From the sequence record OR062946.1: a DNA stretch of 64,000 bases. The stretch is one strand, 5' to 3'. The notes beneath the pieces were generated by a model. The model worked only from the letters and a program-made list of their open reading frames with translations, was not told the DNA's origin and did not search any database. Both the position numbers and the translations under genes were made by a program. This document shows, in pieces, positions 1 to 64,000 of this stretch (the first letter of the stretch is position 1; every line of letters starts with the position of its first letter). The DNA is from Escherichia phage 310Ecol104PP.

Positions 1-114
1 AGAGTTAAAGAAACTGAATTAAAAGATACTGATGACATCTCTGTGAGAGATGCTTTGGCAGGAAAAAGAGCTGAATTAGAAGATTCAGACGATGAAGTAG
101 AAGAAAGCTTTTAA
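1..114 (+). CDS. 3' end of a plus-strand gene entering from upstream (…EDSDDEVEESF, stop 112-114); by T-even synteny possibly the uvsW/uvsW.1 C-terminus
   Basis: Open frame 1 from window edge to TAA at 112-114; convergent with uvsY block; identity is positional inference only. Confidence 0.35.
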   Translation, partial: RVKETELKDTDDISVRDALAGKRAELEDSDDEVEESF

Positions 115-169
115 ATTAAAAAAGGCCCAACCAAAAAGGAAGGGCCAAAACTATAGACTAAAGGTCACA

Positions 170-337
170 CTATAGCAAAAGTTGTGTTTCATTTAATTGT
201 TCTTCCGAACTTTCTGAAACTGGTAGTTCTTTAATGTAATTATAGCAAGGCCCAGGATGTACAGGACCTTTGTCTGTTTCAACAACCAATGCAGAATCGA
301 TTGGAGTTTTACAGACAACACAAATCTTATCTGACAT
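170..337 (-). CDS. small 55-aa protein with CxxC...C (uvsY.-2 position)
   Basis: Manual translation MSDKICVVCKTPIDS...; ATG at 335-337, stop at 170-172; below the ORF-track size cutoff. Confidence 0.45.
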   Translation of the reverse strand: MSDKICVVCKTPIDSALVVETDKGPVHPGPCYNYIKELPVSESSEEQLNETQLLL

Positions 338-365
338 GATTGTCTCCTCTGAATTATATATCTAT

Positions 366-590
366 TTATACAACTCTCATATGCATATCAATGCCCATAT
401 CTTTAGAATAAAAATATTCATCAAGATATCCGGCAAATTTTCCTTTAATATAAAGGACATCTTCACCACACGGGTGGTCGGCCAGGATACGAATATCCTG
501 ACGCTTAAGATTATACTTTTTCATTAAGAATTGAATCTCAGTTTCAAATTCTTCTTCATAATTAAAAGCATCATCAATGCTATATCTCAT
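366..590 (-). CDS. hypothetical 74-aa protein (uvsY.-1 position)
   Basis: ORF directly downstream of uvsY on the same strand, stop/start abutting. Confidence 0.5.
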   Translation of the reverse strand: MRYSIDDAFNYEEEFETEIQFLMKKYNLKRQDIRILADHPCGEDVLYIKGKFAGYLDEYFYSKDMGIDMHMRVV

Positions 591-1003
591 TATTTTCCAG
601 CCTCAAATGCTCGCATGTCTTGAATATGCTTAATAGCAAATCCACGTGATTTAATAGCATCAAGAGCTCCGCTACAAAAATCCAATAAAATTCCCCAATA
701 TTGTAATGAAGTATCAACCTTTAAAACATCCTTATCAGCTGATAGAACTGTCTTCATTTCTGATTTCTCGTAACGATCCATACTAAATTCATCACCATCT
801 CCTCGTCCCGAGTAGTAGTCTAATTTAGCTTTAAGAGCAACTTTTTTCTGTGCATCAATTCTAAGCATTTCCTTTTTAATACTTGAATGCTTATTAAGCC
901 ATTTACTATATAACATCACATTATTAGCTGCTTCATACTGTAATTTAGTCGAATCTATAAACACATCTTTCTTCAATTCTTCTTGAAGATCTTCTAATCT
1001 CAT
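590..1003 (-). CDS. uvsY: UvsY recombination mediator protein
   Basis: 137-aa ORF, the remembered UvsY length; sits immediately upstream of gene 25 as in T4. Confidence 0.9.
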   Translation of the reverse strand: MRLEDLQEELKKDVFIDSTKLQYEAANNVMLYSKWLNKHSSIKKEMLRIDAQKKVALKAKLDYYSGRGDGDEFSMDRYEKSEMKTVLSADKDVLKVDTSLQYWGILLDFCSGALDAIKSRGFAIKHIQDMRAFEAGK

Positions 1004-1043
1004 ATTGTTCTCTATTCAATTGTTATTGGATGGACTTAGATTC

Positions 1044-1072
1044 ATTATACCACGTTTTAACGTGAAGCATTA
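1044..1072 (-). promoter_or_regulatory. MotA-dependent middle promoter upstream of uvsY
   Basis: On the minus strand taaTGCTTCA (MotA box), 13 nt, then TATAAT, about 35 nt upstream of the uvsY ATG. Confidence 0.6.
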
Positions 1073-1468
1073 TACTCTATTACTAGAAGCTAACTGCAGT
1101 TTTATCTGCTCAATATCATCAGGATTATCAATGACCGAAAAGCGTATTTCTACTATCAGAGTATAATCATCATAAACTGGTATCACATTAACTGCTAATT
1201 TATCAATACGTGGCTCATAGTTTCTTACTGCGCTTTCGATGTTACGCTCAACCGTATCAGCAGTAAGAGGAGTCATATTTTCAAAAAGCTGATCTGATAA
1301 ATCACATCCAAATTCAGGGTCAAACGGTCTTGAACCTTTTCTTGTTGTAATAATTCCCAAAAGACTGTTTTTAATTGACCTTAATCCAAGCGATCTGGAA
1401 ACGTCTTTGTTCCAATCCATTTTCATTTCCGGGTCAATGTCAGAATAAAGCTTATTAATATTTGACAT
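1070..1468 (-). CDS. 25: baseplate wedge protein gp25
   Basis: 132-aa ORF, length and position match T4 gp25; abuts gene 26. Confidence 0.9.
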   Translation of the reverse strand: MSNINKLYSDIDPEMKMDWNKDVSRSLGLRSIKNSLLGIITTRKGSRPFDPEFGCDLSDQLFENMTPLTADTVERNIESAVRNYEPRIDKLAVNVIPVYDDYTLIVEIRFSVIDNPDDIEQIKLQLASSNRV

Positions 1469-2094
1469 TATAGTAACTCAAAGAACTCTTTGAGGCCTCT
1501 TATTACGTGAGCATGGGTTTTTCCACACTCTGGACACTTAATTGGAACAGCCAAATAAACAGTAGGCTTTAAAAGCATATCTTTTATAGCTACAATATCT
1601 GACTCTGTGATGATAGAATATAAATCTTCCAGTTCCTTTTCATTTAAGTCTTCAACTGGAATGCTTTCCCCGTTAGCATGAATCGTTTCTATGCATGATA
1701 CTATCATGTGGGCTATATTTTTATCATCAAAAATTTTAGGGTAATGGAACTTAATTTTAATGTCACCCAGTGTATACCAGAGGTCTTCTGGTGTATCTAT
1801 TTGTGTATGTAATAGATTTATATGGGTTGGTATTTCAGTTCCACAGGTGCACTTCCAGGAGTTTTCGTGATTAACTTCTCCAAGAGAATGTGCCCATAAA
1901 TGAATCAGCAGTAGTTCTGATTCTTGGCGGTTTAAATCTTTTGCATTTGTACAGTCTTTAATTAGCTTTTTAACGATCTCTTCTACTGAACCGTTCTTTT
2001 TAGCAGTAATAAGTTCTAGATATTCTTTAAGAGTAAATGCGCGACAGTTGATTATTTTAGAACCAACTCTCACATCAAATTTGTATTCATACAT
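1468..2094 (-). CDS. 26: baseplate hub protein gp26
   Basis: 208-aa ORF with Cys-rich C-terminal half; divergent from gene 51 as in T4. Confidence 0.85.
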
Positions 2095-2114
2095 ATTTAG
2101 CTCCTTTATTTATC

Positions 2115-2128
2115 ATATTTATAAATAG
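2115..2128. promoter_or_regulatory. bidirectional late promoter between genes 26 and 51
   Basis: atatTTATAAATAg reads TATAAATA on both strands; plus copy is followed by AAGGAG and the gene 51 ATG at 2145. Confidence 0.6.
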
Positions 2129-2144
2129 AATAAAAGGAGCATCT

Positions 2145-2894
2145 ATGGCAAACATTATTCGTTGTAAATTACCAGATGGTGTTCATCGTTTTAAACCATT
2201 TACGGTAGAAGATTATCGAGATTTTTTGTTAGTTCGAAACGATATAGAACATCGGTCACCACAAGAACAAAAAGAAATAATTGCTGATTTAATTGCTGAT
2301 TATTTTGGAGACTATCCGAAGACTTGGCAACCATTTATATTTTTGCAGGTATTTGTAGGGTCAATAGGTAAAACTAAAGTACCAGTCACATTTGTGTGTC
2401 CAAAATGTAAAAAAGAAAAGACAGTTCCATTTGAAATATATCAAAAAGAATTAAAGGAACCTGTTTTTGATGTAGCTAATGTTAAAATTAAATTAAAGTT
2501 TCCTTCTGAGTTTTATGAAAATAAAGCAAAGATGATTACTGAAAATATTCATTCTGTTCAAGTAGATGAAATGTGGTATGATTGGAAGGAAATTAGCGAG
2601 TCCAGTCAAATAGAACTCGTTGACGCCATCGAGATAGAAACATTAGAAAAAATTCTCGATGCAATGAATCCTATTAATTTAACTCTACATATGTCATGCT
2701 GTAATAAGTACATTAAAAAATACACTGATATAGTAGACGTGTTTAAGCTATTAGTTAACCCAGATGAGATATTTACTTTTTATCAAATTAATCACACACT
2801 CGTAAAAAGCAATTATAGCTTAAATTCAATAATGAAAATGATTCCTGCTGAGCGCGGATTCGTATTAAAACTGATTGAGAAGGATAAACAATAA
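2145..2894 (+). CDS. 51: baseplate hub assembly protein gp51
   Basis: 249-aa ORF, size and synteny match T4 gp51. Confidence 0.85.
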
Positions 2895-4069
2895 TGAGTA
2901 TGTTGCAACGCCCCGGATATCCAAATCTCAGCGTTAAATTATTTGATAGCTACGACGCTTGGAGTAATAATAGATTTGTTGAATTAGCTGCTACTATTAC
3001 CACATTAACTATGCGTGATTCTCTTTATGGCCGAAATGAAGGAATGCTGCAGTTTTATGATTCTAAAAACATCCATACAAAAATGGATGGAAATGAAATA
3101 ATTCAGATTTCTGTAGCTAATGCAAATGATATTAATAATGTTAAAACACGAATTTATGGATGTAAGCATTTTTCCGTGTCAGTAGATTCAAAAGGTGATA
3201 ACATCATTGCTATTGAATTGGGAACTATTCATTCTATAGAAAATCTTAAATTTGGTAGACCATTTTTCCCTGATGCAGGTGAATCTATAAAAGAAATGCT
3301 TGGTGTCATTTATCAGGATCGCACATTATTAACTCCAGCAATAAATGCTATAAATGCTTATGTTCCTGATATTCCATGGACTAGCACATTTGAAAACTAT
3401 TTGTCATATGTAAGAGAAGTTGCTCTAGCTGTAGGAAGCGACAAATTTGTATTTGTATGGCAAGACATCATGGGAGTTAACATGATGGACTATGATATGA
3501 TGATAAATCAAGAACCATATCCAATGATTGTCGGTGAGCCATCTTTAATAGGTCAATTCATCCAAGAATTAAAATACCCATTAGCATATGATTTTGTTTG
3601 GTTGACTAAATCGAATCCTCACAAACGCGACCCAATGAAAAATGCTACTATCTATGCTCATTCATTTTTAGATTCTTCATTGCCAATGATTACTACAGGA
3701 AAGGGTGAAAACTCTATTGTAGTGTCAAGGTCAGGTGCTTATTCTGAAATGACTTATAGGAATGGATATGAAGAAGCTATTCGTCTTCAAACTATGGCAC
3801 AATATGACGGTTATGCTAAATGTTCTACTGTCGGTAATTTTAACTTGACTCCTGGCGTTAAAATTATTTTTAATGATAGTAAAAACCAATTTAAAACAGA
3901 ATTTTACGTTGATGAAGTTATCCATGAATTATCCAATAATAATTCAGTAACTCATCTATATATGTTCACTAATGCAACGAAACTGGAAACAATAGACCCA
4001 GTTAAGGTTAAAAATGAATTTAAATCTGATACTACCACTGAAGAAAGTAGTTCTTCCAATAAGCAATAA
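2894..4069 (+). CDS. 27: baseplate hub protein gp27
   Basis: 391-aa ORF, size and synteny match T4 gp27. Confidence 0.9.
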
Positions 4070-4547
4070 AGAAGTTTCTATTCCTAAAATGGGTCTTAAA
4101 CATTATAACATTTTAAAGGATGTTAAAGGTCCTGATGAAAATTTAAAACTTCTTATTGATTCTATTTGTCCGAATTTGTCACCAGCAGAAGTTGATTTCG
4201 TTTCTATTCATTTATTGGAATTTAATGGAAAGATTAAATCTCGTAAAGAAATAGATGGCTATACTTATGACATTAATGATGTTTATGTATGCCAAAGATT
4301 GGAATTTCAATACCAAGGAAATACATTTTATTTTAGACCTCCTGGAAAATTTGAACAATTTTTAACGGTGAGCGATATGTTATCTAAATGCTTGCTTAAG
4401 GTCAATGATGAAGTTAAAGAAATTAATTTTCTTGAGATGCCAGCATTCGTTTTAAAATGGGCAAATGATATTTTTACAACTTTAGCAATTCCTGGCCCTA
4501 ATGGTCCAATAACCGGAATTGGCAATATTATTGGATTATTTGAATGA
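4014..4547 (+). CDS. 28: baseplate hub distal protein gp28
   Basis: 177-aa ORF overlapping the gene 27 end by 56 nt in another frame. Confidence 0.85.
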
Positions 4548-6316
4548 AAAAGCCACAAGAAATGCAAACGATGCGTAGAAAAGTTATTTCAGATAATAAA
4601 CCAACACAGGAAGCGGCTAAATCCGCTTCTAACACTTTATCTGGACTTAACGATATATCTACGAAATTGGATGATGCTCAAGCTGCTTCTGAGTTAATTG
4701 CTCAAACTGTCGAAGAAAAATCGAATGAAATAATTGGAGCAATTGACAACGTAGAAAGCGCAGTGAGTGATACTACTGCTGGTTCTGAGTTAATTGCTGA
4801 AACCGTTGAAATTGGCAATAATATTAATAAAGAAATCGGTGAATCACTCGGGAGCAAATTAGATAAATTAACAAGTTTACTAGAGCAAAAAATTCAGACA
4901 GCTGGAATTCAACAAACAGGAACTAGTTTAGCCACGGTTGAAAGCGCTATTCCTGTTAAAGTTGTTGAGGACGATACAGCTGAATCTGTGGGTCCTTTAT
5001 TACCGGCTCCTGAAGCAGTTAATAATGATCCTGATGCTGATTTTTTCCCTACCCCTCAGCCAGTCGAACCTAAACAAGAATCGCCAGAAGAAAAACAGAA
5101 AAAAGACGCATTTAACTTAAAATTATCTCAAGCTTTAGATAAATTAACAAAGACTGTTGATTTCGGATTTAAGAAATCTATTTCAATTACTGATAAAATA
5201 TCAAGCATGCTATTTAAGTATACCGTCAGTGCTGCTATTGAAGCTGCTAAAATGACTGCAATGATATTGGCTGTTGTTGTTGGAATAGATCTACTGATGG
5301 TTCACTTTAAATATTGGTCAGATAAATTTTCAAAAGCCTGGGATTTATATAGTACTGATTTTACTAAATTCTCTAGCGAAACCGGAACATGGGGTCCTTT
5401 ATTACAGAGCATCTTTGATTCTATTGATAAAATTAAACAACTTTGGGAAGCGGGAGATTGGGGTGGATTGACAACAGCTATCATAGAAGGACTTGGAAGT
5501 GTTCTTTTTAATTTAGGAGAGCTTATTCAATTAGGTATGGCTAAATTATCTGCAGCAATTCTTCGAGTCATTCCTGGTATGAAGGATACTGCTGATGAAG
5601 TAGAAGGAAGAGCATTGGAAAATTTCCAAAATTCTACTGGAGCATCTCTCAATAAAGAAGACCAAGAAAAAGTTGCAAATTATCAAGATAAACGAATGAA
5701 CGGAGACCTTGGTCCGATAGCAAAAGGATTAGATAAAATTGCTAATTGGAAAACTCGTGCATCTAATTGGATTCGCGGTGTTGATAATAAAGAAGCACTA
5801 ACTACCGACGAAGAACGTGCAGCAGAAGAAGAAAAATTAAAGCAGCTTTCACCTGAAGAAAGAAAAAATGCTTTAATGAAGGCTAATGAAGCACGTGCCG
5901 CGATGATTCGTTTTGAAAAATATGCTGATTCAGCTGATATGAGTAAAGACTCAACGGTTAAATCTGTTGAATCTGCCTATGAAGACCTTAAAAAACGGAT
6001 GGATGACCCGGATTTAAACAATTCACCGGCAGTTAAAAAAGAACTTGCTGCTAGATTTTCTAAAATTGATGCTACTTATCAAGAGCTCAAGAAAAATCAG
6101 CCTAATGCCAAACCTGAAACTTCTGCTAAATCGCCAGAAGCGAAACAGGTCCAGGTTATTGAAAAGAACAAAGCACAGCAAGCTCCTGTTCAGCAAGCAT
6201 CTCCTTCAATCAATAATACTAATAATGTTGTTAAGAAAAATACTGTCGTTCATAATATGACACCTGTAACAAGCACAACTGCTCCTGGTGTATTTGATGC
6301 GACTGGAGTTAATTAA
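4544..6316 (+). CDS. 29: baseplate hub / tail-length determining protein gp29
   Basis: 590-aa ORF with internal repeats (AASELIAQTVE.. / AGSELIAETVE..); ATGA overlap with gene 28. Confidence 0.9.
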   Translation: MKKPQEMQTMRRKVISDNKPTQEAAKSASNTLSGLNDISTKLDDAQAASELIAQTVEEKSNEIIGAIDNVESAVSDTTAGSELIAETVEIGNNINKEIGESLGSKLDKLTSLLEQKIQTAGIQQTGTSLATVESAIPVKVVEDDTAESVGPLLPAPEAVNNDPDADFFPTPQPVEPKQESPEEKQKKDAFNLKLSQALDKLTKTVDFGFKKSISITDKISSMLFKYTVSAAIEAAKMTAMILAVVVGIDLLMVHFKYWSDKFSKAWDLYSTDFTKFSSETGTWGPLLQSIFDSIDKIKQLWEAGDWGGLTTAIIEGLGSVLFNLGELIQLGMAKLSAAILRVIPGMKDTADEVEGRALENFQNSTGASLNKEDQEKVANYQDKRMNGDLGPIAKGLDKIANWKTRASNWIRGVDNKEALTTDEERAAEEEKLKQLSPEERKNALMKANEARAAMIRFEKYADSADMSKDSTVKSVESAYEDLKKRMDDPDLNNSPAVKKELAARFSKIDATYQELKKNQPNAKPETSAKSPEAKQVQVIEKNKAQQAPVQQASPSINNTNNVVKKNTVVHNMTPVTSTTAPGVFDATGVN

Positions 6317-6324
6317 GGAATAAT

Positions 6325-7419
6325 ATGGCAATTGTTAAAGAAATAACTACTGATTTAATTAAAAAGTCCGGTGAGAAAATTTCAGCCGGACAGAGCACTA
6401 AATCAGAAGTAGTAACTAAAACATACACTGCCCAGTTTCCAACTGGGCGTGCTAGTGGTAATGACACTACAGGGGACTTCCAGGTAACAGATCTATATAA
6501 GAATGGATTATTATTTACTGCATACAATATGTCATCTAGGGATTCTGGAAGTCTTAGATCGATGAGATCTAACTACTCTTCTTCATCTTCGAGTATTTTA
6601 AGTACAGCTAGAAACACTATTAGTAGTACAGTATCAAAACTATCAAATGGATTAATATCAAATAATAATTCAGGAACAATAAGTAAAGCTCCTGTGGCAA
6701 ATATTCTTTTGCCGAGATCTAAATCTGACGTTGATACATCATCACATAGATTTAATGATGTTCAAGAAAGTCTTATCAGCAGAGGCGGAGGTACTGCTAC
6801 TGGTGTGCTAAGTAATATTGCTTCAACTGCAGTATTTGGAGCACTGGAAAGTATAACACAAGGTATAATGGCTGATAATAATGAACAAATATACACTACG
6901 GCTCGAAGTATGTATGGTGGTGCTGAAAATAGAACTAAAGTGTTTACTTGGGATTTGACTCCACGTTCAACAGAAGATTTAATGGCTATTATTAATATCT
7001 ATCAATATTTTAACTATTTTTCTTATGGTGAAACTGGTAAATCTCAATATGCTGCTGAAATAAAGGGGTATTTAGATGATTGGTATCGTTCTACGTTAAT
7101 TGAACCTTTATCTCCGGAAGACGCAGCTAAAAATAAAACACTATTTGAGAAAATGACATCGAGTTTAACTAACGTTCTAGTAGTTTCAAACCCGACAATT
7201 TGGATGGTGAAAAACTTTGGTGCAACATCTAAGTTTGATGGAAAAACGGAAATATTTGGCCCATGCCAAATACAGAGCATCAGATTTGATAAAACACCTA
7301 ATGGTAACTTTAACGGATTAGCTATTGCTCCAAACCTCCCTAGTACATTTACTCTTGAGATTACTATGAGAGAAATTATTACGTTAAACCGTGCTTCTTT
7401 ATATGCGGGGACTTTTTAA
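6325..7419 (+). CDS. 48: baseplate tail-tube junction protein gp48
   Basis: 364-aa ORF, size and order 29-48-54 match T4. Confidence 0.9.
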   Translation: MAIVKEITTDLIKKSGEKISAGQSTKSEVVTKTYTAQFPTGRASGNDTTGDFQVTDLYKNGLLFTAYNMSSRDSGSLRSMRSNYSSSSSSILSTARNTISSTVSKLSNGLISNNNSGTISKAPVANILLPRSKSDVDTSSHRFNDVQESLISRGGGTATGVLSNIASTAVFGALESITQGIMADNNEQIYTTARSMYGGAENRTKVFTWDLTPRSTEDLMAIINIYQYFNYFSYGETGKSQYAAEIKGYLDDWYRSTLIEPLSPEDAAKNKTLFEKMTSSLTNVLVVSNPTIWMVKNFGATSKFDGKTEIFGPCQIQSIRFDKTPNGNFNGLAIAPNLPSTFTLEITMREIITLNRASLYAGTF

Positions 7420-8384
7420 TGTATTCTTTAGAGGAATTTAATAATCAAGCAATAAACGCAGATTTCCAACGTAATAATATGTTTAGCTGCGTTTTTGCAA
7501 CAACTCCATCAACTAAAAGCTCTTCGTTGATAAGTTCAATTAGCAACTTTTCTTATAATAACTTGGGCCTAAATTCAGATTGGTTAGGATTAACTCAAGG
7601 TGATATTAATCAGGGAATTACTACGCTAATTACAGCTGGCACACAAAAACTGATAAGAAAATCAGGGGTTAGTAAATATCTTATTGGTGCCATGAGTCAA
7701 CGTACAGTTCAAAGTTTATTAGGCTCATTTACAGTTGGTACATATTTAATTGACTTCTTTAACATGGCATATAACTCATCTGGATTGATGATATACTCTG
7801 TAAAAATGCCAGAGAATAGATTATCCTATGAAACTGACTGGAACTACAATTCTCCTAATATTCGCATAACCGGGAGAGAATTAGACCCTTTGGTTATTTC
7901 ATTTAGAATGGATTCAGAAGCTTGTAACTATCGTGCAATGCAAGACTGGGTTAACTCCGTTCAAGACCCAGTAACTGGATTACGTGCTTTGCCACAAGAT
8001 GTCGAGGCAGATATTCAGGTTAATCTTCATTCTCGTAATGGATTACCTCATACTGCGGTGATGTTCACTGGATGCATTCCAATATCAGTGAGCGCTCCTG
8101 AGTTATCATATGATGGAGATAACCAAATAACTACATTTGACGTTACTTTTGCGTATAGAGTGATGCAGGCTGGAGCAGTTGATAGGCAAGCTGCGCTTGA
8201 ATGGCTTGAATCTGCTGCTATAAATGGTATTCAAAGCGTTCTCGGAAATAGTGGAGGTGTTACTGGACTATCTAATTCGCTTTCACGACTCAGTAGATTA
8301 GGGGGAACTGCAGGAAGCATTTCAAACATTAATACTATGACAGGAATTGTCAATTCGCAAAGTAAAATATTAGGAGCAATATAA
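7419..8384 (+). CDS. 54: baseplate tail-tube initiator gp54
   Basis: 321-aa ORF, ATGA overlap with gene 48, followed by a terminator. Confidence 0.9.
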   Translation: MYSLEEFNNQAINADFQRNNMFSCVFATTPSTKSSSLISSISNFSYNNLGLNSDWLGLTQGDINQGITTLITAGTQKLIRKSGVSKYLIGAMSQRTVQSLLGSFTVGTYLIDFFNMAYNSSGLMIYSVKMPENRLSYETDWNYNSPNIRITGRELDPLVISFRMDSEACNYRAMQDWVNSVQDPVTGLRALPQDVEADIQVNLHSRNGLPHTAVMFTGCIPISVSAPELSYDGDNQITTFDVTFAYRVMQAGAVDRQAALEWLESAAINGIQSVLGNSGGVTGLSNSLSRLSRLGGTAGSISNINTMTGIVNSQSKILGAI

Positions 8385-8388
8385 CAAT

Positions 8389-8415
8389 GGGGACCTTTCG
8401 GTCCCCATATTTTTA
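8389..8415. terminator. bidirectional intrinsic terminator between gene 54 and the convergent 96-aa ORF
   Basis: GGGGACC-tttc-GGTCCCC hairpin followed by T-run. Confidence 0.6.
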
Positions 8416-8703
8416 TTTACGGAATGAAATAAAAGCAGCAACTGAAGCAACTAAACTGTCTTCAATATAAACCTCAATTTTTACCGGAGCTTCTGACTCA
8501 AATTTACCTGTTACTACACCTTGGAAAATACTTTCAGTCTGTTCTGGCTTTAAAAAATTTTCAGAAGGAAAAATTCCGAACTTTTTATCTGTTCCAAAAA
8601 TTTTGATAAATTCATCGTAAACTGCTTCATTAAAAGCATTATCAGCAGGAATAACGCCTTCAACTACAAGTTCTTGACCTAAAAAGCGCAAAGAAGATTT
8701 CAT
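8413..8703 (-). CDS. hypothetical 96-aa protein (alt.-3 position)
   Basis: ORF downstream of the Alt paralog; preceded by GAGGA Shine-Dalgarno and an early-type promoter. Confidence 0.5.
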   Translation of the reverse strand: MKSSLRFLGQELVVEGVIPADNAFNEAVYDEFIKIFGTDKKFGIFPSENFLKPEQTESIFQGVVTGKFESEAPVKIEVYIEDSLVASVAAFISFRK

Positions 8704-8734
8704 TTTGTGTTCCTCATGTTATGTCAGTAAGACT

Positions 8735-8764
8735 ACTATAACACAACACGAGGGACTTGTAAAC
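8735..8764 (-). promoter_or_regulatory. early-type promoter (GTTTAC -35, 18-nt spacer, TATAGT -10)
   Basis: Read on minus strand; near-identical copy upstream of alc at 24035-24064. Confidence 0.5.
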
Positions 8765-10821
8765 TACATCTTGAACTTTTTAGACATTCCGTTGATGTTA
8801 ATCAAAGAAGCCAAGATTTGAGAAACTTCGTTTTCCTCTTCTTTTGATTCTTCTACAAGGAATTGATTAAATCCAGCCATTGGACGAACTTCACCAGTTT
8901 CCATTAAATGGTCGCCATCATATACTGATTCTTCTAATTGTTCAGAAGGAGGAACGATTGTACCTTCGATTAGATACTTGTTATAAGCAGTTTCTTTCAT
9001 AAAGTACGTACTTACTTTATTAATCTTCAGTAAAATTCCACGCGGTAGAATAACTTCAGCTTCTGATGGAAATCCTGATAAATGACCTGGAACGATAACT
9101 TTGATTCGCTCAGCTCCTTTAATTACCATACCCACGCTAGTTTCAGCATCTTCAATGGCATATGTAGAATGACTACCCATATGCATTAAATCTTCTGCAT
9201 CAACGGAACCTTCTCCTTCGCCAGAAAATACTGCGCCGGAATCATCTAGAGCCATATAGTTTTTACCATGCTCACCGAAGATATTTGGTTTAAGTGATGT
9301 CGATACGAAGTTCTTGAAATAGAACATTTTGTTTTCAATGTTATGACGCAAAGTTTTAAAGGTAACTTCTTGTCCACGGTAAAGTGTAGTTCCTGGAGGA
9401 AGAACTGATCCTTTGGCAAAGGCAGAATCCAACGTCTCGATGTGCTTAATAGCTCGTTCCATATATTCTTCACGGGTAGAATCTGGTTTACCCAAAAGGA
9501 ACGAGTTCATTTCAACATATGAATCTGCACAATAATCTTCAATTACATCAGATTCAGCTTGGGTTAATCCTTTTGGAGTTACTTCGGTGCTTGCGTATTC
9601 ATATGCCTGGGCAGCAGATTCATTAATCAATTTATAAATGCCATTCATGACAAATTGAATAATAGCTGTCTTTTCATCTGGCGTAGCTTTAGAACCTTTA
9701 ACTAAATCATTAATAATTTTCTTAATAACATCAAAGCTATTAGAAATATTAATGTCAGCAAGATCGCTTAAAATTTTATCAGTTTTATAATCAAAGAATT
9801 CTTTATTCTTTAAATATTCTTGAGAACCTTGATATGTTATATCGCTCTGCAACTTGATAGATGGATCACGTAAACGTGCATGGGCTAATGCAATATGATT
9901 TCGGAAGTTTTCTAGTTCGTAATCGCTAGATTTAAAACGAGAAGCACTTCTCATACCACCAATAGCTCCTTTGCTGAAGTTTGAACCAATCTGAATAACG
10001 CCAGAGTTCATTGGTCCTTCTGCTTTATACACCGGAACTTTAGATTCAAACTCTTGATATTTCTTAGCAGCGAAGCTATCACCATGAAGTGAAGCATCGA
10101 CAGTAGAATATTGAGCTTGTGCTGCTAATCGACGACTAATTTTAGTTTTCTGAATAACAGCTTGATCAGTGCGCTTATCATTTTCTAAAGCAATAGAAGC
10201 AGCAACAGCGACAGCTTTAGGAACAGCATTACCTGTTTTAACGTCTACATAAACATCACCAACCTTTGATTCAACTTTTGTGAATAACTCAGTTGAAATA
10301 GGAGGTACACCTGGAATGTCTTCTAAATTGGCATTTTTACGGTAAACCATAATATATGCATATTTCTTATCATAGTCCCAGATTTCCTTTAAGAGAACAT
10401 ATCGACCTGCTCCTTTAGTACGTACTAAACGGTCAGCAATAACTTGCATTTGACGAGCTGCGCCATTTGTTTTACTCTTTAGTACGCGGAATAGGCATGC
10501 GTCGATTTTATACTGTTTCATTGTTTGAAGAGCAGTATCAAAAACAGCATTAATGACGCCAATTGGATTTCCACCCAAGTTTCTAAGCTTAACCAGCGAT
10601 AATTTCTCGTTGACACCTATCATTACGATATGCATCATTTTATCGCCCGGCTTAACGTTTTTATTTGTATCACCGCCAGAGGTGTATGTACAAAATCTAA
10701 ATCCAGGAAGCACGCTTTCTTCACCGGCTTGAATAGCAAAAATTTGAGGTATTTTATGCTTAGGATTTAAGTTAACAACCGGCGCCGAAGCGCCGTCAAA
10801 TAATTCTGTAATAAGTTCCAT
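8764..10821 (-). CDS. Alt-family ADP-ribosyltransferase paralog (685 aa)
   Basis: N-terminus MELITELFD.. nearly identical to Alt; C-terminal half has R-S-E motifs (LYRGQ, FVSTSL, EAEVILP). Confidence 0.8.
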   Translation of the reverse strand: MELITELFDGASAPVVNLNPKHKIPQIFAIQAGEESVLPGFRFCTYTSGGDTNKNVKPGDKMMHIVMIGVNEKLSLVKLRNLGGNPIGVINAVFDTALQTMKQYKIDACLFRVLKSKTNGAARQMQVIADRLVRTKGAGRYVLLKEIWDYDKKYAYIMVYRKNANLEDIPGVPPISTELFTKVESKVGDVYVDVKTGNAVPKAVAVAASIALENDKRTDQAVIQKTKISRRLAAQAQYSTVDASLHGDSFAAKKYQEFESKVPVYKAEGPMNSGVIQIGSNFSKGAIGGMRSASRFKSSDYELENFRNHIALAHARLRDPSIKLQSDITYQGSQEYLKNKEFFDYKTDKILSDLADINISNSFDVIKKIINDLVKGSKATPDEKTAIIQFVMNGIYKLINESAAQAYEYASTEVTPKGLTQAESDVIEDYCADSYVEMNSFLLGKPDSTREEYMERAIKHIETLDSAFAKGSVLPPGTTLYRGQEVTFKTLRHNIENKMFYFKNFVSTSLKPNIFGEHGKNYMALDDSGAVFSGEGEGSVDAEDLMHMGSHSTYAIEDAETSVGMVIKGAERIKVIVPGHLSGFPSEAEVILPRGILLKINKVSTYFMKETAYNKYLIEGTIVPPSEQLEESVYDGDHLMETGEVRPMAGFNQFLVEESKEEENEVSQILASLININGMSKKFKM

Positions 10822-10824
10822 GAT

Positions 10825-12921
10825 TTATCCTTGAACGAACTTGTAAGGCATGTTTGTAATATCTATGCAAGACGCAATAATTCCAAGAGATGATTCTACT
10901 TTCTGTTTAATATTTGATGAAACAAATGATGCAAAGTCAACTCTGTCTTCTATTTCAATATCACCTGTCATTGCAACTACTTCGCCGGTTTCCATTAAAT
11001 GGTCTCCGTCATAGATTACCGATTCAGTGAGTTCTTCTGTGGTCATAACTTCAGCTTGAATGAGTTTTGTATTATTAGACGTGGTTCCGTCATTATTAGA
11101 AGCATCAGTTATTTTATTAACTTTAACCATCAATCCGCGCGGTAGAATAACTTCAGCTTCTGTTGCTATTCCGAGACTTCCTGGATATACAACATTAACT
11201 TTATGAGCTCCATCAATTGCCCATCCTATTTGAACTTTAACGTATTCAGGATTTTCTTTATACGCTCTTATTTCGTTTGGATTAATAGTTATTCCTTCTT
11301 CATTTTTATCAACCGTTAATTCGTTACGAGCTTCTGGTTCTAAAAGACCAATACCAGCATGTGTAATTCCAAAACGCCCAAAAATGATAGGAGTTAAAGA
11401 AGTAGATACAAAATTTCTGAAATAGAACACTTTATTTTTAACTAGTGCTTCGTATATAGGAGCAGTCATACTTTGAGCACGATAAACTGTGATGCCTTCC
11501 GGTATGCGGTCACCATTTTCAAAAGCTGAATCTAAGTTATTTATAGCAGATTCAATTTCTTTTTCACTCATTACATCATATCGTTCTGGATTGTAACGAC
11601 CTAAAAGAAGATTATTAATGTCAGTATATCCTGAACCACAATACTCTCTAATGCCGCGCTTTTGTGATGGAGTATATTTAGAACCATCACGGGCAATAGT
11701 AATATCAATCATTGGACCTGCACCAATTCCAGAAAAACTATAAATCATTCTTTTGAGGAATTTAGTTTTTGCTGCGTTCCAGGAATTTTTAGTCATTTCT
11801 TCCCAGACTTCATCTGGCTGCCCTTTACGAGTTTTATTATGTTTATCAAGCCAATTATCTTTATATTCTTCAAAGAGTTGATTAACAGCTGCTGCGTATT
11901 TCTCTAAACATTTTATTGAAGTAGTTGGTTCATTTTTAATCGCATTAAGAATTACATCTTTAATTTTTTCAGAAACTTCATTAACCTCACTTTTTGAAAA
12001 GAATTTATAGTCATAATGAAGTTCATTCGCAGTTCCTTCGGCAATAATTTTTGCTGCCTTAGTTTTAGAAGCTAATGAATTAATTCCAAGCTTCATTTCT
12101 TCTGCTTCGGGAATTAAAGGAGCGGTAGCAGGTTTATTGAAATTAGCTGCGGTAGATTCATACTTCTGGAATAATTCACTTTCAAATCTAGAAGATTCCA
12201 ATGATTGACTTTGCGCAATTGCTCTACGGGAAATTTTAACTTTAACGATTACAGCTTGGTCAGAACGTTTATCATTTTCTTGTGCAATAGATGCTGCAAT
12301 TGCCTCATTTTTAGTTACTTGAGCTCCAGTATCTTTATTGATATAAACATCGCCGACTTTCGATTCAACTTTAGTAAAGAGCTCGGTACTAATTTCCGGA
12401 ACTCCTGGAATGTCTTCTAGTGATACATTTTTGCGATGTATAAGAATATATGCATACTTTTTATCATAATCCCAGAGTTCCTTAAGAAGGACGTATCTGC
12501 CACCTGAACGACTACGGATAAGTCTATCAGCAATAACTTGAATTTGTCGAGCTTGACCAGCGGTTTTAGACTTAAGAATACGAAGCATACAAGCATCAAT
12601 TTTATACTGACGCATTGTTTGCATTGCAACAGTAAAAACTGAATTGATATAATTAATTGGGCTTGGACCGAGACCTTTTAATTTAGCAATTGAACCTTTG
12701 GCAGTTAATGTAAAAGGAACAATATGCATCATTTTATCGCCCATCTTTAAATCGCGATTAGTATCACCTCCAGATGTATAGGTGCATAAACGAAAGCCTG
12801 GTTGTTCAATTGCATCATCAACACGAACTGAAAAAATTTGCGGTATTTTCTTCTTTGGATTTAAGTTTGTAATCGGAAGAGTAGTATCTTCGTCAAATAA
12901 TTCTGTAATAAGTTCCATCAT
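10825..12921 (-). CDS. alt: Alt ADP-ribosyltransferase, packaged into the head
   Basis: 698-aa ORF; N-terminal MELITELFDED capsid-targeting-like sequence; motifs VYRAQ, FVSTSL, EAEVILP; sits between 54 and 30. Confidence 0.9.
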   Translation of the reverse strand: MMELITELFDEDTTLPITNLNPKKKIPQIFSVRVDDAIEQPGFRLCTYTSGGDTNRDLKMGDKMMHIVPFTLTAKGSIAKLKGLGPSPINYINSVFTVAMQTMRQYKIDACMLRILKSKTAGQARQIQVIADRLIRSRSGGRYVLLKELWDYDKKYAYILIHRKNVSLEDIPGVPEISTELFTKVESKVGDVYINKDTGAQVTKNEAIAASIAQENDKRSDQAVIVKVKISRRAIAQSQSLESSRFESELFQKYESTAANFNKPATAPLIPEAEEMKLGINSLASKTKAAKIIAEGTANELHYDYKFFSKSEVNEVSEKIKDVILNAIKNEPTTSIKCLEKYAAAVNQLFEEYKDNWLDKHNKTRKGQPDEVWEEMTKNSWNAAKTKFLKRMIYSFSGIGAGPMIDITIARDGSKYTPSQKRGIREYCGSGYTDINNLLLGRYNPERYDVMSEKEIESAINNLDSAFENGDRIPEGITVYRAQSMTAPIYEALVKNKVFYFRNFVSTSLTPIIFGRFGITHAGIGLLEPEARNELTVDKNEEGITINPNEIRAYKENPEYVKVQIGWAIDGAHKVNVVYPGSLGIATEAEVILPRGLMVKVNKITDASNNDGTTSNNTKLIQAEVMTTEELTESVIYDGDHLMETGEVVAMTGDIEIEDRVDFASFVSSNIKQKVESSLGIIASCIDITNMPYKFVQG

Positions 12922-12942
12922 AGCCTCTCTAGTGTTTATTCT

Positions 12943-12950
12943 ATTTATAA
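12943..12950 (-). promoter_or_regulatory. late promoter upstream of alt
   Basis: TATAAATA on minus strand about 25 nt upstream of the alt ATG. Confidence 0.5.
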
Positions 12951-12954
12951 AATT

Positions 12955-12972
12955 AAAGGCCCGAAGGCCTTT
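12955..12972. terminator. stable hairpin (C(UUCG)G type on the minus transcript) after the ligase operon
   Basis: AAAGGCC-cgaa-GGCCTTT perfect inverted repeat. Confidence 0.5.
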
Positions 12973-13159
12973 AATAATCTATTGGTAAGAGAGTACGATA
13001 TATTTCAAACTTTGGACCTTTTTCATAAGCATCAAAAGTTTCTGTGAATTTATTATAAGCATATGCATCTATAAATTCAATCATGATTTGTGATACAGAA
13101 GTAGAAACATCTCCACCTTCTTTTTGAGCCACGACAATTGTTTCTAAGTAAGCTTTCAT
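12971..13159 (-). CDS. hypothetical 62-aa protein between ligase and alt
   Basis: ORF with ATGA-type overlap with the gene 30 stop. Confidence 0.4.
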   Translation of the reverse strand: MKAYLETIVVAQKEGGDVSTSVSQIMIEFIDAYAYNKFTETFDAYEKGPKFEIYRTLLPIDY

Positions 13160-14619
13160 AGACCAGTTACCTCATGAAAATCACCAAATACATCTTCGAA
13201 TGTATTAGCTTTAGTTTTATCTTCACGTAAACGAATCGCAATCGGAAGAAATAATTTAACGTAATCAGTGCGGCCATCGGATTTTAACCAACCGTTGCAT
13301 TCGCACTCTAGAATTTTTCCAATATAATAATTTTGGTTTTCCATAATGCGAGTACGGTCAAGTTCATGTGATTTTACACCGGCTTTATCTTTTAAGCCTG
13401 AACCAGCATTTACTTTAATTTTTCCACACTCTGATTCAAGAATAAATCCACCTGCTTTAGTAGGGTCTTTACGGTGAGGATAAATTCCTACAATTTTTAA
13501 ATCAACATCAATTACTTCTTTAAATTTATAGAGATTTTTTGAACGAGCATTTTCCCACAATCCATCGGTATTTTTGAGAATAATACCTTCAAGACCTTGG
13601 TCAATATACTTTTTATAAATTACCTTAGCTTCATCTAGGTTATTTACTACCTGGTTTTCAATTAAAATTACTTTATCATATCCTGATGTCATTTGTTCTA
13701 GTTTAGAAAAACGTACATCATATTTTAAACGAAATGCTGGAAGACCGTATATTTCTACCAACGGAACATAATCCCAGACCTGAAACTTCATGCATTGAGC
13801 TTCTTTTTCTGAAATAGTTCCCTTTAAAGATTTATTAGCGATTCCATTAGAAGTAGTACGTGATTCAGCTACTTCAGCAAACTCTTTAGCTTTACTAATT
13901 TCAGGATAAGCATCAAAAAGAAAATCTAGGCCTTCTGGCTCCTTTTTAACTTGCTCATGGTATACCAATTCGCCATCAATTAACACACCTTCTGGATGAA
14001 TCTGGCGGGCTTCAGCGGTCATTTTGATTAACTCTTCCTTAAGAAGATCTAATCCTAGATATTCATTACCAGCTCGTGATAAAAGACGGACATCATCTAA
14101 TTCATCACCTCTAACTTCAGCAAAACACCGAGCTCCATCTGCTTTTAATTGTGCAAAGGCTGGAAATTTGATATTCTTACTAATGCCTTTTTCATCATAA
14201 GAACTTGCGAGCATTTGAGGTTGTTCAGGAATTAAACCTGGCCAAACTTTGTTCGCAATAGATACTGAAGCGCCACATTCAAGATCTCGCATCATCACTC
14301 GACGCAAAACTTCAACATCATCTTTTTTACCATCGGTGATGTATCCAGTTAATTCCTCAATTGCAGCATTTCCAGTCAATTTCCGAGTAGCTAACGTGAA
14401 TTCAATGAAGTCAAGCATATCGGTAATAGTCAGCATTCCAAAACTCTGGGTAGCAATACCAGGTTTAGGCCATTTCTTTATATAATACTGTAACCCACGA
14501 GAATAAGTCAGACGATATACTCGTTTAAGCAATTCATTATCTTTATTCTTTTCAAGAATTGCTTGCTTCTGCTTAGTTGAACCAATAGATGCTATTTCGT
14601 TCAGAATTTTAAGAATCAT
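13156..14619 (-). CDS. 30: ATP-dependent DNA ligase gp30
   Basis: 487-aa ORF with KADGAR adenylation motif; length equals T4 DNA ligase. Confidence 0.95.
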   Translation of the reverse strand: MILKILNEIASIGSTKQKQAILEKNKDNELLKRVYRLTYSRGLQYYIKKWPKPGIATQSFGMLTITDMLDFIEFTLATRKLTGNAAIEELTGYITDGKKDDVEVLRRVMMRDLECGASVSIANKVWPGLIPEQPQMLASSYDEKGISKNIKFPAFAQLKADGARCFAEVRGDELDDVRLLSRAGNEYLGLDLLKEELIKMTAEARQIHPEGVLIDGELVYHEQVKKEPEGLDFLFDAYPEISKAKEFAEVAESRTTSNGIANKSLKGTISEKEAQCMKFQVWDYVPLVEIYGLPAFRLKYDVRFSKLEQMTSGYDKVILIENQVVNNLDEAKVIYKKYIDQGLEGIILKNTDGLWENARSKNLYKFKEVIDVDLKIVGIYPHRKDPTKAGGFILESECGKIKVNAGSGLKDKAGVKSHELDRTRIMENQNYYIGKILECECNGWLKSDGRTDYVKLFLPIAIRLREDKTKANTFEDVFGDFHEVTGL

Positions 14620-14885
14620 TGTTCATCCTTTAGAGTTTGGTTTACAGCTCTATTATAAATCAATTCATCATTAAGCTCAGTCAAAGACCTATGGTACGTG
14701 GTTCTAACTTTATTTCCTTGCATCCAGTGTTTGACGTAAATGAAACCTTGCTCTACACATTTTTTAAAAATTCGTTCGTCTTTTTGAGCTCGGAATTCTG
14801 GATTGCATCTAAAAAATTGATTTACGTGACCGTAATCACGTGTAGTATTACCTTCATTTTCATAAATAGTGTGAACGACAAACAT
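14616..14885 (-). CDS. hypothetical 89-aa protein (30.1 position)
   Basis: ORF overlapping the ligase start by 4 nt. Confidence 0.5.
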   Translation of the reverse strand: MFVVHTIYENEGNTTRDYGHVNQFFRCNPEFRAQKDERIFKKCVEQGFIYVKHWMQGNKVRTTYHRSLTELNDELIYNRAVNQTLKDEQ

Positions 14886-15748
14886 TAGAATGCTCCTTGG
14901 AAAATATTATCACCACTAGTAAATCTATTAAAATACCCTGCATCACCAGGCTTAGTATAACTCCACGTATGGAATGGATTCATATGATACGGGTGTGTAT
15001 AATATGGATTATATGGATGTGTATAATATGGATTATACGGATTAAATCCAGGAGTTCTCCAGGTAGTGTTCCAACGAAAAGAATCGTTTTTAACCATCTT
15101 CTCAATTACATCTTTTATAGCTTTTTCACTATCAAAACTTTCTTTATTTTCCTTCGGTGAAAAAAGCTTATTTTCTACATCATTCCATGTATAAACTCGC
15201 TGAGCGGTTTTTGGAATATTGTCACGCTCTCCTCGCGCCATCCAATAAACAGGAACATTTAATATTTCACTCGCATGATCGCAGTGGTGAGCGAGATCGT
15301 CAATATAACAAATTACGTTATATTTCTCTTTTGCCTTTTTGAACAACTCTTCTTTTGAAGAATCATGACCACACATCATTACTTCTGAGAAGGCACCAGG
15401 AAAAAGAGCATTCAAATTAAATTGACGATTCAACAGAGCGTCAATAGAATCACCCAACGCTGTAACAGCTACAAAATTATAATCTTCTTTTAATTTGTTA
15501 ATTACGCACAGGGCGTCTTTATATGGAGACAAATAACGAATAAAATCTGAACGATTGTATTTTTCAATTAACTTGACGCCAAGTTCTTCATCACAATTAA
15601 AGAGTTTACCCGGAGAAATAAATTTCTCATCTTGAATCATTTTTAAAATATGTTCTAACGGAAGATTATATTTCTGAGCAAAATAAGGAAGGCCTGATTG
15701 CCAGCTTAAACATACTCCATCAATATCAGTTAAAATAGTAGGCTTCAT
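14885..15748 (-). CDS. HAD-superfamily phosphatase-like protein with Tyr/Pro-rich C-terminal tail (30.2 position)
   Basis: N-terminal DIDGV motif typical of HAD hydrolases; tail NPYNPYYTHPYNPYYTHPY. Confidence 0.65.
   Translation of the reverse strand: MKPTILTDIDGVCLSWQSGLPYFAQKYNLPLEHILKMIQDEKFISPGKLFNCDEELGVKLIEKYNRSDFIRYLSPYKDALCVINKLKEDYNFVAVTALGDSIDALLNRQFNLNALFPGAFSEVMMCGHDSSKEELFKKAKEKYNVICYIDDLAHHCDHASEILNVPVYWMARGERDNIPKTAQRVYTWNDVENKLFSPKENKESFDSEKAIKDVIEKMVKNDSFRWNTTWRTPGFNPYNPYYTHPYNPYYTHPYHMNPFHTWSYTKPGDAGYFNRFTSGDNIFQGAF
14994..15037. repeat. 24-bp tandem duplication inside the 30.2 coding region
   Basis: tgtgtataatatggattata occurs twice with a 4-nt spacer, encoding the repeated peptide. 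Confidence 0.7.
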
Positions 15749-16209
15749 AGAGAGTCTCTTAATAGATTTAACACATCAATAAATTCAGCTTCGGTTAGTA
15801 TTGTATCATCTTTTGTTAGACCACTAGCCATGCTGTGCTTCAAAACTTTTCCTTTCGAGGCTTGTAATGCATCGCGAAAGCCCTTGTTTTGGAACGCTGC
15901 TTCAAAATATGCATTTGTGTATAATTCTTTCCATGCTTCGGAATATCTTGAAAACGGAGTTCCAAGCCAGAACAACGTGCCACGGTCCTGAGCTCTAGCA
16001 TAAGCTCGTCCAGCTTGTTGGGCGGCAAGCCCGGATAACCCAAATATACGACGCTGTTGTTCAACATTTTTCACCTTGCATCCTTGGAGGAATCCTTCGA
16101 GACCTCCAAATTGAATACCATCCATAACGAAAGGCCATTGGGCGAAATTACTTAATGCGCATGATGGCCATCTAAAATTGCTTCTTATCTCTAGCTCAGA
16201 CATTTTCAA
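15745..16209 (-). CDS. NADAR/YbiA-like protein (30.3 position)
   Basis: 154-aa ORF with ALSNFAQWPF motif recalled from NADAR (DUF1768) proteins; assignment from motif memory only. Confidence 0.5.
   Translation of the reverse strand: MKMSELEIRSNFRWPSCALSNFAQWPFVMDGIQFGGLEGFLQGCKVKNVEQQRRIFGLSGLAAQQAGRAYARAQDRGTLFWLGTPFSRYSEAWKELYTNAYFEAAFQNKGFRDALQASKGKVLKHSMASGLTKDDTILTEAEFIDVLNLLRDSL
15840..16067 (-). CDS. embedded alternative-frame ORF within 30.3 (30.3'-like)
   Basis: 75-aa same-strand ORF in a different frame; T4 is remembered to annotate a similar embedded gene. Confidence 0.25.
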   Translation of the reverse strand: MLNNSVVYLGYPGLPPNKLDELMLELRTVARCSGLELRFQDIPKHGKNYTQMHILKQRSKTRAFAMHYKPRKEKF

Positions 16210-16402
16210 TACTTATAATTTCAACATCAGCCCAATGACCATAGCAAGGAAGACGAAATTCAACTGGCCAGTTAGGGTCCTTTTCTAATATAATAGACTG
16301 AACTTGTGGCTCTTCATATTCATCGGTATACGGACCTTTATACGTTACTTTATATGTGACCTTAATGTACTGAATTCCAAAAATCTTATTAATTATATTC
16401 AT
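16196..16402 (-). CDS. hypothetical 68-aa protein (30.4 position)
   Basis: ORF in a tightly packed same-strand train. Confidence 0.5.
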   Translation of the reverse strand: MNIINKIFGIQYIKVTYKVTYKGPYTDEYEEPQVQSIILEKDPNWPVEFRLPCYGHWADVEIISIENV

Positions 16403-16596
16403 ACTAATTCCTTTAATCCGTAAATAGGAGATAATTCATCACCCATACGAAGGTCTTCATTTCCATCTACCCAGGAAACAATATAAGCCTCTTTTATTTG
16501 AATACCACTCCATTTAAATGGAGGTAGAACCTTAGAAATTAATCCAGGTATACCAACTCCCTTTAATTCAACAGTTTGACCTAAAAAGAATTTCAT
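16399..16596 (-). CDS. hypothetical 65-aa protein (30.5 position)
   Basis: ORF with ATGA overlaps to both neighbours. Confidence 0.5.
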   Translation of the reverse strand: MKFFLGQTVELKGVGIPGLISKVLPPFKWSGIQIKEAYIVSWVDGNEDLRMGDELSPIYGLKELV

Positions 16597-16883
16597 TAGA
16601 ACCTCATCTGAAAACCATGCGATTTAACATTACCGCCGCCAATATCAGAAATGTTAATTTCACGCGCAATTGAAGGGTCAATGTCAATTTCACGATTAAG
16701 TTTAGTGATAGCTAAAGTATCGCGGCCATTTACAGTACGGAACTCTAAAGGGCAGACTATATTAACATAGTTTTTAATCGATTCACTAGTAGGCTGCAAA
16801 TGAGCAGGAAGGTCTTTAGGTGCCTTAGAGAAAACCACTTCACAGAAATTTTTGCGGGTATCAAAATAAGTAGTCATAAACAT
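16596..16883 (-). CDS. hypothetical 95-aa protein (30.6 position)
   Basis: ORF in same-strand train. Confidence 0.5.
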   Translation of the reverse strand: MFMTTYFDTRKNFCEVVFSKAPKDLPAHLQPTSESIKNYVNIVCPLEFRTVNGRDTLAITKLNREIDIDPSIAREINISDIGGGNVKSHGFQMRF

Positions 16884-16899
16884 AGTATTTACCTCAGTA

Positions 16900-16915
16900 A
16901 GGGGCCGAAGCCCCT
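16900..16915. terminator. C(UUCG)G-type hairpin between 30.7 and 30.6
   Basis: aGGGGC-cgaa-GCCCCt inverted repeat. Confidence 0.45.
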
Positions 16916-16924
16916 CATTTTATT

Positions 16925-17290
16925 TTAAATATCAAATTCGTTAAGAACTACATCAAAGATTGCTTCAAGATGCTCAGGTTTAGCTCTGTTACTCAGAATA
17001 TGACGAATCCAAGTTTTAACCAGAAGCTTGCGATTAACGCCATTCCAGCAAGGATGAGTCCCTAAATCGCGTTGACGAAAATCATCATCCAATGCGATTT
17101 TAAAAGAAGAACCTTCTTTCGTGATTGAAACCGTGATGCCATTTTCAAATCGCATATAAACGTAGTTAGGAGTCATATACTGTTCAATTTCGCATACTGA
17201 TCCATTTTGATGTTTCCAAAGGCAGATAGTATCAATAGAACCTGCAATACCGTTAGAAACATATTTACGTTCAAAGTTGATGTAATTCAT
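16925..17290 (-). CDS. hypothetical 121-aa protein (30.7 position)
   Basis: ORF preceded by an early-type promoter. Confidence 0.55.
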   Translation of the reverse strand: MNYINFERKYVSNGIAGSIDTICLWKHQNGSVCEIEQYMTPNYVYMRFENGITVSITKEGSSFKIALDDDFRQRDLGTHPCWNGVNRKLLVKTWIRHILSNRAKPEHLEAIFDVVLNEFDI

Positions 17291-17327
17291 TTTTATTCTC
17301 CGAGATGTTTAATTGCGGTACAGGTAT

Positions 17328-17356
17328 ATAATATCATATCCTGTACCAAAGTAAAC
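17328..17356 (-). promoter_or_regulatory. early-type promoter upstream of 30.7
   Basis: GTTTAC, 17 nt, TATTAT on minus strand; overlaps palindrome ggtacagg...cctgtacc. Confidence 0.45.
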
Positions 17357-17360
17357 TATT

Positions 17361-17729
17361 TTATGCAACTTTAATCCAATTATCTAAATTTAATTCACCT
17401 TTGGCTTTCATTTTTTCAATCAAGAGGTCAGCGGTAATACGACCATTTTGATACCACGTAACATCTTCAGAGTAACCAGTTTCTTTATCTTCATAAGTCT
17501 CACAGCGAATTTTACCAAGAATCAAAGTTTTTAATTCGTATGTATCTCCAGTAAAAAAGTTAGTTAACATTATTTTCCAAGAGAAATCATCAGAAGGACC
17601 TTCAGGAGTCATGCAACCTACAAATTCAAATTGTTCTTTGTATAAGTGCCACTGAAGTTCTTTAGTTTCGATAGCTTTATAGCCGTCGTGGTCTTTACCT
17701 TTGATGTATGAGTTAAGATTGATTTTCAT
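17361..17729 (-). CDS. hypothetical 122-aa protein (30.8 position)
   Basis: ORF with AGGAG Shine-Dalgarno. Confidence 0.55.
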   Translation of the reverse strand: MKINLNSYIKGKDHDGYKAIETKELQWHLYKEQFEFVGCMTPEGPSDDFSWKIMLTNFFTGDTYELKTLILGKIRCETYEDKETGYSEDVTWYQNGRITADLLIEKMKAKGELNLDNWIKVA

Positions 17730-17756
17730 TTTATTCTCCTTTGTTTGTGTAAGATA

Positions 17757-17786
17757 ATACTATCACAAAGGAGCCATACTGTAAAC
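17757..17786 (-). promoter_or_regulatory. early-type promoter upstream of 30.8
   Basis: GTTTAC, 17-18 nt, TAGTAT-like -10 on minus strand. Confidence 0.4.
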
Positions 17787-17814
17787 AACTTTGTGCAATC
17801 TTTGGAAAATAAAA

Positions 17815-17836
17815 AAGGACTCCCGAAGGAGTCCTT
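17815..17836 (-). terminator. intrinsic terminator after 30.9
   Basis: 9-bp stem AAGGACTCC-cgaa-GGAGTCCTT followed on the minus transcript by a U-run. Confidence 0.6.
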
Positions 17837-17839
17837 AAC

Positions 17840-18016
17840 TTATGCTTTCTGCTTACCAAAACGAGAAGCATCATCTCGAAGAACCGCACGTGCTCGGCGC
17901 ATGATCTTCTCAACAGTTTGATTGATACGAGAGTTCGACCCACGCTTGTAACCAGCGCGTTTAGAATCACCAACTTTCTTTTCAACTGCTTTCTTTGCTT
18001 TAGCTTGTTTTGCCAT
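17840..18016 (-). CDS. small basic protein (30.9 position), start taken at MAKQAK
   Basis: Lys/Arg-rich ORF; ORF-track start 14 codons upstream lacks a ribosome-binding site. Confidence 0.45.
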   Translation of the reverse strand: MAKQAKAKKAVEKKVGDSKRAGYKRGSNSRINQTVEKIMRRARAVLRDDASRFGKQKA

Positions 18017-18210
18017 TATAAATTCTCTTTTAAATGAAAATGCAGGACTTATTGGCATTGCCTGCGCAAGCCCTCAAGGGGTACTTAGGTTTTAAATATT
18101 TACCGACAGGATAACCATAAACCTCGTCAACATTCAAGAGGTACACCGTAAAACAAAGTTCGACGGCTCCTCGATTTTAGCTCACACTAAGGCAGTGACT
18201 CTCCAATAAA

Positions 18211-18459
18211 TTACTTCAGTGTTACCACAAAGTGACGAACTGCTTTTCGTGCGGCAGAAGCCAGAGGCTTAGCATACTTAAGTTCATCTTTTTCCTGGAG
18301 CTCAGCGGCTAATGCAGTTTGAGCAGGATTCAGATGTTTGAAATAACGCAGGATTTCAAGAGCTTCGGCTTCAACATCAATAGATGCGCCATAGTTTTCG
18401 TGACCATTATTCCATGCGTTTCGTTGCAGTTCAAGAGCGTATTGTAATTGTTTAATCAT
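18211..18459 (-). CDS. rIII: lysis-inhibition accessory protein rIII
   Basis: 82-aa ORF, size and position between 30.x and gene 31 as in T4. Confidence 0.85.
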   Translation of the reverse strand: MIKQLQYALELQRNAWNNGHENYGASIDVEAEALEILRYFKHLNPAQTALAAELQEKDELKYAKPLASAARKAVRHFVVTLK

Positions 18460-18606
18460 TTAAAAATTCTCGTTAGAGATTAAAACTCGGTAGTCACGTT
18501 CTTCTGAATTTCATCTTCTTTCGACAGATCTCTCAGTTGTAGACTACCACGTAGAATTGTTCGGTTAACTTATTATTCCGACACCCAATTCATATTATTA
18601 TTTATA

Positions 18607-18942
18607 TCACTTATAAAGACACGGAATAGCTTTATAGTGACAAGTAACGAATTTTTGTTTAATTTCTTTTGGCTGCTTAAGACCCAGAGCTACAAAAGGA
18701 TGCGGAACGTTTCGAATTTGACCAACTGGAAGAGAAGTCAAATCACCAACTTCGCAGAAACCTTCAGGAACATCAGGACCAACAGAGTGAACTACACACA
18801 GTTCAGGAACTTCACCTTGGACACGTTTACCGATAATAAGTCCTGATTCTGTAACTTCTTCATCGCCGGCTTGTGCAGGTTCAGAAACTAAAATAACATA
18901 TTCACCGACAGCACGAATTGGTAGCTGTTGTACTTCAGACAT
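18607..18942 (-). CDS. 31: co-chaperonin gp31 (GroES analogue for capsid folding)
   Basis: 111-aa ORF, length and position match T4 gp31. Confidence 0.9.
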
Positions 18943-18972
18943 CGTTTTTCCTTTTTGTTAACAGATGAATTA

Positions 18973-19000
18973 ATAATAACAAATAATTCTTAAAGCATTT
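18973..19000 (-). promoter_or_regulatory. MotA-dependent middle promoter upstream of gene 31
   Basis: aaaTGCTTTA, 12 nt, TATTAT on the minus strand. Confidence 0.5.
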
Positions 19001-19307
19001 ATTTACCAATAAATTGAAGCAAATGCTCAACTTTCATACCATTAACGGAAATCAATTTGTCAATAGAAAAACCTCGCCATGCACCTAGTTCAACATCAAA
19101 TACTGGAATCATATCAGTAGATTCTTTCCGAGTAGATTCAGTCAATTTACCGGTTTGCATAGTTGGCATAAAGTCAGCATCACGAGTGCCTTTCATAGTA
19201 CGAATAGTACCATCAGACTTTTCAAAAACCACGTTTGAAATACCCATGGACAATTTAGTTTTCAAAATTTCACGAATTGCTACTTTCTGTTCAGTTGTCA
19301 ATTTCAT
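18999..19307 (-). CDS. hypothetical 102-aa protein (31.1 position)
   Basis: ORF in same-strand train. Confidence 0.5.
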   Translation of the reverse strand: MKLTTEQKVAIREILKTKLSMGISNVVFEKSDGTIRTMKGTRDADFMPTMQTGKLTESTRKESTDMIPVFDVELGAWRGFSIDKLISVNGMKVEHLLQFIGK

Positions 19308-19544
19308 TTATTTACCTATTACAGTTTTAATATGGGTTGTTCCACGTTCTTTAAGAGTGGAAAGCAATTTTTGGCATTTTTCTAGATCAGATTTCCAACT
19401 ATACGGTTTATCAATACAAACCCATTCTGACTTATAATACTGCTTCCATTTAGAGAAAAAATACTTCTTATACTCTACAGCAAATGAAATGTTCTCGTTA
19501 GAATAAGAACTAATTGCTGTGAGCTGTACCAAACGAAATTTCAT
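19308..19544 (-). CDS. hypothetical 78-aa protein (31.2 position)
   Basis: ORF abutting cd. Confidence 0.5.
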   Translation of the reverse strand: MKFRLVQLTAISSYSNENISFAVEYKKYFFSKWKQYYKSEWVCIDKPYSWKSDLEKCQKLLSTLKERGTTHIKTVIGK

Positions 19545-20125
19545 TATTCACCACAGAATTCGTTGATATTTTCCCAATTTAACTTATTCAAGTTTTTCTT
19601 AGGAACATTAAACACTTCAATACCTGCATTTCGCAGAATATCATCCCAGCCAGGTTTATTCTTATCGTATGTTTCGCAATAAACCAGCTTTTTAATTCCA
19701 GATTGAGCTATCGCTTTTGCACAATCTGGGCAAGGAGAAAGTGTTACATACATAGTAGCACCTTCAATTGAAGAACCGTTTCGTGCAGCAAACAAAATCG
19801 CATTTAGTTCAGCATGAATTTCATTTTTAGACGACCATTCAGAGTGAGCGCTACGGTGTTCTTTCGCCAAGACAAAGCGATCAGTTGAACCAAACGATAC
19901 ACATTCAGGCTTATGACCTTGAATGATAGTATGTTTAGGCTTATTCAGCAACCAGCCTTGTTCAGCAGCATAATCACAGCAATTCACACCGCCTGCAGGC
20001 GAACCATTATATCCGGTAGAAATAATACGTCCATTCTTTTCAATTACTGCTCCTACCTTCCAGGAGCAACATTTGGATTCTTGTGATACTAAATATGCAA
20101 TTTGAAGTACTGTACTCGCTTTCAT
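19544..20125 (-). CDS. cd: dCMP deaminase
   Basis: 193-aa ORF with zinc-ligand motifs HAELNAI and PCPDCAKAI. Confidence 0.9.
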   Translation of the reverse strand: MKASTVLQIAYLVSQESKCCSWKVGAVIEKNGRIISTGYNGSPAGGVNCCDYAAEQGWLLNKPKHTIIQGHKPECVSFGSTDRFVLAKEHRSAHSEWSSKNEIHAELNAILFAARNGSSIEGATMYVTLSPCPDCAKAIAQSGIKKLVYCETYDKNKPGWDDILRNAGIEVFNVPKKNLNKLNWENINEFCGE

Positions 20126-20460
20126 TTCATAATCACCAGATAAGCAGATTTAGCAGTTTCAACACGATAAATTTCGTGACGAAGTTTAGTTATACTTTTA
20201 ATAACAGAACTAATTATATTCTGCCCATCTTTAAAGCGGTTTTTCTTATCAATAAAAATTGCGCCAGTCATCTTTTTGTGAAGCTCAACTGGATACTTCG
20301 TCACAATAATAGCATCATACACAGAAGGATGAATACTATTCACTAGAGTATCATTCATTAAAGTTATTCTAATGAACTGTGCTGTTTCAGAATCAAGCGC
20401 TCTATGATCGCCAGTATCATTTTCAAGACAATTATCAATTATATCAGTTAAATTCATCAT
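20122..20460 (-). CDS. hypothetical 112-aa protein (cd.1 position)
   Basis: ORF in same-strand train. Confidence 0.5.
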   Translation of the reverse strand: MMNLTDIIDNCLENDTGDHRALDSETAQFIRITLMNDTLVNSIHPSVYDAIIVTKYPVELHKKMTGAIFIDKKNRFKDGQNIISSVIKSITKLRHEIYRVETAKSAYLVIMK

Positions 20461-20693
20461 AGTACGCCATACACCCTTTGTGCTTCAACTAATCCATCAA
20501 AATCCAGTTTGAGATGTGTTATTTGGTCACCATCACTTGGATTCACAATTACTAATACTGAACGAGGAGTTTCGGTAATAACACGAACCGATGTTTCAGG
20601 AAATCGTTCAGAAACTTTATTTACCAATTCCTGAGCAAATAGTTTAACTTTTTCTTGGAATTCTTTAACAGTAATTGGTTTTTCACTTAGCAT
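20457..20693 (-). CDS. hypothetical 78-aa protein (cd.2 position)
   Basis: ORF with GAGGA Shine-Dalgarno, downstream of an early-type promoter. Confidence 0.5.
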   Translation of the reverse strand: MLSEKPITVKEFQEKVKLFAQELVNKVSERFPETSVRVITETPRSVLVIVNPSDGDQITHLKLDFDGLVEAQRVYGVL

Positions 20694-20722
20694 TTCAATT
20701 TCCTCATTTATTTTGGTAGAGC

Positions 20723-20752
20723 TATAATATCACAACTCTACCGTAAAGTAAA
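20723..20752 (-). promoter_or_regulatory. early-type promoter upstream of cd.2
   Basis: GTTTAC, 18 nt, TATTAT on minus strand; overlaps palindrome ggtagag...ctctacc. Confidence 0.45.
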
Positions 20753-20755
20753 CTG

Positions 20756-21031
20756 TTAAATTGCCTTGAATTCTGATGTCTGTGATTCAAAGCGAATATC
20801 GCCTTTGATGACTAGCTCAGCATCAAGACCGAATACGACAATAATATGAGCAGAACCTGGATACAGCGTAATGGCAATAGAATCAACCTGGTCTGGAAGC
20901 AAAGTATTCAATACATGAGTCACTTGAGCATGAATTCGAAGCTCAGCTGCATTATCAAACTTTTCAAACATATTATTAGCGATAATTTGGCTAAACACTA
21001 CTTCTACGATTTTAGAATAAGTCGGAAACAT
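20756..21031 (-). CDS. hypothetical 91-aa protein (cd.3 position)
   Basis: ORF in same-strand train. Confidence 0.5.
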   Translation of the reverse strand: MFPTYSKIVEVVFSQIIANNMFEKFDNAAELRIHAQVTHVLNTLLPDQVDSIAITLYPGSAHIIVVFGLDAELVIKGDIRFESQTSEFKAI

Positions 21032-21033
21032 AT

Positions 21034-21234
21034 TTACCTCACATAATTTTCTTCAAGCCAATCAATAACATCCAACGCACTATCAAAAATTGAACCATCT
21101 ACTTTGTCTTCTGTTTCATAATCAAGAACATCTAAGCCTACTCTTCCGTCAACAATAGGCCATAGACAAAATAGATATTTCTTTTCTTTTTCAATTTTAT
21201 CACAAAGTCGATAAATCTTTTCTATGTTATTCAT
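21034..21234 (-). CDS. hypothetical 66-aa acidic protein (cd.4 position)
   Basis: ORF in same-strand train. Confidence 0.5.
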   Translation of the reverse strand: MNNIEKIYRLCDKIEKEKKYLFCLWPIVDGRVGLDVLDYETEDKVDGSIFDSALDVIDWLEENYVR

Positions 21235-21423
21235 AAGTTTTCCATGGTAAAGGCAGTTTAGTTTTCTTTACTGTTAGTTCAACATTAGGATTCTTTTCTC
21301 TTAATTTAAGACATTCCTCCCAAGCTCTGTATTCACTAGTGAATACACAAAATTGCCCATTACTAGTACCAACTAAACCGCTATTTACAATAACAATAGA
21401 CCAAGTTTCATGATGCCAAGCCA

Positions 21424-21424
<1 letters not shown>
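21227..21424 (-). CDS. hypothetical 65-aa protein (cd.5 position)
   Basis: ORF abutting pseT. Confidence 0.5.
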
Positions 21425-22645
<1,221 letters not shown>

Positions 22646-22649
<4 letters not shown>

Positions 22650-22876
22650 TTATTTTTCTCAACCAGTGATTGAATATAATCATGCAGGTCTTTAGATGCT
22701 TTGCCCCACTTATTTTGATATTCATTTTTGAGATTAGCACGTGATTGAGCTAATAAAACATCATTAGTTGGAGGTAAAGATTCTAACCGCTGAATCTGGC
22801 GTCCATAAATCATTGCAGCCATCTCGGATTCATAAATCAATCCTTTGAGATGTTCAAATTGATGCCATGAAATCAT
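22646..22876 (-). CDS. hypothetical 76-aa protein
   Basis: ORF with ATGA-type overlaps. Confidence 0.5.
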
Positions 22877-23172
22877 TTACATTTATCCTCTTTTAGCTCT
22901 TGACGATAATAACATATCATAGTTTTCTGATCATGCACATATCGTTTTACATCATTAAGCCAAATACGAAATTCCTGGGAATCTTCAAATGGCATACCGA
23001 CCCAAGCTTTACCATCAATAACTTTAACTTGCCAAGATAGTTTAGCTTCGTCATATGACTTTATTTGCACAGGCCAATTAGGATGAACTGTTTCTTTCTT
23101 TACTTCTAGAGGCTTTGTCGAACAACCAACTAGAAGACCAATAGATAATATTACTGCTGATAGTTTAATCAT
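22873..23172 (-). CDS. outer-membrane spanin (Rz1-like lipoprotein)
   Basis: Signal peptide plus lipobox LLVGC, Cys-containing periplasmic domain; follows the i-spanin. Confidence 0.7.
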   Translation of the reverse strand: MIKLSAVILSIGLLVGCSTKPLEVKKETVHPNWPVQIKSYDEAKLSWQVKVIDGKAWVGMPFEDSQEFRIWLNDVKRYVHDQKTMICYYRQELKEDKCK

Positions 23173-23522
23173 TTAGAAAGGTCCTGGATGTCTTCTGCGA
23201 ACTTGTTGAAGGAGTTGTTGATTTGTTTTTCAACCAATCCTGGCTTATGAGCCACCACATCCGCCTTCTTTGCATCTTTGCGCAGTTTTTCATTTTCACG
23301 CTCAATAGCAGCAATTGCCTCACGATTTTTATTATTCATCGCATCAATATAATTATACTGAATTCGCAAATTATTTAATGCTAAGGCGTTTTCATTGGCC
23401 GTTTTTGTAATTTCTACAACAGACGTTTCTAATCTTTCAATTTTACTTTTTAAAATTAAAGAAGTTCCGCCCAATGCAATTACAATTAATAACAAGCCTG
23501 CTGTCGTATTACTTAATTGCAT
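23169..23522 (-). CDS. inner-membrane spanin (Rz-like)
   Basis: N-terminal transmembrane segment GLLLIVIALGGTSLIL followed by a predicted coiled coil; 117 aa. Confidence 0.7.
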   Translation of the reverse strand: MQLSNTTAGLLLIVIALGGTSLILKSKIERLETSVVEITKTANENALALNNLRIQYNYIDAMNNKNREAIAAIERENEKLRKDAKKADVVAHKPGLVEKQINNSFNKFAEDIQDLSK

Positions 23523-24007
23523 AAAGTTTTAATAACCTCTATAATATCGTCTTGAGAAAGACCGTTAATTAAAATATGATGTTCAGCCGAAGATTTAGAA
23601 ATTTTAAAGCATGCCTCAACATCTTCTGCCATATCTGATGCGCTACGATTTGGATTACTAATTCCAAGACGATGTTTTCCCGTCAAAGGATTAACGATGA
23701 TGTAGCATTTACAGTTGTTAATATGAACATTAGGTTGAGTCTGATTAATGAACACATCACAATCATATTTCGCAAGCTGATTTTCTAAAAAGACTTTCAT
23801 CTCCTCAACTGCATCAGGAAGCATATCACGGGCTTGCTCAAGACGACGATTTCGATATTCTTTAATGGTCGTTTTCTTAGCTAAATCTTTCTTAAGATCG
23901 GTGATATATCCAACTCGACGATTTCCTTTAAATACAGAAATCCCATCTGTAGTATCACCGTATGCTTCAACGACCATCTCAGTAGTAATAAGCTGCAAAT
24001 CCATCAT
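23513..24007 (-). CDS. alc: Alc, terminator of transcription on cytosine-containing DNA
   Basis: 164-aa ORF at the T4 alc position between pseT.3 and rnlA. Confidence 0.65.
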   Translation of the reverse strand: MMDLQLITTEMVVEAYGDTTDGISVFKGNRRVGYITDLKKDLAKKTTIKEYRNRRLEQARDMLPDAVEEMKVFLENQLAKYDCDVFINQTQPNVHINNCKCYIIVNPLTGKHRLGISNPNRSASDMAEDVEACFKISKSSAEHHILINGLSQDDIIEVIKTLCN

Positions 24008-24034
24008 AAAGTCCTCATGTTATGTCAGTAAGAC

Positions 24035-24064
24035 TACTGTAACACATCACGAGGGACTTGTAAA
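24035..24064 (-). promoter_or_regulatory. early-type promoter upstream of alc
   Basis: GTTTAC, 18 nt, TACAGT; 51 of 53 nt identical to the element at 8708-8764. Confidence 0.45.
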
Positions 24065-24068
24065 CAGC

Positions 24069-25656
<1,588 letters not shown>

Positions 25657-25664
25657 AATAAAAT

Positions 25665-25678
25665 GGGCCTTGCGGCCC
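25665..25678. terminator. short hairpin between nrdB and denA
   Basis: GGGCC-ttgc-GGCCC inverted repeat. Confidence 0.35.
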
Positions 25679-25683
25679 ACTCC

Positions 25684-26853
25684 TTAAAAATATTTTTTAA
25701 AACTCATCATAACTTTATCATCAACGTCATTATCAATCTGTGCTACAAGATAAGATGACAGTTCTACTTCTTGCGGTGCAGATTGAACATTATCAGAATT
25801 AAGATATTCACGAATCCAAGGATACGGATGTTTAACCGGAGCATCAGTAATTGGGCATGGAAGACCACACTGTTTCATACGAGATACAGTTAAGTAATCA
25901 ATAAAGCTCCACATGCTATTTGTATTTAATCCAGGAACATCGCCATCTTTAAATAAATGAACTGCCCAGTCTTTTTCTTGACGGTTAACTTCCATGAAAA
26001 TATCAACTGCTTCTTGTTCACACTCTTGAGCAATTTTAACCCATTCATCACCATCAGTGCCAAGTTGAAGTTGACGAATAATATATTGGGTGCCTTTAAG
26101 GTGAAGCTGCTCATCACGTGCAATGAACTTCATAATCTTGGCATTACCTTCCATGATTTCCATGTTCTTATGGAAGTTAAAGGTACATGCGAAAGATACA
26201 TAAAAACGAATAGCTTCCAATGCGTTGATTACGTGCAGGCAGAGGTAAAGAGATTTCATTAGTGCTCGTTTAGTACATTCAACAACTTTGCCTAGCTCTT
26301 CTTTACGAAATCCTTCTGATAAAATTCCTTCATAATCTTCAACCGCATTCTGATATTCACGAGTCTTAACTAGAACGTCATCATAATAACGACCAATAGA
26401 TTCAGCACGTTTCATGATAGCTTTATCTAATACAATCTCATCAAATACCTTTGATGGATCAGTATAAAGATTTCGCATGATATGAGTATATGAACGACTG
26501 TGAATAGTTTCGCTAAAAGTCCATGTAGCAACCCATGTATCAAGGCTTGGATCTGAAATTAATGACATAAGTACAGCAGACGGTGCACGACCCTGAATGC
26601 TATCTAGAAGTGATTGATACTTCAGGTTATTAGTAAAAATATCTTGCTGATACTGAGGAAGCTTGTTAAATTGTGCAGCATCCATCATCAAGTTTACTTC
26701 TTCAGGACGCCAGAAAAATGATAATTGCTTTTCGGTTAAATCTTCAAAAACTTTATGGCGTTGAATATCATAACGCGCAATACCAAGACCTGAACCGAAG
26801 AACATAGGTTCTTTTAAAACATCAACTGGATTTGTATTAAAAACTGTGCTCAT
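25684..26853 (-). CDS. nrdB: ribonucleotide reductase small subunit, uninterrupted
   Basis: 389-aa continuous ORF with di-iron ligand motifs and SYTH tyrosyl-radical region; no intron. Confidence 0.9.
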   Translation of the reverse strand: MSTVFNTNPVDVLKEPMFFGSGLGIARYDIQRHKVFEDLTEKQLSFFWRPEEVNLMMDAAQFNKLPQYQQDIFTNNLKYQSLLDSIQGRAPSAVLMSLISDPSLDTWVATWTFSETIHSRSYTHIMRNLYTDPSKVFDEIVLDKAIMKRAESIGRYYDDVLVKTREYQNAVEDYEGILSEGFRKEELGKVVECTKRALMKSLYLCLHVINALEAIRFYVSFACTFNFHKNMEIMEGNAKIMKFIARDEQLHLKGTQYIIRQLQLGTDGDEWVKIAQECEQEAVDIFMEVNRQEKDWAVHLFKDGDVPGLNTNSMWSFIDYLTVSRMKQCGLPCPITDAPVKHPYPWIREYLNSDNVQSAPQEVELSSYLVAQIDNDVDDKVMMSFKKYF

Positions 26854-26904
26854 AAATTTTCCGCTTAGTTAATAGATAGTGACTCGTCCGTGAGTCAAAT
26901 TATA

Positions 26905-29169
26905 TCATAATTTACAGGATGAACAATCTTCAGCTTTTGGAGTTTCTATTTCATAATCATCAGTACCAGAACCATCGCGGGTATTATGATAATAGAAATT
27001 TTTTCCGCCAAAATACCAAAAATACAAAAGGTCATCAATCATTATTGACATTGGAACCTTTCCTTTTGGAAAAATCTGCGGGTCATAATATGTATTCGCT
27101 GAAGCTGATTGACATACCCATTTCAGCATAATAGCTACCTGCGTAAGATAAGGTTTATTACCTTTCTTAGCTAATTTCCACGTATAATCATAGAGGTCTA
27201 TGTTATGCTCAATATTGGGCACGACTTGATTAAAGGAACCCTCTTTTGATTCTTTAACAGAGACTGGTCCACGTGGAGGCTCGATACCGTTTGTACTGTT
27301 AGAAACTTGGGAAGATGACTCACATGGCATAAGTGCTGATAATGTGCTATTACGGATGCCAAAGAGCTTAAGGTCTTCCCGCAGCGACGACCAGTCACAA
27401 ACGTATTTTGGAGCTGCGATTTGGTCAATCTTTTTATTGTACCAGTCGATAGGTAATTCGCCTCGAGACCAACGAGTGTCTGAATAATATTCGCAAGGTC
27501 CTTTTTCTTTGGCGAGCTTAATGGATGCTTTAATGAGTCCATACTGTAATCTCTCAAATAGTTCATGTGTTAAATCGTTAGCATCTTCATAAGAAGCAAA
27601 GTTACTTGCCAGCCAAGCTGCATAGTTGGTAACACCTACGCCAAGGTTTCGACGCTTTTTAGCTTTTTCTGCTTCAGGAACTGGATATCCTTGGTAATCC
27701 AAAAGATTATCAAGAGCACGAACTTGAACTTCTGCCAATTCATTAATTTTATCTTGGTCTTGCCAGTCAAAATTATCTAGTACGAATGCAGAGAGAGTAC
27801 ACAATCCAATTTCAGCATCAGGACTATTCACATCATTTGTTGGAATAGCAATTTCACAGCACAAGTTGCTCTGACGAATAGGTGCCTTTTCACGAATAAA
27901 CGGAGTATAGTTATTCGTATTATCAATGAATTGTACATAAATCCTTGCTGTTCCTGAGCGTTCAGTCATGAGCAATTCAAATAGTTCACGGGCTTTAATA
28001 CGCTTTTTACGAATATTAGGGTCTTTTTCTGCTGCTTCGTATAATTCACGGAAACGGTCTTGGTCTTTAAAATAAGAATAATAAAGCTCGCCACCCATTT
28101 CATGCGGACTGAACAAAGTAATGTAATCGTTCTTTCCGAATCGTTCCATCATCAAATCATTCAGCTGAACACCATAATCCATATGACGAATGCGGTTTTC
28201 TTCTACGCCTTTGTTATTTTTCAAAACGAGAAGATTTTCAACTTCCAAATGCCAAATAGGATAATAAGCAGTAGCTGCGCCGCCACGAATTCCACCCTGT
28301 GAGCATGATTTAACTGCAGTCTGAAAATGTTTCCAAAAAGGAATAACACCAGTATGACGTACTTCACCCATGCCAATCTTAGAACCTTCGGCACGAATCA
28401 TACCAACGTTAATACCAATTCCAGCGCGTTTAGAGATATATTCAACAATTGAAGCAGAAGCCTTATTGATAGACTTCAGTGAATCACCTGCCTCAATAAC
28501 AACACATGAACTAAACTGTCGAGTCGGAGTACGACAACCAGCCATAATAGGAGTTGGTAATGAAATCTGTCGAGTAGATACTGCTTCATAAAAACGAATA
28601 ACATGTTTTAATCTATCAACAGGTTCATCTTGATGCAGTGCCATTCCAATAGCCATAAATGCAAACTGTGGAGTTTCATAAATTTGACCAGTGGTTTTAT
28701 CTTTAACTAAATATTTTTCTTTTAATTGCATCGCCCCGGAATAAGTAAATTCCATATCCCGTTCGTGCTTAATTTTTGATTCTAAAAATGTAATTTCTTC
28801 TGCTGAATATTTTGACAATAATTCAGGGTCGTATTTACCTGCATTTACACAGTAAGAAATATGGTCAATAAATGAACGTGGTTCATACTGCCCATAAACA
28901 TGCTTACGAAGAGCAAACATTAAACAGCGTGCAGCTACATATTGATAATCAGGTTCTTCAACCGAAATAGAATTCGCAGCAGCCTTAATGACAATAGTCT
29001 GAATATCATCAGTTGTCATTCCATCACGGAGATAAGATTTAATATTTTCATATAATTCATAAGGATCTACTGATGTTCCCTCAGCTGCCCAAGATAAAAC
29101 TTTAATAATTTTTTGTGGGTCAAAGCTCTGAGAAACACCACTACTTTTGATAACATTAATTAATTGCAT
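26905..29169 (-). CDS. nrdA: ribonucleotide reductase large subunit
   Basis: 754-aa ORF with C-terminal Cys pair (DCSSCKL); length equals T4 NrdA. Confidence 0.95.
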   Translation of the reverse strand: MQLINVIKSSGVSQSFDPQKIIKVLSWAAEGTSVDPYELYENIKSYLRDGMTTDDIQTIVIKAAANSISVEEPDYQYVAARCLMFALRKHVYGQYEPRSFIDHISYCVNAGKYDPELLSKYSAEEITFLESKIKHERDMEFTYSGAMQLKEKYLVKDKTTGQIYETPQFAFMAIGMALHQDEPVDRLKHVIRFYEAVSTRQISLPTPIMAGCRTPTRQFSSCVVIEAGDSLKSINKASASIVEYISKRAGIGINVGMIRAEGSKIGMGEVRHTGVIPFWKHFQTAVKSCSQGGIRGGAATAYYPIWHLEVENLLVLKNNKGVEENRIRHMDYGVQLNDLMMERFGKNDYITLFSPHEMGGELYYSYFKDQDRFRELYEAAEKDPNIRKKRIKARELFELLMTERSGTARIYVQFIDNTNNYTPFIREKAPIRQSNLCCEIAIPTNDVNSPDAEIGLCTLSAFVLDNFDWQDQDKINELAEVQVRALDNLLDYQGYPVPEAEKAKKRRNLGVGVTNYAAWLASNFASYEDANDLTHELFERLQYGLIKASIKLAKEKGPCEYYSDTRWSRGELPIDWYNKKIDQIAAPKYVCDWSSLREDLKLFGIRNSTLSALMPCESSSQVSNSTNGIEPPRGPVSVKESKEGSFNQVVPNIEHNIDLYDYTWKLAKKGNKPYLTQVAIMLKWVCQSASANTYYDPQIFPKGKVPMSIMIDDLLYFWYFGGKNFYYHNTRDGSGTDDYEIETPKAEDCSSCKL

Positions 29170-29486
29170 AAGTCCTCAACTTGAAAATCGTCTTTAAACA
29201 ATCGGTTAACTATATGAGCTATTATATCACCATGACACGGCTTTGGTTTACATGTGCATCCTAGCCTCATTCCACGTAAAGGCTCTAAATGTGCTTTAGT
29301 TATTTCTCCGGATTTAATTCGACGTATAAAATCTTTTTTGAATAATTCAATGGCAGCCTCCCGGCTGCCAGCATCTTTACCGACGTAATTTCCCCAAAAT
29401 GTACCGCGGTGAATATTAACATCAAAGTCGGATTTGTATTTATTCACTACCCGGCATAGACGGCCCACGCTGGAATAATTCGTCAT
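29160..29486 (-). CDS. Cys/His-containing small protein (nrdA.1 position, DUF4326-like)
   Basis: 108-aa ORF with [12 protein letters not shown] motif; overlaps the nrdA start by 10 nt. Confidence 0.5.
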
Positions 29487-29703
29487 ATTGTTTTTCCGTT
29501 AAAACAGTAATATCGTAGTAACAGTCAGAAGAAGTTTTAACTGTGGAAATTTTATTATCAAAATACTCACGAGTCATTTTATGAGTATAATATTTTTTAC
29601 CATAAATGATAATAGGCTGTTCTGGTCCTGGAACTTCTAACTCGCTTGGGTTAGGAAGTGTAAAAAGAACAACGCCAGAAGTATCTTTAAATCGTAAAAT
29701 CAT
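29440..29703 (-). CDS. hypothetical 87-aa protein (nrdA.2 position)
   Basis: ORF with ATGA overlap to the td stop. Confidence 0.45.
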
Positions 29704-30560
29704 ATTGCCATTTTCCCTTTAATTGCTGGATGCGATTCATAATTTTCAAGGATAAAATCTTTCGGTTTCATGTATTCAGTTAACCAGTAAAGCTGTGTTT
29801 CGGTGTCACAATTTCCAAACTCTATAGGCCAATCAATTTTAAGTTCACACAGTTCTTTAGGCTCACGACGTAAAATTTCTTTACATTGCTCAGTATGATT
29901 CATATAGATGTGAGTATTACCACCAGAAAATATCAAATCTCCTGGGATAAGATTACACATCTTAGCCACAATATGCGCCAAGGCAGCGTACGAGGCAATG
30001 TTGAATGGCAAGCCCAAGAAAACATCTACACTTCTTTGGTACCATTGTAAATCAAGATAACCATTACGCACATTAAACTGATAGAACATATGACAGGGCG
30101 GTAATGCCATTTGATTGATTTCAGCTGGATTCCATGCTGAAACGATTTGACGTCGATCAGTTGGTAATTTTTTAATACGATCAATAGTTTCAACTAATTG
30201 ATCCACACCACCGAAATCACGCCATTGTTTACCGTATATAGGACCAAGTTCACCACTATGATATCCTAGGTCTTTAGCCTGGTTTTCATAGTTATCGTCC
30301 CAAATAGTTTTACCTTGAATAAGACTACCATGTGTGCGAAGACGTAAATCATTAACATTGGTAGAACCGGAAATAAACCATAGAAGCTCAGCAATGCATG
30401 CATTCCAGGCGAACTTCTTAGTTGTTACTGCAGGAAAACCTTTAGTTAAATCCCAGCGTAATTTAGTACCGAACAAAGCAATTGTTCCTGTGCCTGTTCG
30501 GTCATCGGTTTCATAGCCATTTTCAAAAATGTCTTTAATTAAATCTTGGTATTGTTTCAT
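29700..30560 (-). CDS. td: thymidylate synthase, uninterrupted
   Basis: 286-aa continuous ORF with active-site PPCHMFYQF; no group I intron. Confidence 0.95.
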
Positions 30561-30604
30561 TTAGTACCTTATATAAATTATAATACATTTTATGAAGCTA
30601 ATAA

Positions 30605-30964
30605 TCAATACGGTTTAGCATCAAATTTTCTTTCGATTTCAGGAGTGAAATATAATTCTTTACCACGTTTGGAAAAACGACCAATAATATGATAATTATT
30701 CTCATCAAACGTGATATTACCAATATCCATAGCTTTCAACCAAATATCGATATTTCTATCTAGTTTTATATCAAAATTCCAATACGGAGAACTATTACCA
30801 AAAATACTACAAGCGGATTCAGTGAAACAACTGCTATAAATCTTGTCTTTAGGAACTACTAATTGATAGACGCCTTTAATAAACTGAGGACCCTGCCATT
30901 TTGGTTGTTTCGCGTCTTTTTCTAATAGAATAGGGTAATAATTAAAATTCATATTTTCCGCCAC
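30605..30964 (-). CDS. hypothetical 119-aa protein inserted between frd and td
   Basis: ORF 8 nt downstream of the frd stop and 44 nt upstream of the td ATG. Confidence 0.5.
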   Translation of the reverse strand: MAENMNFNYYPILLEKDAKQPKWQGPQFIKGVYQLVVPKDKIYSSCFTESACSIFGNSSPYWNFDIKLDRNIDIWLKAMDIGNITFDENNYHIIGRFSKRGKELYFTPEIERKFDAKPY

Positions 30965-30972
30965 GTGTTATT

Positions 30973-31802
<830 letters not shown>

Positions 31803-31813
31803 ATTATCTCCTA

Positions 31814-32146
31814 TTAAAAAGGATCAGGAACATATCCACTAGCTTTAATCATTTTAACTAATGTTACCATTCCTTTGTTAACTGCTTGTGAGATTTCATC
31901 AAAAACTTCATCATTAAAAAGTTCTAGCACACCCTTCTGAACTTTTAATTTACAGCCAACAATTTCGTCATCGCCTATAGTAAATTCATTACCGCCAATT
32001 CCACCGAAAAACTTAATTACCCCAGTTAACTGTTTTCCACGAGAATATGGGTCATGTGATAAAGTAATATGAGTCACCCCAGGTACAGTTTTAAATTGAC
32101 AGCGAATGTTTACTTGAGAAATTCCAGTTACATGAATGTCAGACAT
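31814..32146 (-). CDS. hypothetical 110-aa protein (frd.2 position)
   Basis: ORF in same-strand train. Confidence 0.5.
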   Translation of the reverse strand: MSDIHVTGISQVNIRCQFKTVPGVTHITLSHDPYSRGKQLTGVIKFFGGIGGNEFTIGDDEIVGCKLKVQKGVLELFNDEVFDEISQAVNKGMVTLVKMIKASGYVPDPF

Positions 32147-32156
32147 AATATTTTCC

Positions 32157-32399
32157 TCAAACAGACTTTTTCACAGTTTTCCAATCAGCTTTAAACTGAT
32201 CAACATCAGAATGGTAAATCCAGAATCCTGCGCTTTCTCCATCTTCATAAAGAGGACATCCATCGCATTCATCTTCCCATCCCATATCACGCAAAAGACG
32301 TTCAGCTTTTTCAACAAGTTCAGAATCTTTACCGATGATATTAAAATACCATTTACCCCTAACTTCTGAATCTTTAATGCTCTGACGTTGTAATCTCAT
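32157..32399 (-). CDS. hypothetical 80-aa protein (frd.3 position)
   Basis: ORF with AGGAG Shine-Dalgarno, downstream of an early-type promoter. Confidence 0.5.
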   Translation of the reverse strand: MRLQRQSIKDSEVRGKWYFNIIGKDSELVEKAERLLRDMGWEDECDGCPLYEDGESAGFWIYHSDVDQFKADWKTVKKSV

Positions 32400-32424
32400 T
32401 TTATTCTCCTTAGTTGATAGGGTA

Positions 32425-32454
32425 ATAGTATCACACTACTACCCTACTGTAAAC
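32425..32454 (-). promoter_or_regulatory. early-type promoter upstream of frd.3
   Basis: GTTTAC, 18 nt, TACTAT on the minus strand. Confidence 0.45.
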
Positions 32455-32816
32455 TACTTTTTGAAAGTTTTTCGCAAAAGTTCAATGATTTCATCTACAT
32501 TGTTTTCGTCAACAATGCAGTGAATTTTTGTTACGCCAGAAACCTTGTCTTCTATTTCATCTTCAGAAGTCGGTTCTTTATACTCACGAAAACAATGAAA
32601 TTCATCTTCGCAGACGTTGAAGTAAAAATGCTTTCCATTGGCGCATTCTACGTGTTTTACTACTTTAAATCCATCAGCAAAGAAAACTTCTTTAACTTCA
32701 AACCATCCGCCATTTTCTTGAATAGCTTTAACTATTAATGAATTAGAACGCGGGCGATAATTAATAAATGTATCAATAAGTCTTGGAACAAGTTCGTACT
32801 TTTTATCAATATACAT
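32454..32816 (-). CDS. hypothetical 120-aa Cys/His-containing protein
   Basis: ORF between the 83-aa ORF and frd.3. Confidence 0.5.
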   Translation of the reverse strand: MYIDKKYELVPRLIDTFINYRPRSNSLIVKAIQENGGWFEVKEVFFADGFKVVKHVECANGKHFYFNVCEDEFHCFREYKEPTSEDEIEDKVSGVTKIHCIVDENNVDEIIELLRKTFKK

Positions 32817-32836
32817 TATGTTTTCCTCATTTTAAT

Positions 32837-32854
32837 AGGGGCTTGATAGCCCCT
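32837..32854. terminator. hairpin between the 83-aa and 120-aa ORFs
   Basis: AGGGGC-ttgata-GCCCCT inverted repeat. Confidence 0.4.
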
Positions 32855-32860
32855 CGATAA

Positions 32861-33112
32861 TTACTGTTCAATCAATCCCATGTAAAATTCTGCATCTTCA
32901 GCATCCATACCATCACAGTATTCATTAGCCATAAATCGTTCAAGAACTTCTAAAGGACCTTCAATAACAATAGAAAAATTGCAATAATTGGGATCATCAT
33001 GAATACTTGTGATACTAAGTTCAGGATAACGATTACGAATAATTTCTTCAATATATTCAAAATCAACGATGTCAATATCAACTTTAGCCATATTGTTTTC
33101 CTCTTTAATCAT
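32861..33112 (-). CDS. hypothetical highly acidic 83-aa protein
   Basis: About 21 Asp/Glu versus 5 Lys/Arg; preceded by AGAGGA and an early-type promoter. Confidence 0.5.
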
Positions 33113-33134
33113 CAGCAGTATTGCCGATAGTTGT

Positions 33135-33164
33135 ATAGTACCATAAAGCTTTATGCTTGTAAAC
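33135..33164 (-). promoter_or_regulatory. early-type promoter downstream of the gene 32 terminator
   Basis: GTTTAC, 18 nt, TACTAT, with A/T-rich upstream tract. Confidence 0.45.
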
Positions 33165-33197
33165 CGTTTTGTGAAAAAATTTTTTGAAATAAAAAAA

Positions 33198-33216
33198 GGG
33201 GACCTCTAGGGTCCCC
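33198..33216 (-). terminator. intrinsic terminator of gene 32
   Basis: GGGGACC / GGTCCCC hairpin followed on the minus transcript by U7. Confidence 0.65.
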
Positions 33217-33238
33217 AATTAATTAGTAATATAATCTA

Positions 33239-34147
33239 TTAAAGGTCATTCAAAAGGTCATCCAGGTCCGTGTCATCAGCACTAGATGAACTGCCAGAGC
33301 TTGAGCTCATAAAATCATCTTCAGTTTTTGTATTGAAGTCATCAACATTGAATGCATCCAAATCATCAGCAACTTTATCAGCTTTCTTAGCAGCAGTTGC
33401 TGCGGCACCACCCATAGCAGCAGTTCCCATAACTTGACTGAACTTAGTGCTCAGTTCTTCAAACGATTTGAATTTATCTTTAGAAGTCATTTCAGAAAGG
33501 TCAACCATTTGTTCGAACAGTTCTTTCTGGAAAGATTCATCATCAATGTTTGGAATCGCAGATTGATTCAGGAATTTAGATTCGTCGTAGTTACTAAAAC
33601 CAGAAACTTGTTTAACTTTCAGTACAAAATTAGCACCTTCCCACGGACAAGTTACATCAACCGGAGTTTCACCCATTTCAACATCAACTGCAATCATTGC
33701 ATTGATTTTATCCCAGATTTTCTTACCGAAACGGTATTTAAATACTTTACCTTCATTTTCTGGAGCAGCTGGGTCTTTTACTACAAGAATGTTAGCCCAG
33801 TAAGAAGTTTTACGTTTAACAAGACCATATTCTTTATTGTCAGTGTTGTACAAATCATTTTTACTGATGTACTGACATACTGGACAAGAATCGTAATCAC
33901 CGTGGGTAGATGAACAGTTTTCAATATACCATTTACCATTTTTCTTGAAACCGTGATTTACAAGAATTGCGAATGGTGCTTGTTCATCATTTTTAGACGG
34001 AAGAAAACGAATTACTGCTTGACCGTTACCCGCATTGTCGAGTTTCAGTTTCCACTCGCCTTTATCTTCAGAAGAAAAACCACCTTTATTTCCAGCCAGT
34101 TTAGCCATTTGTGCAGCGAGTTCAGCAGTAGATTTACGTTTAAACAT
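33239..34147 (-). CDS. 32: single-stranded DNA-binding protein gp32
   Basis: 302-aa ORF with zinc-site [11 protein letters not shown] and acidic Ser/Asp-rich C-terminal tail. Confidence 0.95.
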
Positions 34148-34230
34148 TTTTATTTCCTTTTTAATTTAATTAACAGTTGGTGCTATGACGATGTATGACC
34201 TCATAGCTGGTCAGTGAGATAATTATAATC

Positions 34231-34238
34231 TATTTATA
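34231..34238 (-). promoter_or_regulatory. late-type promoter motif upstream of gene 32
   Basis: TATAAATA on the minus strand in the 59-32 intergenic spacer. Confidence 0.4.
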
Positions 34239-34246
34239 ATAAGCAA

Positions 34247-34900
34247 TTAATACTTGCAAGATTTCACAGTTTCAATGAAAACTTTTTTAGCTTCCTGTGA
34301 ATCGATATTTAAAATTTTTCTATAAGCCTTTAACTTTATAGAATAATTATTCCAGACTAAATTATCAGTCTGTTCATCATGTTTATCAATTATATTTAAA
34401 AACGAATCAAGCAAGATAAACGTCTCAAACGAAATTATATTCGATTGTAGAAGTTTAAAAATATAACTTGACTGAACCTTTGGATTATATTCAAAGATTT
34501 CTTTAAAAGCAGAAACTTCAACTTTTTTACTAAAATAATAAATGTTGCGAATATCTTCTTCAAACTTAAATTTAATTTGCTTTAAGCGTCCGATATATTC
34601 ACGATAAAACACAAGTGCATCAGCGTCAGAGATGTCACCAATCCAAGCATCTTGGTTAGCAACCAAATTGCTTATAAAGATTAAAGCAAGTTCCTTTAAT
34701 TTATATTTTTCTGATAACTTCTGGAAAAAATACTTATCCCTTCGCTTTTGATAAGCGGCATCAGACACCCGCATGCACCAATTATACTTAATAACATCAT
34801 ACTTTCCATTCATATGTTGTTTTATCATTAAGTATAATTTATAAACTGATTTACCATCAATATATCTTTCACCACCAGCAGGCATGCGGAGTTTAATCAT
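34247..34900 (-). CDS. 59: helicase loader gp59
   Basis: 217-aa ORF, length and position match T4 gp59. Confidence 0.85.
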   Translation of the reverse strand: MIKLRMPAGGERYIDGKSVYKLYLMIKQHMNGKYDVIKYNWCMRVSDAAYQKRRDKYFFQKLSEKYKLKELALIFISNLVANQDAWIGDISDADALVFYREYIGRLKQIKFKFEEDIRNIYYFSKKVEVSAFKEIFEYNPKVQSSYIFKLLQSNIISFETFILLDSFLNIIDKHDEQTDNLVWNNYSIKLKAYRKILNIDSQEAKKVFIETVKSCKY

Positions 34901-35244
34901 AGCAGAAAATCTAATGTATTAGTTTTTTCACAACGAACAACAGAAGGACGTAAAAGATTTTCGTCAATAGCTTCTGACTGAATTTTTTCAATTATACCCG
35001 AAGGAATAAATTTAGCAAATTGAGTTTCAGGAATAGAGTTTTCTTCCAAGAATGCTGTTGTAGCTTCAAGATAACTCATTCCAAACTCTTCTACCATTTT
35101 TTCAATAATAAATCCATTTTCTTGACGATCAAGAAGCTTTGCTATTTCATCCTTTTCTTTCTTAATTGAAAGTTCTTTTTCTGAAAGACCGGTCTCATCG
35201 ACCGGACGAATATCATTTAGAGAAAACTGTGTCATAAAGTTCAA
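34897..35244 (-). CDS. 33: late transcription co-activator gp33
   Basis: About 112-115 aa ORF between dsbA and 59. Confidence 0.8.
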   Translation of the reverse strand: MNFMTQFSLNDIRPVDETGLSEKELSIKKEKDEIAKLLDRQENGFIIEKMVEEFGMSYLEATTAFLEENSIPETQFAKFIPSGIIEKIQSEAIDENLLRPSVVRCEKTNTLDFLL

Positions 35245-35482
35245 CTACCTCTTCAGTTTCAGCTTCAAACACATCACGGTTATCTTTATGATACAAAGCT
35301 AATAGACGATTAAACATCTTACCATCAACGCCAAGTTCATCTTTAGCACGAATTCGAATATCTTTAATCAGTTCATTATAACCGGAAATTTTCAGTTTAT
35401 GATCAGATGCTTCTTTAATAAATTTAGCCAAGTCTTCGCCATGGATAGCTTCATCAAATTCAACCATTTCTTTTTTAGCCAT
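35213..35482 (-). CDS. dsbA: dsDNA-binding protein DsbA
   Basis: 89-aa ORF between rnh and 33. Confidence 0.75.
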   Translation of the reverse strand: MAKKEMVEFDEAIHGEDLAKFIKEASDHKLKISGYNELIKDIRIRAKDELGVDGKMFNRLLALYHKDNRDVFEAETEEVVELYDTVFSK

Positions 35483-35490
35483 TATTCACC

Positions 35491-36408
35491 TCAAAATTCA
35501 TTAATGCTATTAGTTAATTTAGAAAGACCCGCTTTTACAAAATATGAATAAATTTTGCCACGCGGTGGTAATTTATATGAATTATAGTAATTCACAATGT
35601 TTGAAGCAATATTATCAGGAATATAATCAAAATCAATTAGAACTAAATTTTCTTTATAACGATTATATTCAGATTCTGTGAGAAGCACCTTAGCTTGCTC
35701 ACGGTCATTAGCAATAGCTTCAACGATTGAAGTTTTCATTGAAGGAGTTCGTTCACCTTCAACTCTGGTAAACCAAAAGTCAGATCGTACTTTAACTGAA
35801 GCAACGTTATCCTTTTTGTCGCCTTTAAGGATTTTAGTCATACAGTCAATTTCAGCAGAACCGCTTTTAATTTTAACCCATTTCTTGTGCATCGGTGACC
35901 ATTGCTTAACATTTGGATATTTGTGAAGCTGTGTAAAGTCACCATCCGATGAAATGATTAAAATCTTGTGTCCTTCTAAAGAGAACTTTTTAACAAGAAC
36001 AGCAATGTGGTCATCCGCTTCATACTTATCAATATCCATAACAATGTATGGCATATAAGATTTCAATTCATCTATAACTTTATGGCTGGATTCAAAATAA
36101 CCTTCCCAGTCCCAAGTAGATTCTTCTCGTGCTTTTCCACGGTTTTTCTTATAATAATAAGCGAAATCACGACGCCAGTATCCAGATTTCGCGTTATCAA
36201 TACACAGTACAATTTTAGTGTATCCAAGCGTTTTTGCTTTTTTGACATTAAACTTAATTGAGTTCAATATCAAATGACGAACCATTGATAAATTAATTTT
36301 TTCTTTATCTGGGAAGTTTACCAAAGCAGTTGAAAGCGCAATTTGACTAAAGTCAATTAAGCAGATTCCTTCTTTGTAATCTTCATCCAGCATCATTTCT
36401 AAATCCAT
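35491..36408 (-). CDS. rnh: RNase H (5'-3' exonuclease, FEN family)
   Basis: 305 aa from MDLEMMLDED; acidic-cluster motif ISSDGDFTQL; divergent from gene 34. Confidence 0.9.
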   Translation of the reverse strand: MDLEMMLDEDYKEGICLIDFSQIALSTALVNFPDKEKINLSMVRHLILNSIKFNVKKAKTLGYTKIVLCIDNAKSGYWRRDFAYYYKKNRGKAREESTWDWEGYFESSHKVIDELKSYMPYIVMDIDKYEADDHIAVLVKKFSLEGHKILIISSDGDFTQLHKYPNVKQWSPMHKKWVKIKSGSAEIDCMTKILKGDKKDNVASVKVRSDFWFTRVEGERTPSMKTSIVEAIANDREQAKVLLTESEYNRYKENLVLIDFDYIPDNIASNIVNYYNSYKLPPRGKIYSYFVKAGLSKLTNSINEF

Positions 36409-36470
36409 ATGAACCTCGTTCAATTAGTGAGATTTCTATTATATACCATCCAAATCTTAAAGTAAACAAG

Positions 36471-36478
36471 TATAAATA
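36471..36478 (+). promoter_or_regulatory. late promoter of gene 34
   Basis: TATAAATA 35 nt upstream of the gene 34 ATG. Confidence 0.6.
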
Positions 36479-36512
36479 CTTATTATTGAAAACACAATAG
36501 GAGCCCGGGAGA

Positions 36513-39500
36513 ATGGCCGAGATTAAAAGAAAGTTCAGAGCAGAAGATGGTCTGGACGCAGGTGGTGATAAAATAATCAACGTAGCTTTAGCTGATCGTA
36601 CCGTAGGAACTGACGGTGTTAACGTTGATTACTTAATTCAAGAAAACACAGTTCAACAATATGATCCAACTCGTGGATATTTAAAAGATTTTGTAATCAT
36701 TTATGATAACCGCTTTTGGGCTGCTATAAATGATATTCCAAAACCAGCAGGAGCTTTTAATAGCGGACGCTGGAGAGCATTACGTACGGACGCAAACTGG
36801 ATTACGGTTTCATCTGGTTCATATCAATTAAAATCCGGTGAAGCTATTTCGGTTAATACTGCAGCTGGAAATGACATCACGTTTACTTTACCGTCTTCTC
36901 CAATTGATGGTGATACTATCGTTCTCCAAGATATTGGAGGAAAACCTGGAGTTAACCAAGTTTTAATTGTAGCTTCAGTGCAAAGTATTGTAAACTTTAG
37001 AGGTGAACAGGTACGTTCAGTACTAATGACTCATCCAAAGTCACAGCTAGTTTTATTTTTTAGTAATCGTCTGTGGCAAATGTATGTTGCTGATTATAGT
37101 AGAGAAGCTATAGTTGTAACACCAGCGAATACCTATCAAGCACAATCCAACGATTTTATCGTACGTAGATTTACTTCTGCTGCACCAATTAATGTCAAAC
37201 TTCCAAGATTTGCTAATCATGGCGATATTATTAATTTCGTTGATTTGGATAAATTAAATCCACTTTATCATACAATTGTTACTACATACGATGAAACGAC
37301 TTCAGTACAAGAAGTTGGAACTCATTCCATTGAAGGCCGTACAACGATTGACGGTTTCTTGATGTTTGATGATAATGAGAAATTGTGGAGATTGTTTGAC
37401 GGGGATAGTAAAGCGCGTTTACGCATTATAACGACTAATTCTAATATTCGTCCAAATGAAGAAGTTATGGTATTTGGTGCGAATAACGGAACAATTCAAA
37501 CAATTGAGCTTCAGCTTCCAACTAATATTTCTGTTGGTGATACTGTTAAAATTTCCATGAATTACATGAGAAAAGGACAAACAGTTAAAATCAAAGCTGC
37601 TGATGAAGATAAAATTGCTTCTTCAGTTCAATTGCTGCAATTCCCAAAACGCTCAGAATATCCACCTGAAGCTGAATGGGTTACAGTTCAAGAATTAGTT
37701 TTTAACGGTGAAACTAATTATGTTCCAGTTTTGGAGCTTGCTTACATAGAAGATTCTGATGGAAAATATTGGGTTGTACAGCAAAACGTTCCAACTGTAG
37801 AAAGAGTAGATTCTTTAAATGATTCTACTAGAGCAAGATTAGGCGTAATTGCTTTAGCTACACAAGCTCAAGCTAACGTCGATTTAGAAAATTCTCCACA
37901 AAAAGAATTAGCAATTACTCCAGAAACGTTAGCTAATCGTACTGCTACAGAAACTCGTAGAGGTATTGCAAGAATAGCAACTACTGCTCAAGTAAATCAG
38001 AACACCACATTCTCTTTTGCTGACGATATTATCGTCACTCCTAAAAAGCTGAATGAAAGAACTGCTACTGAAACTCGCAGAGGTGTCGCAGAAATTGCTA
38101 CGCAGCAAGAAACTAATACAGGTACTGATGATACTACAATCATCACTCCTAAAAAGCTTCAAGCTCGCCAAGGTTCTGAGTCATTATCTGGTATTGTAAC
38201 CTTTGTATCTACTGCAGGCGCTACTCCAGCTTCTAGCCGTGAATTAAATGGTACGAATGTTTATAATAAAAACACTAATAATTTAGTTGTTTCACCTAAA
38301 GCTTTGGATCAGTATAAAGCTACTCCAACACAACAAGGTGCAGTAATTTTAGCAGTTGAAAGTGAAGTAATTGCTGGACAAAGTCAGCAAGGATGGGCAA
38401 ATGCTGTTGTAACGCCAGAAACGTTACATAAAAAAACATCAACTGATGGAAGAATTGGTTTAATTGAAATTGCTACGCAAAGTGAAGTTAATACAGGAAC
38501 TGATTATACTCGTGCAGTCACTCCTAAAACTTTAAATGACCGTAAAGCAACTGAAAGTTTAAGTGGTATAGCTGAAATTGCTACACAGGTTGAATTCGAC
38601 GCAGGCGTCGACGATACTCGTATCTCTACACCATTAAAAATTAAAACTAGATTTAATAGTACTGATCGTACTTCTGTTGTTGCTCTATCTGGATTAGTTG
38701 AATCAGGAACTCTCTGGGACCATTATACACTTAATATTCTTGAAGCAAATGAGACACAGCGTGGTACACTTCGTGTAGCTACACAGGTCGAAGCTGCTGC
38801 AGGAACATTAGATAATGTTTTAATAACTCCTAAAAAGCTTTTAGGTACTAAATCTACCGAATCGCAAGAAGGTGTTATTAAAGTTGCAACTCAGTCTGAA
38901 ACTGTGACTGGAACGTCAGCAAATACTGCTGTATCTCCAAAAAATTTAAAATGGATTGTGCAGAGTGAACCTACTTGGGCGGCTACTACTGCGATAAGAG
39001 GTTTTGTTAAAACTTCATCTGGTTCAATTACATTCGTTGGTAATGATACAGTCGGTTCTACCCAAGATTTAGAACTGTATGAGAAAAATAGCTATGCGGT
39101 ATCACCATATGAATTAAACCGTGTATTAGCAAATTATTTGCCGTTAAAAGCAAAAGCTGCTGATACAAATTTATTGGATGGTCTAGATTCATCTCAGTTC
39201 ATTCGTAGGGATATTGCACAGACGGTTAATGGTTCACTAACCTTAACCCAACAAACGAATCTGAGTGCCCCTCTTGTATCATCTAGTACTGCTACGTTTG
39301 GTGGATCAGTTTCGGCAAATAGTACATTAACTATTTCTAACGCTGGAACAGCAACTCGTCTGATTTTTGAAAAAGGACCTCAGACTGGAACTAACCCAGC
39401 ACAGACGATGACTATCAGAGTTTGGGGAAATCAGTTTGGCGGCGGATCAGATACAACACGTTCTACTGTATTTGAAGTTGGTGATGAAACATCTAATCAC

Positions 39501-40382
39501 TTTTATTCTCAACGTAATAAAGCTGGGAATATAACGTTTAGCATTAATGGTACTGTGATGCCAATAAATGTTAACGCTTCAGGCACGTTAAATGCGAATG
39601 GTGTTGCAACATTTGGTCGTTCAGTTACAGCCAATGGTGAATTCATTAGCAAGTCTGCAAATGCTTTCAGAGCAATTAGTGGTGATTACGGATTCTTTAT
39701 TCGCAATGATGCTGCTAATACCTATTTTATGCTTACTGCATCTGGTGATCAGACTGGCGGATTTAATGGATTACGTCCTTTAGCTATTAATAATGCATCT
39801 GGTCAGGTTACGATTGGTGAAGGCTTAATCATTGCCAAAGGTGCTACTATAAATTCAGGTGGTTTAACTGTTAACTCGAGAATTCGTTCTCAGGGTACTA
39901 AAACATCTGATTTATACACCCGTGCGCCAACATCTGATACTGTAGGATTCTGGTCAATCGATATTAACGATTCAGCCACTTATAACCAGTTCCCGGGTTA
40001 TTTTAAAATGGTTGAAAAAACTAATGAAGTGACTGGACTTCCATACTTAGAGCGTGGTGAAGAAGTTAAATCTCCTGGTACATTGACTCAGTTTGGTAAT
40101 ACACTTGATTCGCTTTACCAAGATTGGATTACTTATCCAACGACACCAGAAGCGCGTACCACTCGCTGGACACGCACATGGCAGAAAACCAAAAACTCTT
40201 GGTCAAGTTTTGTTCAGGTATTTGACGGAGGTAACCCTCCTCAACCGTCTGATATCGGTGCTTTACCATCTGATAATGCTACAATGGGGAATCTTACTAT
40301 TCGTGACTTCTTACGAATTGGTAATGTTCGCATTGTTCCTGACCCAGTAAATAAAACGGTTAAATTTGAATGGGTTGAATAA
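36513..40382 (+). CDS. 34: long tail fibre proximal subunit gp34
   Basis: 1289-aa ORF with about six tandem ~40-aa repeats (…TPKKL..R.ATE..RGV.EIATQ…). Confidence 0.95.
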   Translation: MAEIKRKFRAEDGLDAGGDKIINVALADRTVGTDGVNVDYLIQENTVQQYDPTRGYLKDFVIIYDNRFWAAINDIPKPAGAFNSGRWRALRTDANWITVSSGSYQLKSGEAISVNTAAGNDITFTLPSSPIDGDTIVLQDIGGKPGVNQVLIVASVQSIVNFRGEQVRSVLMTHPKSQLVLFFSNRLWQMYVADYSREAIVVTPANTYQAQSNDFIVRRFTSAAPINVKLPRFANHGDIINFVDLDKLNPLYHTIVTTYDETTSVQEVGTHSIEGRTTIDGFLMFDDNEKLWRLFDGDSKARLRIITTNSNIRPNEEVMVFGANNGTIQTIELQLPTNISVGDTVKISMNYMRKGQTVKIKAADEDKIASSVQLLQFPKRSEYPPEAEWVTVQELVFNGETNYVPVLELAYIEDSDGKYWVVQQNVPTVERVDSLNDSTRARLGVIALATQAQANVDLENSPQKELAITPETLANRTATETRRGIARIATTAQVNQNTTFSFADDIIVTPKKLNERTATETRRGVAEIATQQETNTGTDDTTIITPKKLQARQGSESLSGIVTFVSTAGATPASSRELNGTNVYNKNTNNLVVSPKALDQYKATPTQQGAVILAVESEVIAGQSQQGWANAVVTPETLHKKTSTDGRIGLIEIATQSEVNTGTDYTRAVTPKTLNDRKATESLSGIAEIATQVEFDAGVDDTRISTPLKIKTRFNSTDRTSVVALSGLVESGTLWDHYTLNILEANETQRGTLRVATQVEAAAGTLDNVLITPKKLLGTKSTESQEGVIKVATQSETVTGTSANTAVSPKNLKWIVQSEPTWAATTAIRGFVKTSSGSITFVGNDTVGSTQDLELYEKNSYAVSPYELNRVLANYLPLKAKAADTNLLDGLDSSQFIRRDIAQTVNGSLTLTQQTNLSAPLVSSSTATFGGSVSANSTLTISNAGTATRLIFEKGPQTGTNPAQTMTIRVWGNQFGGGSDTTRSTVFEVGDETSNHFYSQRNKAGNITFSINGTVMPINVNASGTLNANGVATFGRSVTANGEFISKSANAFRAISGDYGFFIRNDAANTYFMLTASGDQTGGFNGLRPLAINNASGQVTIGEGLIIAKGATINSGGLTVNSRIRSQGTKTSDLYTRAPTSDTVGFWSIDINDSATYNQFPGYFKMVEKTNEVTGLPYLERGEEVKSPGTLTQFGNTLDSLYQDWITYPTTPEARTTRWTRTWQKTKNSWSSFVQVFDGGNPPQPSDIGALPSDNATMGNLTIRDFLRIGNVRIVPDPVNKTVKFEWVE

Positions 40383-40390
40383 GAGGTATT

Positions 40391-41509
40391 ATGGAAAAAT
40401 TTATGGCAGAGTTTGGACAAGGATATGTCCAAACGCCATTTTTATCGGAAAGCAATTCAGTAAGATACAAAATAAGTATAGCGGGTTCTTGCCCGCTTTC
40501 TACTGCAGGACCACCATATGTTAAATTTCAGGATAATCCTGTAGGAAGTCAAACATTTAGCGCAGGACTTCATTTAAGAGTTTTTGACCCTTCCACCGGA
40601 GCATTAGTTGATAGTAAGTCATATGCTTTTTCGACTTCAAATGATACTACATCAGCTGCCTTTGTTAGTTTCATGAATTCTATTTCAAGCAATAGACTTG
40701 TTGCTATATTAACTAACGGAAAGGTTAATTTTCCTCCTGAAGTAGCATCTTGGTTAAGAACCGCCGGAACGTCTGCTTTTCCATCTGACTCTGTATTGTC
40801 AAGATTCGACGTATCATATGCTGCTTTTTATACTTCTTCTAAAAGAGCTATTGCATTAGAGCATGTTAAACTGAGTAATAGAAAAAGTACAGATGATTAT
40901 CAAACTATTTTAGATGTTGTATTTGACAGTTTAGAAGACGTCGGAGCTACCGGGTTTCCAAGAAGAACGTATGAAAGCGTTGAACAATTCATGTCAGCGG
41001 TTGGTGGAACTAATAACGAAATTGCGCGTCTACCGACTTCAGCTGCTATAAGTAAATTATCTGATTATAATTTAATTCCTGGTGATGTTCTTTATCTTAA
41101 AGCTCAGTTATATGCTGATGCTGATTTACTTGCTCTTGGAACTACAAATATATCTATCCGTTTTTATAATGCATCTAACGGATATATTTCTTCAACACAG
41201 GCTGAATTTACTGGGCAAGCTGGGTCTTGGGAATTAAAGGAAGATTATGTAGTTGTTCCAGAAAACGCAGTAGGATTTACGATATATGCACAGAGAACTG
41301 CACAAGCTGGCCAAGGTGGCATGAGAAATTTAAGCTTTTCTGAAGTATCAAGAAACGGCGGTATTTCAAAACCTGCTGAATTTGGCGTCAATGGTATTCG
41401 TGTTAATTATATCTGTGAATCTGCTTCACCTCCGGATATAATGGTACTTCCTACGCAAGCATCGTCTAAAACTGGTAAAGTGTTTGGGCAAGAATTTAGA
41501 GAAGTATAA
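40391..41509 (+). CDS. 35: long tail fibre hinge gp35
   Basis: 372-aa ORF, size and order match T4. Confidence 0.9.
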   Translation: MEKFMAEFGQGYVQTPFLSESNSVRYKISIAGSCPLSTAGPPYVKFQDNPVGSQTFSAGLHLRVFDPSTGALVDSKSYAFSTSNDTTSAAFVSFMNSISSNRLVAILTNGKVNFPPEVASWLRTAGTSAFPSDSVLSRFDVSYAAFYTSSKRAIALEHVKLSNRKSTDDYQTILDVVFDSLEDVGATGFPRRTYESVEQFMSAVGGTNNEIARLPTSAAISKLSDYNLIPGDVLYLKAQLYADADLLALGTTNISIRFYNASNGYISSTQAEFTGQAGSWELKEDYVVVPENAVGFTIYAQRTAQAGQGGMRNLSFSEVSRNGGISKPAEFGVNGIRVNYICESASPPDIMVLPTQASSKTGKVFGQEFREV

Positions 41510-41514
41510 ATTGA

Positions 41515-41539
41515 GGGAGCCTTCGGGTTCCCTTTTTCT
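41515..41539 (+). terminator. intrinsic terminator after gene 35
   Basis: GGGAGCC-ttcg-GGTTCCC hairpin followed by a T-run. Confidence 0.6.
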
Positions 41540-41540
41540 T

Positions 41541-41548
41541 TATAAATA
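41541..41548 (+). promoter_or_regulatory. late promoter of genes 36-37
   Basis: TATAAATA 24 nt upstream of the gene 36 ATG. Confidence 0.6.
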
Positions 41549-41571
41549 CTATTAAAATAAAGGGGCATACA

Positions 41572-42261
41572 ATGGCTGATTTAAAAGTAGGTTCAACAAC
41601 TGGAGGCTCTGTCATTTGGCATCAAGGAAATTTTCCATTGAATCCAGCCGGTGACGATGTACTCTATAAATCATTTAAAATATATTCAGAATATAATAAA
41701 CCACAAGCTGCTGATAACGATTTCGTTTCTAAAGCTAACGGTGGCACAAAGTCTCAGGGTTTCCAAAAAGAAGTAGAATTTAGAGAAGGCGTTAAGATTT
41801 CTGCAACGTTTTCTGGCGGTTCAGACCTGAACGGGTTATATTCTGGCAATGGAGATGGAGCTTCCAGAGAAAAAGCTAACATGGATTTACGTTCATGGTA
41901 CGGCATTGGTATTTGGAACACATGTACGGGTGATGGGATCCAGGGACGCACAATCTGGTTTAATGCCAGGCGTGGTACAGTTGAAACAGTTGGCGATATT
42001 GTTTCAGACCGACAAGTTATTTCTAATGCTTCAGGACCGACCGGCCCAGCACACTTAACTCGTAAAGATTATGTTGATGGAGCAATAAATACTGTTACAG
42101 CAAATGCGAACTCTAGAGTGCTACGGTCTGGTGACACCATGACAGGTAATTTAACAGCGCCAAACTTTTTCTCGCAGAATCCTGCATCTCAACCTTCACA
42201 TGTTCCACGATTTGACCAAATCGTAATTAAGGATTCTGTACAAGATTTCGGCTATTATTAA
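41572..42261 (+). CDS. 36: long tail fibre distal connector gp36
   Basis: 229-aa ORF directly upstream of gene 37. Confidence 0.85.
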
Positions 42262-42269
42262 GAGGACTT

Positions 42270-45200
42270 ATGGCTACTTTAAAACAAATACAATTTAAAA
42301 GAAGCAAAACCGCAGGTGCACGTCCTGCTGCTTCAGTATTAGCCGAAGGTGAATTGGCTATAAACTTAAAAGATAGAACAATTTTTACTAAAGATGATTC
42401 AGGAAATATCATCGATTTAAGCATTTCTGCTGGTGGTAATATCAGTGGAAATGTAACTATTGATGGAACTTTACGCGTCAATGGACCAATAAACAATTTT
42501 GGAAATTTTTCCACAAGTGGTACTATTACGGCAAGTAATATTGTTTCTGCTACAGTATTCAGATCAACATCCGGTTCATTTTATACAAGAGCAATAAATG
42601 ATACTGCAAATGCCCATCTTTGGTTTGAAAATACAAATGGCTCAGAACGTGGCGTTTTATATTCAAAACCGCAGTCTGAAAATGAAGGCGTAATTACAAT
42701 GCGTGTTCGTCAAGGAACCGCTGCGGGAGCTCAAAATTCAGAATTTCATTTCATTTCTACTGATGGCGGTATCTTCCAGGCACGCAAATTAACTGCTTTA
42801 ACTTCTATTAGTACACCAACTATTAGTGTTAATTTAATTAATCATGATTCTAAAGCCTTTGGACAATACGATTCACAATCATTAGTTCAGTATGTTTATC
42901 CTGGAACCGGTGAAACAAATGGTGTAAACTATCTTCGTAAAGTTCGAGCTAAATCAGGTGGCACTATGTGGCATGAGCTTTGTACTGCTCAGACTGGCCA
43001 GGCTGATGAAATGTCTTGGTGGACAGGTAATACTCCATCATCTAAACAATATGGCATTCGTAATGACGGACGAATGGCAGGCCGTAATAGCCTTGCATTA
43101 GGTACATTCACTACAAATTTCCCGTCTAGTGATTATGGCAACGTCGGTGTAATGGGCGATAAATATCTTGTTCTCGGTGACACTGTAACTGGCTTGTCAT
43201 ACAAAAAAACTGGTGTATTTGATCTAGTTGGCGGTGGATATTCTGTTGCTTCTATTACTCCTGACAGTTTCCGTAGTACTCGTAAAGGTATATTTGGTCG
43301 TTCCGAGGACCAAGGCACCACATGGATTATGCCTGGCACTAATGCCGCTTTCTTGTCTGTTCAAACGCAAGCTGATAATAACAATGCTGGAGACGGCCAG
43401 ACGCATATTGGGTACAATGCTGGCGGTAAAATGAGTCATTATTTCCGCGGTAAAGGCAAAACTAATATTAATACTCAGGAAGGTGTAGACGTTAACCCGG
43501 GTATATTGAAGTTAACCACCGGCGGTGAAAGTATTAGCTTTAATGCCGCAACTGGAAGTATTAATTCTACATTAGCTTTTCGTCTTAATAAAGGCATAAT
43601 TATTGATGGACCTGATAATCAGGGATTCCAGTTTAACGCCCCGACGGCTGCAGATGGTACTAGAAGTATATACTGGAACAGTGGTACTCGCGCAGGTCAA
43701 AACAAAAGCCCTGTTACAGTTAAAGTGTGGGGTAATTCATTTAACGCATCGGGCGATCGTGCTCGTGAAACGGTTTTTGAAGTAGCTGATGGGCAAGGTT
43801 TCCATTTTTATTCTCAACGTGTAGCTCCTGCGCCTGGTTCTACCGTCGGACCTATTCAATTTCGAGTTAATGGTGGTTTATTAACTTCTGGTGGTATTAC
43901 ATCATCTGGTTCTATTGTTACTGAATCAAGTTTAGTTGCCAATAATGGCATGTCAGTAAATGGTCAGGCTAAATTTGGCGGAACAGCAAACGCACTGAGA
44001 ATTTGGAACGCTGAATACGGTGTTATTTTCCGTCGTTCTGAAAGTAACTTTTATATTATTCCAACCAATCAAAATGAAGGCGAAAGTGGAGACATTCACA
44101 GCTCTTTAAGACCTGTGAGAATAGGATTAAACGATGGCATGGTTGGGTTAGGAAGAGATTCTTTTATAGTAGATCAAAATAATGCTTTAACTACGATAAA
44201 CAGTAACTCTCGCATTAATGCCAACTTTAGAATGCAATTAGGACAAAATGCTTATATAGATATTGAGGCTTCTGATGGAGTTCGCCCAACAGGTTGTGGT
44301 TCATTTGCATCTCAGAATGACGTAAACGTCAGAGCTCCAATTTATATGAATATAGAGCGTACTGCTACTTCTGAATACATTCCTATTGTTAAACAACGGT
44401 ATGTAAAAGGTGATAGTACTTATTCTATTGGTACATTGATTTCTCAGGGAGACTTCCGCGTTCATTATCACCAGGGTACTAGTACTACCGGTACTGATTT
44501 AAGCTGGGAATTCCGTCGCAATGGTGATTTCCGCGCGGCAGGTAAAATTATTGCCGGTGCTGCTACTTTTGGCACTGATGGTAATATCACGGGCGGTTCA
44601 GGAAACTTTGCTAACCTGAATACCACATTAAATCGTAAGGTAAATTCCGGATTTGTAACATACGGTGCAACGGCCGGATGGTACAAATTCGCTACAGTAA
44701 CGATGCCACAATCTACTTCTACTGTTTCATTTACTATAACTGGTGGTAAAGGATTTAATACCGGACTGTTTACACAATGTGCTATAACAGAAATTGTTCT
44801 TCGTACTGGTAATGACCGCCCAGCAGGTTTAAACGCTGTGATGTATACCAGAACAGCTGCAGGTCTTACTGATATTGCTGTAGTTAATACCTCAGGAAAT
44901 ACATATGATATCTATGTTGAATCTGGTACTTATGCCAATCAATTAGCTTATACATGGCATACAGTTGATAATGCTACAGTAGAAGTTATCGGCGCTTTTG
45001 GTCCTACTCAAGACCCGGTAGATTCTTTGCCGGCTGATTATGTTAAAGGCCAAGTAGCTAACATGCTTAACAACCTGGTAAACACAGGTAAAGCAAAACG
45101 TTATGTAGCAGAATCTGAAATTGCTATTAATAACCAAACGGGTCTTCGTATTACGAGTAATTCTGATAGATCAGGTTCTAATTCCGTTTTATTTCGAAAT

Positions 45201-46193
45201 GACGGTGGAAGCTTCTATATTTTACTGACTGACAAAAACTCTTCAGACGGCGATAATAAAGCAACTGAAGGCGATTGGAATGGAAAACGACCGTTTTCAA
45301 TCGATATGACTGCTGGTACTGTTCGTCTTGGCGAAAATACTTCTTTTGATAAAGATATTACTATTAATGGAAACATTAATTCACGAGTTAAAGCTGCCGG
45401 ACAATGGAGTGTTAGCTTTTCTGCTATTTCAGATGTGACTCGCGACAATTCTGCATTCTTAGCGAATACGGGTGGCATTTCCAAGACAAGTCAAGCTTAT
45501 TACCCGCTATTTTCTGGATACAGTTTTTTAACTGACGCGGGTTATCGACAATCGTTTGAATTTGGATGGTTAGGTGTTTCTGGTACTTGGCGCCAAGGCA
45601 TTATTCGCATGCGTGGTGACAACGCATCGGGGCAACAGGCTCGTTGGACTTTTGATATGGATGGAACATTTTATGCTCCTATACTATCATGCGGATCTGC
45701 GAGAGCATTCGGTGTCAATACATCAAATGGTCTCGGTGGAAACAGTATAACATTTGGTGATAGCGATACCGGTATTAAGCAAAACGGCGATGGATTATTA
45801 GACATTTATGCGAATGGTGTGCAAACGTTCCGTTTCCAGAACGGTGATTTATACTCATATAAAAATATAAATGCCCCAAACGTTTATATTCGTTCTGATA
45901 TTCGCTTAAAATCTAATTTCAAACCTATCGAAAATGCACTTGATAAAGTTGAAAAACTCAATGGTGTCATTTATGATAAAGCTGAATATATCGGTGGAGA
46001 GGCAATTGAAACTGAAGCGGGTATTGTGGCTCAAACGTTACAAGACGTTTTACCAGAAGCCGTCCGTGAAACAGAAGACAGCAAGGGTAATAAAATACTC
46101 ACTGTTTCTTCTCAAGCCCAGATTGCTCTTCTGGTTGAAGCTGTGAAAACGCTTTCTTCTCGTGTAAAAGAACTTGAATCTAAACTTATGTAA
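42270..46193 (+). CDS. 37: long tail fibre distal subunit gp37 with C-terminal intramolecular-chaperone-like domain
   Basis: 1307-aa ORF; conserved N-terminus [16 protein letters not shown]; C-terminal ~110 aa resemble the peptidase S74 self-cleaving chaperone domain (SDIRLKSN…[12 protein letters not shown]…). Confidence 0.9.
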
Positions 46194-46194
46194 A

Positions 46195-46212
46195 AGAGGG
46201 CTTCGGCCCTCT
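46195..46212 (+). terminator. C(UUCG)G hairpin after gene 37
   Basis: AGAGGGC-ttcg-GCCCTCT inverted repeat. Confidence 0.5.
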
Positions 46213-46224
46213 AAGGATTTTTAA

Positions 46225-47007
46225 ATGGCAATTGTAGGTGTTCCTGGCTGGATTGGCGAATCTGCCGTGAATGAAACTGGACAACGTTGGATGGATGCTG
46301 CGATGAGAGAAGTTCGTGTTTCAGTTCCCGGTTGGATGAGCTCAATGGCTGGGCAATCTAAAGAGATTCATTATAGCATTGGTGCTAGTAACTCTTACAA
46401 TAAAGACACTCTTATTAACTGGATGAAAGCACAAGGATCTACTCCGGTAGTAATTACTATCACGGGTAATATTGTTTCCCAATCTACTGGCGTTCCTTGT
46501 CTTGACTTCCCTAGCTCGTTAACTAATGCATATGTTACGTTGATCATTAACTCCGGTGTGACTGTCTACGGTCGCGGTGGCAATGGTGGTAGTAACGCTG
46601 CTGGTGCTGCTGGTGGTAACGCAATCAATAACGCTATCGGTACACGTCTACGAATTACAAATAACGGTGCAATCGCTGGAGGTGGCGGCGGCGGTGGCGG
46701 CGGTAACAGGGGTAAACTAATATTTGGTGGTGGCGGTGGTCGCCCATTCGGTGCTGGTGGGTCTTCCTCTCATATGAGTTCCGGTGCAACTGCTGGTACT
46801 ATTTCCGCTCCTGGTAAAGGATCTGTTGGTGAGGGGTCTCTTAGTGCATATACAGGCGGTTCGGGTGGTAATGTCGGTGCTGCTGGAGGAAGATGTAATA
46901 TTCGCGGTCAAGGATCAGAATATAACGGCGGTGCGGCCGGTAAAGCTGTTACTGGTAATGCTCCAACTTGGACTAAGGTTGGTACAATATATGGTTCAAG
47001 AGTATAA
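46225..47007 (+). CDS. 38: receptor-binding adhesin gp38 (T2-type)
   Basis: 260-aa ORF with glycine-rich motifs (GGGGGGGGGN, GGGGRPFGAGG) separating variable segments. Confidence 0.8.
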   Translation: MAIVGVPGWIGESAVNETGQRWMDAAMREVRVSVPGWMSSMAGQSKEIHYSIGASNSYNKDTLINWMKAQGSTPVVITITGNIVSQSTGVPCLDFPSSLTNAYVTLIINSGVTVYGRGGNGGSNAAGAAGGNAINNAIGTRLRITNNGAIAGGGGGGGGGNRGKLIFGGGGGRPFGAGGSSSHMSSGATAGTISAPGKGSVGEGSLSAYTGGSGGNVGAAGGRCNIRGQGSEYNGGAAGKAVTGNAPTWTKVGTIYGSRV

Positions 47008-47039
47008 TTTTTGAATAAATATCCTTAAAAGGAGGGTCT

Positions 47040-47696
47040 ATGGCAGCACCTAGAATATCATTTTCGCCCTCTGATATTCTATTTGGTGTTCTAGATCGCT
47101 TGTTCAAAGATAACGCTACCGGGAAAGTTCTTGCTTCCCGGGTAGCTGTCGTAATTCTTTTATTTATGATGGCGATTGTTTGGTATAGGGGAGATAGTTT
47201 CTTTGAGTACTATAAGCAATCAAAGTATGAAACATACAGTGAAATTATTGAAAAGGAAAGAAATGCACGCTTTGAATCTGTCGCCCTGGAACAACTCCAG
47301 ATAGTTCATATATCATCTGAGGCAGACTTTAGTGCGGTGTATTCTTTCCGCCCTAAAAACTTAAACTATTTTGTTGATATTATAGCATACGAAGGAAGAT
47401 TACCTTCAACAATAACTGAAAAATCACTTGGAGGATATCCTGTTGATAAAACTATGGATGAATATATAGTTCATTTAAATGGACGTCATTATTATTCTGA
47501 CTCAAAATTTGCTTTTTTACCAACTAAAAAGCCTACTCCCGAAATAAACTACATGTACAGTTGTCCATATTTTAATTTGGATAATATCTATGCTGGAACG
47601 ATAACCATGTACTGGTATAGAAATGATCATATAAGTAATGACCGCCTTGAATCAATATGCGCTCAGGCGGCCAGAATATTAGGAAGGGCTAAATAA
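47040..47696 (+). CDS. t: holin T
   Basis: 218-aa ORF with one N-terminal transmembrane segment and large periplasmic domain. Confidence 0.9.
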   Translation: MAAPRISFSPSDILFGVLDRLFKDNATGKVLASRVAVVILLFMMAIVWYRGDSFFEYYKQSKYETYSEIIEKERNARFESVALEQLQIVHISSEADFSAVYSFRPKNLNYFVDIIAYEGRLPSTITEKSLGGYPVDKTMDEYIVHLNGRHYYSDSKFAFLPTKKPTPEINYMYSCPYFNLDNIYAGTITMYWYRNDHISNDRLESICAQAARILGRAK

Positions 47697-47969
47697 TTAT
47701 TTGTTCGTATACATCTCTAGATATCGATATACACCCTCAAAACCCTCGTTGAATTCGTCGATGAGGGTTTTCTTATCTTCTTGAGTTAATTCAGAAACAA
47801 TTTTACGGAATGAATTCTGATTTAATTTTCTACCTTCATGCGTTACTCCAATCTCATTCAGAAATGCAATAAAATTAGCACGATTTTCAACAATATCTTC
47901 TCTGGAAAATTTAATCAAAATAGACGCAACAGTAATAATTTCACGAACTGTATCAATGTTTTTATTCAT
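47697..47969 (-). CDS. asiA: anti-sigma-70 factor AsiA
   Basis: 90-aa ORF, length and position match T4 AsiA; convergent with t. Confidence 0.9.
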   Translation of the reverse strand: MNKNIDTVREIITVASILIKFSREDIVENRANFIAFLNEIGVTHEGRKLNQNSFRKIVSELTQEDKKTLIDEFNEGFEGVYRYLEMYTNK

Positions 47970-47981
47970 TAACTATACCAC

Positions 47982-48134
47982 TCAATTAGTTGACTTTGTT
48001 ATAATATCATCAGACGCTTGATTTGTAAACTGGTCTGTGTTATTTTCTTCAAAAATTTTTTCTACGAATTCCTTGAACGACTCACGTTCCTGAGCTACAT
48101 TATGCTCGATTACCTTTTCAAGATTATGACTCAT
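47982..48134 (-). CDS. possible small acidic 50-aa protein
   Basis: Manual translation MSHNLEKVIEHNVAQ…; start overlaps the arn stop; no clear ribosome-binding site checked. Confidence 0.3.
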   Translation of the reverse strand: MSHNLEKVIEHNVAQERESFKEFVEKIFEENNTDQFTNQASDDIITKSTN

Positions 48135-48409
48135 TCGAAATAATCTTCAATTTCGTAATCATGGACATAAATCATTATAGTTTTTAATACATCATCAATA
48201 CTTTTTCCTGGAGCTGGAATTACGTAAAAATATCCTGCTTTTGAGAGGTCTTTATAAGTTCCAACCAAGAAATCATTATTCTCAAGATGTAGTTCTTCAA
48301 CTAATTCATCGACAATTGAGTGGTATAAATTTGGTAGAAACTTATATAGCTTTTCTAGAATGTCAATTTTGATTGTATATTGAACCACAGATTGAGAATC
48401 AATAATCAT
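48131..48409 (-). CDS. arn: Arn-like acidic protein (anti-restriction, McrBC inhibitor in T4)
   Basis: 92-aa acidic ORF at the T4 arn position next to asiA. Confidence 0.55.
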   Translation of the reverse strand: MIIDSQSVVQYTIKIDILEKLYKFLPNLYHSIVDELVEELHLENNDFLVGTYKDLSKAGYFYVIPAPGKSIDDVLKTIMIYVHDYEIEDYFE

Positions 48410-48492
48410 AGACCTTCCCCTTATGTTTCTGTTTGCGATTAGATTCTTTAAACGCTTTCTTCTTATCTTTATGAACAGAAGCTTTATTAAAA

Positions 48493-48711
48493 TTATGTTT
48501 TGCGACTAAATTGTTCATAGTGCTGAATTACCTCTCTTAAACATTTGCATGTGAATGAAAACTTTTTAGCTACACCACATTCAAATATATGTTCTCTTAA
48601 ATCACTTGTATCAGTATATCCCATCTCAACGATAAAATGCCGTATTAGATTTTTATCTTTATCATTGAGAGAATTAAAATAATCGGATTTTGAATTAATT
48701 TCCCTGGCCAA
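48493..48711 (-). CDS. hypothetical 72-aa Cys-containing protein
   Basis: ORF in the arn-motA train. Confidence 0.45.
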   Translation of the reverse strand: MAREINSKSDYFNSLNDKDKNLIRHFIVEMGYTDTSDLREHIFECGVAKKFSFTCKCLREVIQHYEQFSRKT

Positions 48712-48991
48712 ATTGAATCACCTTCAGTTGGCGTTTTAGCTCTTTTATCATCTCTTCGTTCATCGCAATATAAAGATCGCGTAAAGCAGGCTTTAGCATT
48801 CCATTTATTGGGGAACTAAATGGACATACATAATCTTTTCCTACGAGCTTTTTAGTGAATTCCATATTACAGAACTGAAATGCAGGTTCATTGGCATAAA
48901 TTCCCCATTTAGTTGACATCATTTTATTGGCATATTCCAATGCCTGGATTTGATTCATAATTCCATCAATTTGAAACTTTTTAATATTCAT
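48695..48991 (-). CDS. hypothetical 98-aa protein
   Basis: ORF in the arn-motA train. Confidence 0.45.
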   Translation of the reverse strand: MNIKKFQIDGIMNQIQALEYANKMMSTKWGIYANEPAFQFCNMEFTKKLVGKDYVCPFSSPINGMLKPALRDLYIAMNEEMIKELKRQLKVIQFGQGN

Positions 48992-49452
48992 TAGTAAAGG
49001 TCCTCAGAGTAAAGTTCTTTTTCACTACCACCACGTTCAATGCGTACTTGTCCAGCGTAAGTTGCAATAATCATTGCTTCTTCACGTGTCCAATAATTAC
49101 TATATTGGTCAATAAACCCTTGGTCATCATCACAAACTTGCTGAGTAACTAATTGAGGTTTAACTACATCTAAAACTGCTGCCATATCTTTAGAATAATG
49201 ACGAGCACCCGGAATAATAAGAGTTCGTCCATCTTTTAATCTAAAACGGTTGGCTGCACAGACAATTCGTCGTTGATATTTTTGATTTTCGTCCCAATAT
49301 GCAGACTGCCAACAAATTTCAGGAACTTCTGCAAGAATATCTTCTTCTGTGCATTTATAACCGTGTGCTTTAAATTTTTGAACAAGACTTTCTGGAGTCT
49401 CACGAGATAAAGGAACATTCAGCATTTTTAAACGATTAATAAATGGATTCAT
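48991..49452 (-). CDS. hypothetical 153-aa protein
   Basis: ORF in the arn-motA train; no motif recognised. Confidence 0.5.
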
Positions 49453-49778
49453 TTAAACCATCCTTTAATACGTTGCCACAAAGTTTTCTGTTGAGCTTTG
49501 TTAACACCAATTGAGCGAATAACTGGTTGAGATTCCTGGAATTCTTTATAATCAGCAAGGTAAATTTCGTAAGCTGAATCTGTAAAAGAACTTATCGCCG
49601 CCATAAAATTATTGCGAATACCTACTGGAGCATCTTTACTTTCACGAATAATCATGTATTTACCAGTCTTAATCTTTACGATAGTTCCAAGATAAGCTCC
49701 ATGGTACCAGATGTCCCACCCCTCTTGAGTGGGTTCTGCACAACGACGAAGTTCATTGATAATTTCTAACTTGTTCAT
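49449..49778 (-). CDS. hypothetical 109-aa protein
   Basis: ORF immediately downstream of motA. Confidence 0.5.
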
Positions 49779-49788
49779 TATTTATTCC

Positions 49789-50424
49789 TCACAGTTCAGA
49801 TGCTACGGTGATTACAGCTTCAATGTTTTCTGCCGAGCGTTTAATGTCAAGATACACATTACCATTTTTAGCGATTTTACATGACATTCCGATATCAGTA
49901 AATTTCTGAATATGATGTTCCATCATTTTGTATCCAAAAATTCGCATATTTCCATTGTTGTTAATTTCAAAATTACGAATTCCGTGAGTGCGTTTTTCTA
50001 AAATAGCGAGATAGTTACTGCGATAAATTTCAATCTTTTTAACAACAAATCTGGTTTCATTTAAAAGTTTTAACATGAAATCTTTATCTTCTTCCATATC
50101 AGAAGTAATTTCACGAGCTTTACGAGTTGCTCGTTTTTTCAGTAGTTCTGGAGCATTTTCCTGTGCGTATAAAGTTGCTGCATTTGAAATAATATCCTGA
50201 GCTTCACCCGTAATGATTAATCCATCGCCAGATTTCTCCACCAGGCCTTTTTTAATCAATACCCCAATATTACTATTAACTATTGCGTTACCTAAATCTG
50301 GATGCACCTCACGAACTTCTGCAGCTGTAATGAAATCTTTCTTAGCAATAGTAATTAAAATCGCAGCAGTTTTTTCATTCAGAACATCGTTAGAAGCTTT
50401 GATGATGTAAGTTACTTTAGACAT
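49789..50424 (-). CDS. motA: MotA, activator of middle transcription
   Basis: 211-aa ORF, length and position match T4 MotA. Confidence 0.9.
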   Translation of the reverse strand: MSKVTYIIKASNDVLNEKTAAILITIAKKDFITAAEVREVHPDLGNAIVNSNIGVLIKKGLVEKSGDGLIITGEAQDIISNAATLYAQENAPELLKKRATRKAREITSDMEEDKDFMLKLLNETRFVVKKIEIYRSNYLAILEKRTHGIRNFEINNNGNMRIFGYKMMEHHIQKFTDIGMSCKIAKNGNVYLDIKRSAENIEAVITVASEL

Positions 50425-50464
50425 TTTCTAATCTCCGTAATTCTGTATCAGTAGTTGATAGTTG

Positions 50465-50495
50465 TATAGTACCATAGAATGCTTTGGTTGTAAAC
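50465..50495 (-). promoter_or_regulatory. early promoter of motA
   Basis: GTTTAC, 18 nt, TACTAT with A/T-rich upstream tract; sits between the upstream terminator and motA. Confidence 0.5.
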
Positions 50496-50524
50496 CGTTT
50501 TGTGAAAAAATTTTAAAATAAAAA

Positions 50525-50544
50525 GGGAGAGCCGAGGCTCTCCC
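50525..50544 (-). terminator. terminator hairpin after the gene 52 operon
   Basis: GGGAGAG-ccgagg-CTCTCCC followed on the minus transcript by a U-rich run. Confidence 0.5.
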
Positions 50545-50549
50545 TAAAA

Positions 50550-50699
50550 TTACTGCATGACTGTGATAACTGTCATGATAACACGTTGAATTCCGAACGC
50601 AAGAAGACCTCCTGCTACGGCTGGAACAACACCTAAACCCGCCAGTAAAATACCACCAGATACTAATACCGCGCTTGTAATACCTATAAATGGACTCAT
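50550..50699 (-). CDS. small hydrophobic 49-aa protein
   Basis: Manual translation MSPFIGITSAVLVSGGILLAGLGVV…; ATGA overlap with the gene 52 stop. Confidence 0.4.
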   Translation of the reverse strand: MSPFIGITSAVLVSGGILLAGLGVVPAVAGGLLAFGIQRVIMTVITVMQ

Positions 50700-52024
50700 T
50701 TGATTTCCTCTAAATCTTTGGTGTATTCAGTGACTACATCAGTAGTTTTCCAATATTCGTTTTCTTCTTTCTTAGCTTTAGCTTCTTCAGCAAGTTTCTT
50801 TGCTTCGTCGGAAGTCATATGAAAAATATTCATTCCAACTAGTTTATCAACATAAGAAGAATACATATCAATTTTAGAAAGTTCTTCGGTCAGTTCTTTG
50901 CGAGTTTTACCTTGCACAACAATTTCACCTGAAATTACTTTCTTAATGAAATGTGCCTTGGCAAAGGCTAAACGAAATGCTGATTCAGTTTCTTTGATTT
51001 TGTTATCAATTCGCTTTTGGACATAAGTTTTACGAACTTCAACGAAGTCTTTAATTAAATCAACTACGTTATCGTAAACTTGTAGCTTTCCTTTCTCATT
51101 AATGACGGTAATATTCTGGGAACGACGCTCAATCAACCCGAAGTCTTTCATAATTTTTGCATGGCGTTCTTCTTCGTTATCACTCAAAGAATATTCTTTG
51201 CGGAATTTAACTTTGAATCCAAAACCATGCTCACCACAAGCATCATCCCATGTAATGAAGCCTTTATCTTCAAGCGGGTCTAAGATTTTACTCACATAAG
51301 TTTCACGATCATACTTATACGGAATCTCAGTGATATTCATTTGAGTTCGTGAAGTAAACTTGTACGTTCCACGAATTTCATATTGACCGTCAATTTCAAC
51401 GACTTCACCACGAAATTCTGGGAATTCTACTTTCGGTTTAGTTACTTTCTTTCCTTGAAGAGCTTGCAGTACAGCTTTCTTGACAGAAGAAACACTATGA
51501 GGAAGAATGTAAGTTGCATAACCAGTTGCAATACCGGAAACGCCATTAAGAAGAACAGTAGGAATAATAGGCAAATAGAAAGCAGGCGGAATGTGTTCTT
51601 TATCTTGATGCACCGGAGCATATTCAGTATCTTTATATACGTTATAGAAATTTTTACTTACACGAGCAAAAATATAACGACTTGCCGCTGCTTTTTGAAC
51701 AGTACGAGAACCAAAGTTTCCTTGACCATCTAACAGAGGAAAGTTATTATTCCAAGTATTAGCCATCAAAGCACCTGCGTCTTGTGCAGAGTTTTCGCCA
51801 TGATGATATCCAAGGTCCGCTACACCACCTGCGATAGAAGCGAGTTTGTGAAACTTATCTTTATTTCCTCGTGCCAAATCAAGAGCTCGAGCAATAACAA
51901 ATCGTTGAACTGGCTTAAATCCATCAATCATATTTGGAATAGCACGATTTTCAACCGTGTACATAGCATAAGCCAATGCTTCATTATCAATGATACTTTT
52001 TAAATCGCGATTATTCAGTTGCAT
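50696..52024 (-). CDS. 52: DNA topoisomerase II medium subunit gp52
   Basis: 442-aa ORF, length and position match T4 gp52. Confidence 0.9.
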   Translation of the reverse strand: MQLNNRDLKSIIDNEALAYAMYTVENRAIPNMIDGFKPVQRFVIARALDLARGNKDKFHKLASIAGGVADLGYHHGENSAQDAGALMANTWNNNFPLLDGQGNFGSRTVQKAAASRYIFARVSKNFYNVYKDTEYAPVHQDKEHIPPAFYLPIIPTVLLNGVSGIATGYATYILPHSVSSVKKAVLQALQGKKVTKPKVEFPEFRGEVVEIDGQYEIRGTYKFTSRTQMNITEIPYKYDRETYVSKILDPLEDKGFITWDDACGEHGFGFKVKFRKEYSLSDNEEERHAKIMKDFGLIERRSQNITVINEKGKLQVYDNVVDLIKDFVEVRKTYVQKRIDNKIKETESAFRLAFAKAHFIKKVISGEIVVQGKTRKELTEELSKIDMYSSYVDKLVGMNIFHMTSDEAKKLAEEAKAKKEENEYWKTTDVVTEYTKDLEEIK

Positions 52025-52028
52025 AAAT

Positions 52029-52169
52029 TTACCATACTAGTGAATGTAGTGCCATAATAACATCAGAAATGAAAAGCACGACTTGAATTAATCCGAACAT
52101 TACTCCATAATATAGTGCTACCAATAAAGTAGCAAGGGCTAATGAATAGCCCAAGATTTTCTTAATCAT
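52029..52169 (-). CDS. small hydrophobic 46-aa protein (52.1 position)
   Basis: Manual translation MIKKILGYSLALATLLVALYYGV…; 4 nt upstream of the gene 52 ATG. Confidence 0.4.
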   Translation of the reverse strand: MIKKILGYSLALATLLVALYYGVMFGLIQVVLFISDVIMALHSLVW

Positions 52170-52317
52170 TAGATAACAACACAAATGTTAAATATGCACA
52201 CATACCCTGGGCTAAAGCCTGTGAAAACACACTGCTAGAATCGATACAGATAGTTAAAACACATGCTACTATCCAACAAATAAATGAAATAACTCCTAAT
52301 AATTTTGCAATATCCAT
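52162..52317 (-). CDS. ac: 51-aa membrane peptide, probable acriflavine-sensitivity protein Ac
   Basis: Manual translation MDIAKLLGVISFICWIVACVLTICID…; 51 aa, located between stp and gene 52 as in T4. Confidence 0.55.
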   Translation of the reverse strand: MDIAKLLGVISFICWIVACVLTICIDSSSVFSQALAQGMCAYLTFVLLSND

Positions 52318-52324
52318 ATTTTCC

Positions 52325-52405
52325 TCACTGGCGTCCGAAGACGCCTTTAGTTTTAAGATTGTTACGATAAAACTGCATCACATGTTCGTTGTGGAAATTA
52401 CTCAT
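52325..52405 (-). CDS. stp: Stp peptide (26 aa), activator of host anticodon nuclease PrrC
   Basis: Manual translation [26 protein letters not shown], which matches my memory of the T4 Stp peptide; TAATG overlap with ndd. Confidence 0.85.
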
Positions 52406-52863
52406 TAATATGCCTGCAAAACGAATTTAAAGTTATCAGCCAACATACGGTTCATTTCTTCAAGTGTTTGATACTCAGAATGATGATTACGAGTAAACGC
52501 CAAAGCTAACTGACCTTTACCAAATCCCGTCGTCAGAGGTTTCATCTTAGAAGCAGGTAGATAAAATACAGTGTATGGAACATTGTTATTTGCAATAGTA
52601 CGCGCAAGCTGAGACCGACGCTGACGAATATGACTTAGAACTGCGCTGAATCCTTGCTTAGAACGCTGATTACCTACATAAAATCGCGCAGACACACATT
52701 GATTACTAAATGGACGACCATCTAATTTACTTACTAAAAAGTAAAATCCAGGTTTAGATAAAATGTCTTTATGCGGAGTTCCCAAAAACCATTCACCGCC
52801 CTTGATTGTGCCAATAACAGTAGCGCCTGCATTATTCAGATCAGTAACAGTCATGTATTTCAT
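52405..52863 (-). CDS. ndd: nucleoid disruption protein Ndd
   Basis: About 152 aa from [16 protein letters not shown], adjacent to stp. Confidence 0.7.
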
Positions 52864-52923
52864 ATTAATTTCCTCTAAATTATTTTCTACTCCAAGGCCG
52901 CATGAATACACACGGCCATTAAA

Positions 52924-53139
52924 TTACTCGTCGCAGTCGACGCTCAATTCCCAAAACTCTTCTACAGTATAAGTTTCAGTATCATTTTCAATACAGAAAC
53001 GTTCATTACTGTTATTTGCTAAAGTAGCGTTAACTGTCATTTTCTCGCTGGTGCTCTTAAGAGGTGAAATGCGAATTAACTGATCACTGTTATCTAAACA
53101 GAAAATTTCACCAACTTTTACATCTTTAAAACTTTTCAT
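52924..53139 (-). CDS. hypothetical 71-aa acidic protein
   Basis: ORF in the ndd-denB interval. Confidence 0.45.
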   Translation of the reverse strand: MKSFKDVKVGEIFCLDNSDQLIRISPLKSTSEKMTVNATLANNSNERFCIENDTETYTVEEFWELSVDCDE

Positions 53140-53254
53140 AATTCACCTCAAGGAGTATAAAATCCAAATGCAGTTGTTGACCATCCCATCCAATATGGGA
53201 AATTTGCACCAATGTAAAACATAAGAATATAAAACCAAATGTTTAGTAAATTCA

Positions 53255-53473
53255 TCATTTTACGCCATTCCAAATTGTTTCAACTACGGATTTTAAACCA
53301 TTTTGATGAATATCAATTCCGACTACTGTCATCAAATAGATTCCAACTACAACTGAACCTAAGGCAAAAATCAGCATGAAAATGAATAAAGCCGGAAAAA
53401 TATTATCGAAAAACCATTCAATAAATGTAAAAGCACTGCGTTTACGCTTCATATTTTCCTCACATAAATCCAA
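53255..53473 (-). CDS. small membrane protein (about 65-72 aa)
   Basis: Hydrophobic stretch FPALFIFMLIFALGSVVVGIYLMTVVGI. Confidence 0.45.
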   Translation of the reverse strand: MDLCEENMKRKRSAFTFIEWFFDNIFPALFIFMLIFALGSVVVGIYLMTVVGIDIHQNGLKSVVETIWNGVK

Positions 53474-53573
53474 AGTAAGCGTTTAATACATCAATCATTA
53501 AAACGATTGGGAATATACTCAAAACTACTAGTATTATAACTACATTCCATATAGCTTTAACAATCTTTTTCAT
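53460..53573 (-). CDS. small membrane peptide (37 aa)
   Basis: MKKIVKAIWNVVIILVVLSIFPIVLMIDVL… preceded by GGAGG; ORF-track extension upstream is occupied by a promoter. Confidence 0.5.
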   Translation of the reverse strand: MKKIVKAIWNVVIILVVLSIFPIVLMIDVLNAYFGFM

Positions 53574-53601
53574 TTTCTGTTCCTCCGTAGTTGATAGGGT
53601 A

Positions 53602-53631
53602 ATAGTACCACGGAAGAACAGTCTTGTAAAC
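53602..53631 (-). promoter_or_regulatory. early-type promoter upstream of the 37-aa membrane peptide
   Basis: GTTTAC, 18 nt, TACTAT on the minus strand. Confidence 0.45.
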
Positions 53632-53816
53632 AACTTTTTTAAAAATATTCGTAATAAATGTGAATACCAACTACTACCGCTGAAACCTGTGCAACCCACC
53701 ACGCACAAGCAATAAGTACAGAATTCAAAATTTTCATAATAACCTCATCACAAAAGTAAATGTTAAACAAATTAATGGAATACTAATTAACCAAACAAAA
53801 CACCACCATAATGAAC

Positions 53817-54080
53817 TCATAGTTCAATCTCAATGATTTCCAGGTGTTTTTGTTTTATTGCCTTTTTAACACAATCATGGACTAAATATGACCATGAATC
53901 ATTATATTCTCCATTAACTAATCGTTGGAGATCTTCACGTGATGATAAGTAAGGTTGATCTGATTCCCATTTTGATAAAAATGCTGCAGTAAAAATATCT
54001 CCTTCACCTGTAGTTGAAGTCGTAAATGCAATAAATTCACCGGTAATTTTATGTTTAGCGTAATAAAATTTAAATTTCAT
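53817..54080 (-). CDS. hypothetical 87-aa protein
   Basis: Start taken at MKFKFYYAKHK preceded by GGAGGA; the longer ORF-track start lies upstream of its own promoter. Confidence 0.5.
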   Translation of the reverse strand: MKFKFYYAKHKITGEFIAFTTSTTGEGDIFTAAFLSKWESDQPYLSSREDLQRLVNGEYNDSWSYLVHDCVKKAIKQKHLEIIEIEL

Positions 54081-54107
54081 TTTTACTCCTCCGTAGCTGA
54101 TAGTTGT

Positions 54108-54137
54108 ATAGTACCACGGTCCTTGTGGTATGTAAAC
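54108..54137 (-). promoter_or_regulatory. early-type promoter within the denB 3' end
   Basis: GTTTAC, 18 nt, TACTAT on the minus strand. Confidence 0.45.
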
Positions 54138-54154
54138 CATTTTGTGAAATTTTT

Positions 54155-54712
54155 TTAAATGGAAAGATACCATCCGTTGTAGTTGCTTTTTCTTACAACC
54201 TTACGAAGGTCTTCTCTGTCACCGATGAACTTCGGAGTGTACTGGATGACACCTGGATGAATTTCTTTAGTGTTGAATATAATTATACAGTCAGCGACTT
54301 GATGATTTAAAATGGGCCCTAGATTTATTCCAGAACCATATGGATACTCTCCGCTGCATCCTGTTGTCACCGAAATCCAACGCGAGTCAGTTTGATGTGT
54401 CTTAACTTCTACACGAAGCCCACAGTATTTTGGATGTGCTAAAACATCCCATGCATATGTGTACGGATCATCGACATCTTCTTGGCCTTTATTGACATAT
54501 CCGCTTAGCCAATCTGCCACAAAAAACTCTGCGTACACAGCGATACGGCATCTTTCGATAACTTCTGCCTTATCCTGATTTGGGTTCTGTTTTAAAGAGT
54601 ATCTTGCAGTATCAGCAATTTTGACCTTCATTTCACCAGTCAAGTCACTGTTCGATAGGGTAAATGACGGAATCTGAAATAGTCTCTGTAACCCAGGATT
54701 CGTTTTCTGCAT
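54155..54712 (-). CDS. denB: endonuclease IV
   Basis: 185-aa ORF, the remembered DenB length, located next to rIIB. Confidence 0.65.
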   Translation of the reverse strand: MQKTNPGLQRLFQIPSFTLSNSDLTGEMKVKIADTARYSLKQNPNQDKAEVIERCRIAVYAEFFVADWLSGYVNKGQEDVDDPYTYAWDVLAHPKYCGLRVEVKTHQTDSRWISVTTGCSGEYPYGSGINLGPILNHQVADCIIIFNTKEIHPGVIQYTPKFIGDREDLRKVVRKSNYNGWYLSI

Positions 54713-54974
54713 TTAGACTTTCCTTTTTACCACTGAGATAGGCGTTATATACTTTAAGAGTGCCATAATAAATTCGGTCATTTTCATCTAAAGACTCGCG
54801 GTCAAGTTCATCGAGCTCCTTTTTATCCATGACTATAACATCATTACAGTAAAGAAACCCAAGTTTTTCGTGACCAAACTCAAATTTATTACAGTACACA
54901 ATATTAGCGTGATGATTTCCGTGCAGTTTAATCTCTTTTATGTCGGAATCACCGATATTCATACAATAAATCAT
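54645..54974 (-). CDS. hypothetical 109-aa protein overlapping the denB start
   Basis: ORF overlapping denB by 68 nt in another frame; His/Cys-containing N-terminus. Confidence 0.4.
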   Translation of the reverse strand: MIYCMNIGDSDIKEIKLHGNHHANIVYCNKFEFGHEKLGFLYCNDVIVMDKKELDELDRESLDENDRIYYGTLKVYNAYLSGKKESLNAENESWVTETISDSVIYPIEQ

Positions 54975-54991
54975 AATTTCTCTTAAAACAA

Positions 54992-55007
54992 AAGGGCCGA
55001 AGCCCTT
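54992..55007. terminator. C(UUCG)G hairpin
   Basis: AAGGGC-cgaa-GCCCTT; identical copy at 55224-55239. Confidence 0.5.
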
Positions 55008-55010
55008 ATT

Positions 55011-55205
55011 TTATTTGAATTGTGCGATTCTTTTCTCTAGACACTCAGCATAAGATTTCATTGAGATGAACTGTGAAAGCAGCAGTTCTTGCTCAACTGC
55101 ACTAACCGTTAGAAACTTTGTGCTTTCTAAAAATTTGCTCAGTGCATTAATTTTGAGCATTAATTGATCGTATTCTTCTTTTACTCGTGCTTGATAACCT
55201 AACAT
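55011..55205 (-). CDS. hypothetical 64-aa helical protein
   Basis: ORF flanked on both sides by identical hairpins. Confidence 0.45.
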   Translation of the reverse strand: MLGYQARVKEEYDQLMLKINALSKFLESTKFLTVSAVEQELLLSQFISMKSYAECLEKRIAQFK

Positions 55206-55223
55206 AATTTTCCTTAATATGAT

Positions 55224-55239
55224 AAGGGCCGAAGCCCTT
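55224..55239. terminator. C(UUCG)G hairpin overlapping the rIIB stop
   Basis: AAGGGC-cgaa-GCCCTT identical to 54992-55007. Confidence 0.5.
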
Positions 55240-56176
55240 ATTTAAATTGTTCAGTAACGTCTTCAACTACTTCGTATTGGCAGGTACGCATTTTAGCATC
55301 GTTGTAATCAATCGGAATTGATACTACATCACGTGGATGTACTTTAACTTTTACAACTCGGCTGGTTGAACTGCCAAAGTGACGAATATAAGATTTAGAA
55401 CACACATGCAGACCACGAGAACAAGTTTGTGTATCATCGTCATTCACACGAGTACGCGGCATTTTAACTACTTTACCAGGACTGTTATCAAAGGTGTTTG
55501 AGTGACAGTCAAAGTAGTTGTCACGAACTACTTTCCAAGCATAGAAGTAACCATCTTCTGTAATTTCAATATCGTTTGCTACCAAGAAATCAAAGAGTCG
55601 AGATACCGCTTTCTGGCTTGGGTTTTCCAGCAGATTTTCCAAGAACGGAAAATAAAATTCAAAGTTTTCACCTTTTTCCATCGAATCGAGAATACGATCA
55701 ACTAAACCAGACCGTAATTCGATATTTTGATAGAACAAGCTTCCGCCTTCAATTCGAACATCGCCGGAAATATATTTTTCAACAGCACGACGAACATTAA
55801 TTTTTTGTGCCGCTTCTTCCAGCTTATCTGCTACAAGCAGATTAAGAATTTCCTGGAAGTTTGAATGAGTATTAGGAGTTGCGTTATAAGTTACACCGTC
55901 AACAGTAATTGAAATGAATTTTTTAGATGCATTCCAAATAATGTCAGATTTAGCAACTGGAGCAATAACTGCATCGCTATTAACTTTAACTGTAATATCA
56001 CCACTAATAGTAACTTTAGGGCGTTTAGCTTCTTCAGCATTTTTCAAAACACGACGGATTGTGTCAACCGATACATCCTTCCAATAAGCTAATTCCTGCT
56101 GAGTGTAATTACCACTTGAATACAGTTTAACAATTTCAGCTTGTTCGTTTTTGGTCAGGCATTTAATATTGTACAT
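55238..56176 (-). CDS. rIIB: rIIB protein
   Basis: 312-aa ORF, length equals T4 rIIB; 11 nt downstream of rIIA. Confidence 0.95.
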   Translation of the reverse strand: MYNIKCLTKNEQAEIVKLYSSGNYTQQELAYWKDVSVDTIRRVLKNAEEAKRPKVTISGDITVKVNSDAVIAPVAKSDIIWNASKKFISITVDGVTYNATPNTHSNFQEILNLLVADKLEEAAQKINVRRAVEKYISGDVRIEGGSLFYQNIELRSGLVDRILDSMEKGENFEFYFPFLENLLENPSQKAVSRLFDFLVANDIEITEDGYFYAWKVVRDNYFDCHSNTFDNSPGKVVKMPRTRVNDDDTQTCSRGLHVCSKSYIRHFGSSTSRVVKVKVHPRDVVSIPIDYNDAKMRTCQYEVVEDVTEQFK

Positions 56177-56187
56177 AATTTTCCTTA

Positions 56188-58365
56188 TTAGGCCGCAAGG
56201 GCCTTCATAGTTTTGGCGATTTGGGAAACTTCATCATCACTTAAAGAGTTGCGATATCCAATGAAGTCGGAAACAATACGGAATTTCTTGGTAAACTCAG
56301 CAACCATTTTATCACTGTTTTTTGAAGCATTATTTGATAATACATCAAAAAGATTAGTTACTGTCCAGATGTCATGACCGATGGTATCTTTTCCACCATT
56401 AAAATATACGCCGCGCAATGAACTAACTATATTAGCGAGTCGTGTATATTCTTCAGAAACTTCATCTGTACTGAAGTACTTCATCATAAAATCTAGTTCA
56501 GGATACTTGATAATTTTATCAATATATCGTTGAGCTGAACTTGAATAACCTACGTACTTATCATAATCTACATCATCAAAAGCATCTACATATAAATCAC
56601 GCAGAGCTTCAAAAATACATTGGCACTGACCGAGTTCTTTTACCTTTTTCTGTAAAAGCGGACGAATAACATAAAATTCATTAATGCCAATAAGATTAGC
56701 CATACGAATCAAAATATTCATAGATGGATGACAAAGAGATGTAGTACCATCCATAGAGAAAATATCAGAACGATGCATATACGCTACATAACCAGTAATT
56801 TCATCTGCTTCTGATGTGAGCGTAAATAATTCCTCTTTTTCCCAACGCCCATCTTTAATTTCAAACTTAAACGCTGTAGCAGCTTTAGGACGAGGAGCTT
56901 TACTTTTAACTACCTTTGGAATATAACTTTTTACTAAAGCTTCAATTTCTGACAAATAATGAATGTTAACTTCATCACTTTCAAACATCGCCATAATATC
57001 AGGAAGCAAATCAATCTGCGATTCTACTTCTGGATTAATAAACAGAAGACGCTCATTGTGATGAATATTCAAAGTGTTGTTAAATTCACTATCATCTAAC
57101 GCATGTGCTAATCCACGGACAATATTAACACGATTTTTAATATTATCAATAACGATATTAATTTTTGTTGTATTAATACCAAACAGACGATAACTTGATG
57201 CAACGGCTGAAGTTTCATGACTTTGCTTAATACGTTTCAGTCGAGGGTCAAGATTTACTTCATACACAACTCCTGCATTGCATAACTTACTGTCAGGTTC
57301 AAACATGCTCTGCATCTTTTTATATGACAGATTTTTAGTCGTGAATTTGACTGAATTACTAATCATATAATCTCGAGCAGAATACCCCATCTTCATCAAT
57401 TCACGATATGTGTGACGAGGAGATGTAGATTCTTTAAATCGTTTTACATCTTCATTAAATGCTTTCTCACTGAGTTCTTTAACTCGTTCAATAATATTTT
57501 TACGAGTACGATCATCCAGTGAAAGAGCCTCGCGAGATGGAGCAATATCAAGTGAACCCATTGGAAACTTAATGTAATTCACTTCATTGCGAATGCTTAG
57601 CCAGCTACGATCTCTAATAACGCCATCGATAGGATAAACAATACCGCCATAGATAGCATATAATCCACCACGATCAGGCCAGTATCTTTCTGGATTTACG
57701 CCATAATAATCATCAAAATCCGGAAAATAATCAATTTCGCGGTCAAGACCATTAATGATAGCCAAATCTTTGAATGGTCGCATGATATAAGAAACTTCGT
57801 AAGCAAAGTTTCTAAAGTCTTTTTCTTCAACTGGAACTACGATTTCAATACCAGTTTTATCATCTGGACCCATTTCTTTTACGAATGTAGGTTTAATCTG
57901 TGGGCCATCACCATCCATGTAAGCTACATAACCACGAATTTCACCTTTATGATACGAAGTAATACTAAACGTATCAGTATAACTAAACGGAGATTTAGAA
58001 CCTAAACCAAATCCGCCAATGAAATCGTTAGATTCAGCTTTAGATGAACTGAAGTATGAATTATACAGTCCAGGAGAATTATCATCACCTTGAATATCAA
58101 AATCGCTCATACCCGGACCAAAATCTCGGCAAACAAATCGCGGATCTAATCGTCCTGGAACTTGAATGATAAATTTTTCAGGATTTCCATTGAGAGCATG
58201 GGCATCAATCATGTTGGTAATCAATTCACGGACTACTGCGCGAATCTTGTTTGTATACAAATCAGATGACAGAATTTTAAATACTTTAGGAGATGCTGTG
58301 ATGCTAAATGCTTTTGATTTAGAACCATTGCCAAGAATTGTTTCTTTTTCAGTGGTGATAATCAT
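56188..58365 (-). CDS. rIIA: rIIA protein
   Basis: 725-aa ORF, length equals T4 rIIA; ATPase-like N-terminal region. Confidence 0.95.
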
Positions 58366-58375
58366 AATTTCCTCA

Positions 58376-58579
58376 TTAATTCATATTGCGTTTAATAACT
58401 TCAGCAACTTCTAGTAGTTCATCTTTAGTTGCGGTGTCGGATTGAATTTTATCTCTAATATCCTTAAAGCGGTTTTTAAATTCTTCGGCTTCTCCCATAT
58501 CGAAAAAGCGTTGAATGATTCTATATTCTCGATGAACTGCTTTATCAAAAAGCTCTAAATTTACTTTATATGATTTCAT
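58376..58579 (-). CDS. hypothetical 67-aa protein (rIIA.1 position), start at MKSYK
   Basis: GAGGA Shine-Dalgarno before the internal Met; ORF-track N-terminal extension covers a promoter-like element. Confidence 0.45.
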
Positions 58580-58604
58580 TTCAATATCCTCATTTGCCCA
58601 ATTA

Positions 58605-58639
58605 ATTATACCACATCCTTGTGGTATGGTAAAGTAAAC
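58605..58639 (-). promoter_or_regulatory. candidate early promoter upstream of rIIA.1
   Basis: TTTACC, 17 nt, TATAAT on the minus strand, with GTTTAC immediately upstream. Confidence 0.35.
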
Positions 58640-60459
58640 TACTGGCTCATCCATTCTTTACGAAGGTCAGCATTATCTCCCATGAGCATTTCAAAAAGCT
58701 CTTTCCAGTTCTCAGGAAGTTTAACAACATCATATACTGGGTTTTGAATCATCTCACGATATTCAGATTTTTCCAAAGAGCCAAGTCCCTTAATATAACG
58801 GATGCTATGTTTAGGTAGAGCATCCTTGGCACTCTCATATTCAGCGACTGTATAAAACCATTCTTGTTTTTTACCGACCTGAGCGATGATTACAGGAGTT
58901 TTGACAAAGCGAATTCGTCCTTGCTCAAACAATTCTGGCCAATTACTAAAAAATCCGAGCAGAGAAGGATAAATGCTTCCTAGACCATCATGGTCAGCAT
59001 CGGTCATAATAGCAATATTATGATAATTCAAGTTTTCAGCCTTTTCACCAAGAACTAATCCAGTGATTGCGCAAATGTCAAACAGTTCTTTGTTTTTAAG
59101 CATATCGGCATATGACATACCCCAGCTATTAAGAACTTTACCACGTAATGGATAACCACCATGAAGTTCTTTATCACGAACATCAATAAGATATCCGATA
59201 GCAGAATCACCCTCAGTCAAGAAAAGAGTAGTATCAGCATCTTTACCACAAAGATTCGCTTTAATATGTTTATGAACCTTAGCTTTAGAAGCCTTTTTAG
59301 CTGCTTTAGTTTCTGCTGCTTTTTCTGCCGCCAATTTACGAGCCAAAGCAGCTTCAATAATCGGCATCAAAATTGCTTCATTATTTAGAATAGCACGTGA
59401 AATCTTTTTAGCATCAAGTTGAATATGACTACGAATTTCGCCAAATGGAGAAGTCAAACGCTCTTTAGTTTGAGAATCAAATCGCATGTTTTTCATATCA
59501 CGAACAAACATGACGATAGTCAAACATTCTTTAACGCGTGCTTTAGTTACATCAATTTTGAACTTACGTTTGATTTGTGGAATAAGGTCTTCACAAATAT
59601 CATCCATAACACAGTCAATGTGATGGCCACCATTCTTAGTGTGAATGTTATTCACGTAAGTTAATTGACGAAATCCATCCGGTGAACGACCAACCGCAAT
59701 AGAACAATTTTCTTGTTCTTGAACAATAGCATGCTCATCATACTGTCGTGCATATTTCTTAAAATTGCCCTGAACTTTTTTACCATTAAAGGTAAATTGA
59801 ATATCAGGATAAACAACAGCAAGTGTCTGGAGACGATCCAGTGTAATGTCAAGATAAACTTGGGACAGCTCATTAGTTTCAAATGACATAAAATCAGGAA
59901 TGAAAGTAACACGAGTTCCTTTCCATTTTCCAGGAATATCTTCCCATGATTTATTTTCCATGCCATTTGAGCAACGAACTACAATATTATTTTGACCATC
60001 GCCAGTTTCACCGACAAACATCACAGAAAAAATGTTAGTTAAACTAGAACCAACACCATTCATACCACCGGTGACACGTTCTTTATCATCACCAAAGTTA
60101 CCACCCGCTTTTGGAATAGTCCAAGCAGCAACTGGACCAGGAATTTCTTCACCGGTAGGTGTTTTAACCATCGCTTGTGGAATACCGCGACCGTTATCTT
60201 CAACTGTTACTTGATTGTTTTTAATAGTAACATTAATTTTATTTGCGAATTTAAACTTAGTACGAATACCTTCATCTACTGAGTTATCGATAATTTCATC
60301 AATAAGCTTAACAAGACCAGGTACATACTGAACACTTTCCCATTTACCAAACAGAAAGCGCTCATGCATTTCATTAGCAGAAGAGCCAATATACATGCCG
60401 CTACGCTTTTTGATATGTTCAATATCGCTCAGAATTTTAATTTCATTCTTAATCATCAC
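58639..60459 (-). CDS. 39: DNA topoisomerase II large subunit gp39, contiguous (includes the region split off as gene 60 in T4)
   Basis: 606-aa ORF with GHKL ATPase motif VEDNGRGIP and Toprim motifs LTEGDSA and MTDADHDG. Confidence 0.9.
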   Translation of the reverse strand: MMIKNEIKILSDIEHIKKRSGMYIGSSANEMHERFLFGKWESVQYVPGLVKLIDEIIDNSVDEGIRTKFKFANKINVTIKNNQVTVEDNGRGIPQAMVKTPTGEEIPGPVAAWTIPKAGGNFGDDKERVTGGMNGVGSSLTNIFSVMFVGETGDGQNNIVVRCSNGMENKSWEDIPGKWKGTRVTFIPDFMSFETNELSQVYLDITLDRLQTLAVVYPDIQFTFNGKKVQGNFKKYARQYDEHAIVQEQENCSIAVGRSPDGFRQLTYVNNIHTKNGGHHIDCVMDDICEDLIPQIKRKFKIDVTKARVKECLTIVMFVRDMKNMRFDSQTKERLTSPFGEIRSHIQLDAKKISRAILNNEAILMPIIEAALARKLAAEKAAETKAAKKASKAKVHKHIKANLCGKDADTTLFLTEGDSAIGYLIDVRDKELHGGYPLRGKVLNSWGMSYADMLKNKELFDICAITGLVLGEKAENLNYHNIAIMTDADHDGLGSIYPSLLGFFSNWPELFEQGRIRFVKTPVIIAQVGKKQEWFYTVAEYESAKDALPKHSIRYIKGLGSLEKSEYREMIQNPVYDVVKLPENWKELFEMLMGDNADLRKEWMSQ

Positions 60460-60508
60460 TTATCCTCGTTTGGTTTCGGGAATATTATACTCCGGTAATC
60501 ATAAAGCT

Positions 60509-60526
60509 AAAGGCCCGAAGGCCTTT
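60509..60526. terminator. C(UUCG)G hairpin upstream of gene 39
   Basis: AAAGGCC-cgaa-GGCCTTT, same sequence as the hairpin at 12955-12972. Confidence 0.5.
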
Positions 60527-60795
60527 TATTTAAAACGGATAGTCGAATCCTTGAAGAATAGACCAGAACATACTGTTCCTTCTACTTTCTGCCCAGTAGG
60601 TCCAACAGCACGAAATCCAGTGTGTTGGAAATCATTTTCAGAGCAACCGAACCAGTTATATCCAGTGATTTCAATATTAGTAAAACCGCTTGAAGATAAA
60701 ACTTTGGTTGCATTATCAGCATCAGTACATCCTACTAAAGATACTGCTAATACTAATGCTGCGATAGAACGATTAACATATTTCATAATTTTCAC
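60526..60795 (-). CDS. predicted lipoprotein (89 aa)
   Basis: Signal peptide with lipobox LVGC. Confidence 0.55.
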   Translation of the reverse strand: MKIMKYVNRSIAALVLAVSLVGCTDADNATKVLSSSGFTNIEITGYNWFGCSENDFQHTGFRAVGPTGQKVEGTVCSGLFFKDSTIRFK

Positions 60796-61163
60796 TTAAA
60801 TTTAATGGCTTGAAGGAGACTAATAATTCTTAAACGGCTTCTTTCATCTTTAACTGTAAAAGAAAGAGGGTCGCCAGATTTCATAGTAATAGTGCATTCA
60901 AAATCAAAATCTTCTGTGACTTCTTCGAAGAAGTCAAATTCTTCATCATAAATTAGAACACTACTTTGCAGACTGTGGAGAGTTTTTCCAGCATTTCCAG
61001 ATGCTGTACCAATCATTGTAACATTATGACCTTTCATATCTTCAACGATAAATTCGTTTGTCAATATTACAGCATTAATAGAACTATTCCTATTACTAAC
61101 AGAAAGTAGAAATTTCTGTTCTTCACCTTCACGAATACGATATTTCTTACCAATTTTAAACAT
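60792..61163 (-). CDS. hypothetical 123-aa protein
   Basis: ORF with ATGA overlap to the lipoprotein gene. Confidence 0.45.
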   Translation of the reverse strand: MFKIGKKYRIREGEEQKFLLSVSNRNSSINAVILTNEFIVEDMKGHNVTMIGTASGNAGKTLHSLQSSVLIYDEEFDFFEEVTEDFDFECTITMKSGDPLSFTVKDERSRLRIISLLQAIKFK

Positions 61164-61165
61164 AA

Positions 61166-61342
61166 TTACCCTTTAAGTAAGTCGTAAAAACCACCATTCA
61201 CATGCTTAGGAGCAGAAGGCCGACGAGTAGACAGACGATGACATTTAGGGCAAACATCATTTTCTCGTTCAGAAATCTTTTTAATTTTTTCATATTCATG
61301 CCCGCAATCTTCGGATTGGCATTTATAATCATACATTGGCAT
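61166..61342 (-). CDS. zinc-ribbon protein (58 aa, FmdB-like)
   Basis: Manual translation MPMYDYKCQSEDCGHEYEKIKKISERENDVCPKCHRL…; CxxC…CPxC; below the ORF-track cutoff. Confidence 0.5.
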   Translation of the reverse strand: MPMYDYKCQSEDCGHEYEKIKKISERENDVCPKCHRLSTRRPSAPKHVNGGFYDLLKG

Positions 61343-61344
61343 AA

Positions 61345-61770
61345 TTATTCCTTAAAATGTGCTTTCAACATCTGATACAAGGACCATGCATGTTCATTAT
61401 TTTCAATAGTAACTTTCATGACCGGGAATTCTGTGAAATCTTCTATTTGTTCTTGCTCTTTCTCTTCCTGCTCTTGCTCTTCGGCTGCCTGGTATGGATT
61501 TTCCACTTCATCAAAGAACACAGCTTCGCTCGTTGAAAGCCAGATAAAATCTTCATCCAAAATATCTTTACCAGAAGATAACGCCAATTTTCCACTAGAT
61601 GTCACAAGTTTAGTAGGACGACCAAGATAGTCAATATCTGTAACTCTAAAAGGTTCCATACCAAGACGACGTGCATAAATTCCGTTTTCAGTATGGTCCT
61701 TGATAAAATCTTCTTGAGCTTGTTTATTTTTAAATTGATACCATTTATTAACTTCAAATTTAATAGCCAT
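61345..61770 (-). CDS. hypothetical 141-aa protein with acidic Glu/Gln-rich linker (possibly goF by size and position)
   Basis: ORF; naming is positional memory only. Confidence 0.4.
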
Positions 61771-61985
61771 TAATAAGTTTCCTTCCAGTAAGTTGTGCCA
61801 TCTTCAGTAATTTCACGAAATACACCGTAAATTGGTTGTTTATCACCAACCTTTTCATACACATAAACCGAAGTCAAGTGAGTAAACTTAACGGTATGTT
61901 CTTTTTGAACTACTACCAAATCTGGATCGAATAGTACATCTTCAAATTCGTCATTAGTGCAATTCTGAACAATTTTACGTTTCAT
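61770..61985 (-). CDS. hypothetical 71-aa protein (possibly cef by size and position)
   Basis: ORF; naming is positional memory only. Confidence 0.35.
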
Positions 61986-61998
61986 TACAATTTCCTCA

Positions 61999-62280
61999 TT
62001 AATTGAACAGTGGAGCGATGCGTTTCAGAAGAGTAGCAGCACCTTTAGCGAATTTTACATCATGAAAAACAGTTTCTTCTTCCGTTACAACACGAGCTTT
62101 AATGTTTTCACAATCCCAATTTTTGCGAACAATCTTCAAAAGCTGCAGTAAATCTTTACATTCAGCAATATCGATAACACATCCACGAGAATCTTCCATT
62201 ATCGCACGATAACCGTAAGCCATACCATAATCATTGAAAGATTGCTCGATGATAATTAAATTTTCCATTTTATTCTCCAA
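61999..62280 (-). CDS. hypothetical 93-aa protein
   Basis: ORF preceded by a 13-bp inverted repeat and promoter-like sequence. Confidence 0.45.
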   Translation of the reverse strand: MENKMENLIIIEQSFNDYGMAYGYRAIMEDSRGCVIDIAECKDLLQLLKIVRKNWDCENIKARVVTEEETVFHDVKFAKGAATLLKRIAPLFN

Positions 62281-62365
62281 GTTGTTTTCTGTATCAGTAG
62301 TTGATATTGATATAGTACCATAATCAACTACTGATGTATATAGTTTTATGAAAAAATTTTAAACT

Positions 62366-62857
62366 TTATGCATAGCGAGCTTTGCTATAGTGTTTAATCC
62401 AACTTTCAGGAATGACTTTGTATGTTCCTAAAAATACCGCGTTGTATAACTTAACGCCATCTTCTACCCATTGATCAGTAATGTATGCACACATAGCGCG
62501 AGTACGGTTAACAACACCTTCCTCACCTTCAGTAAATTCAAACTCATAAGGAGCAACGAACTTAATAGCCTGACCGAGTTTCCACTTAAAGTCTACACCT
62601 ACATGCGAAGTATCAATCGTTTCAATTCCTTTAGCAGGAACAGCTTTCAAAAACGCAGATTCAAGAAATTTCGCACGAACATAGCCAAACTGAGGTTTAG
62701 ACTTTCCATCTTTAGGAATGATACGCACTTTTACTTCAGAATCTTCATCTTTAACACCGTGTTTAAGCTGAATGCTTACAACTTCGACCAATTTTCCTGC
62801 CGCTTTAGAGCGGGATTTATCAGATACACGAGCTAATTCACCAATATTAATAATCAT
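62366..62857 (-). CDS. hypothetical 163-aa protein (possibly MotB), paralog of the next ORF
   Basis: C-terminal motif ITDQWVEDGVKLYNAVFLGTYKVIP shared with the 145-aa ORF. Confidence 0.45.
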   Translation of the reverse strand: MIINIGELARVSDKSRSKAAGKLVEVVSIQLKHGVKDEDSEVKVRIIPKDGKSKPQFGYVRAKFLESAFLKAVPAKGIETIDTSHVGVDFKWKLGQAIKFVAPYEFEFTEGEEGVVNRTRAMCAYITDQWVEDGVKLYNAVFLGTYKVIPESWIKHYSKARYA

Positions 62858-62930
62858 AGTTATCTCTCACTTGTTAAAAAGATTTTATACTCCACGGGAC
62901 CATTATACTCTGGTCCCAAGAGTTTGTAAA

Positions 62931-63368
62931 CTAGCTTACACGAACATTAATCACTGCGCTGCGAGGAACTACAGAGTACTCTCCAGCATGAACTACGTTC
63001 AGAAGTTCAACACCATCTTCAATCCACTGATCAGTCACCCATCCACCCACAGGATTCGCGAATGGACGACGAATATAAACTGCCTTACACAGTAGATCAG
63101 TTGGATCTTCAGGTTTTTCAATTTCTGTCAATAGACTAAAATCTTTTTCATAAATAATAAGCGGTGATACCATTCCATAATAGTTTCTAATTTCAATATA
63201 CATCATACCGATAAGAATTCCGCTATTAACACTAATAACAGTAAAAGGATATCCGCCAGTTAAACCAAGAAGTTCACAAAACTTATTATGAGCTGTATTA
63301 GACAGTACCGAAAAATTCTTAATTTCATCAAATTTTTTCAATTGATAAACAGCATTATTTTTAATCAT
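62931..63368 (-). CDS. hypothetical 145-aa protein, paralog of the preceding ORF
   Basis: C-terminal motif VTDQWIEDGVELLNVVHAGEYSVVP. Confidence 0.45.
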   Translation of the reverse strand: MIKNNAVYQLKKFDEIKNFSVLSNTAHNKFCELLGLTGGYPFTVISVNSGILIGMMYIEIRNYYGMVSPLIIYEKDFSLLTEIEKPEDPTDLLCKAVYIRRPFANPVGGWVTDQWIEDGVELLNVVHAGEYSVVPRSAVINVRVS

Positions 63369-63378
63369 AATTTTCTCT

Positions 63379-63921
63379 TTAATCTAAGGTAATAAAGCCT
63401 TTTAATTCGGCATGTGACTTGCGGAACATTACTTGATGCCCACCAATGATAACTTTATCTTCAGGTACTTCGTATACAGCGAGATAAAATCCTTTAGAAG
63501 CTAATTCTTCACGCTCTTCTCGTGTGAACCATCTCATCATATCATATTCACTAGCAAAAGCAAAATGATAAAGAGCTATAAACCATCCTGGAATATAGTA
63601 ATCTACGCCTACATATTCTTCTTTCTCAAAATTAGTATTAATTGCTATATTAGCATTTTTAACTAATAGTTTGTCTTCGTGCGGAAGAGGAATTCTTTTA
63701 TTATCATTACTATGATGCATAAAATTAGGTCTGTCATAACCTACGTGTAATAACCACTCTTCGCTCCATGAATCCATTATACTCCTGTACGGCGTTATTT
63801 GAACACAAAGATCTCGACGTATTGTTATAGCATCTTCATAATTAAGAATACTAAATGATGATTCAACACGATAAATTTTCATTTTATTATCCTCAGTAGC
63901 TATGGTGTTATAATACCACAA
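63379..63921 (-). CDS. hypothetical 180-aa protein
   Basis: ORF with good coding appearance; no motif recognised. Confidence 0.45.
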   Translation of the reverse strand: MWYYNTIATEDNKMKIYRVESSFSILNYEDAITIRRDLCVQITPYRSIMDSWSEEWLLHVGYDRPNFMHHSNDNKRIPLPHEDKLLVKNANIAINTNFEKEEYVGVDYYIPGWFIALYHFAFASEYDMMRWFTREEREELASKGFYLAVYEVPEDKVIIGGHQVMFRKSHAELKGFITLD

Positions 63922-64000
63922 CTAACCGAGGAAGTAAACAACTTTTTATCGTTTTGTTGGAAGAGATAGAGGATCGCACTCTTCCTCTGACGGAGCATCT

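Follow-up and report, generated by a model that had tools for sequence, protein, structure and literature searches.

Is the second of two adjacent alt-like genes in an Escherichia phage genome a genuine ADP-ribosyltransferase, and how unusual is it for a T-even phage to keep such a gene intact? The locus lies in a stretch of 64,000 nucleotides from Escherichia phage 310Ecol104PP (OR062946.1), here called the window; coordinates are counted from its first letter, and all features described below are on the minus strand. A first-pass annotation had proposed two tandem Alt-family open reading frames (ORFs), and both are indeed present on that strand and pass the PF03496 threshold. Taking the best explanation as a whole, inferred steps included, we consider it probable that the region is a late-transcribed two-gene operon for two full-length paralogous Alt-type arginine mono-ADP-ribosyltransferases (ARTs). 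The arrangement itself is no discovery, because RefSeq annotates it (the second enzyme is labeled "Alt-like RNA polymerase ADP-ribosyltransferase") and comparative-genomics papers mention alt duplications; it is real, ordinary and already known.

Two Alt-type paralogues

The first gene, alt (10825..12921), is a T2/T6-type allele of 698 aa when read from the first of two adjacent ATGs, or 697 aa from 12918 under the T4 convention; the T4 gene likewise opens with ATGATG, the second ATG being the annotated start. Its product starts with the propeptide MELITE (12901..12918), which ends at ITE-6, a gp21 site mapped in T4 Alt (PMC5694885). The N-domain (aa 7-238, 12205..12900) matches Pfam PF26846, Tevenvirinae_ADPRT, and the ART domain (aa 379-630, 11029..11784) matches PF03496 with 129.4 bits against a cut-off of 23.4. 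The catalytic motifs are R480 in YRAQ (11473-11484), STS at residues 505-507 (11398-11406), and EAE at 587-589 (within 11134-11160). A C-terminal propeptide, aa 633-697 (10828..11022), is predicted after the site LTE-632 by homology to LTE-619 of T4 Alt (PMC5694885). Identity to T4 Alt is 70% overall, 99% in the N-domain, 65% in the ART domain, and 94% in the tail, and at the nucleotide level the gene is a mosaic: its N-domain and tail are T4-like and flank a divergent middle and ART cassette. That ART domain is 94% identical to alt_3 of phage fDHCT2.

The second gene (8764..10821), identified as an ORF and by BLASTP and Pfam, encodes a 685-aa paralogue named alt.-2 in RB32 and T6. Five parts can be predicted in its product: a 6-residue MELITE propeptide ending at ITE-6 (10804..10821); an N-domain of ~230 residues with an alpha/beta fold (aa 7-238, 10108..10803; from the alignment and a model with pLDDT 83.5); an all-helical middle (aa 239-415, 9577..10107; model pLDDT 80-93); an R-S-E ART core (aa 416-628, 8938..9576; from Pfam, model, and motifs); and a disordered C-terminal propeptide after the site LEE-631 (aa 632-685, 8767..8928; from sequence and model, in which residues 629-685 have pLDDT below 50). 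The PF03496 score is 71.8 bits against the same cut-off of 23.4, and precomputed annotation assigns PF26846 to proteins 98% identical to the 685-aa protein. The catalytic motifs are R482 in YRGQ (9370-9381), S507-T-S509 (9295-9303), and E587-A-E589 (within 9037-9063). In Foldseek, its AlphaFold model (pLDDT 74) matches Vis, C3, CDTa, VIP2, and iota Ia with probability 1.0 and E values down to 1e-6. The ART fold, the catalytic motifs, and PF03496 membership are thus all found in the 685-aa protein. A PDB sequence search returned no solved relative, and no NCBIfam model matched.

The two proteins align by BLASTP over their full length at 41% identity (E = 3e-158), a similarity far beyond chance, and both match phrog_802 over their full length. 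FVSTSL and EAEVILPRG occur in both, and YRAQ in alt is YRGQ in the second protein, which bears out the earlier claim that the R / STS / ExE motifs are kept. Judged from sequence, the two genes are genuine Alt-family paralogues, and both have kept their catalytic residues intact. The first-pass annotation also described the pair as similar to about residue 230 and divergent thereafter. The first part stands, with 68% identity over N-terminal residues 1-238, but the divergence peaks in the helical middle (~239-415, 17%) and not in the catalytic core (ART domain, 35%), and the tail is conserved again (49%). The middle of the second protein (aa 239-415) is our candidate for a substrate-recognition region.

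The second gene is conserved

Compared with RB32, the second gene has 46 synonymous and 5 nonsynonymous differences (dN/dS 0.028, low in every domain) and is under strong purifying selection. R482, S507, S509, E587, and E589 are invariant in an alignment of 20 diverse sequences, none of the catalytic residues being mutated in these relatives. E6 and E631 are likewise invariant in the 20 sequences, and the residue at position -2 of each is L or I. Both proteins have motifs for gp21 sites at their two ends, ITE-6 in each case and then LEE-631 (685-aa protein) or LTE-632 (alt), a result that concerns the motif and not cleavage. For T4 Alt, the sites at ITE-6 and LTE-619 were mapped by mass spectrometry; the 6-residue N-terminal and 63-residue C-terminal propeptides are the only ones known to be removed by gp21, and the ~230-residue N-domain is retained in the mature protein (PMC5694885). 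The mass of mature T4 Alt that we calculated from the mapped sites equals the published 68.2 kDa.

Gene layout and expression

A pattern search found a T4-type late promoter box, TATAAATA (12942..12949), 21 nt ahead of the alt ATGATG. No other late box lies directly upstream of either gene, and an identical box precedes alt in T4. Since the whole window holds 10 late-promoter motifs against 9.3 expected, a count not above chance, the box is supported by its position. At the gene junction (10819..10827), the alt stop TAA (10825-10827) and the second-gene ATG (10819-10821) are separated by ATC, the 3-nt gap that had been noted before. A putative Shine-Dalgarno (SD) sequence, AGGA, lies 6 nt upstream of this ATG and overlaps the last alt codons, and a motif-level search found no promoter box or terminator between the genes. 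With one late promoter upstream of alt, none in between, and a 3-nt gap with its own SD, the two genes are very probably co-transcribed from that promoter, in line with the co-expression proposed earlier; at the motif level, the second gene would therefore be late expressed from the alt locus.

The remnant in T4

How does this gene relate to what is found in T4? The first-pass annotation named only fragmentary alt.-1 and alt.-2 ORFs at this position in T4, and our comparison agrees: the products (NP_049810 and NP_049809) match residues 1-56 and 62-116 of the 685-aa protein at 95-96% identity. The ORF in the window and alt.-2 of RB32 and T6 are one gene, with 97.7% nucleotide identity over the locus. 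Relative to the window ORF, an A5 run (10658..10662) is shortened to A4 in T4, a frameshift that splits alt.-1 from alt.-2, and T4 lacks 1,699 bp between two 9-nt repeats located in the T4 alignment, the left one, CTAAAGAGT (10474..10482), at the start of the deletion and the right one, CTAAAAAGT (8775..8783), at its end. On this sequence comparison, T4 alt.-1 and alt.-2 are the product of a 1-nt frameshift and a 1,699-bp deletion between 9-nt repeats.

Existing annotation notes read the history from T4 outwards. The T4 record has "duplication of the first part of gene alt," and those of RB32 and T6 have "apparent insertion in alt.-2." We reject the insertion and favor a deletion in T4: the repeats flank the 1,699 bp, the two sides are joined out of frame, a further frameshift is present, and another genus has a full-length ortholog. 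That ortholog, alt_1 of fDHCT2, belongs to a different genus-level lineage, occupies the same position, and is 50% identical to the 685-aa protein; the second paralogue is therefore old. The evidence points to the second gene as the ancestral intact form of the gene left in T4 as alt.-1 and alt.-2.

The first-pass annotation suggested that an intact second enzyme may be unusual, a view that the records reverse. It is the majority state, found at ≥95% protein identity (95-99.5%) in ~401 phage records, including T2, T6, and RB32, versus 91 records (T4 and 90 others) with the T4-type remnant.

Exchange of modules at the alt locus

Sequence comparisons indicate that the alt locus is modular: N-domains follow phage lineage, and catalytic cassettes are exchanged between genera. 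N-domains within a genome are 66-88% identical versus 42-45% to the N-domain of the matching catalytic type in another genus. By catalytic type, the 685-type is 57% identical to fDHCT2 alt_1, and alt is 94% identical to fDHCT2 alt_3. Unequal crossovers have also produced single hybrid genes, as in ECML-134, whose hybrid lacks the alt catalytic module. Could such hybrids be assembly chimeras? For at least some of the hybrid proteins P0003-P0006 we set this explanation aside, because the longest exact stretch common to both genes is 28 nt and hybrids of this kind also occur in the isolate genomes ECML-134 and SCS4. For the Logan contig L004, which stops immediately after the gene, the case is ambiguous.

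We also asked whether the N-domain serves generally as a delivery module, attached to effectors of other kinds; the phmmer, profile, and tblastn results reject this idea. An exhaustive phmmer search gave 69 clusters, nearly all of 600-712 aa. Seven of 10 scanned outlier N-domain proteins carry an ART domain above the Pfam threshold; a 461-aa protein has a sub-threshold partial Pfam ART match only, and neither two distant members of full length, with 485 and 541 aa, nor one 221-aa protein has a Pfam ART match. A profile search with the N-domain returned 9 proteins only, with no new architectures, and the 541-aa member P0184, used as a tblastn query, hit nothing but the N-domains of Alt genes. 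The ~230-residue alpha/beta N-domain is found only in Tevenvirinae ARTs. As an unverified lead, the N-domain weakly matches in BFVD the N-terminal parts of large zeta-toxin- and deaminase-domain proteins of unrelated phages; A0A2L0UZ96 and A0A6J5KPZ7 are examples of the BFVD matches.

Proposed role of the second enzyme

It is tempting to assign the second enzyme the life history of T4 Alt, which is present at about 40 copies in the virion. Of ExE and QxE, the former is the arginine-type motif. On the model of T4 Alt, we infer that both proteins would be built into the prohead core, trimmed by gp21 at ITE-6 and at L-x-E near 631/632 to mature forms of ~70 and ~69 kDa, and injected with the DNA, after which they would ADP-ribosylate arginines of host proteins in an NAD+-dependent manner. 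Their target sets would be at least partly different, because the middle region and the STS-ExE loops differ.

Would a second enzyme with the same targets explain the locus as well? The second paralogue may be an active ART redundant with Alt, acting on RNA polymerase alpha Arg265 and others to raise the dose or serve as backup. ADP-ribosylation of Arg265 is recorded for the T4 allele only. The two proteins share architecture, termini, and the ExE motif, and either gene can be lost naturally: the second enzyme is missing from T4 and the 90 other records with its deletion, and the first catalytic module is missing from ECML-134. This makes each enzyme dispensable and possibly largely redundant. 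However, the ART cores are only 35% and the middles 17% identical, and the two catalytic types remain distinct across genera, which is unexpected under pure redundancy because gene conversion acts on the neighboring N-domains. We regard full redundancy as unlikely.

Less probable again, and in our view a slim prospect, is that the second paralogue is made late but left unpackaged, acting in the producing cell like ModA/ModB or in a noncatalytic role. We found no proteomic report of it in virions in the literature, and no experimental or functional study of it in the searchable literature. The first-pass annotation inferred that the shared N-termini are head-targeting; the head-targeting signal of Alt was never mapped (PMC5694885), so the conserved termini make packaging no more than plausible. 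Against an unpackaged protein stand the conservation of both gp21 motifs and of the Alt-specific N-domain, which would make little sense in a protein that never meets the prohead protease, along with the invariant catalytic residues at a dN/dS of 0.03 and probable expression from the alt late promoter. Finally, a decaying duplicate or pseudo-enzyme, for which the fragments kept by T4 might speak, is extremely improbable, and a pseudogene or chance ORF is rejected, given the full-length ORF, the dN/dS of 0.028, the invariant catalytic motifs, and ~401 conserved copies.

Two injected enzymes with partly different targets remain our preferred explanation. Tentatively, and with low confidence, we extend it: the alt locus may be a cassette system in which a constant N-domain and propeptides serve head incorporation and middle/ART cassettes are swappable, so that most T-even phages would inject two to three ARTs with different targets, the 685-type having its own. 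If so, that target might be a host defense or translation factor, by analogy with T4 Alt, which is reported to act on MazF; loss of the enzyme in T4 would account in part for differences in host-defense sensitivity between T4 and T2/T6, and the zeta-toxin and deaminase fold matches would widen the delivery-module idea beyond ARTs.

Knowledge of injected phage ARTs comes almost entirely from T4, which is a natural knockout of an enzyme carried by T2, T6, and about four fifths of sequenced Tequatrovirus relatives. Because the alt cassette in the window also differs from that of T4 Alt, T4 target lists may not hold for most T-even phages. Three forms of the locus occur in nature, with two genes, the T4-type deletion, or the ECML-134-type hybrid, and offer ready material for asking what each injected enzyme does.

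Comparison with known systems

The closest known system is T4 Alt (gpAlt, NP_049811), encoded at the same locus, between alt.1/gene 30 and alt.-3/gene 54. It shares with the window genes the domain order, the gp21 sites at both termini, the R / STS / ExE motifs, and the late promoter. However, all published biochemistry is on the T4 allele, from which the window alt differs in its middle and ART cassette (ART domain, 65%), while the second gene is 41% identical to T4 Alt. T4 alt.-1 and alt.-2 differ from the second gene by the lost A and the missing 1,699 bp. In 44RR, RB49, JS98, Bp7, Ac42, ZZ1, and fDHCT2, this locus likewise carries two or three Alt-like genes in tandem (PMC1524935, PMC4177764), and in fDHCT2 there are three; the combination of catalytic types varies between phages. 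Among other phage enzymes, T4 ModA and ModB are R-S-E ARTs whose targets are host proteins of transcription and translation (PMC5512222), but they are small early proteins of ~200 aa, unpackaged and without the N-domain. The C3, VIP2, iota, CDTa, and Vis toxins of the R-S-E clade (PF03496) have the same catalytic fold and motifs at ~15-20% identity; unlike the Alt proteins, they are secreted by bacteria and lack both the Tevenvirinae N-domain and gp21-processed termini.

Two alt genes in tandem

The region at 8764-12921 is the alt locus of a T-even phage, flanked upstream by alt.1 and the DNA ligase gene (gene 30) and downstream by alt.-3, gp54 and gp48; its top database match is Escherichia phage AdolfPortmann (99.5% nucleotide identity). 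Two Alt-family ORFs lie in tandem on the minus strand, alt itself (10825-12921, 698 aa) and a second ORF of 685 aa (8764-10821). The first opens with ATGATG, and because the same doublet in T4 is annotated from its second ATG, the window alt product is most likely 697 aa, starting MELITE. Only 3 nt separate the alt stop codon (TAA) from the second ATG, which has AGGA 6 nt to its 5' side. The two proteins are 41% identical over their full length (BLASTP, E = 3e-158), both pass the Pfam PF03496 threshold, and both align with phrog_802 (“Alt-like RNA polymerase ADP-ribosyltransferase”) along their entire length, which bears out the tandem pair described in the first-pass annotation.

The alt gene is preceded at a distance of 21 nt by a T4 late-promoter box, TATAAATA (12942-12949, minus strand), and between the two genes the coding (minus) strand carries neither a late-promoter box nor a terminator-like site. 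A further TATAAATA box, within the alt coding region (11538-11545, minus strand) and 717 nt to the 5' side of the second gene, may be an internal late promoter or have arisen by chance; the window has 10 such boxes where 9.3 are expected, so it is within chance. Directly 3' of the second gene, an early-type promoter (GTTTAC...TG-n-TATAGT; 8763-8735, minus strand; spacer 17-18 nt, varying with placement of the -35 hexamer) serves alt.-3 (8413-8703, minus strand; 96 aa, phrog_1739, DUF5498). In T4, mutants with a C-terminal extension of Alt.-3 evade CmdTAC defence because they block the degradation of CmdA (PMC11618068). Between the convergent genes 54 (plus strand) and alt.-3 (minus strand), a perfect 9-bp GC-rich hairpin, ATGGGGACC TTTC GGTCCCCAT (8387-8408, both strands), looks like a bidirectional terminator. 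Elsewhere in the window, a gene 30.2-like ORF (14885-15748, minus strand) has a C-terminal short tandem peptide repeat, NPYNPYYTHPYNPYYTHPYHMNPF.

We consider it likely that the two genes encode co-expressed, head-packaged, gp21-processed and injected arginine ADP-ribosyltransferases (ARTs) whose targets differ at least in part. The second enzyme might instead be redundant with Alt, which we regard as unlikely: identity between the paralogues is 68% over residues 1-238, 17% over 239-415, 35% in the ART domain (416-628) and 49% in the tail. The shared N-termini proposed earlier thus hold up, but divergence is greatest in the helical middle rather than throughout the rest, and the C-terminal tail is conserved again.

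Probable processing and packaging of the second protein

In T4 Alt, the gp21 cleavage sites were mapped by mass spectrometry to ITE-6 and LTE-619 (Ali et al. 2017, PMC5694885); cleavage takes off 6 and 63 residues and leaves 68.2 kDa, and the mass we compute for T4 Alt trimmed at these sites is the same. Motifs of this type are kept in window alt (ITE-6, LTE-632) and in the 685-aa protein (ITE-6, LEE-631), with predicted mature sizes of 70.1 and 69.2 kDa, and the glutamates of both sites are invariant in 20/20 aligned sequences. The predicted C-terminal propeptide of the 685-aa protein coincides with the disordered tail of its AlphaFold model. Since both sites are conserved and the tail is disordered, the second protein probably meets the prohead protease and would hence be built into the head core like Alt, of which a T4 head contains about 40 copies (PMC9026906). 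The case for packaging is good but indirect and falls short of proof, because the Alt head-targeting signal is unmapped; that the second protein stays out of the head seems to us quite improbable.

Evidence that the second gene is functional

Several results indicate that the second gene is functional. Across 20 aligned sequences (the 685 type, T4 Alt, window alt, three paralogues from phage fDHCT2 and diverse metagenomic relatives), R482, S507, S509, E587 and E589 do not vary. Differences from the RB32 ortholog number 46 synonymous and 5 non-synonymous (dN/dS 0.028, low in every domain). In the AlphaFold model (mean pLDDT 74), the N-domain (12-227) is alpha/beta, residues 240-470 form a confidently predicted helical region, the ART core spans 470-628 and the tail (629-685) is disordered. 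Among solved structures, the model comes closest to the R-S-E toxins Vis, C3, CDTa, VIP2 and iota Ia. We regard a pseudo-enzyme as extremely unlikely.

T4 as a deletion carrier

The first-pass annotation suggested that an intact second enzyme may be unusual, which is wrong. With the C-terminal 442 residues as the tblastn query, 401 phage records match at >=95% identity, and the distribution then falls off sharply (1 record at 60-80%, all others <60%). In RefSeq, T2, RB32, RB27 and many others have two genes annotated as “Alt-like RNA polymerase ADP-ribosyltransferase”. The RB32 and T6 annotation calls the second one alt.-2 and comments “apparent insertion in alt.-2; similar to alt”.

Downstream of alt, T4 has two short ORFs, alt.-1 and alt.-2, correctly described as fragments in the first-pass annotation; they correspond to residues 1-56 and 62-116 of the 685-aa protein, with 95-96% identity. 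DNA alignment shows one A missing in T4 from the A5 run at 10658-10662, the frameshift that splits alt.-1 from alt.-2. Also missing are 1,699 bp between two 9-nt repeats, the left CTAAAGAGT (10474-10482) and the right CTAAAAAGT (8775-8783). Because the join is out of frame, T4 alt.-2 runs past the former stop codon and continues into the promoter region of alt.-3. In a search with a query that crosses the T4 junction, 91 records align to it without a break. Given these counts, the frameshift and the 1,699-bp loss, the intact second gene is both ancestral and the majority form, and T4 is a deletion variant.

The two-gene arrangement is real, but already known as annotation, since the second gene is annotated in hundreds of records and alt duplications have been noted: T4 alt.-1/alt.-2 were read as paralogous duplications, with a full-length duplicate in 44RR (Nolan et al. 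2006, PMC1524935), and duplications in JS98, Bp7, Ac42 and ZZ1 are mentioned by Jin et al. (2014, PMC4177764). Our literature searches found no paper testing the second enzyme's packaging, activity or targets. What the present analysis adds is the origin of the T4 fragments, a census that marks T4 as the exception rather than the rule, the conserved pair of processing sites, and cassette-like mosaicism.

Recombination between the paralogues

ECML-134 (a complete isolate genome; 2742-4802 of its locus) and the isolate SCS4 have one gene between alt.1 and alt.-3, with Alt residues 1 to about 157 joined to a 685-type body. The remaining hybrids come from metagenome or SRA assemblies; single hybrids with other breakpoints occur on two long metagenomic contigs, and, among these assemblies, single hybrid ART genes lie at 4001-6061 in L005, at 4001-6055 in L006 and at 5001-7061 in the Logan contig L004. 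Crossovers fall at about aa 50, 157, 195 and 222, with a fifth at about aa 105 in the hybrid protein P0004. The longest exact stretch common to both window genes is 28 nt, which speaks against simple assembly collapse at k = 99. Together, these sequences point to recurrent unequal recombination between the tandem paralogues, within the N-domain.

The N-domain and exchange of catalytic cassettes

Precomputed Pfam annotation assigns the N-domain to PF26846 (Tevenvirinae_ADPRT). When 1.84 billion representatives were searched exhaustively with phmmer, the domain turned up in only 69 clusters; nearly all of them measure 600-712 aa and carry it N-terminally. Among 10 outlier or distant members scanned, 7 have an ART domain above the Pfam threshold and for two full-length distant ones (485 and 541 aa) Pfam gives no ART match. 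Three distant relatives from uncultured phages vary in architecture: P0183 (485 aa) has a degenerate-looking ART (LYK, TSCS, a single Glu in SEIVLPRG); P0184 (541 aa), with no ART domain detected, has a different middle module common to P0187 (786 aa), which carries a C-terminal ART domain. Foldseek searches of BFVD with the 685-aa N-domain (10105-10821, minus strand) rank Alt homologues first. Weak matches come next (12-16% identity, E 1e-9 to 1e-4), to proteins from unrelated phages (Dickeya RC-2014, Erwinia phiEa2809, Vibrio VP-1 and Agrobacterium Atu_ph07) that are large and uncharacterised; a zeta-toxin domain is annotated in one of them and a deaminase domain in another. The link was not confirmed by sequence searches.

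Phage fDHCT2 has three tandem alt paralogues (1096-7356 of its alt locus). Its alt_1 and the 707-aa JS10-type Alt are orthologues of the 685 type; identity between alt_1 and the 685-aa protein is 44% in the N-domain, 44% in the middle region, 57% in the ART domain and 67% in the tail. N-domain identity is higher within a genome (68% in the window, 66-88% in fDHCT2) than between orthologous catalytic types of different genera (42-45%), and the N-domain therefore tracks phage lineage, either via conversion by the neighbouring gene or via co-evolution with a phage partner. The catalytic cassettes are old and distinct types, and they move from lineage to lineage. Window alt and fDHCT2 alt_3 are 94% identical in the ART domain despite 45% in the N-domain, which indicates cassette transfer between genera.

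The comparison with T4 is the reverse, at 99% in the N-domain and 65% in the ART domain. Window alt is 97-100% identical to T4 alt at nt 1-720 and from 1981 to its end and only 46-83% at nt 721-1890, of which nt 1261-1890 are 84-99% identical to fDHCT2 alt_3. The T4 Alt allele, which all of the biochemistry concerns, has a catalytic cassette unlike those of both window enzymes.

What the first reader, a model, noticed from the sequence alone, without database searches (positions are those of the whole stretch)
14885..15748. HAD-type phosphatase with a Tyr/Pro-rich tail created by a 24-bp tandem duplication
The N-terminus has the HAD signature DIDGV. The C-terminus ends in NPYNPYYTHPYNPYYTHPY, encoded by two exact 20-nt copies 24 nt apart (14994-15037). 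The tail is low-complexity and could expand or contract by slippage, and the repeat also contains TATAAT-like strings on both strands.
Basis: seen in the sequence. Interest (0 to 1): 0.45.

Follow-up and report, generated by a model that had tools for sequence, protein, structure and literature searches.

The report
T4 gp30.2 phosphatase with slippery tail
This is the T4-type phage gene 30.2, a probable small-molecule phosphatase whose floppy C-terminal tail carries an 8-amino-acid repeat present in one, two or three copies in different natural phage isolates; it is a neat but ordinary case of repeat slippage in an uncharacterised accessory enzyme.

Summary
The window is a Tequatrovirus (T4-like) genome. 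ORF 14885-15748 (-) is the orthologue of T4 gene 30.2, between adfN/30.3 and 30.1/DNA ligase.

The repeat is real: exact 20-nt copies at 14994-15013 and 15018-15037, period 24, encoding NPYYTHPY twice. It is the strongest tandem repeat in the 64 kb.

The protein does not end there. Another 33 residues follow, ending in a conserved SGDNIFQGAF. The duplication did not create the tail: a roughly 90-residue tail, predicted disordered, exists in all Tequatrovirus and many other T4-like genera. The repeat lies in its hypervariable spacer.

Copy number varies among near-identical alleles:
- D5505: 1 unit
- about 43 records including this one: 2 units
- RPN226: 2 units plus an extra NPY
- BYEP01: 3 units

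All alleles stay in frame, so this is length polymorphism, not a switch. The TATAAT strings are codon by-products.

This is a new allele of a known uncharacterised family. Interest is low to moderate.

The parts
14885..15748 (-). Gene 30.2 orthologue, 287 aa plus stop codon
   Evidence: The ORF is listed. It is 99.9% identical to Escherichia phage 303Ecol101PP and 95.5% to T4 gene 30.2, and 623 phage records carry it. It matches PHROG 420, function unknown, E 3e-89.
15149..15748 (-). HAD-fold catalytic core with a helical C1 cap (residues 1-200)
15713..15727 (-). HAD motif I, DIDGV (D8 nucleophile, D10 acid/base)
   Evidence: D8 and D10 are invariant in 77 relatives. They align to Asp10/Asp12 of mouse cytosolic deoxyribonucleotidase 2jao.
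15452..15472 (-). HAD motif II region, VAVTALG (T96)
   Evidence: T96 is at least 90% conserved and A97 is invariant. The motif lies at the end of strand 91-96 of the model.
15353..15355 (-). HAD motif III lysine (K132)
   Evidence: Invariant in 77 relatives. The assignment as motif III rests on its order in the sequence and is inferred.
15296..15301 (-). HAD motif IV, D150-D151 (Mg2+ ligands)
   Evidence: Both are invariant in 77 relatives. They follow strand 145-150 of the model.
15089..15130 (-). Amphipathic helix after the core (residues 207-220)
   Evidence: Helix 207-220 in the AlphaFold model, block pLDDT about 89. A helix is also present in the P0036 model.
14888..15088 (-). C-terminal tail predicted disordered, rich in Pro/Tyr/His/Asn (residues 221-287)
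   Evidence: pLDDT is 39-58. The tail is also disordered in a second allele. It is absent from about half of the family clusters, which are 196-220 aa long.
15047..15061 (-). Conserved tail motif WRTPG (residues 230-234)
   Evidence: W[RK]xPG recurs in the tails of several T4-like genera.
15011..15034 (-). Repeat unit 1, NPYYTHPY (residues 239-246)
   Evidence: Codon map. The exact 20-nt copy is at 15018-15037.
14987..15010 (-). Repeat unit 2, NPYYTHPY (residues 247-254)
   Evidence: Codon map. The exact 20-nt copy is at 14994-15013. The unit is deleted in D5505 and triplicated in BYEP01.
15035..15043 (-). Partial leading unit NPY (residues 236-238), part of a 9-nt sub-periodicity
   Evidence: TRF finds period 9, 5.1 copies, at 15002-15044. 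RPN226 carries one extra NPY.
14918..14947 (-). Degenerate copy (GDAGYFNRFT, residues 268-277) of the family's tail motif G(T)GIEYLxxQPT
   Evidence: Alignments A2 and A3. T4-type alleles have GGIEYLYNRPT.
14888..14917 (-). Conserved C-terminal decapeptide SGDNIFQGAF (residues 278-287)
   Evidence: It is 9-10/10 identical in all 15 Tequatrovirus alleles compared, although the segment just upstream is hypervariable.
15745..16209 (-). Upstream neighbour, gene 30.3 / adfN (NADAR anti-DarT factor); 4-nt ATGA overlap with 30.2
   Evidence: Pfam Phage_30_3, E 1.5e-68. Function taken from PMC11825919.
14616..14885 (-). Downstream neighbour, gene 30.1 (DUF3045); 1-nt overlap with the 30.2 stop codon
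   Evidence: Pfam DUF3045, E 2.9e-64. A fused 30.2-core + DUF3045 ORF exists in metagenomes (P0014).
13156..14619 (-). DNA ligase gene 30, the most conserved neighbour of 30.2 across T4-like phages
   Evidence: ORF, annotated. The ligase lies 0-1 small genes downstream of 30.2 in 8 of 9 distant contexts.

Best explanation
The ORF is the T4 gene 30.2 orthologue. It is an early-region accessory enzyme of the haloacid-dehalogenase (HAD) superfamily with a helical C1 cap.

Inferred chemistry. It most likely acts as a Mg2+-dependent phosphomonoesterase on a small phosphorylated metabolite. Asp8 would attack the phosphate, Asp10 would act as general acid/base, Thr96 and Lys132 would hold the phosphoryl group, and Asp150/Asp151 would bind Mg2+. 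The best guess for the substrate class is a (deoxy)nucleoside monophosphate, because the only sequence-level affinities are to the 5'(3')-deoxyribonucleotidase family.

Architecture. Behind the core lie an amphipathic helix and a tail of about 65 residues that is predicted to be disordered. The tail has conserved ends (WRTPG near its start, SGDNIFQGAF at its end) and a hypervariable Pro/Tyr/His/Asn-rich spacer between them.

The repeat. The 24-nt repeat is a recent in-frame duplication inside that spacer. Replication slippage or unequal recombination, on both the 24-nt unit and its 9-nt NPY sub-unit, adds and removes units. Natural isolates therefore carry 1, 2, 2+1/3 or 3 units.

Consequence. 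The repeat changes spacer length by 8 residues per step. It does not switch the gene on or off, and it probably has little or no effect on catalysis.

What is shown: the fold, the conservation of the catalytic motifs, the repeat and its copy-number polymorphism. What is inferred: the phosphatase activity, the substrate class, the mutational mechanism and the near-neutrality of the repeat.
For: Identity of the gene:
- 99.9% to a Tequatrovirus genome, 95.5% to T4 30.2, found in 623 phage records.

HAD assignment:
- D8, D10, K132, D150 and D151 are invariant and T96 at least 90% conserved in 77 relatives that go down to 34% identity.
- The AlphaFold core has pLDDT above 93.
- BFVD neighbours are phage HAD proteins, several annotated as 5' nucleotidase.

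Affinity to deoxyribonucleotidases:
- The family profile's only PDB sequence hit near significance is 2jao, E 0.043, with the catalytic Asp residues aligned.
- PF06941 NT5C is hit weakly by 17 of 77 members and PF00702 by 20 of 77.
- Foldseek TM-scores, normalised to the target, are 0.63-0.71 to deoxyribonucleotidases.

Disordered tail:
- pLDDT 39-58 in this allele and 36-47 in a second allele.

Repeat and polymorphism:
- establish the repeat.
- A synthetic 1-unit allele matches D5505 100% over 127 nt. A synthetic 3-unit allele matches BYEP01 98.9% over 175 nt in one piece.
- The translated series is 279, 287, 290 and 295 aa. About 43 records carry 2 units.

Constraint on the tail:
- All the allele length classes seen differ by multiples of 3 nt (837 to 888 nt).
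- The last 10 residues are conserved, while residues 235-277 vary even where the core is 200/200 identical.
Against: - No Pfam or NCBIfam model reaches threshold for this protein.
- The HAD fold also supports mutases, phosphonatases and dehalogenases.
- No experimental data on 30.2 were found in the paper library.
- Conserved motifs in the tail argue that the tail is not mere junk, so spacer length could matter functionally.
Confidence: 0.72

Rival explanations
1. The tail is a functional docking arm, and the repeat tunes its reach. The conserved motifs (WRTPG, G(T)GIEYLxxQPT, SGDNIFQGAF) would be short linear motifs that tether the phosphatase to a phage or host partner. Changes in spacer length would be selected, not neutral.
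For: - The motifs are conserved across genera within otherwise unalignable tails.
- The reading frame and the last 10 residues are always kept despite frequent indels.
- The G(T)GIEYLxRQPTSK motif also ends three unrelated small metagenomic proteins.
- Tail cassettes swap between genes with identical cores.
Against: - About half of the family clusters lack a tail altogether.
- The window's allele has a degenerate GIEY motif, GDAGYFNRFT.
- AlphaFold gives no docked conformation in either allele.
- No partner is known.
- In annotated phages the motif occurs only in 30.2.
Confidence: 0.3
2. gp30.2 acts on nucleic-acid ends as a polynucleotide 3'-phosphatase like the T4 Pnk phosphatase domain, working with the adjacent DNA ligase in repair.
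For: - Weak PHROG 415 (polynucleotide kinase) hit, E 0.0012.
- 30.2 sits next to the DNA ligase gene in 8 of 9 distant T4-like contexts.
- BFVD lists polynucleotide kinase/phosphatases among the distant structural hits.
Against: - The model has a full helical cap between motifs I and II (helices 16-86). In HAD enzymes such a cap generally encloses small substrates, whereas Pnk-type phosphatases are capless (established HAD classification, from my own knowledge).
- The same genomes already encode Pnk with a HAD_PNKP domain nearby.
- T4-like genomes are broadly syntenic, so adjacency is weak evidence.
Confidence: 0.08
3. gp30.2 works with its translationally coupled upstream neighbour AdfN (30.3) in countering DarT DNA ADP-ribosylation, for example by disposing of a phosphorylated ADP-ribose product or by acting as the unidentified T-even cofactor.
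For: - The stop of 30.3 and the start of 30.2 overlap by 4 nt.
- Acinetobacter T4-like phages keep the 30.3-30.2 pair.
- PMC11825919 reports that AdfN does not work fully outside T-even infection and suggests an additional T-even protein may be needed.
Against: - 30.2 is kept in many T4-like phages that have no 30.3.
- In UGJNEcP4, 30.3 is truncated while 30.2 is intact.
- Ectopic AdfN alone complements the adfN deletion during infection.
Confidence: 0.07
4. The repeat region is a regulatory DNA element: an internal promoter formed by the TATAAT strings, or a phase-variation switch.
For: - Exact TATAAT occurs twice on each strand.
- One 10/12 sigma-70-like site lies on the minus strand at 15061-15032.
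Against: - Promoter-like sites are not enriched: 12 against 7.6 +/- 2.7.
- There is no T4 late-promoter TATAAATA.
- The strings are forced by the TAT-AAT and TAT-TAT-ACA codons.
- The unit is 24 nt and every allele is in frame, so no on/off switching is possible.
- T4-type alleles lack the repeat yet keep the same gene order.
Confidence: 0.03

Closest known systems
Bacteriophage T4 gene 30.2 product (uncharacterised; PHROG 420)
   Same: It is the orthologue. The position between 30.3/adfN and 30.1/DNA ligase is the same. The core is 197/200 identical, and the WRTPG and GDNIFQGAF tail ends are the same.
   Different: T4 has 278 aa against 287 here. Its spacer reads NPYNPYHPYQTHPFQTWNY, without the NPYYTHPY duplication, and it keeps the canonical GGIEYLYNRPT motif, which is degenerate here (GDAGYFNRFT).
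Cytosolic/mitochondrial 5'(3')-deoxyribonucleotidases (NT5C family, PF06941; PDB 2jao, 2i7d, 4yih, 3bwv)
   Same: Capped HAD fold and the DxDGV motif with both catalytic aspartates. It is the best sequence-profile hit (E 0.043), shares 16-21% identity, and gives TM-scores normalised to the target of 0.63-0.71.
Phage-encoded HAD '5' nucleotidase' proteins (BFVD entries from Pectobacterium phage CBB, Dinoroseobacter phage R5C, PhiW-14 and others)
   Same: Same fold and size of core (about 195-205 aa), with TM-scores normalised to the target of up to 0.84.
   Different: Only 12-24% identity. Those proteins have no tail. Their names are database predictions, not assays.
In-frame tandem-repeat length polymorphism in disordered protein segments (VNTR-like coding repeats)
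   Same: A short in-frame unit varies in copy number among close relatives without disrupting the flanking sequence.
   Different: There are only 1-3 units. It is not a surface or antigenic protein, and no phenotype is known.

Membership tests
HAD (haloacid dehalogenase-like) superfamily | Rossmann-like alpha/beta core with a cap insertion | tested here: met
HAD (haloacid dehalogenase-like) superfamily | Motif I DxDx(T/V), with a nucleophile Asp and an Asp at +2 | tested here: met
   D8-I-D10-G-V. D8 and D10 are invariant in 77 relatives and align to the catalytic Asp pair of 2jao.
HAD (haloacid dehalogenase-like) superfamily | Motif II Ser/Thr, motif III Lys/Arg, motif IV acidic pair | tested here: met
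   T96 is at least 90% conserved, and K132, D150 and D151 are invariant. T96 and D150/D151 lie at the ends of the strands expected for their motifs. The assignment of K132 to motif III rests on sequence order, not on coordinates.
HAD (haloacid dehalogenase-like) superfamily | Match to a curated family model above threshold | tested here: not met
   The window protein has no Pfam or NCBIfam hit. Relatives hit PF00702, PF06941 and PF13419 only weakly, best E 1.2e-4, below the gathering scores.
HAD (haloacid dehalogenase-like) superfamily | Mg2+-dependent phosphoryl transfer through an aspartyl-phosphate intermediate | not testable with these tools
   Needs an enzyme assay.
NT5C 5'(3')-deoxyribonucleotidase family | Sequence membership (PF06941 gathering score) | tested here: not met
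   No hit for the window protein. 17 of 77 relatives hit it weakly.
NT5C 5'(3')-deoxyribonucleotidase family | Closer in sequence or structure to NT5C members than to other HAD subfamilies | tested here: inconclusive
NT5C 5'(3')-deoxyribonucleotidase family | dNMP phosphatase activity | not testable with these tools
   Needs an enzyme assay.
Pnk-type polynucleotide 3'-phosphatase (capless HAD) | No cap domain, so that nucleic-acid ends can reach the active site | tested here: not met
   The model has a helical cap between motifs I and II, helices 16-86. The PHROG 415 hit is weak, E 0.0012.
Phase-variable (contingency) simple-sequence repeat | A change in unit number shifts the reading frame or the promoter spacing | tested here: not met
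   The unit is 24 nt (sub-unit 9 nt). All alleles of 278-295 aa are in frame and keep the same C-terminus.
Slippage-prone coding tandem repeat (length polymorphism) | Copy number differs among otherwise near-identical alleles | tested here: met
   D5505 has 1 unit, about 43 records have 2, RPN226 has 2 plus NPY, and BYEP01 has 3. The last 100 nt of the gene, downstream of the repeat, are 98-100% identical to the window.

The most novel reading that the evidence does not exclude
The tail of gp30.2 may be a modular docking arm. Its conserved peptide, G(T)GIEYLxRQPT(S/A)K, would be a portable C-terminal motif that also ends unrelated small phage proteins, and it would target a common host or phage hub. 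The NPYYTHPY repeat would set the length of the tether. In that case gp30.2 could be a localised phosphatase, possibly the unidentified T-even factor that AdfN needs, rather than a free-floating metabolic enzyme.
Probability: 0.1. Interest if true: 0.55.

Novelty: new member of a known kind. Interest (0 to 1): 0.25.

Why it matters
Gene 30.2 is kept next to the DNA ligase gene throughout the T4-like phages, yet it has no assigned function. Pinning it to the HAD phosphatase chemistry gives a concrete assay to run.

The 1-, 2- and 3-unit allelic series is a clean natural example of repeat slippage in a phage coding region. It also marks the tail spacer as the fastest-changing part of the gene.

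Neither point changes how we think about phage biology, unless the tail turns out to be a targeting device.

Tried and rejected
- Direct family searches of the protein found nothing useful: Pfam and NCBIfam gave no hit, and phmmer against PDB gave only a chance hit.
- The afdb50 fold library was not available.
- A second AlphaFold run, on an allele with the canonical GIEY motif (P0036) and a tail-bearing alignment, tested whether the motif docks on the core. The tail stayed at low confidence and the core got worse with the shallow alignment.
- A search with a tail-only profile, looking for other protein families that carry the tail, gave only fragments of 30.2 plus three small proteins sharing the 12-14-residue motif at E about 1-2.
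- Following those three small proteins led to short metagenomic contigs of small ORFs and to a family with hypervariable C-termini, but no function.
- A back-translated motif scan of IMG/VR and a tblastn search of annotated phages found the motif only in 30.2 orthologues. One 41-kb hit lay antisense to a tail gene and was judged to be chance.
- I tested whether the tail co-occurs with 30.1 or 30.3. It does not: tail-less UGJNEcP4 has 30.1, and tailed VPA32 and Cronus lack both.
- The promoter reading of the TATAAT strings was rejected.
- Literature searches for gp30.2 found no functional study. The T4 genome review was not in the library.

Full report
**What the region is.** The 864-nt ORF at 14885-15748 on the minus strand encodes 287 residues. 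Its DNA is 99.9% identical to Escherichia phage 303Ecol101PP and 95.5% identical to phage T4. It matches 623 records in the phage collection, almost all Tequatrovirus and related T4-like phages of enterobacteria. In annotated records it is gene 30.2.

The neighbouring genes are:
- upstream, gene 30.3 (Pfam Phage_30_3, E 1.5e-68), which overlaps the 30.2 start by 4 nt;
- downstream, gene 30.1 (DUF3045, E 2.9e-64), which overlaps the 30.2 stop by 1 nt;
- then DNA ligase, gene 30.

Gene 30.3 was recently named adfN. It is a NADAR enzyme that removes DarT1 ADP-ribose from DNA (PMC11825919). No paper in the library reports a function for 30.2.

**Check of the observation.**
- DIDGV is at residues 8-12.
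- The two exact 20-nt copies are at 14994-15013 and 15018-15037, 24 nt apart, exactly as stated.
- TRF reports period 24, 2.3 copies, score 98. This is the highest score in the window; the next are 52-57.
- It is the longest short-range exact repeat in the 64 kb. The next is 12 nt, and 30 shuffles reached at most 14.
- On the coding strand the units are residues 239-246 and 247-254, each NPYYTHPY. They are preceded by a partial NPY and differ only at two synonymous third positions.
- A 9-nt sub-period (NPY) runs through the same stretch.
- One statement is wrong. The protein does not end at the repeat: 33 residues follow, HMNPFHTWSYTKPGDAGYFNRFTSGDNIFQGAF.
- Exact TATAAT occurs twice on each strand within the repeat.

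**The enzyme.** Direct searches give no curated family. The only hits are PHROG 420 of unknown function and a weak hit to polynucleotide kinase.

A database search found 100 clusters of relatives in T4-like phages of Escherichia, Klebsiella, Erwinia, Serratia, Acinetobacter, Shewanella and others, with lengths of 176-347 aa. In an alignment of 77 of them, reaching down to 34% identity, D8, D10, K132, D150 and D151 are invariant and T96 is at least 90% conserved. These are the four HAD motifs in their canonical order.

AlphaFold, run with this alignment, gives a core with pLDDT above 93 and a helical insertion between motifs I and II.
- By Foldseek against the PDB, the 50 best hits listed are almost all HAD-family enzymes; E reaches 2e-8 and 111 hits have E <= 0.001.
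- The viral structure library returns phage HAD proteins, several named 5' nucleotidase.

The family profile's only near-significant PDB sequence hit is mouse cytosolic 5'(3')-deoxyribonucleotidase, E 0.043, with the catalytic aspartates aligned. Individual relatives weakly hit PF00702 (20 of 77) and PF06941 NT5C (17 of 77). Some GenBank records already call the gene HAD-like, putative phosphatase or 5'-3' deoxyribonucleotidase.

**The tail.** Relatives fall into tail-less forms (about 196-220 aa) and forms with tails of 50-150 residues. The tails cannot be aligned across genera except for short motifs.

In the class to which this protein belongs, the order of elements is:
1. an amphipathic helix;
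2. W[RK]xPG;
3. a variable spacer rich in Pro and aromatic residues;
4. G(T)GIEYLxxQPT;
5. a short end.

In this window the helix is residues 207-220. Everything from about residue 225 on has pLDDT 39-58. A second model, built on an allele with the canonical motif, also left the tail at low confidence.

The repeat sits in the variable spacer. Among 15 other Tequatrovirus alleles, identity to the window is:
- core: 97-100%;
- residues 201-234: 91-100%;
- residues 235-277: 62-100%, and only 62-82% with 5-11 gapped positions in the twelve alleles of a different tail type (L011 and L021 are identical to the window, L022 is 39/43);
- last ten residues (SGDNIFQGAF): 90-100%.

Three alleles with a core 200/200 identical to the window carry the T4-type spacer. 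Spacer cassettes therefore move, or change, independently of the core. The duplication did not create the tail. It lengthened an existing hypervariable spacer by eight residues.

**Copy number across relatives.** I built 1-unit and 3-unit versions of the 151-nt region and searched the phage collection.
- The 1-unit version matches Escherichia phage D5505 at 100% over all 127 nt.
- The 3-unit version matches Escherichia phage BYEP01 at 98.9% over all 175 nt in a single piece.
- About 43 records, roughly 37 distinct phages, have the 2-unit form.

The translated alleles are:
- D5505: 279 aa, one unit;
- this window: 287 aa, two units;
- vB_EcoM-RPN226: 290 aa, two units with one extra NPY between them;
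- BYEP01: 295 aa, three units.

In all of these the last 100 nt of the gene, downstream of the repeat, are 98-100% identical to the window. Other alleles show further small in-frame changes, for example an SG duplication before the terminal motif. Gene lengths of 837, 840, 843, 846, 849, 852, 855, 861, 864, 873 and 888 nt were seen, all multiples of three.

The region therefore expands and contracts, on both the 24-nt and the 9-nt period, and selection keeps the downstream peptide in frame. This fits replication slippage or unequal recombination. It rules out an on/off switch.

**The promoter idea.** Promoter-like sites in 14400-16400 number 12, against 7.6 +/- 2.7 in shuffles. There is no terminator-like site and no T4 late-promoter TATAAATA. 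The TATAAT strings are the direct result of TAT-AAT (Tyr-Asn) on the coding strand and TAT-TAT-ACA read in reverse. I find no reason to treat them as signals.

**Genomic context in distant relatives.** In Shewanella phage Thanatos-1, Acinetobacter phages, Klebsiella phage VPA32, Erwinia phage Cronus and several metagenomic T4-like contigs, 30.2 lies zero or one small gene upstream of DNA ligase. In one contig it lies two small genes downstream of the ligase.

Gene 30.3/adfN is present only in some of these phages. It is truncated in UGJNEcP4, where 30.2 is intact. Gene 30.1 is also optional. One metagenomic ORF fuses a tail-less 30.2 core to DUF3045 (P0014). Because T4-like genomes are broadly syntenic, the adjacency to the ligase is weak functional evidence. 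The data do show that 30.2 does not depend on AdfN.

**Side lead.** The motif GTGIEYLxRQPTSK also forms the exact C-terminus of three small proteins (76-81 aa) with three different N-terminal parts. One of these belongs to a family whose members share an N-terminal domain of about 47 residues and have unrelated C-termini. Their contigs are short and made of small phage-like ORFs. In IMG/VR and in annotated phages the motif was found only in 30.2. This hints at a portable C-terminal peptide. The profile E-values are about 1-2 and no function is known, so I record it as unexplained.

**Verdict.** The HAD reading and the slippage prediction are both borne out. The claims that the duplication created the tail and that the TATAAT strings matter are not.

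This is a new allele of a known, uncharacterised phage HAD family, with a well-documented coding repeat polymorphism. Interest is low to moderate (0.25). The most novel reading still open is that the tail is a docking arm whose length the repeat sets. I put that at about 10%.

Noticed in passing
P0104, P0105, P0106; loci L039-L041, L046-L049: The tail motif of gp30.2 orthologues, GTGIEYLxRQPTSK, is also the exact C-terminus of three small metagenomic proteins (76-81 aa) with three unrelated N-terminal parts. The P0104 family has a conserved N-terminal domain of about 47 residues and hypervariable C-termini. This may be a portable C-terminal peptide module. Its function is unknown.
   Followed up: partly
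window 15745-16209 (-): The gene immediately upstream, with a 4-nt overlap, is 30.3 / adfN, the NADAR anti-DarT1 counter-defence enzyme described in PMC11825919. That paper notes AdfN may need an additional T-even protein. 30.2 is a positional candidate, but many phages that lack adfN still keep 30.2.
   Followed up: partly
P0014 (302 aa): A metagenomic ORF fuses a tail-less 30.2 HAD core to a DUF3045 (gene 30.1) domain, E 8e-15. It could be a genuine fusion that hints at a functional link between 30.2 and 30.1, or it could be a lost stop codon or an assembly error.
   Followed up: no
L002, L014, L015, equivalent to window about 14915-14920: A second small in-frame duplication in the same tail. 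Some Tequatrovirus alleles read TSGSGDNIF instead of TSGDNIF, a 6-nt SG duplication just before the conserved terminal peptide.
   Followed up: no
L003, L017, L018 against the window: Three phages have a gp30.2 core 200/200 identical to the window but carry the T4-type spacer (21/34 identical, 10 gaps). This shows mosaic exchange of the tail cassette within the gene.
   Followed up: partly
P0067, P0069, P0082: Some relatives (Yersinia phage phiR1-RT/TG1 type, 312-328 aa; one of 347 aa with a Cys-rich end) carry quite different, apparently folded C-terminal extensions in place of the Pro/Tyr tail. No Pfam match was found.
   Followed up: partly
window 22600-22639 and 61450-61491: Two other weak tandem repeats are present in the window: period 21, and period 15/21, with TRF scores 52-57. 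They were not examined.
   Followed up: no
L025 / KF925357.1 (HY01) and KR233165.1 (PEC04): In these records the 151-nt repeat region spans 152 nt, although the annotated CDS is still 864 nt and the tail translation is identical. This implies a 1-nt indel in the blast alignment, or compensating differences nearby. It was not resolved.
   Followed up: no

What the first reader, a model, noticed from the sequence alone, without database searches (positions are those of the whole stretch)
15745..16209. NADAR-like protein in the same early operon as ligase and the Alt ADP-ribosyltransferases, with an embedded alternative-frame ORF
The 154-aa ORF carries an ALSNFAQWPF segment that I associate with NADAR (YbiA-like) domains, which are established to reverse ADP-ribosylation of guanine in DNA. 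Its placement a few genes from two ARTs suggests a phage-side module that writes and erases ADP-ribose marks, or counters host DarT-type toxins. A 75-aa ORF (15840-16067) is nested in another frame on the same strand.
Basis: inference. Interest (0 to 1): 0.5.

Follow-up and report, generated by a model that had tools for sequence, protein, structure and literature searches.

The report
T4 gene 30.3: AdfN anti-DarT hydrolase
This is the T4-type phage gene 30.3 (now called adfN), a small enzyme already shown by experiment to strip ADP-ribose from phage DNA and so defeat the bacterial DarTG1 defence; the small ORF nested inside it is the long-annotated T4 30.3', which shows no sign of being a conserved protein.

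Summary

The function is published. T4 gp30.3 hydrolyses guanine-ADP-ribose in vitro (Toxins 2024). It was renamed AdfN and shown to be necessary and sufficient to counter DarTG1 (Nat Commun 2025), and a T4 transposon screen confirmed this (bioRxiv 2025).

The alternative of a writer/eraser module with Alt is not supported: alt insertions do not affect DarTG1 resistance, and alt has a late-promoter motif of its own.

The nested ORF is T4 30.3' (Pfam DUF2883). Its length is within chance given the AdfN sequence (P about 0.07-0.15). Wobble-site diversity is not reduced across it, and its conceptual protein diverges like a non-coding frame.

The parts
15745..16203 (-). adfN (T4 gene 30.3), 152 aa: a phage-type NADAR DNA ADP-ribosylglycohydrolase. 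The catalytic residues are E36 and K43, with His123 in the last strand. The C-terminal helix (138-151) is intact.
16204..16209 (-). TTG-AAA extension of the longest ORF. It is probably not translated as part of adfN and lies inside the end of gene 30.4.
   Evidence: T4 annotation starts at the ATG. Homologues are 150-153 aa. The sequence is read.
15840..16067 (-). Nested +1-frame ORF, equal to T4 30.3' (75 aa, Pfam DUF2883). An SD-like AAGGTG lies 5 nt upstream of its ATG and is formed by the K43-V44 codons of adfN.
   Evidence: PF11097 at E 1.5e-44. T4 annotates it as 'internal translation, in a different reading frame'. Only 83% identical to T4 30.3', against 97% for AdfN. No extra constraint on adfN wobble sites. 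The ATG is lost in L002 and an internal stop occurs in L010.
16196..16402 (-). Gene 30.4, upstream of adfN. Its stop codon overlaps the adfN start by 8 nt, which suggests translational coupling.
   Evidence: ORF list and T4 annotation. Transposon insertions in T4 30.4 are moderately depleted on DarTG1 (log2FC -1.79, adj. p 0.014), as expected from polarity on adfN.
14885..15748 (-). Gene 30.2, downstream of adfN with an ATGA stop/start overlap. It has a HAD-fold, 5'(3')-deoxyribonucleotidase-like N-terminal domain and a low-complexity tail. It is not required for DarTG1 resistance.
   Evidence: AF2 pLDDT 95.7. Foldseek top hits are cdN/mdN and HAD hydrolases. Transposon log2FC -0.12, p 0.61 on DarTG1.
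8764..12921 (-). Two tandem Alt-type ADP-ribosyltransferase genes: alt at 10825-12921 and a full-length paralogue at 8764-10821. They are neighbours of adfN, not functional partners in anti-DarT defence.
   Evidence: PF03496 at E 1.3e-37 and 6.1e-20. TATAAATA late-promoter motif at 12942-12949 (-). alt insertions are neutral on DarTG1.

Best explanation
The ORF is the orthologue of T4 gene 30.3, now called adfN (anti-DarT factor NADAR). It is an orphan, antitoxin-like enzyme consisting only of the NADAR core fold.

The proposed mechanism has three steps. When the phage infects a host carrying DarTG1, the DarT1 toxin ADP-ribosylates guanines in phage DNA and blocks replication. AdfN is made early, from the tightly packed 30.6-to-alt.1 gene array. 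It hydrolyses the N-glycosidic bond between guanine N2 and ADP-ribose, using E36, K43 and the phage-specific His123. This releases ADP-ribose and restores replicable DNA.

Because this allele is full length and keeps all catalytic residues, the phage is predicted to resist DarTG1.

Shown here: orthology, fold, conserved residues, an intact C-terminus and gene order. Taken from published experiments on the 97%-identical T4 protein: hydrolase activity on G-ADPr, no activity on T-ADPr, and necessity and sufficiency against DarTG1. Inferred: that this particular allele behaves the same way, and the timing of its expression.

The nested 75-codon ORF (T4 30.3') is most likely a by-product of the Gly/Ala/Arg/Gln-rich AdfN sequence, which rarely creates +1-frame stops. 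It is most likely not a conserved second gene.
For: Orthology and family:
- Pfam PF08010 at E 1.5e-68.
- 97% identity over all 152 residues to T4 gp30.3, in the same gene order 30.4-30.3-30.2-30.1-30.

Fold and catalytic residues:
- AF2 model pLDDT 90.7.
- A family profile hits YbiA at E 0.0025 over the catalytic motif.
- E36, K43 and H123 are invariant across 19 homologues down to 35% identity.
- The C-terminal helix 138-151 is present.

Published experiments on the T4 protein:
- gp30.3 hydrolyses G-ADPr but not T-ADPr (PMC11125620).
- AdfN-T4 restores RB69 plaquing on DarTG1. E36A and K43A mutants and a C-terminal truncation impair it, and the purified protein removes ADPr from DarT1-modified DNA (PMC11825919).
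- T4 transposon insertions in 30.3 are lost on DarTG1 (log2FC -7.25; text).

Nested ORF:
- Chance P is 0.07-0.15.
- Wobble diversity is 0.279 inside the overlap against 0.284 outside.
- Nested-frame identity is 68.5%, against 67.6% for a non-coding control frame and 89% for AdfN.
Against: No experiment was done on this allele. It has 5 substitutions relative to T4 (S67A, V82T, P89E, I104F, I125M), none at a conserved catalytic position.

The window protein itself does not reach any score against Pfam's NADAR model PF08719. The sequence link to NADAR is therefore weak and rests on fold comparison and on relatives.

AdfN-T4 fails to neutralise DarT1 in uninfected cells or to fully rescue non-T-even phages. 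The simple 'enzyme alone suffices' picture is therefore incomplete.

For the nested ORF, three points stop translation from being excluded. The frame is open in 14 of 15 close homologues. An ATG is kept within one codon in 13 of 15. An SD-like AAGGTG is invariant. In addition, the T4 record states 'internal translation'.
Confidence: 0.93

Rival explanations
1. AdfN works with the neighbouring Alt ADP-ribosyltransferases as a phage-internal writer/eraser pair. Alt or its paralogue would add ADP-ribose marks, and AdfN would remove or proof-read them, for example by protecting phage nucleic acid from the phage's own ARTs.
For: The genes lie within 3-7 kb on the same strand. Iyer et al. 2022 noted that NADARs and ARTs are co-located in T4-like phages. 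This phage carries two intact Alt paralogues.
Against: Transposon insertions in alt are neutral on DarTG1 while 30.3 insertions are lost. Ectopic adfN alone rescues RB69. NADARs tested so far act on guanine (some on cytidine) ADPr in nucleic acids, whereas Alt is an arginine-directed protein ART packaged in the virion (established knowledge; note in the T4 record). alt has its own late-promoter motif. Distant AdfN homologues (L018-L025) are not next to alt-like genes.
Confidence: 0.04
2. The locus is a genuine pair of overlapping genes. 30.3' would be translated from its internal ATG and would contribute a function of its own, perhaps the T-even-specific context that AdfN needs.
For: The T4 record annotates 30.3' as an 'internal translation' product, and Pfam has a family for it. 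The +1 frame is open in 14 of 15 close homologues. An ATG is retained within one codon in 13 of 15, by two different codon solutions, and an SD-like AAGGTG is invariant upstream.
Against: The ORF length is within chance given the AdfN sequence (P 0.07-0.15). There is no reduction of synonymous diversity in adfN across the overlap, and the peptide diverges as fast as a non-coding frame. It is 83% identical to T4, against 97% for AdfN. Natural variants lose the ATG (L002) or gain a stop (L010). The SD-like box is made by the catalytic K43 codon plus V44. Ectopic adfN constructs already contain 30.3' yet still do not work outside T-even infection, so it cannot be the missing factor. I found no literature on it.
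Confidence: 0.1
3. The physiological substrate is not DNA-guanine-ADPr but a soluble ADP-ribose derivative or nucleotide intermediate. AdfN would act in a pathway with the adjacent HAD-type nucleotidase gp30.2, as suggested by NADAR-HAD fusion proteins in other phages.
For: In L023 and L024 the Phage_30_3 domain is fused to an NT5C/HAD domain. gp30.2 has the same fold and is coupled to adfN by an ATGA overlap. The adjacency is kept in L017 at 45% identity. Iyer et al. 2022 favoured soluble substrates for phage NADARs. YbiA-type NADARs act on riboflavin intermediates (cited).
Against: There is direct in vitro and in vivo evidence for DNA G-ADPr hydrolysis and DarTG1 counter-defence. 30.2 insertions are neutral on DarTG1 (log2FC -0.12). 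NT5C fusions are rare, 2 of 50 long family members. A second, additional substrate is not excluded.
Confidence: 0.08

Closest known systems
AdfN / gp30.3 of Escherichia phage T4 (phage NADAR family, Pfam PF08010)
   Same: 97% identical over the full 152 aa, in the same position between 30.4 and 30.2. It has the same catalytic E36/K43/H123 and C-terminal helix, and the same nested 30.3' ORF at the same relative coordinates.
   Different: Five conservative to moderate substitutions outside the conserved columns. The neighbouring alt region differs: this phage has a second intact alt paralogue, where T4 has only the remnants alt.-1 and alt.-2.
DarG1, the NADAR antitoxin of DarT1-NADAR (DarTG1) systems (e.g. 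Geobacter lovleyi NADAR, PDB 8BAT)
   Different: AdfN is orphan, with no adjacent DarT. It is core-only, lacking the extra N-terminal helix and sheets of DarG1 (PMC12945103). It has His instead of Asp in the last strand. AdfN-T4 cannot replace DarG1 in uninfected cells.
E. coli YbiA (PDB 2B3W) and PnNADAR (PDB 8BAU), the YbiA/NADAR families (Pfam PF08719)
   Different: About 20% identity. The window protein does not reach PF08719's threshold. There is Glu rather than His at the last-strand position. YbiA is also a riboflavin-intermediate N-glycosidase and sits in a LexA-controlled operon.
AdfM (T4 tk.4), the macrodomain anti-DarTG2 factor
   Same: Same strategy: a phage-borne orphan antitoxin-like hydrolase against a DarT toxin.
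   Different: It has an unrelated fold (macrodomain) and is specific for thymidine-ADPr made by DarT2. It lies elsewhere in the genome.

Membership tests
Phage NADAR (gp30.3 / AdfN; Pfam PF08010 Phage_30_3) | Scores above the Pfam gathering threshold over the whole domain | tested here: met
   229 bits against a cut-off of 36, E 1.5e-68, profile positions 1-138 of 138
Phage NADAR (gp30.3 / AdfN; Pfam PF08010 Phage_30_3) | Orthologous position between 30.4 and 30.2, upstream of the ligase, in a T4-type genome | tested here: met
   Gene order in the window matches T4 NC_000866. 97% identity.
Phage NADAR (gp30.3 / AdfN; Pfam PF08010 Phage_30_3) | Histidine in the last strand, where YbiA has Glu and DarG1 has Asp | tested here: met
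   H123 is invariant in 19 homologues and lies in strand 120-123 of the model. The criterion comes from PMC11125620.
Phage NADAR (gp30.3 / AdfN; Pfam PF08010 Phage_30_3) | Full-length C-terminal helix (its loss in RB69 gives DarTG1 sensitivity) | tested here: met
   152 aa, identical to T4 from residue 126 to the end. Helix 138-151 in the model.
NADAR superfamily | YbiA/NADAR fold: helical core flanked by small beta-sheets | tested here: met
NADAR superfamily | Conserved catalytic Glu and Lys (E..Q..K motif) | tested here: met
   E36 and K43 are invariant and align to the YbiA SEHYFQAQK motif. Mutational evidence for T4 is in PMC11825919.
NADAR superfamily | Match to Pfam PF08719 (NADAR) above the gathering score | tested here: not met
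   No PF08719 hit for the window protein at E<=1. Only sub-threshold hits in 9 of 19 relatives, best E 1.6e-4. Pfam models the phage clade separately as PF08010.
NADAR superfamily | Hydrolysis of guanine-N2-ADP-ribose | not testable with these tools
   Published for the 97%-identical T4 protein (PMC11125620; PMC11825919; PMC12945103).
DarG1 antitoxin of DarTG1 toxin-antitoxin systems | Encoded next to a DarT1 toxin gene | tested here: not met
   The neighbours are the T4 genes 30.4 and 30.2. The only ARTs nearby are Alt-type PF03496 proteins.
DarG1 antitoxin of DarTG1 toxin-antitoxin systems | Aspartate at the last-strand catalytic position, and extra N-terminal elements | tested here: not met
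   His123 occupies the position. The protein is 152 aa and core-only, against 219 aa for 8BAT.
T4 30.3' (Pfam PF11097 DUF2883) as a protein-coding gene | Sequence match to the family | tested here: met
   E 1.5e-44. Same relative coordinates as T4 30.3'.
T4 30.3' (Pfam PF11097 DUF2883) as a protein-coding gene | Purifying selection on the nested frame: reduced synonymous change in adfN across the overlap, and conservation above a non-coding frame | tested here: not met
   Wobble diversity is 0.279 in the overlap against 0.284 in the flanks. Nested-frame identity is 68.5% against 67.6% for the control frame.
T4 30.3' (Pfam PF11097 DUF2883) as a protein-coding gene | ORF longer than expected by chance given the host gene | tested here: not met
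   P = 0.067-0.11 for an ATG-ORF of at least 75 codons. P = 0.13-0.18 for a stop-free stretch.

The most novel reading that the evidence does not exclude
The nested +1-frame ORF 30.3' is really translated. An invariant SD-like AAGGTG lies upstream, and an ATG is retained by two different codon solutions in two clades. It would yield a fast-evolving basic peptide with a role of its own, making adfN/30.3' a true overlapping gene pair in an anti-defence locus.
Probability: 0.1. Interest if true: 0.45.

Novelty: already known. Interest (0 to 1): 0.1.

Why it matters
The case shows that a motif-level reading of raw sequence can recover a real anti-defence enzyme. The biology itself has been published since 2022-2025:
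- bioinformatic identification of NADARs in T4-like phages;
- in vitro G-ADPr hydrolysis by T4 gp30.3;
- AdfN as the DarTG1 counter-defence;
- confirmation by a T4 transposon screen.

For this particular phage, the practical consequence is a prediction of DarTG1 resistance, because the allele is full length and catalytically intact.

One open question remains in the field: why AdfN-T4 works fully only during T-even infection. The one candidate examined here, gp30.2, is not supported by the published transposon data.

Tried and rejected
1. gp30.2 as the unknown T-even cofactor of AdfN. The idea came from NADAR-NT5C fusions in L023 and L024, the HAD/deoxyribonucleotidase fold of gp30.2 and the ATGA coupling. 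It is rejected because T4 insertions in 30.2 are neutral on DarTG1 (log2FC -0.12, p 0.61) and the fusions are rare (2 of 50). I read the data rows of that supplementary sheet but not its header. I identify it as the DarTG1 comparison from its position in the file and from the -7.25 value for 30.3.

2. Direct sequence searches of the window protein against PDB chains and NCBIfam found nothing. gp30.2 also found nothing in PDB sequences, Pfam or NCBIfam.

3. The apparent C-terminal variation of AdfN in many Tequatroviruses (tblastn coverage 1-144) is an alignment-end effect. T6 is full length and identical at the C-terminus.

4. A literature search for DUF2883, PF11097, Phage_30_3 and PF08010 returned only unrelated papers. 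The 1994 Gene paper on the cd-30 region (PMID 8088550) is not held, so I could not read the original evidence for 30.3' translation.

5. The sigma-70 promoter scan of 8.5-19.5 kb is not above shuffled expectation (41 sites against 38.8). It cannot define the transcription unit.

Full report
**What is in the sequence**

Both ORFs lie on the minus strand. The longest-ORF listing gives 15745..16209 (154 aa, TTG start) and a 75-codon ATG-ORF at 15840..16067 in the +1 frame of the first.

The TTG start is an artefact of longest-ORF calling. T4 annotates 152 aa and close homologues are 150-153 aa. The ATG at 16203 overlaps the stop of the upstream gene in the string ATGTCTGA. The stop of the ORF overlaps the start of the next gene as ATGA (15745-15748).

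**Where the window comes from**

The region is 97-98.7% identical at the DNA level to hundreds of Tequatrovirus genomes. The gene order matches T4: alt, alt.1, 30 (ligase), 30.1, 30.2, 30.3, 30.4 ... rIII, 31.

The ORF is T4 gene 30.3, with 147 of 152 residues identical. The nested ORF is T4 gene 30.3'. The T4 record annotates it at the same relative position as 'internal translation, in a different reading frame, within gene 30.3'. Pfam has families for both: PF08010 Phage_30_3 (E 1.5e-68) and PF11097 DUF2883 (E 1.5e-44).

**Is it a NADAR?**

A plain Pfam scan does not say so. The window protein hits only PF08010. PF08719 (NADAR) appears only below threshold, in 9 of 19 relatives. Sequence search against PDB chains finds nothing with the single protein. 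With a 19-sequence profile, the top hit is E. coli YbiA (E 0.0025). The alignment pairs LSNFA..PF..DG....EGfLQ..K with YbiA FSNFAAWPIKVDGKTWPTSEHYFQAQK.

The fold test is decisive. An AlphaFold2 model (pLDDT 90.7, pTM 0.86) matches only three PDB entries well, and they are the three solved NADARs:

E36, K43 and H123 are invariant in homologues down to 35% identity. H123 lies in the last strand (120-123) and the C-terminal helix (138-151) is present.

**What is already published**

- Iyer et al. 2022 (PMC9503650) catalogued NADARs in phages. [quoted passage not shown]
- Toxins 2024 (PMC11125620) named gp30.3 proteins as the phage NADAR family, defined by a histidine in the last strand. T4 gp30.3 hydrolysed guanosine-ADPr but not thymidine-ADPr, yet did not rescue cells from DarT1.
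- Nat Commun 2025 (PMC11825919) mapped DarTG1 resistance of T2 and T4 to gene 30.3 and renamed it adfN. Ectopic adfN-T4 rescued RB69, whose own allele is truncated by 15 residues. E36A, K43A and the truncation impaired this. The purified protein removed ADP-ribose from DarT1-modified DNA. AdfN-T4 worked fully only in T-even infections, for unknown reasons.
- A T4 transposon screen (bioRxiv 10.1101/2025.11.20.689424) confirmed that 30.3/adfN insertions are lost on DarTG1. Its supplementary table gives log2FC -7.25 for 30.3.
- Toxins 2026 (PMC12945103) again tested the T4 NADAR and describes it as consisting solely of the core domain.

**The Alt neighbourhood**

Both large ORFs at 8764-10821 and 10825-12921 are Alt-type ARTs (PF03496). 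T4 has only remnants of the second copy (alt.-1 and alt.-2).

Genes 30.6 through alt.1 are packed with 1-8-nt overlaps. The depletion of insertions in 30.4 on DarTG1 (-1.79, adj. p 0.014) fits polarity or translational coupling onto adfN.

Between alt.1 and alt there is a 49-nt gap with the T4 late-promoter motif TATAAATA (12942-12949, minus strand). This is consistent with Alt being a packaged, late-made protein (established knowledge). The motif count in the window is at chance level, so this remains an inference.

Functionally, alt insertions are neutral on DarTG1 (-0.01). The writer/eraser idea has no support.

**The nested ORF**

I took 15 full-length close homologues: the window, T4 and 13 IMG/VR loci at 84-97% protein identity.

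*Openness.* The +1 frame is open in 14 of 15, and L010 has a stop. The ATG is lost in L002 (ACG). In the 84-88% clade it is displaced by one codon.

*Chance.* I recoded the AdfN protein with synonymous codons drawn from this phage's usage, or permuted from the gene itself. This gives an ATG-ORF of at least 75 codons in the +1 frame in 11% and 6.7% of trials. The region is stop-free in 13-18% of trials, with 1.3-1.5 stops expected. The stretch is Gly/Ala/Arg/Gln-rich and more GC-rich than the flanks (0.46 against 0.39).

*Selection.* AdfN's wobble position is the second codon position of the nested frame, so every synonymous change in AdfN alters 30.3'. The table gives the comparison.

| Measure | Overlap / nested frame | Comparison |
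|---|---|---|
| Wobble diversity at amino-acid-invariant codons | 0.279 | 0.284 in the flanks |
| Wobble diversity at 4/6-fold sites | 0.357 | 0.265 in the flanks |
| Mean pairwise identity of the translated frame | 68.5% (nested +1 frame) | 67.6% (non-coding +2 frame); 89% (AdfN) |

Against T4, the window's 30.3' is 83% identical while AdfN is 97% identical.

These results argue that 30.3' is not a conserved protein.

*What remains in its favour.* There is an invariant SD-like AAGGTG 5 nt upstream, though it is formed by the catalytic K43 codon plus V44 GTG. An ATG is retained in 13 of 15 sequences. The T4 annotation notes internal translation, but I could not read its source.

**A lead followed and dropped**

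Two metagenomic relatives (L023, L024) fuse the Phage_30_3 domain to an NT5C/HAD domain. gp30.2, coupled downstream of adfN, has no Pfam hit but folds confidently (pLDDT 95.7) as a HAD enzyme. Its closest matches are 5'(3')-deoxyribonucleotidases. This made gp30.2 a candidate for the unknown T-even factor that AdfN needs.

The published transposon data argue against it: 30.2 insertions are neutral on DarTG1 (-0.12, p 0.61). Among 50 long family members only 2 carry NT5C. The others carry ASCH, LRR or GDSL-lipase domains, or no recognisable second domain.

The family itself is large, with 1449 clusters at 50% identity at E<=1e-3.

**Verdict**

The nested ORF is a long-annotated feature that shows no evolutionary signature of coding. 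Interest is low.

Noticed in passing
window 8764-10821 (-): This is a second, full-length Alt-type ADP-ribosyltransferase paralogue (685 aa, PF03496), directly downstream of alt. T4 has only the decayed remnants alt.-1 and alt.-2 at this place.
   Followed up: partly
window 14885-15748 (-): gp30.2 has no Pfam, NCBIfam or PDB-sequence hit. Its first 196 residues nevertheless model confidently (pLDDT 95.7) as a HAD-fold enzyme, closest to 5'(3')-deoxyribonucleotidases. D8, D10, D150 and D151 are invariant. The C-terminal ~90 residues are a variable NPY/THPY low-complexity repeat.
   Followed up: yes
L023:1414-2469 and L024:1453-2415 (IMG/VR contigs): These loci encode single proteins that fuse a gp30.3-type NADAR domain to an NT5C/HAD nucleotidase domain. 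In L024 the gene is flanked by an ORF with an HCxxGxxR phosphatase signature (33-878) and an ORF starting with an ADP-ribosylglycohydrolase-like GGAIGDALG motif (2412-3437). I read the two flanking ORFs by eye only.
   Followed up: partly
protein family: The gp30.3-type NADAR family is large, with 1449 clusters at 50% identity at E<=1e-3. About a third of the best 150 members are 240-560 aa. Their partner domains include ASCH, BspA-type LRR, NT5C and GDSL lipase, and many extensions have no Pfam hit.
   Followed up: partly
L028 (phage T6, NC_054907.1 127260-127718): The T6 RefSeq record labels its adfN orthologue 'prohead core protein' and a neighbouring small gene 'terminase large subunit'. 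These are evident transfer errors in annotation. Most other records call adfN 'hypothetical protein'.
   Followed up: no
window 16068-16080 (-): Val44 of AdfN is encoded by GTG in all 15 close homologues. This keeps an AAGGTG Shine-Dalgarno-like box 5 nt upstream of the nested ATG. I did not resolve whether this reflects selection or shared ancestry.
   Followed up: partly
window 17815-17836 (-) and 16900-16915: A strong terminator-like hairpin (AAGGACTCCTTCGGGAGTCCTT followed by a T-run) lies on the minus strand in the region corresponding to T4's 30.9-30.8 interval. A GC-rich palindromic hairpin lies in the 30.7-30.6 gap. These are probable boundaries of the early transcription units feeding adfN.
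   Followed up: no
window 17731-18058 (-): Two overlapping minus-strand ORFs in different frames (17731-17985, 84 aa, TTG start; 17840-18058, 72 aa, ATG start) lie in the region corresponding to T4 30.9. I did not examine them.
   Followed up: no

Follow-up and report, generated by a model that had tools for sequence, protein, structure and literature searches.

The 30.4–30.9 block of Escherichia phage 310Ecol104PP, a T4-type set of small early genes with predicted promoter cassettes and a divergent 30.8 allele

Positions 16196–18016 of a 64,000-nt stretch of the Escherichia phage 310Ecol104PP genome (OR062946.1; hereafter, the window) are occupied by six small open reading frames (ORFs), which raises the question of what such a train of genes encodes, how it is expressed, and whether its products act on the host cell. 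The window is 99.3% identical at the DNA level to Tequatrovirus phages and is assigned to Tequatrovirus. We found six ORFs of 58–122 aa on the (−) strand where the original prediction had placed them, and its reading of the block as the T-even 30.4 to 30.9 positions was right, as judged by synteny, T4 annotation, and protein identities; the ORFs are accordingly annotated as the orthologues of T4 30.4, 30.5, 30.6, 30.7, 30.8, and 30.9. Specifically, the (−) strand carries gene 30.9 (17840–18016; 58 aa, pI 11.4, 19 K/R residues), gene 30.8 (17361–17729; 122 aa, pI 5.1), gene 30.7 (16925–17290; 121 aa), gene 30.6 (16596–16883; 95 aa), gene 30.5 (16399–16596; 65 aa), and gene 30.4 (16196–16402; 68 aa, pI 4.7), followed on the same strand by gene 30.3, i.e., adfN (15745–16203; Pfam PF08010), which encodes a NADAR ADP-ribosylglycohydrolase. 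Synteny with T4 is kept, with 30.4–30.9 lying between rIII and 30.3/ligase on a single strand and in the same order, which is that of T4p207–T4p212 in the T4 annotation (NC_000866). The genes around the cluster are DNA-metabolism genes. The cluster is positioned between cd, 31, and ligase.

Five of the six proteins are 92.6–100% identical to their T4 counterparts (30.9, 100%; 30.6, 96.8%; 30.5, 65 of 65 residues of NP_049819, i.e., 100%; 30.4, 92.6%), and the neighboring 30.3/adfN is 95.5% identical over its full length. The exception is 30.8, which has 110 aa in T4 versus 122 aa here and only 38.7% identity. The block agrees with that of T4 in gene order, strand, and lengths, in its junction overlaps, and in its promoters, terminator, and hairpin, whereas the rIII–30.9 spacer is longer by 44 bases in T4 than in 310Ecol104PP. 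The block faithfully reproduces a T4 locus that has long been catalogued and is thus already known, and the 30.8 allele swap is the sole new detail specific to this window.

All six ORFs are preceded by Shine-Dalgarno (SD) sequences. Across the six genes, dN/dS ranged from 0.03 to 0.36 in three pairwise comparisons (30.9, 0.24; 30.6, 0.07–0.13; 30.4, 0.21–0.36), which indicates purifying selection, and each gene was carried by 710 to 1036 phage records (30.9, 1005; 30.6, 770; 30.5, 852; 30.4, 710). Identities of 30.4 over its 710 records were bimodal: 448 reached at least 80%, whereas 260 fell below 60%. The 30.9 core SKRAxYKRxSNxRI...RARxV is invariant, and the protein is ~86% identical to those of two Klebsiella phages. 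Hydrophobic segments are absent from all six proteins, which, on the evidence of their sequences, are genuine, small, and soluble.

The six had been described as lacking any recognisable motif, and searches of Pfam, PHROGs, NCBIfam, PADLOC, and the PDB bear this out. NCBIfam, PADLOC, and PDB sequence searches with all six proteins gave no matches, Pfam returned only the self-named families PF06919 and PF06019, and every PHROGs match was to a family of "unknown function". Profile searches and structure prediction, proposed at the outset among the checks of the block, were run and revealed no domain, solved-structure, or fold relative for the six; neither did sequence or fold comparison reveal similarity to characterised anti-defence or defence families. 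When compared with the PDB as profiles, 30.8 found nothing, 30.7 gave WD-repeat matches at E ~0.1 that we ascribe to chance, and 30.9 showed a 25-residue resemblance to an SlmA helix (E = 0.1) that was likewise treated as chance. A fold search in BFVD returned the 30.8 family itself only, and the structure models, confident for 30.8 and moderate for 30.7, resemble nothing informative. The similar size and topology of 30.7 and 30.8 had raised the idea of paralogy, but their profile-profile probability is 0.3% and they are not paralogues. For 30.6, phmmer was run exhaustively against 1.84 billion representatives and gave six matches in total, one of them spurious (an 820-aa low-complexity repeat protein) and the others T4-like sequences of the 30.6 type, either complete or partial; no relatives beyond this type were found in that search.

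The organization of the block is less uniform than originally described. Packing with overlapping stops and starts is seen in the distal half only, where 30.6/30.5 overlap by 1 nt and 30.5/30.4 by 4 nt (30.4/30.3 overlap by 8 nt), whereas at the remaining junctions the genes are set apart by 110, 70, and 41 nt, and these gaps house the regulatory elements. Through the 1-nt overlap, 30.5 is predicted to be translationally coupled to 30.6. To call the genes individually regulated was an overstatement, as the six have between them two promoters and a single true terminator, and the block appears to comprise three transcription units. The first would be the rIII message, ending in 30.9 and closed by a strong UUCG terminator. 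In the second, 30.8 would be driven by a T4 early promoter immediately past the terminator of rIII–30.9, and in the third, a second early promoter would serve 30.7, a tetraloop hairpin, the coupled 30.6–30.5–30.4, and then adfN (30.3), 30.2, 30.1, and ligase (30). A scan of the window found no early, middle, or late promoter consensus between rIII and 30.9, and late and MotA-type consensus sites occurred solely upstream of rIII and gene 31. The 194-nt rIII–30.9 spacer was not significantly structured (folding z = −1.6), and Rfam returned nothing above threshold.

Promoters were sought with the extended T4 early consensus GTTTAC-N13-15-TGNTANNAT, with the expectation taken from shuffles. The window contains 10 matches to this pattern, every one on the (−) strand, against 0.06 expected (~170-fold enrichment); in comparison, a generic sigma-70 scan was not enriched (18 found versus 16.7 expected). 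Among these 10 sites, and exactly where early promoters had been proposed, are the predicted early promoters of 30.8 (17757–17786, (−) strand; GTTTAC-N14-GTGATAGTAT) and 30.7 (17328–17356, (−) strand; GTTTAC-N13-ATGATATTAT), from which transcription would be expected to start near 17750 and 17321, respectively. The 30.8 promoter differs from that of T4 at two spacer bases only, and phage ASO78A carries an early-promoter annotation at the homologous site, while the 30.7 promoter is identical in T4 and nearly invariant in Gaprivervirus and Mosigvirus. The −10 box of the 30.7 promoter is bracketed by an inverted repeat, GGTACAGG...CCTGTACC (17316–17348, (−) strand), that folds at −16.1 kcal/mol (z = −4.65) and for which the ASO78A annotation gives a rho-independent terminator; the same layout is repeated at two further early promoters of the window. 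This putative hairpin could form only in read-through RNA from the 30.8 promoter. Sequence and the T4 precedent together suggest that the promoters and the terminator are active in 310Ecol104PP.

UUCG hairpins had been proposed at 16900–16915 and 17815–17836, and both are real (0 of 200 shuffles fold as well as either), but the claim holds in different ways for the two: the 17815–17836 element is a predicted terminator, whereas the other, at 16898–16917, has no U-tract. The intrinsic terminator (17815–17836, (−) strand) consists of a 9-bp stem with a UUCG loop, followed by UUUUUUAUUUU. It folds at −15 kcal/mol (z = −4.2), was found by the terminator scan, and qualifies as canonical because the T-run follows the stem-loop on the transcribed strand. 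The element is present in nine phages from at least five genera, where the loop reads UUCG or UACG and changes in the stem are compensatory; among these phages, both partners have changed in five of the nine stem pairs, and 94% of the cells pair versus 76% in shuffles. It would end the rIII–30.9 unit and provide the stem-loop half of a promoter-early stem-loop cassette (see below).

The second element, a stable hairpin of the form GAGGGGC-UUCG-GCCCCUU (16898–16917, (−) strand), lies directly before the 30.6 ribosome-binding site and folds at −14.1 kcal/mol (z = −3.3). The stem-loop of a rho-independent terminator is present here, but the U-tract is missing on the transcribed strand: the T-run is on the (+) strand only, and the mRNA strand continues with UUACUGAGG. 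Since the T-run lies on the non-coding strand, this is a tetraloop hairpin in the mRNA and not a textbook terminator. Its loop is UUCG here and in ATK47 and LZ9, UUCA in the 30.7–30.6 hairpin of T4, and GAAA in RZ; the stems differ as well, and the hairpin is absent from the Klebsiella phages examined. Because the loop varies (UUCA, GAAA), conservation seems to act on the stability of the stem and not on the sequence of the loop. T4 mRNAs reportedly contain intercistronic hairpins with UUCG tetraloops, the "CUUCGG hairpins" of Tuerk et al. 1988. Both hairpins of the block are like these in being C(UUCG)G-closed, unusually stable, and intercistronic, but one acts with a U-tract as a predicted terminator, while the other has no U-tract and a loop that is not fixed.

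Divergence from T4 in the 30.8 region is limited to the 30.8 ORF and bounded by two conserved promoter elements. At 38.7% identity, the protein yet matches PF06019 (E = 8e-42) and phrog_1507, and we read it as a divergent allele in a cassette slot between two early promoters. Between the 30.8 alleles, dS is ~2 (saturating) and dN/dS is 0.27, which points to an old allelic replacement and not to demonstrable positive selection. The slot recalls the promoter-early stem-loop (PeSL) cassettes of T4-type phages (Arbiol et al. 2010, PMC2839356; Comeau et al. 2014, PMC4122927), for which these papers give a PST/T4 consensus of stem-loop, TTTACW-N17-TAYWAT, SD, and ATG. Recombination between such cassettes is reported to yield mini-circles, which PMC2839356 followed by inverse PCR on infected cells. 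From 17836 to 17730, we found a hairpin with T-run, TTTACA-N17-TAGTAT, AGGAG, and ATG, in agreement with this consensus. Next to the 30.9/30.8 spacer, moreover, 30.8 has been replaced and, in phage LZ9, genes have been lost naturally, which is how PMC2839356 and PMC4122927 describe PeSLs. In the second cassette (30.8/30.7), by contrast, the dyad overlaps the −10 box instead of preceding the promoter, and because of this overlap the cassette is not a textbook PeSL and fits the definition only loosely. The locus goes unnamed in PMC2839356 (30.7–30.9 and rIII are not mentioned there) and in the passages of PMC4122927 that were covered.

Phage LZ9 is without 30.7 and 30.8, its 30.8 promoter being joined directly to the 30.6 hairpin. 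The association of PeSLs with indels and replacements is seen at this locus, where the 30.8 swap is bounded by both elements and the LZ9 deletion ends in them; no tRNA was found in the LZ9 insert. Identities in RZ and ATK47 are mosaic, gene by gene, and 30.8 homologues occur in unrelated gene contexts in Aeromonas and phi92-like phages. Terminator-promoter-SD cassettes of the PeSL type would insulate units and supply homology for exchange, and cassette exchange at such elements would explain both a 39%-identical 30.8 inside otherwise T4-identical DNA and the LZ9 loss. We infer that 30.8 was swapped via recombination in the cassettes.

The proposal that these genes are early agrees with T4 omics (RNA early for all six, protein early for five): 30.4–30.8 are early at both the RNA and the protein level and 30.9 at the RNA level, and five of the six T4 proteins have been detected by mass spectrometry (PMC9697503 supplements). 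In HIDEN-SEQ, which uses T4 transposon insertions, all six genes are classed as "Non-essential", with insertions at no fewer than 95% of the TA sites per gene in rich medium and no loss of fitness; in one comparison, 30.8 insertions gave a log2FC of 3.2, but this was not significant (p = 0.19). CRISPRi-ART on T4, which likewise revealed no clear effect on fitness, scored the genes as "Not Fit" except for 30.6, which was "Semi-Fit" (p = 0.067, marginal). In the HIDEN-SEQ T4 rows for the reference versus the delta-rnlA library and for K-12 versus UPEC CFE299, none of the six was conditionally required (adjusted p = 1). They also go unnamed among the hits in the main text, which covers a handful of systems (RexAB, RnlAB, CBASS, DarTG1, DarTG2, and Mokosh I hosts, M9 medium, and clinical strains, two of them UPEC). 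With promoters that are near-identical to those of T4, early expression and dispensability would extend to 310Ecol104PP.

A connection to the host comes from 30.5. The T4 protein co-purifies with host polyphosphate kinase (Ppk) and activates the immune sensor bNACHT11, with T2 gp6 (CoaA) and T2 gp57 (GlpK) as parallel cases (bioRxiv 10.1101/2024.12.17.629029). The 30.5 protein of the window, small and early in T4, is sequence-identical to the one tested; Ppk binding and bNACHT11 activation were shown with the T4 protein and would extend to its identical counterpart here. So far, 30.5 is a trigger of immunity and not an inhibitor. The gene next to the block, 30.3, encodes AdfN, an orphan NADAR antitoxin-like enzyme that counters DarTG1 (PMC11257639; HIDEN-SEQ preprint). 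AdfN lies immediately downstream of the block on the same early message and is likewise non-essential, in its case unless a matching defence system is present, but it is an enzyme with cellular homologues, whereas 30.4–30.9 have no detectable homologues outside phages. The original prediction that this is a typical site of host-takeover and anti-defence genes gains direct published support on the host-interaction side, for one of the six, from the 30.5–Ppk–bNACHT11 link, and further support from the adjacent, validated anti-DarTG1 AdfN; an anti-defence role of the six themselves is not supported.

The block is this phage's T4 30.4–30.9 accessory set, and we consider it probable that its small, early proteins, dispensable under laboratory conditions, are host-factor binders encoded in three units that are subject to cassette exchange. 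Most likely, each protein would bind some host macromolecule stoichiometrically within minutes of infection, a model for which 30.5–Ppk is the one published case; the target of the very basic 30.9, a candidate nucleic-acid binder, would be nucleic acid or the ribosome. Such binders would be beneficial only on particular hosts or in particular physiological states and, as a side effect, would be open to sensing by NLR-like immune receptors. For the other five proteins, the case for host-factor binding builds on this one member and on the absence of an enzyme-like fold; structure neither supports nor contradicts it, because the 30.8 and 30.7 models resemble nothing informative, and the genome-wide T4 screens on several defence systems and clinical strains, in which none of the six was named, count against it.

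Other explanations account for parts of the same evidence. One or more of the six might inhibit a specific bacterial immune system and be kept since hosts vary in their systems, which we regard as possible although somewhat unlikely. This would suit genes that lie directly upstream of adfN, are co-transcribed with it, and are early, dispensable, small, and widely conserved; counter-defence loci typically show allelic or presence-absence variation such as that at 30.8, 30.7, 30.6, and 30.4, and other small T4 ORFs have recently proved to be inhibitors (nrdC.1 versus Septu and tk.4 versus DarTG2). The transposon screens argue otherwise, with none of the six named among the published hits and an adjusted p of 1 in the delta-rnlA and CFE299 rows, as do the activation rather than inhibition of immunity by 30.5 and the finding of no similarity to any characterised protein. 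That the proteins serve the phage's own processes, with 30.9 as a basic nucleic-acid chaperone and the others in minor accessory roles in replication or nucleotide metabolism, seems quite improbable to us, given that the six genes tolerate insertions at essentially every TA site with rich-medium fitness kept, that the sole known partner of 30.5 is a host enzyme, and that 30.7 and 30.8 are naturally missing in LZ9. Points in favor are the extreme basicity and near-invariance of 30.9 (100% to T4, ~86% to two Klebsiella phages), the DNA-metabolism neighborhood in which the cluster is embedded, and the marginal effect of 30.6 knock-down ("Semi-Fit", p = 0.067).

It is extremely improbable that some or all of the ORFs are spurious or decaying and that the AT-rich sequence matches hairpins and promoters merely by chance. 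The ORFs are indeed short and without known domains, and the generic sigma-70 scan is no richer than shuffled sequence, but the idea is refuted by purifying selection on all six ORFs, conservation across genera in hundreds of genomes, the mass-spectrometric detection of five proteins in T4, the ~170-fold, strand-specific enrichment of a T4-specific promoter pattern, and hairpins with significant z-scores and covariation. The host-factor binder reading could be taken further, to an idea that we hold doubtful: 30.8 might be a hot-swappable slot, in which two classes of allele, of one family but only 39% identical, circulate in genomes otherwise at least 97% identical across the block and are exchanged via the flanking promoter cassettes. 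Both classes would persist because the host protein that 30.8 binds, in the manner of 30.5, or the host immune sensor that recognises it, is polymorphic. The whole block would then consist of host-enzyme binders whose surfaces NLR-like sensors detect.

The anatomy first proposed for the locus is trustworthy, and the 30.8 replacement is a clean case, found in nature, of probable cassette exchange where promoter and terminator elements meet. The five proteins other than 30.5 are kept in ~700 to ~1000 phages and made within minutes of infection, which makes them fair targets in the search for takeover factors or immunity triggers; the 30.5–Ppk–bNACHT11 and AdfN results, which come from the same block, illustrate such discoveries.

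Analysis of positions 16196–18016 on the minus strand confirmed the observation behind the original prediction, a train of six small early ORFs, and supported its interpretation in part. By megablast, the region 16100–18100 matched 773 phage records, nearly all of them T4-like phages of Escherichia, Shigella or Yersinia, with PinkRuby and teqdroes as the best matches (99.3% identical, full length). The T4 reference annotation carries, on the same strand, the identical gene string alt, alt.1, 30 (ligase), 30.1, 30.2, 30.3, 30.3′, 30.4, 30.5, 30.6, 30.7, 30.8, 30.9, rIII and 31, which bears out the predicted positions 30.4 to 30.9; the block is already known. We are nearly certain that it represents T4 30.4–30.9 with the following anatomy. 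In the ORF table, the minus-strand genes are 30.4 (16196–16402, 68 aa), 30.5 (16399–16596, 65 aa), 30.6 (16596–16883, 95 aa), 30.7 (16925–17290, 121 aa), 30.8 (17361–17729, 122 aa) and 30.9 (17840–18016, 58 aa from the T4 start MAKQAK, with a longer 72-aa reading possible), each preceded by a Shine-Dalgarno sequence. Stops overlap starts, as predicted, only in the distal half: 30.6/30.5, 30.5/30.4 and 30.4/30.3 overlap by 1, 4 and 8 nt, respectively. The other junctions have gaps of 110 nt (30.9–30.8), 70 nt (30.8–30.7) and 41 nt (30.7–30.6).

All six ORFs are real, expressed and conserved genes. Specifically, identity to the T4 proteins was 92.6% for 30.4, 100% for 30.5 and 30.9, 96.8% for 30.6, 96.7% for 30.7 and 38.7% for 30.8, and dN/dS ranged from 0.03 to 0.36 in each gene having substitutions (Nei-Gojobori; comparisons with T4, Gaprivervirus RZ and Mosigvirus ATK47). 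Among 50,697 phage records searched by tblastn, homologues of 30.4 through 30.9 were present in 710, 852, 770, 994, 1,036 and 1,005 records, respectively, almost all of them enterobacterial T4-like phages. T4 30.4–30.8 have been classed as early RNA and early protein, and 30.9 as early for RNA, with its protein not scored (PMC9697503 supplements).

Beyond 30.3, 30.2 (14885–15748) contains one NPYYTHPY repeat unit more than T4 in its C-terminal region (14975–15045; 287 versus 278 aa), with residues after the repeat that differ from T4 and a remainder that is about 97% identical.

A generic sigma-70 scan of the window performed at chance level (18 found versus 16.7 expected), whereas the extended T4 early pattern GTTTAC-N13-15-TGNTANNAT gave 10 matches, every one on the minus strand, where 0.06 would be expected. 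The two early promoters proposed within the block, 17328–17356 (identical to T4) and 17757–17786 (differing from T4 at two spacer bases), are exactly two of these 10. The proposed UUCG hairpin at 17815–17836 was also confirmed: it has a 9-bp stem followed by U6AU4 (fold z = −4.2), and a counterpart follows 30.9 in all nine phages compared, representing at least five genera, with a loop that is always UUCG or UACG and stems that vary through compensatory changes. Five of the nine stem pairs are changed on both sides, and 94% of cells are paired versus 76% in shuffles, with none of 500 shuffles as high. This hairpin is a genuine intrinsic terminator. The second proposed terminator, at 16900–16915, fared less well. 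The hairpin there (16898–16917) is stable (z = −3.3) and kept in Tequatro-, Gapriver- and Mosigvirus with varying stems and loops (UUCG, UUCA in T4 and GAAA in RZ), but its coding strand lacks a U-tract; the T-run reported by the terminator scan falls on the (+) strand. On the message it lies 3 nt ahead of the 30.6 ribosome-binding site. Some database annotators label it a terminator; we infer an attenuator or RNA-stabilizing element rather than a full terminator.

Neither the late-promoter consensus (TATAAATA) nor a MotA-type consensus occurs within 16196–18210. Given this and the layout of promoters, terminator and hairpin, the train comprises three transcription units: …rIII-30.9, closing at 17815–17836; 30.8 behind its own early promoter; and 30.7 behind its own, followed by the hairpin and 30.6-30.5-30.4, onward into 30.3-30.2-30.1-30. 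To call the six genes individually regulated was therefore an overstatement. The sites nearest to the block, a late-promoter consensus at 18599–18606 immediately before rIII and a match to the MotA-box middle promoter at 18973–18997 upstream of gene 31, are consistent with transcription of 30.9 as the tail of those units. The rIII–30.9 spacer (18017–18210) is 194 nt of unusually long, indel-prone non-coding DNA, to which T4 adds 44 bases near window position 18155 and phage LZ9 about 200; it showed no Rfam match, significant fold (z = −1.6) or promoter consensus. Three of the 10 early promoters directly follow a terminator hairpin with a T-run (17757–17836, 33135–33200 and 50466–50535), the layout of the promoter-early stem-loop (PeSL) cassette. 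In another feature, found at 17316–17348, 20724–20753 and 32425–32454 (3 of 10), a 7- to 8-bp inverted repeat brackets the −10 box (GGTACAGG/CCTGTACC, GGTAGAG/CTCTACC and TAGGGTA/TACCCTA); hairpin formation by such dyads would be confined to read-through RNA.

The one divergent gene, 30.8, has sharp boundaries. DNA identity to T4 is near complete through rIII, 30.9, the terminator and the 30.8 promoter and leader as far as ATGAAA, collapses over exactly the 30.8 ORF, and resumes at its stop codon, at the 30.7 promoter. The encoded allele shares 95% identity with its counterpart in Gaprivervirus RZ, 89% with that in Mosigvirus ATK47 and 64–72% with those in Klebsiella phages; only 78 of the 1,036 records with a homologue have a version that matches it at 90% or more, and 636, T4-type alleles among them, fall below 60%. 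Relative to the T4-type class, dS is saturated (~2) and dN/dS is 0.27, which points to replacement by an old allele and not to rapid divergence. RZ and ATK47 are likewise mosaic gene by gene (30.4, 43–46%; 30.5, 64–71%; 30.7, 92–93% identity), with 30.6 not detectable in the block comparison for ATK47, and LZ9 lacks 30.7 and 30.8, its 30.8 promoter being fused to the 30.6 hairpin. One T4-like phage of Aeromonas and one phi92-like phage also carry 30.8 homologues, there in different genomic surroundings. Behavior of this kind has been reported for PeSL cassettes, whose published T4/PST consensus is matched by the 30.9–30.8 spacer (PMC2839356, PMC4122927).

Further variants were seen in relatives. 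In LZ9 (FN868251), the promoter-hairpin fusion lies at 1027–1162 and the enlarged rIII–30.9 spacer at 452–849, in which no tRNA was found. ATK47, whose 30.4 is only 46% identical, has ~700 nt between 30.7 and 30.5 (about 2294–2999) with no detectable 30.6 homologue and therefore a different gene in the 30.6 slot. The block is larger in the genera of the Klebsiella phages KpnBM7 and Roth21: between 30.8 and 30.7, KpnBM7 has two additional ORFs (about 530 and 477 nt) and Roth21 has at least one (510 nt), and rIII and 30.9 are separated by two tiny annotated ORFs. A 154-aa metagenomic ORF (P0044) joins PF08010 (30.3) and PF06919 (30.7), probably as the product of a deletion in which 30.6–30.4 were lost and 30.7 became fused to 30.3.

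The prediction that none of the proteins has a recognizable motif was borne out, for 30.7 and 30.8 at the fold level too. Pfam recognized only the self-named families PF06919 (30.7) and PF06019 (30.8), PHROGs placed all six in families of 'unknown function', NCBIfam and PADLOC searches of all six gave no matches, and no PDB chain was related to any by single-sequence or profile search. All six are predicted to be soluble; 30.4 and 30.8 are acidic, and 30.9 has a pI of 11.4, with 19 K/R among 58 residues and an invariant core, SKRAxYKRxSNxRI…RARxV. The AF2 model of 30.8 (34 homologues; query without Met1) was confident (pLDDT 95.5), with seven strands and a C-terminal helix; that of 30.7 was moderate (pLDDT 78, one good model out of five), its structural matches were generic sheet-plus-helix proteins, and no relationship between 30.7 and 30.8 was detectable. 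An exhaustive phmmer search with 30.6 found no relatives beyond T4-like 30.6-type sequences, and homologues of 30.7, 30.8 and 30.9 among 5.8 billion proteins were all phage or metagenomic, without other domains. SlmA is a nucleoid-occlusion factor; the family profile of 30.9 residues 30–54 weakly resembles one of its helices (RINQLFERIEAQLRQVLRE, residues 122–146; E = 0.1 versus PDB), probably by chance.

Of the proposed host-takeover and anti-defence roles, interaction with the host in the broader sense is demonstrated for one gene. According to a preprint (bioRxiv 10.1101/2024.12.17.629029), co-expression of T4 30.5, to which the window protein is identical, with the NLR-related sensor bNACHT11 kills cells, T4 escapes when 30.5 and two other triggers are deleted, and host polyphosphate kinase co-immunoprecipitates with 30.5. 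The neighboring 30.3, whose ORF extends into the start of the block, encodes AdfN, a NADAR enzyme that reverses ADP-ribosylation by DarT1 and is non-essential unless DarTG1 is present (PMC11257639; HIDEN-SEQ preprint on T4 transposon mapping). Since the adfN copy here (15745–16203) is complete, with 95.5% identity to T4, its sequence predicts DarTG1 resistance; RB69, with a frameshifted copy, is DarTG1-sensitive (PMC11257639). In HIDEN-SEQ, T4 30.1–30.9 are all non-essential (at least 95% of TA sites with insertions), while 30 and 31 are essential, and the CRISPRi-ART knock-down screen scored 30.4, 30.5, 30.7, 30.8 and 30.9 as 'Not Fit' and 30.6 as 'Semi-Fit'. In two comparisons tabulated in HIDEN-SEQ, library versus ΔrnlA library and K-12 versus UPEC CFE299, the adjusted p was 1 for all six genes, and none is named among its text hits for RexAB, RnlAB, CBASS, DarTG1/2, M9 medium, Mokosh or clinical strains.

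An anti-defence role for the six is thus plausible by neighborhood, as adfN adjoins them, but the two conditional T4 comparisons were negative; that at least one directly inhibits a defence system we regard as possible, though less likely than not. We lean slightly toward the proteins being early stoichiometric binders of host components, which would be conditionally useful and potentially immunogenic, on the basis of the 30.5 case, their dispensability and the absence of enzyme-like features. Maintenance of the 30.8 allele dimorphism by host polymorphism seems unlikely. What the window adds to a known locus of widely conserved early proteins is a modest extra, the swap of a 30.8 allele bounded by cassettes.
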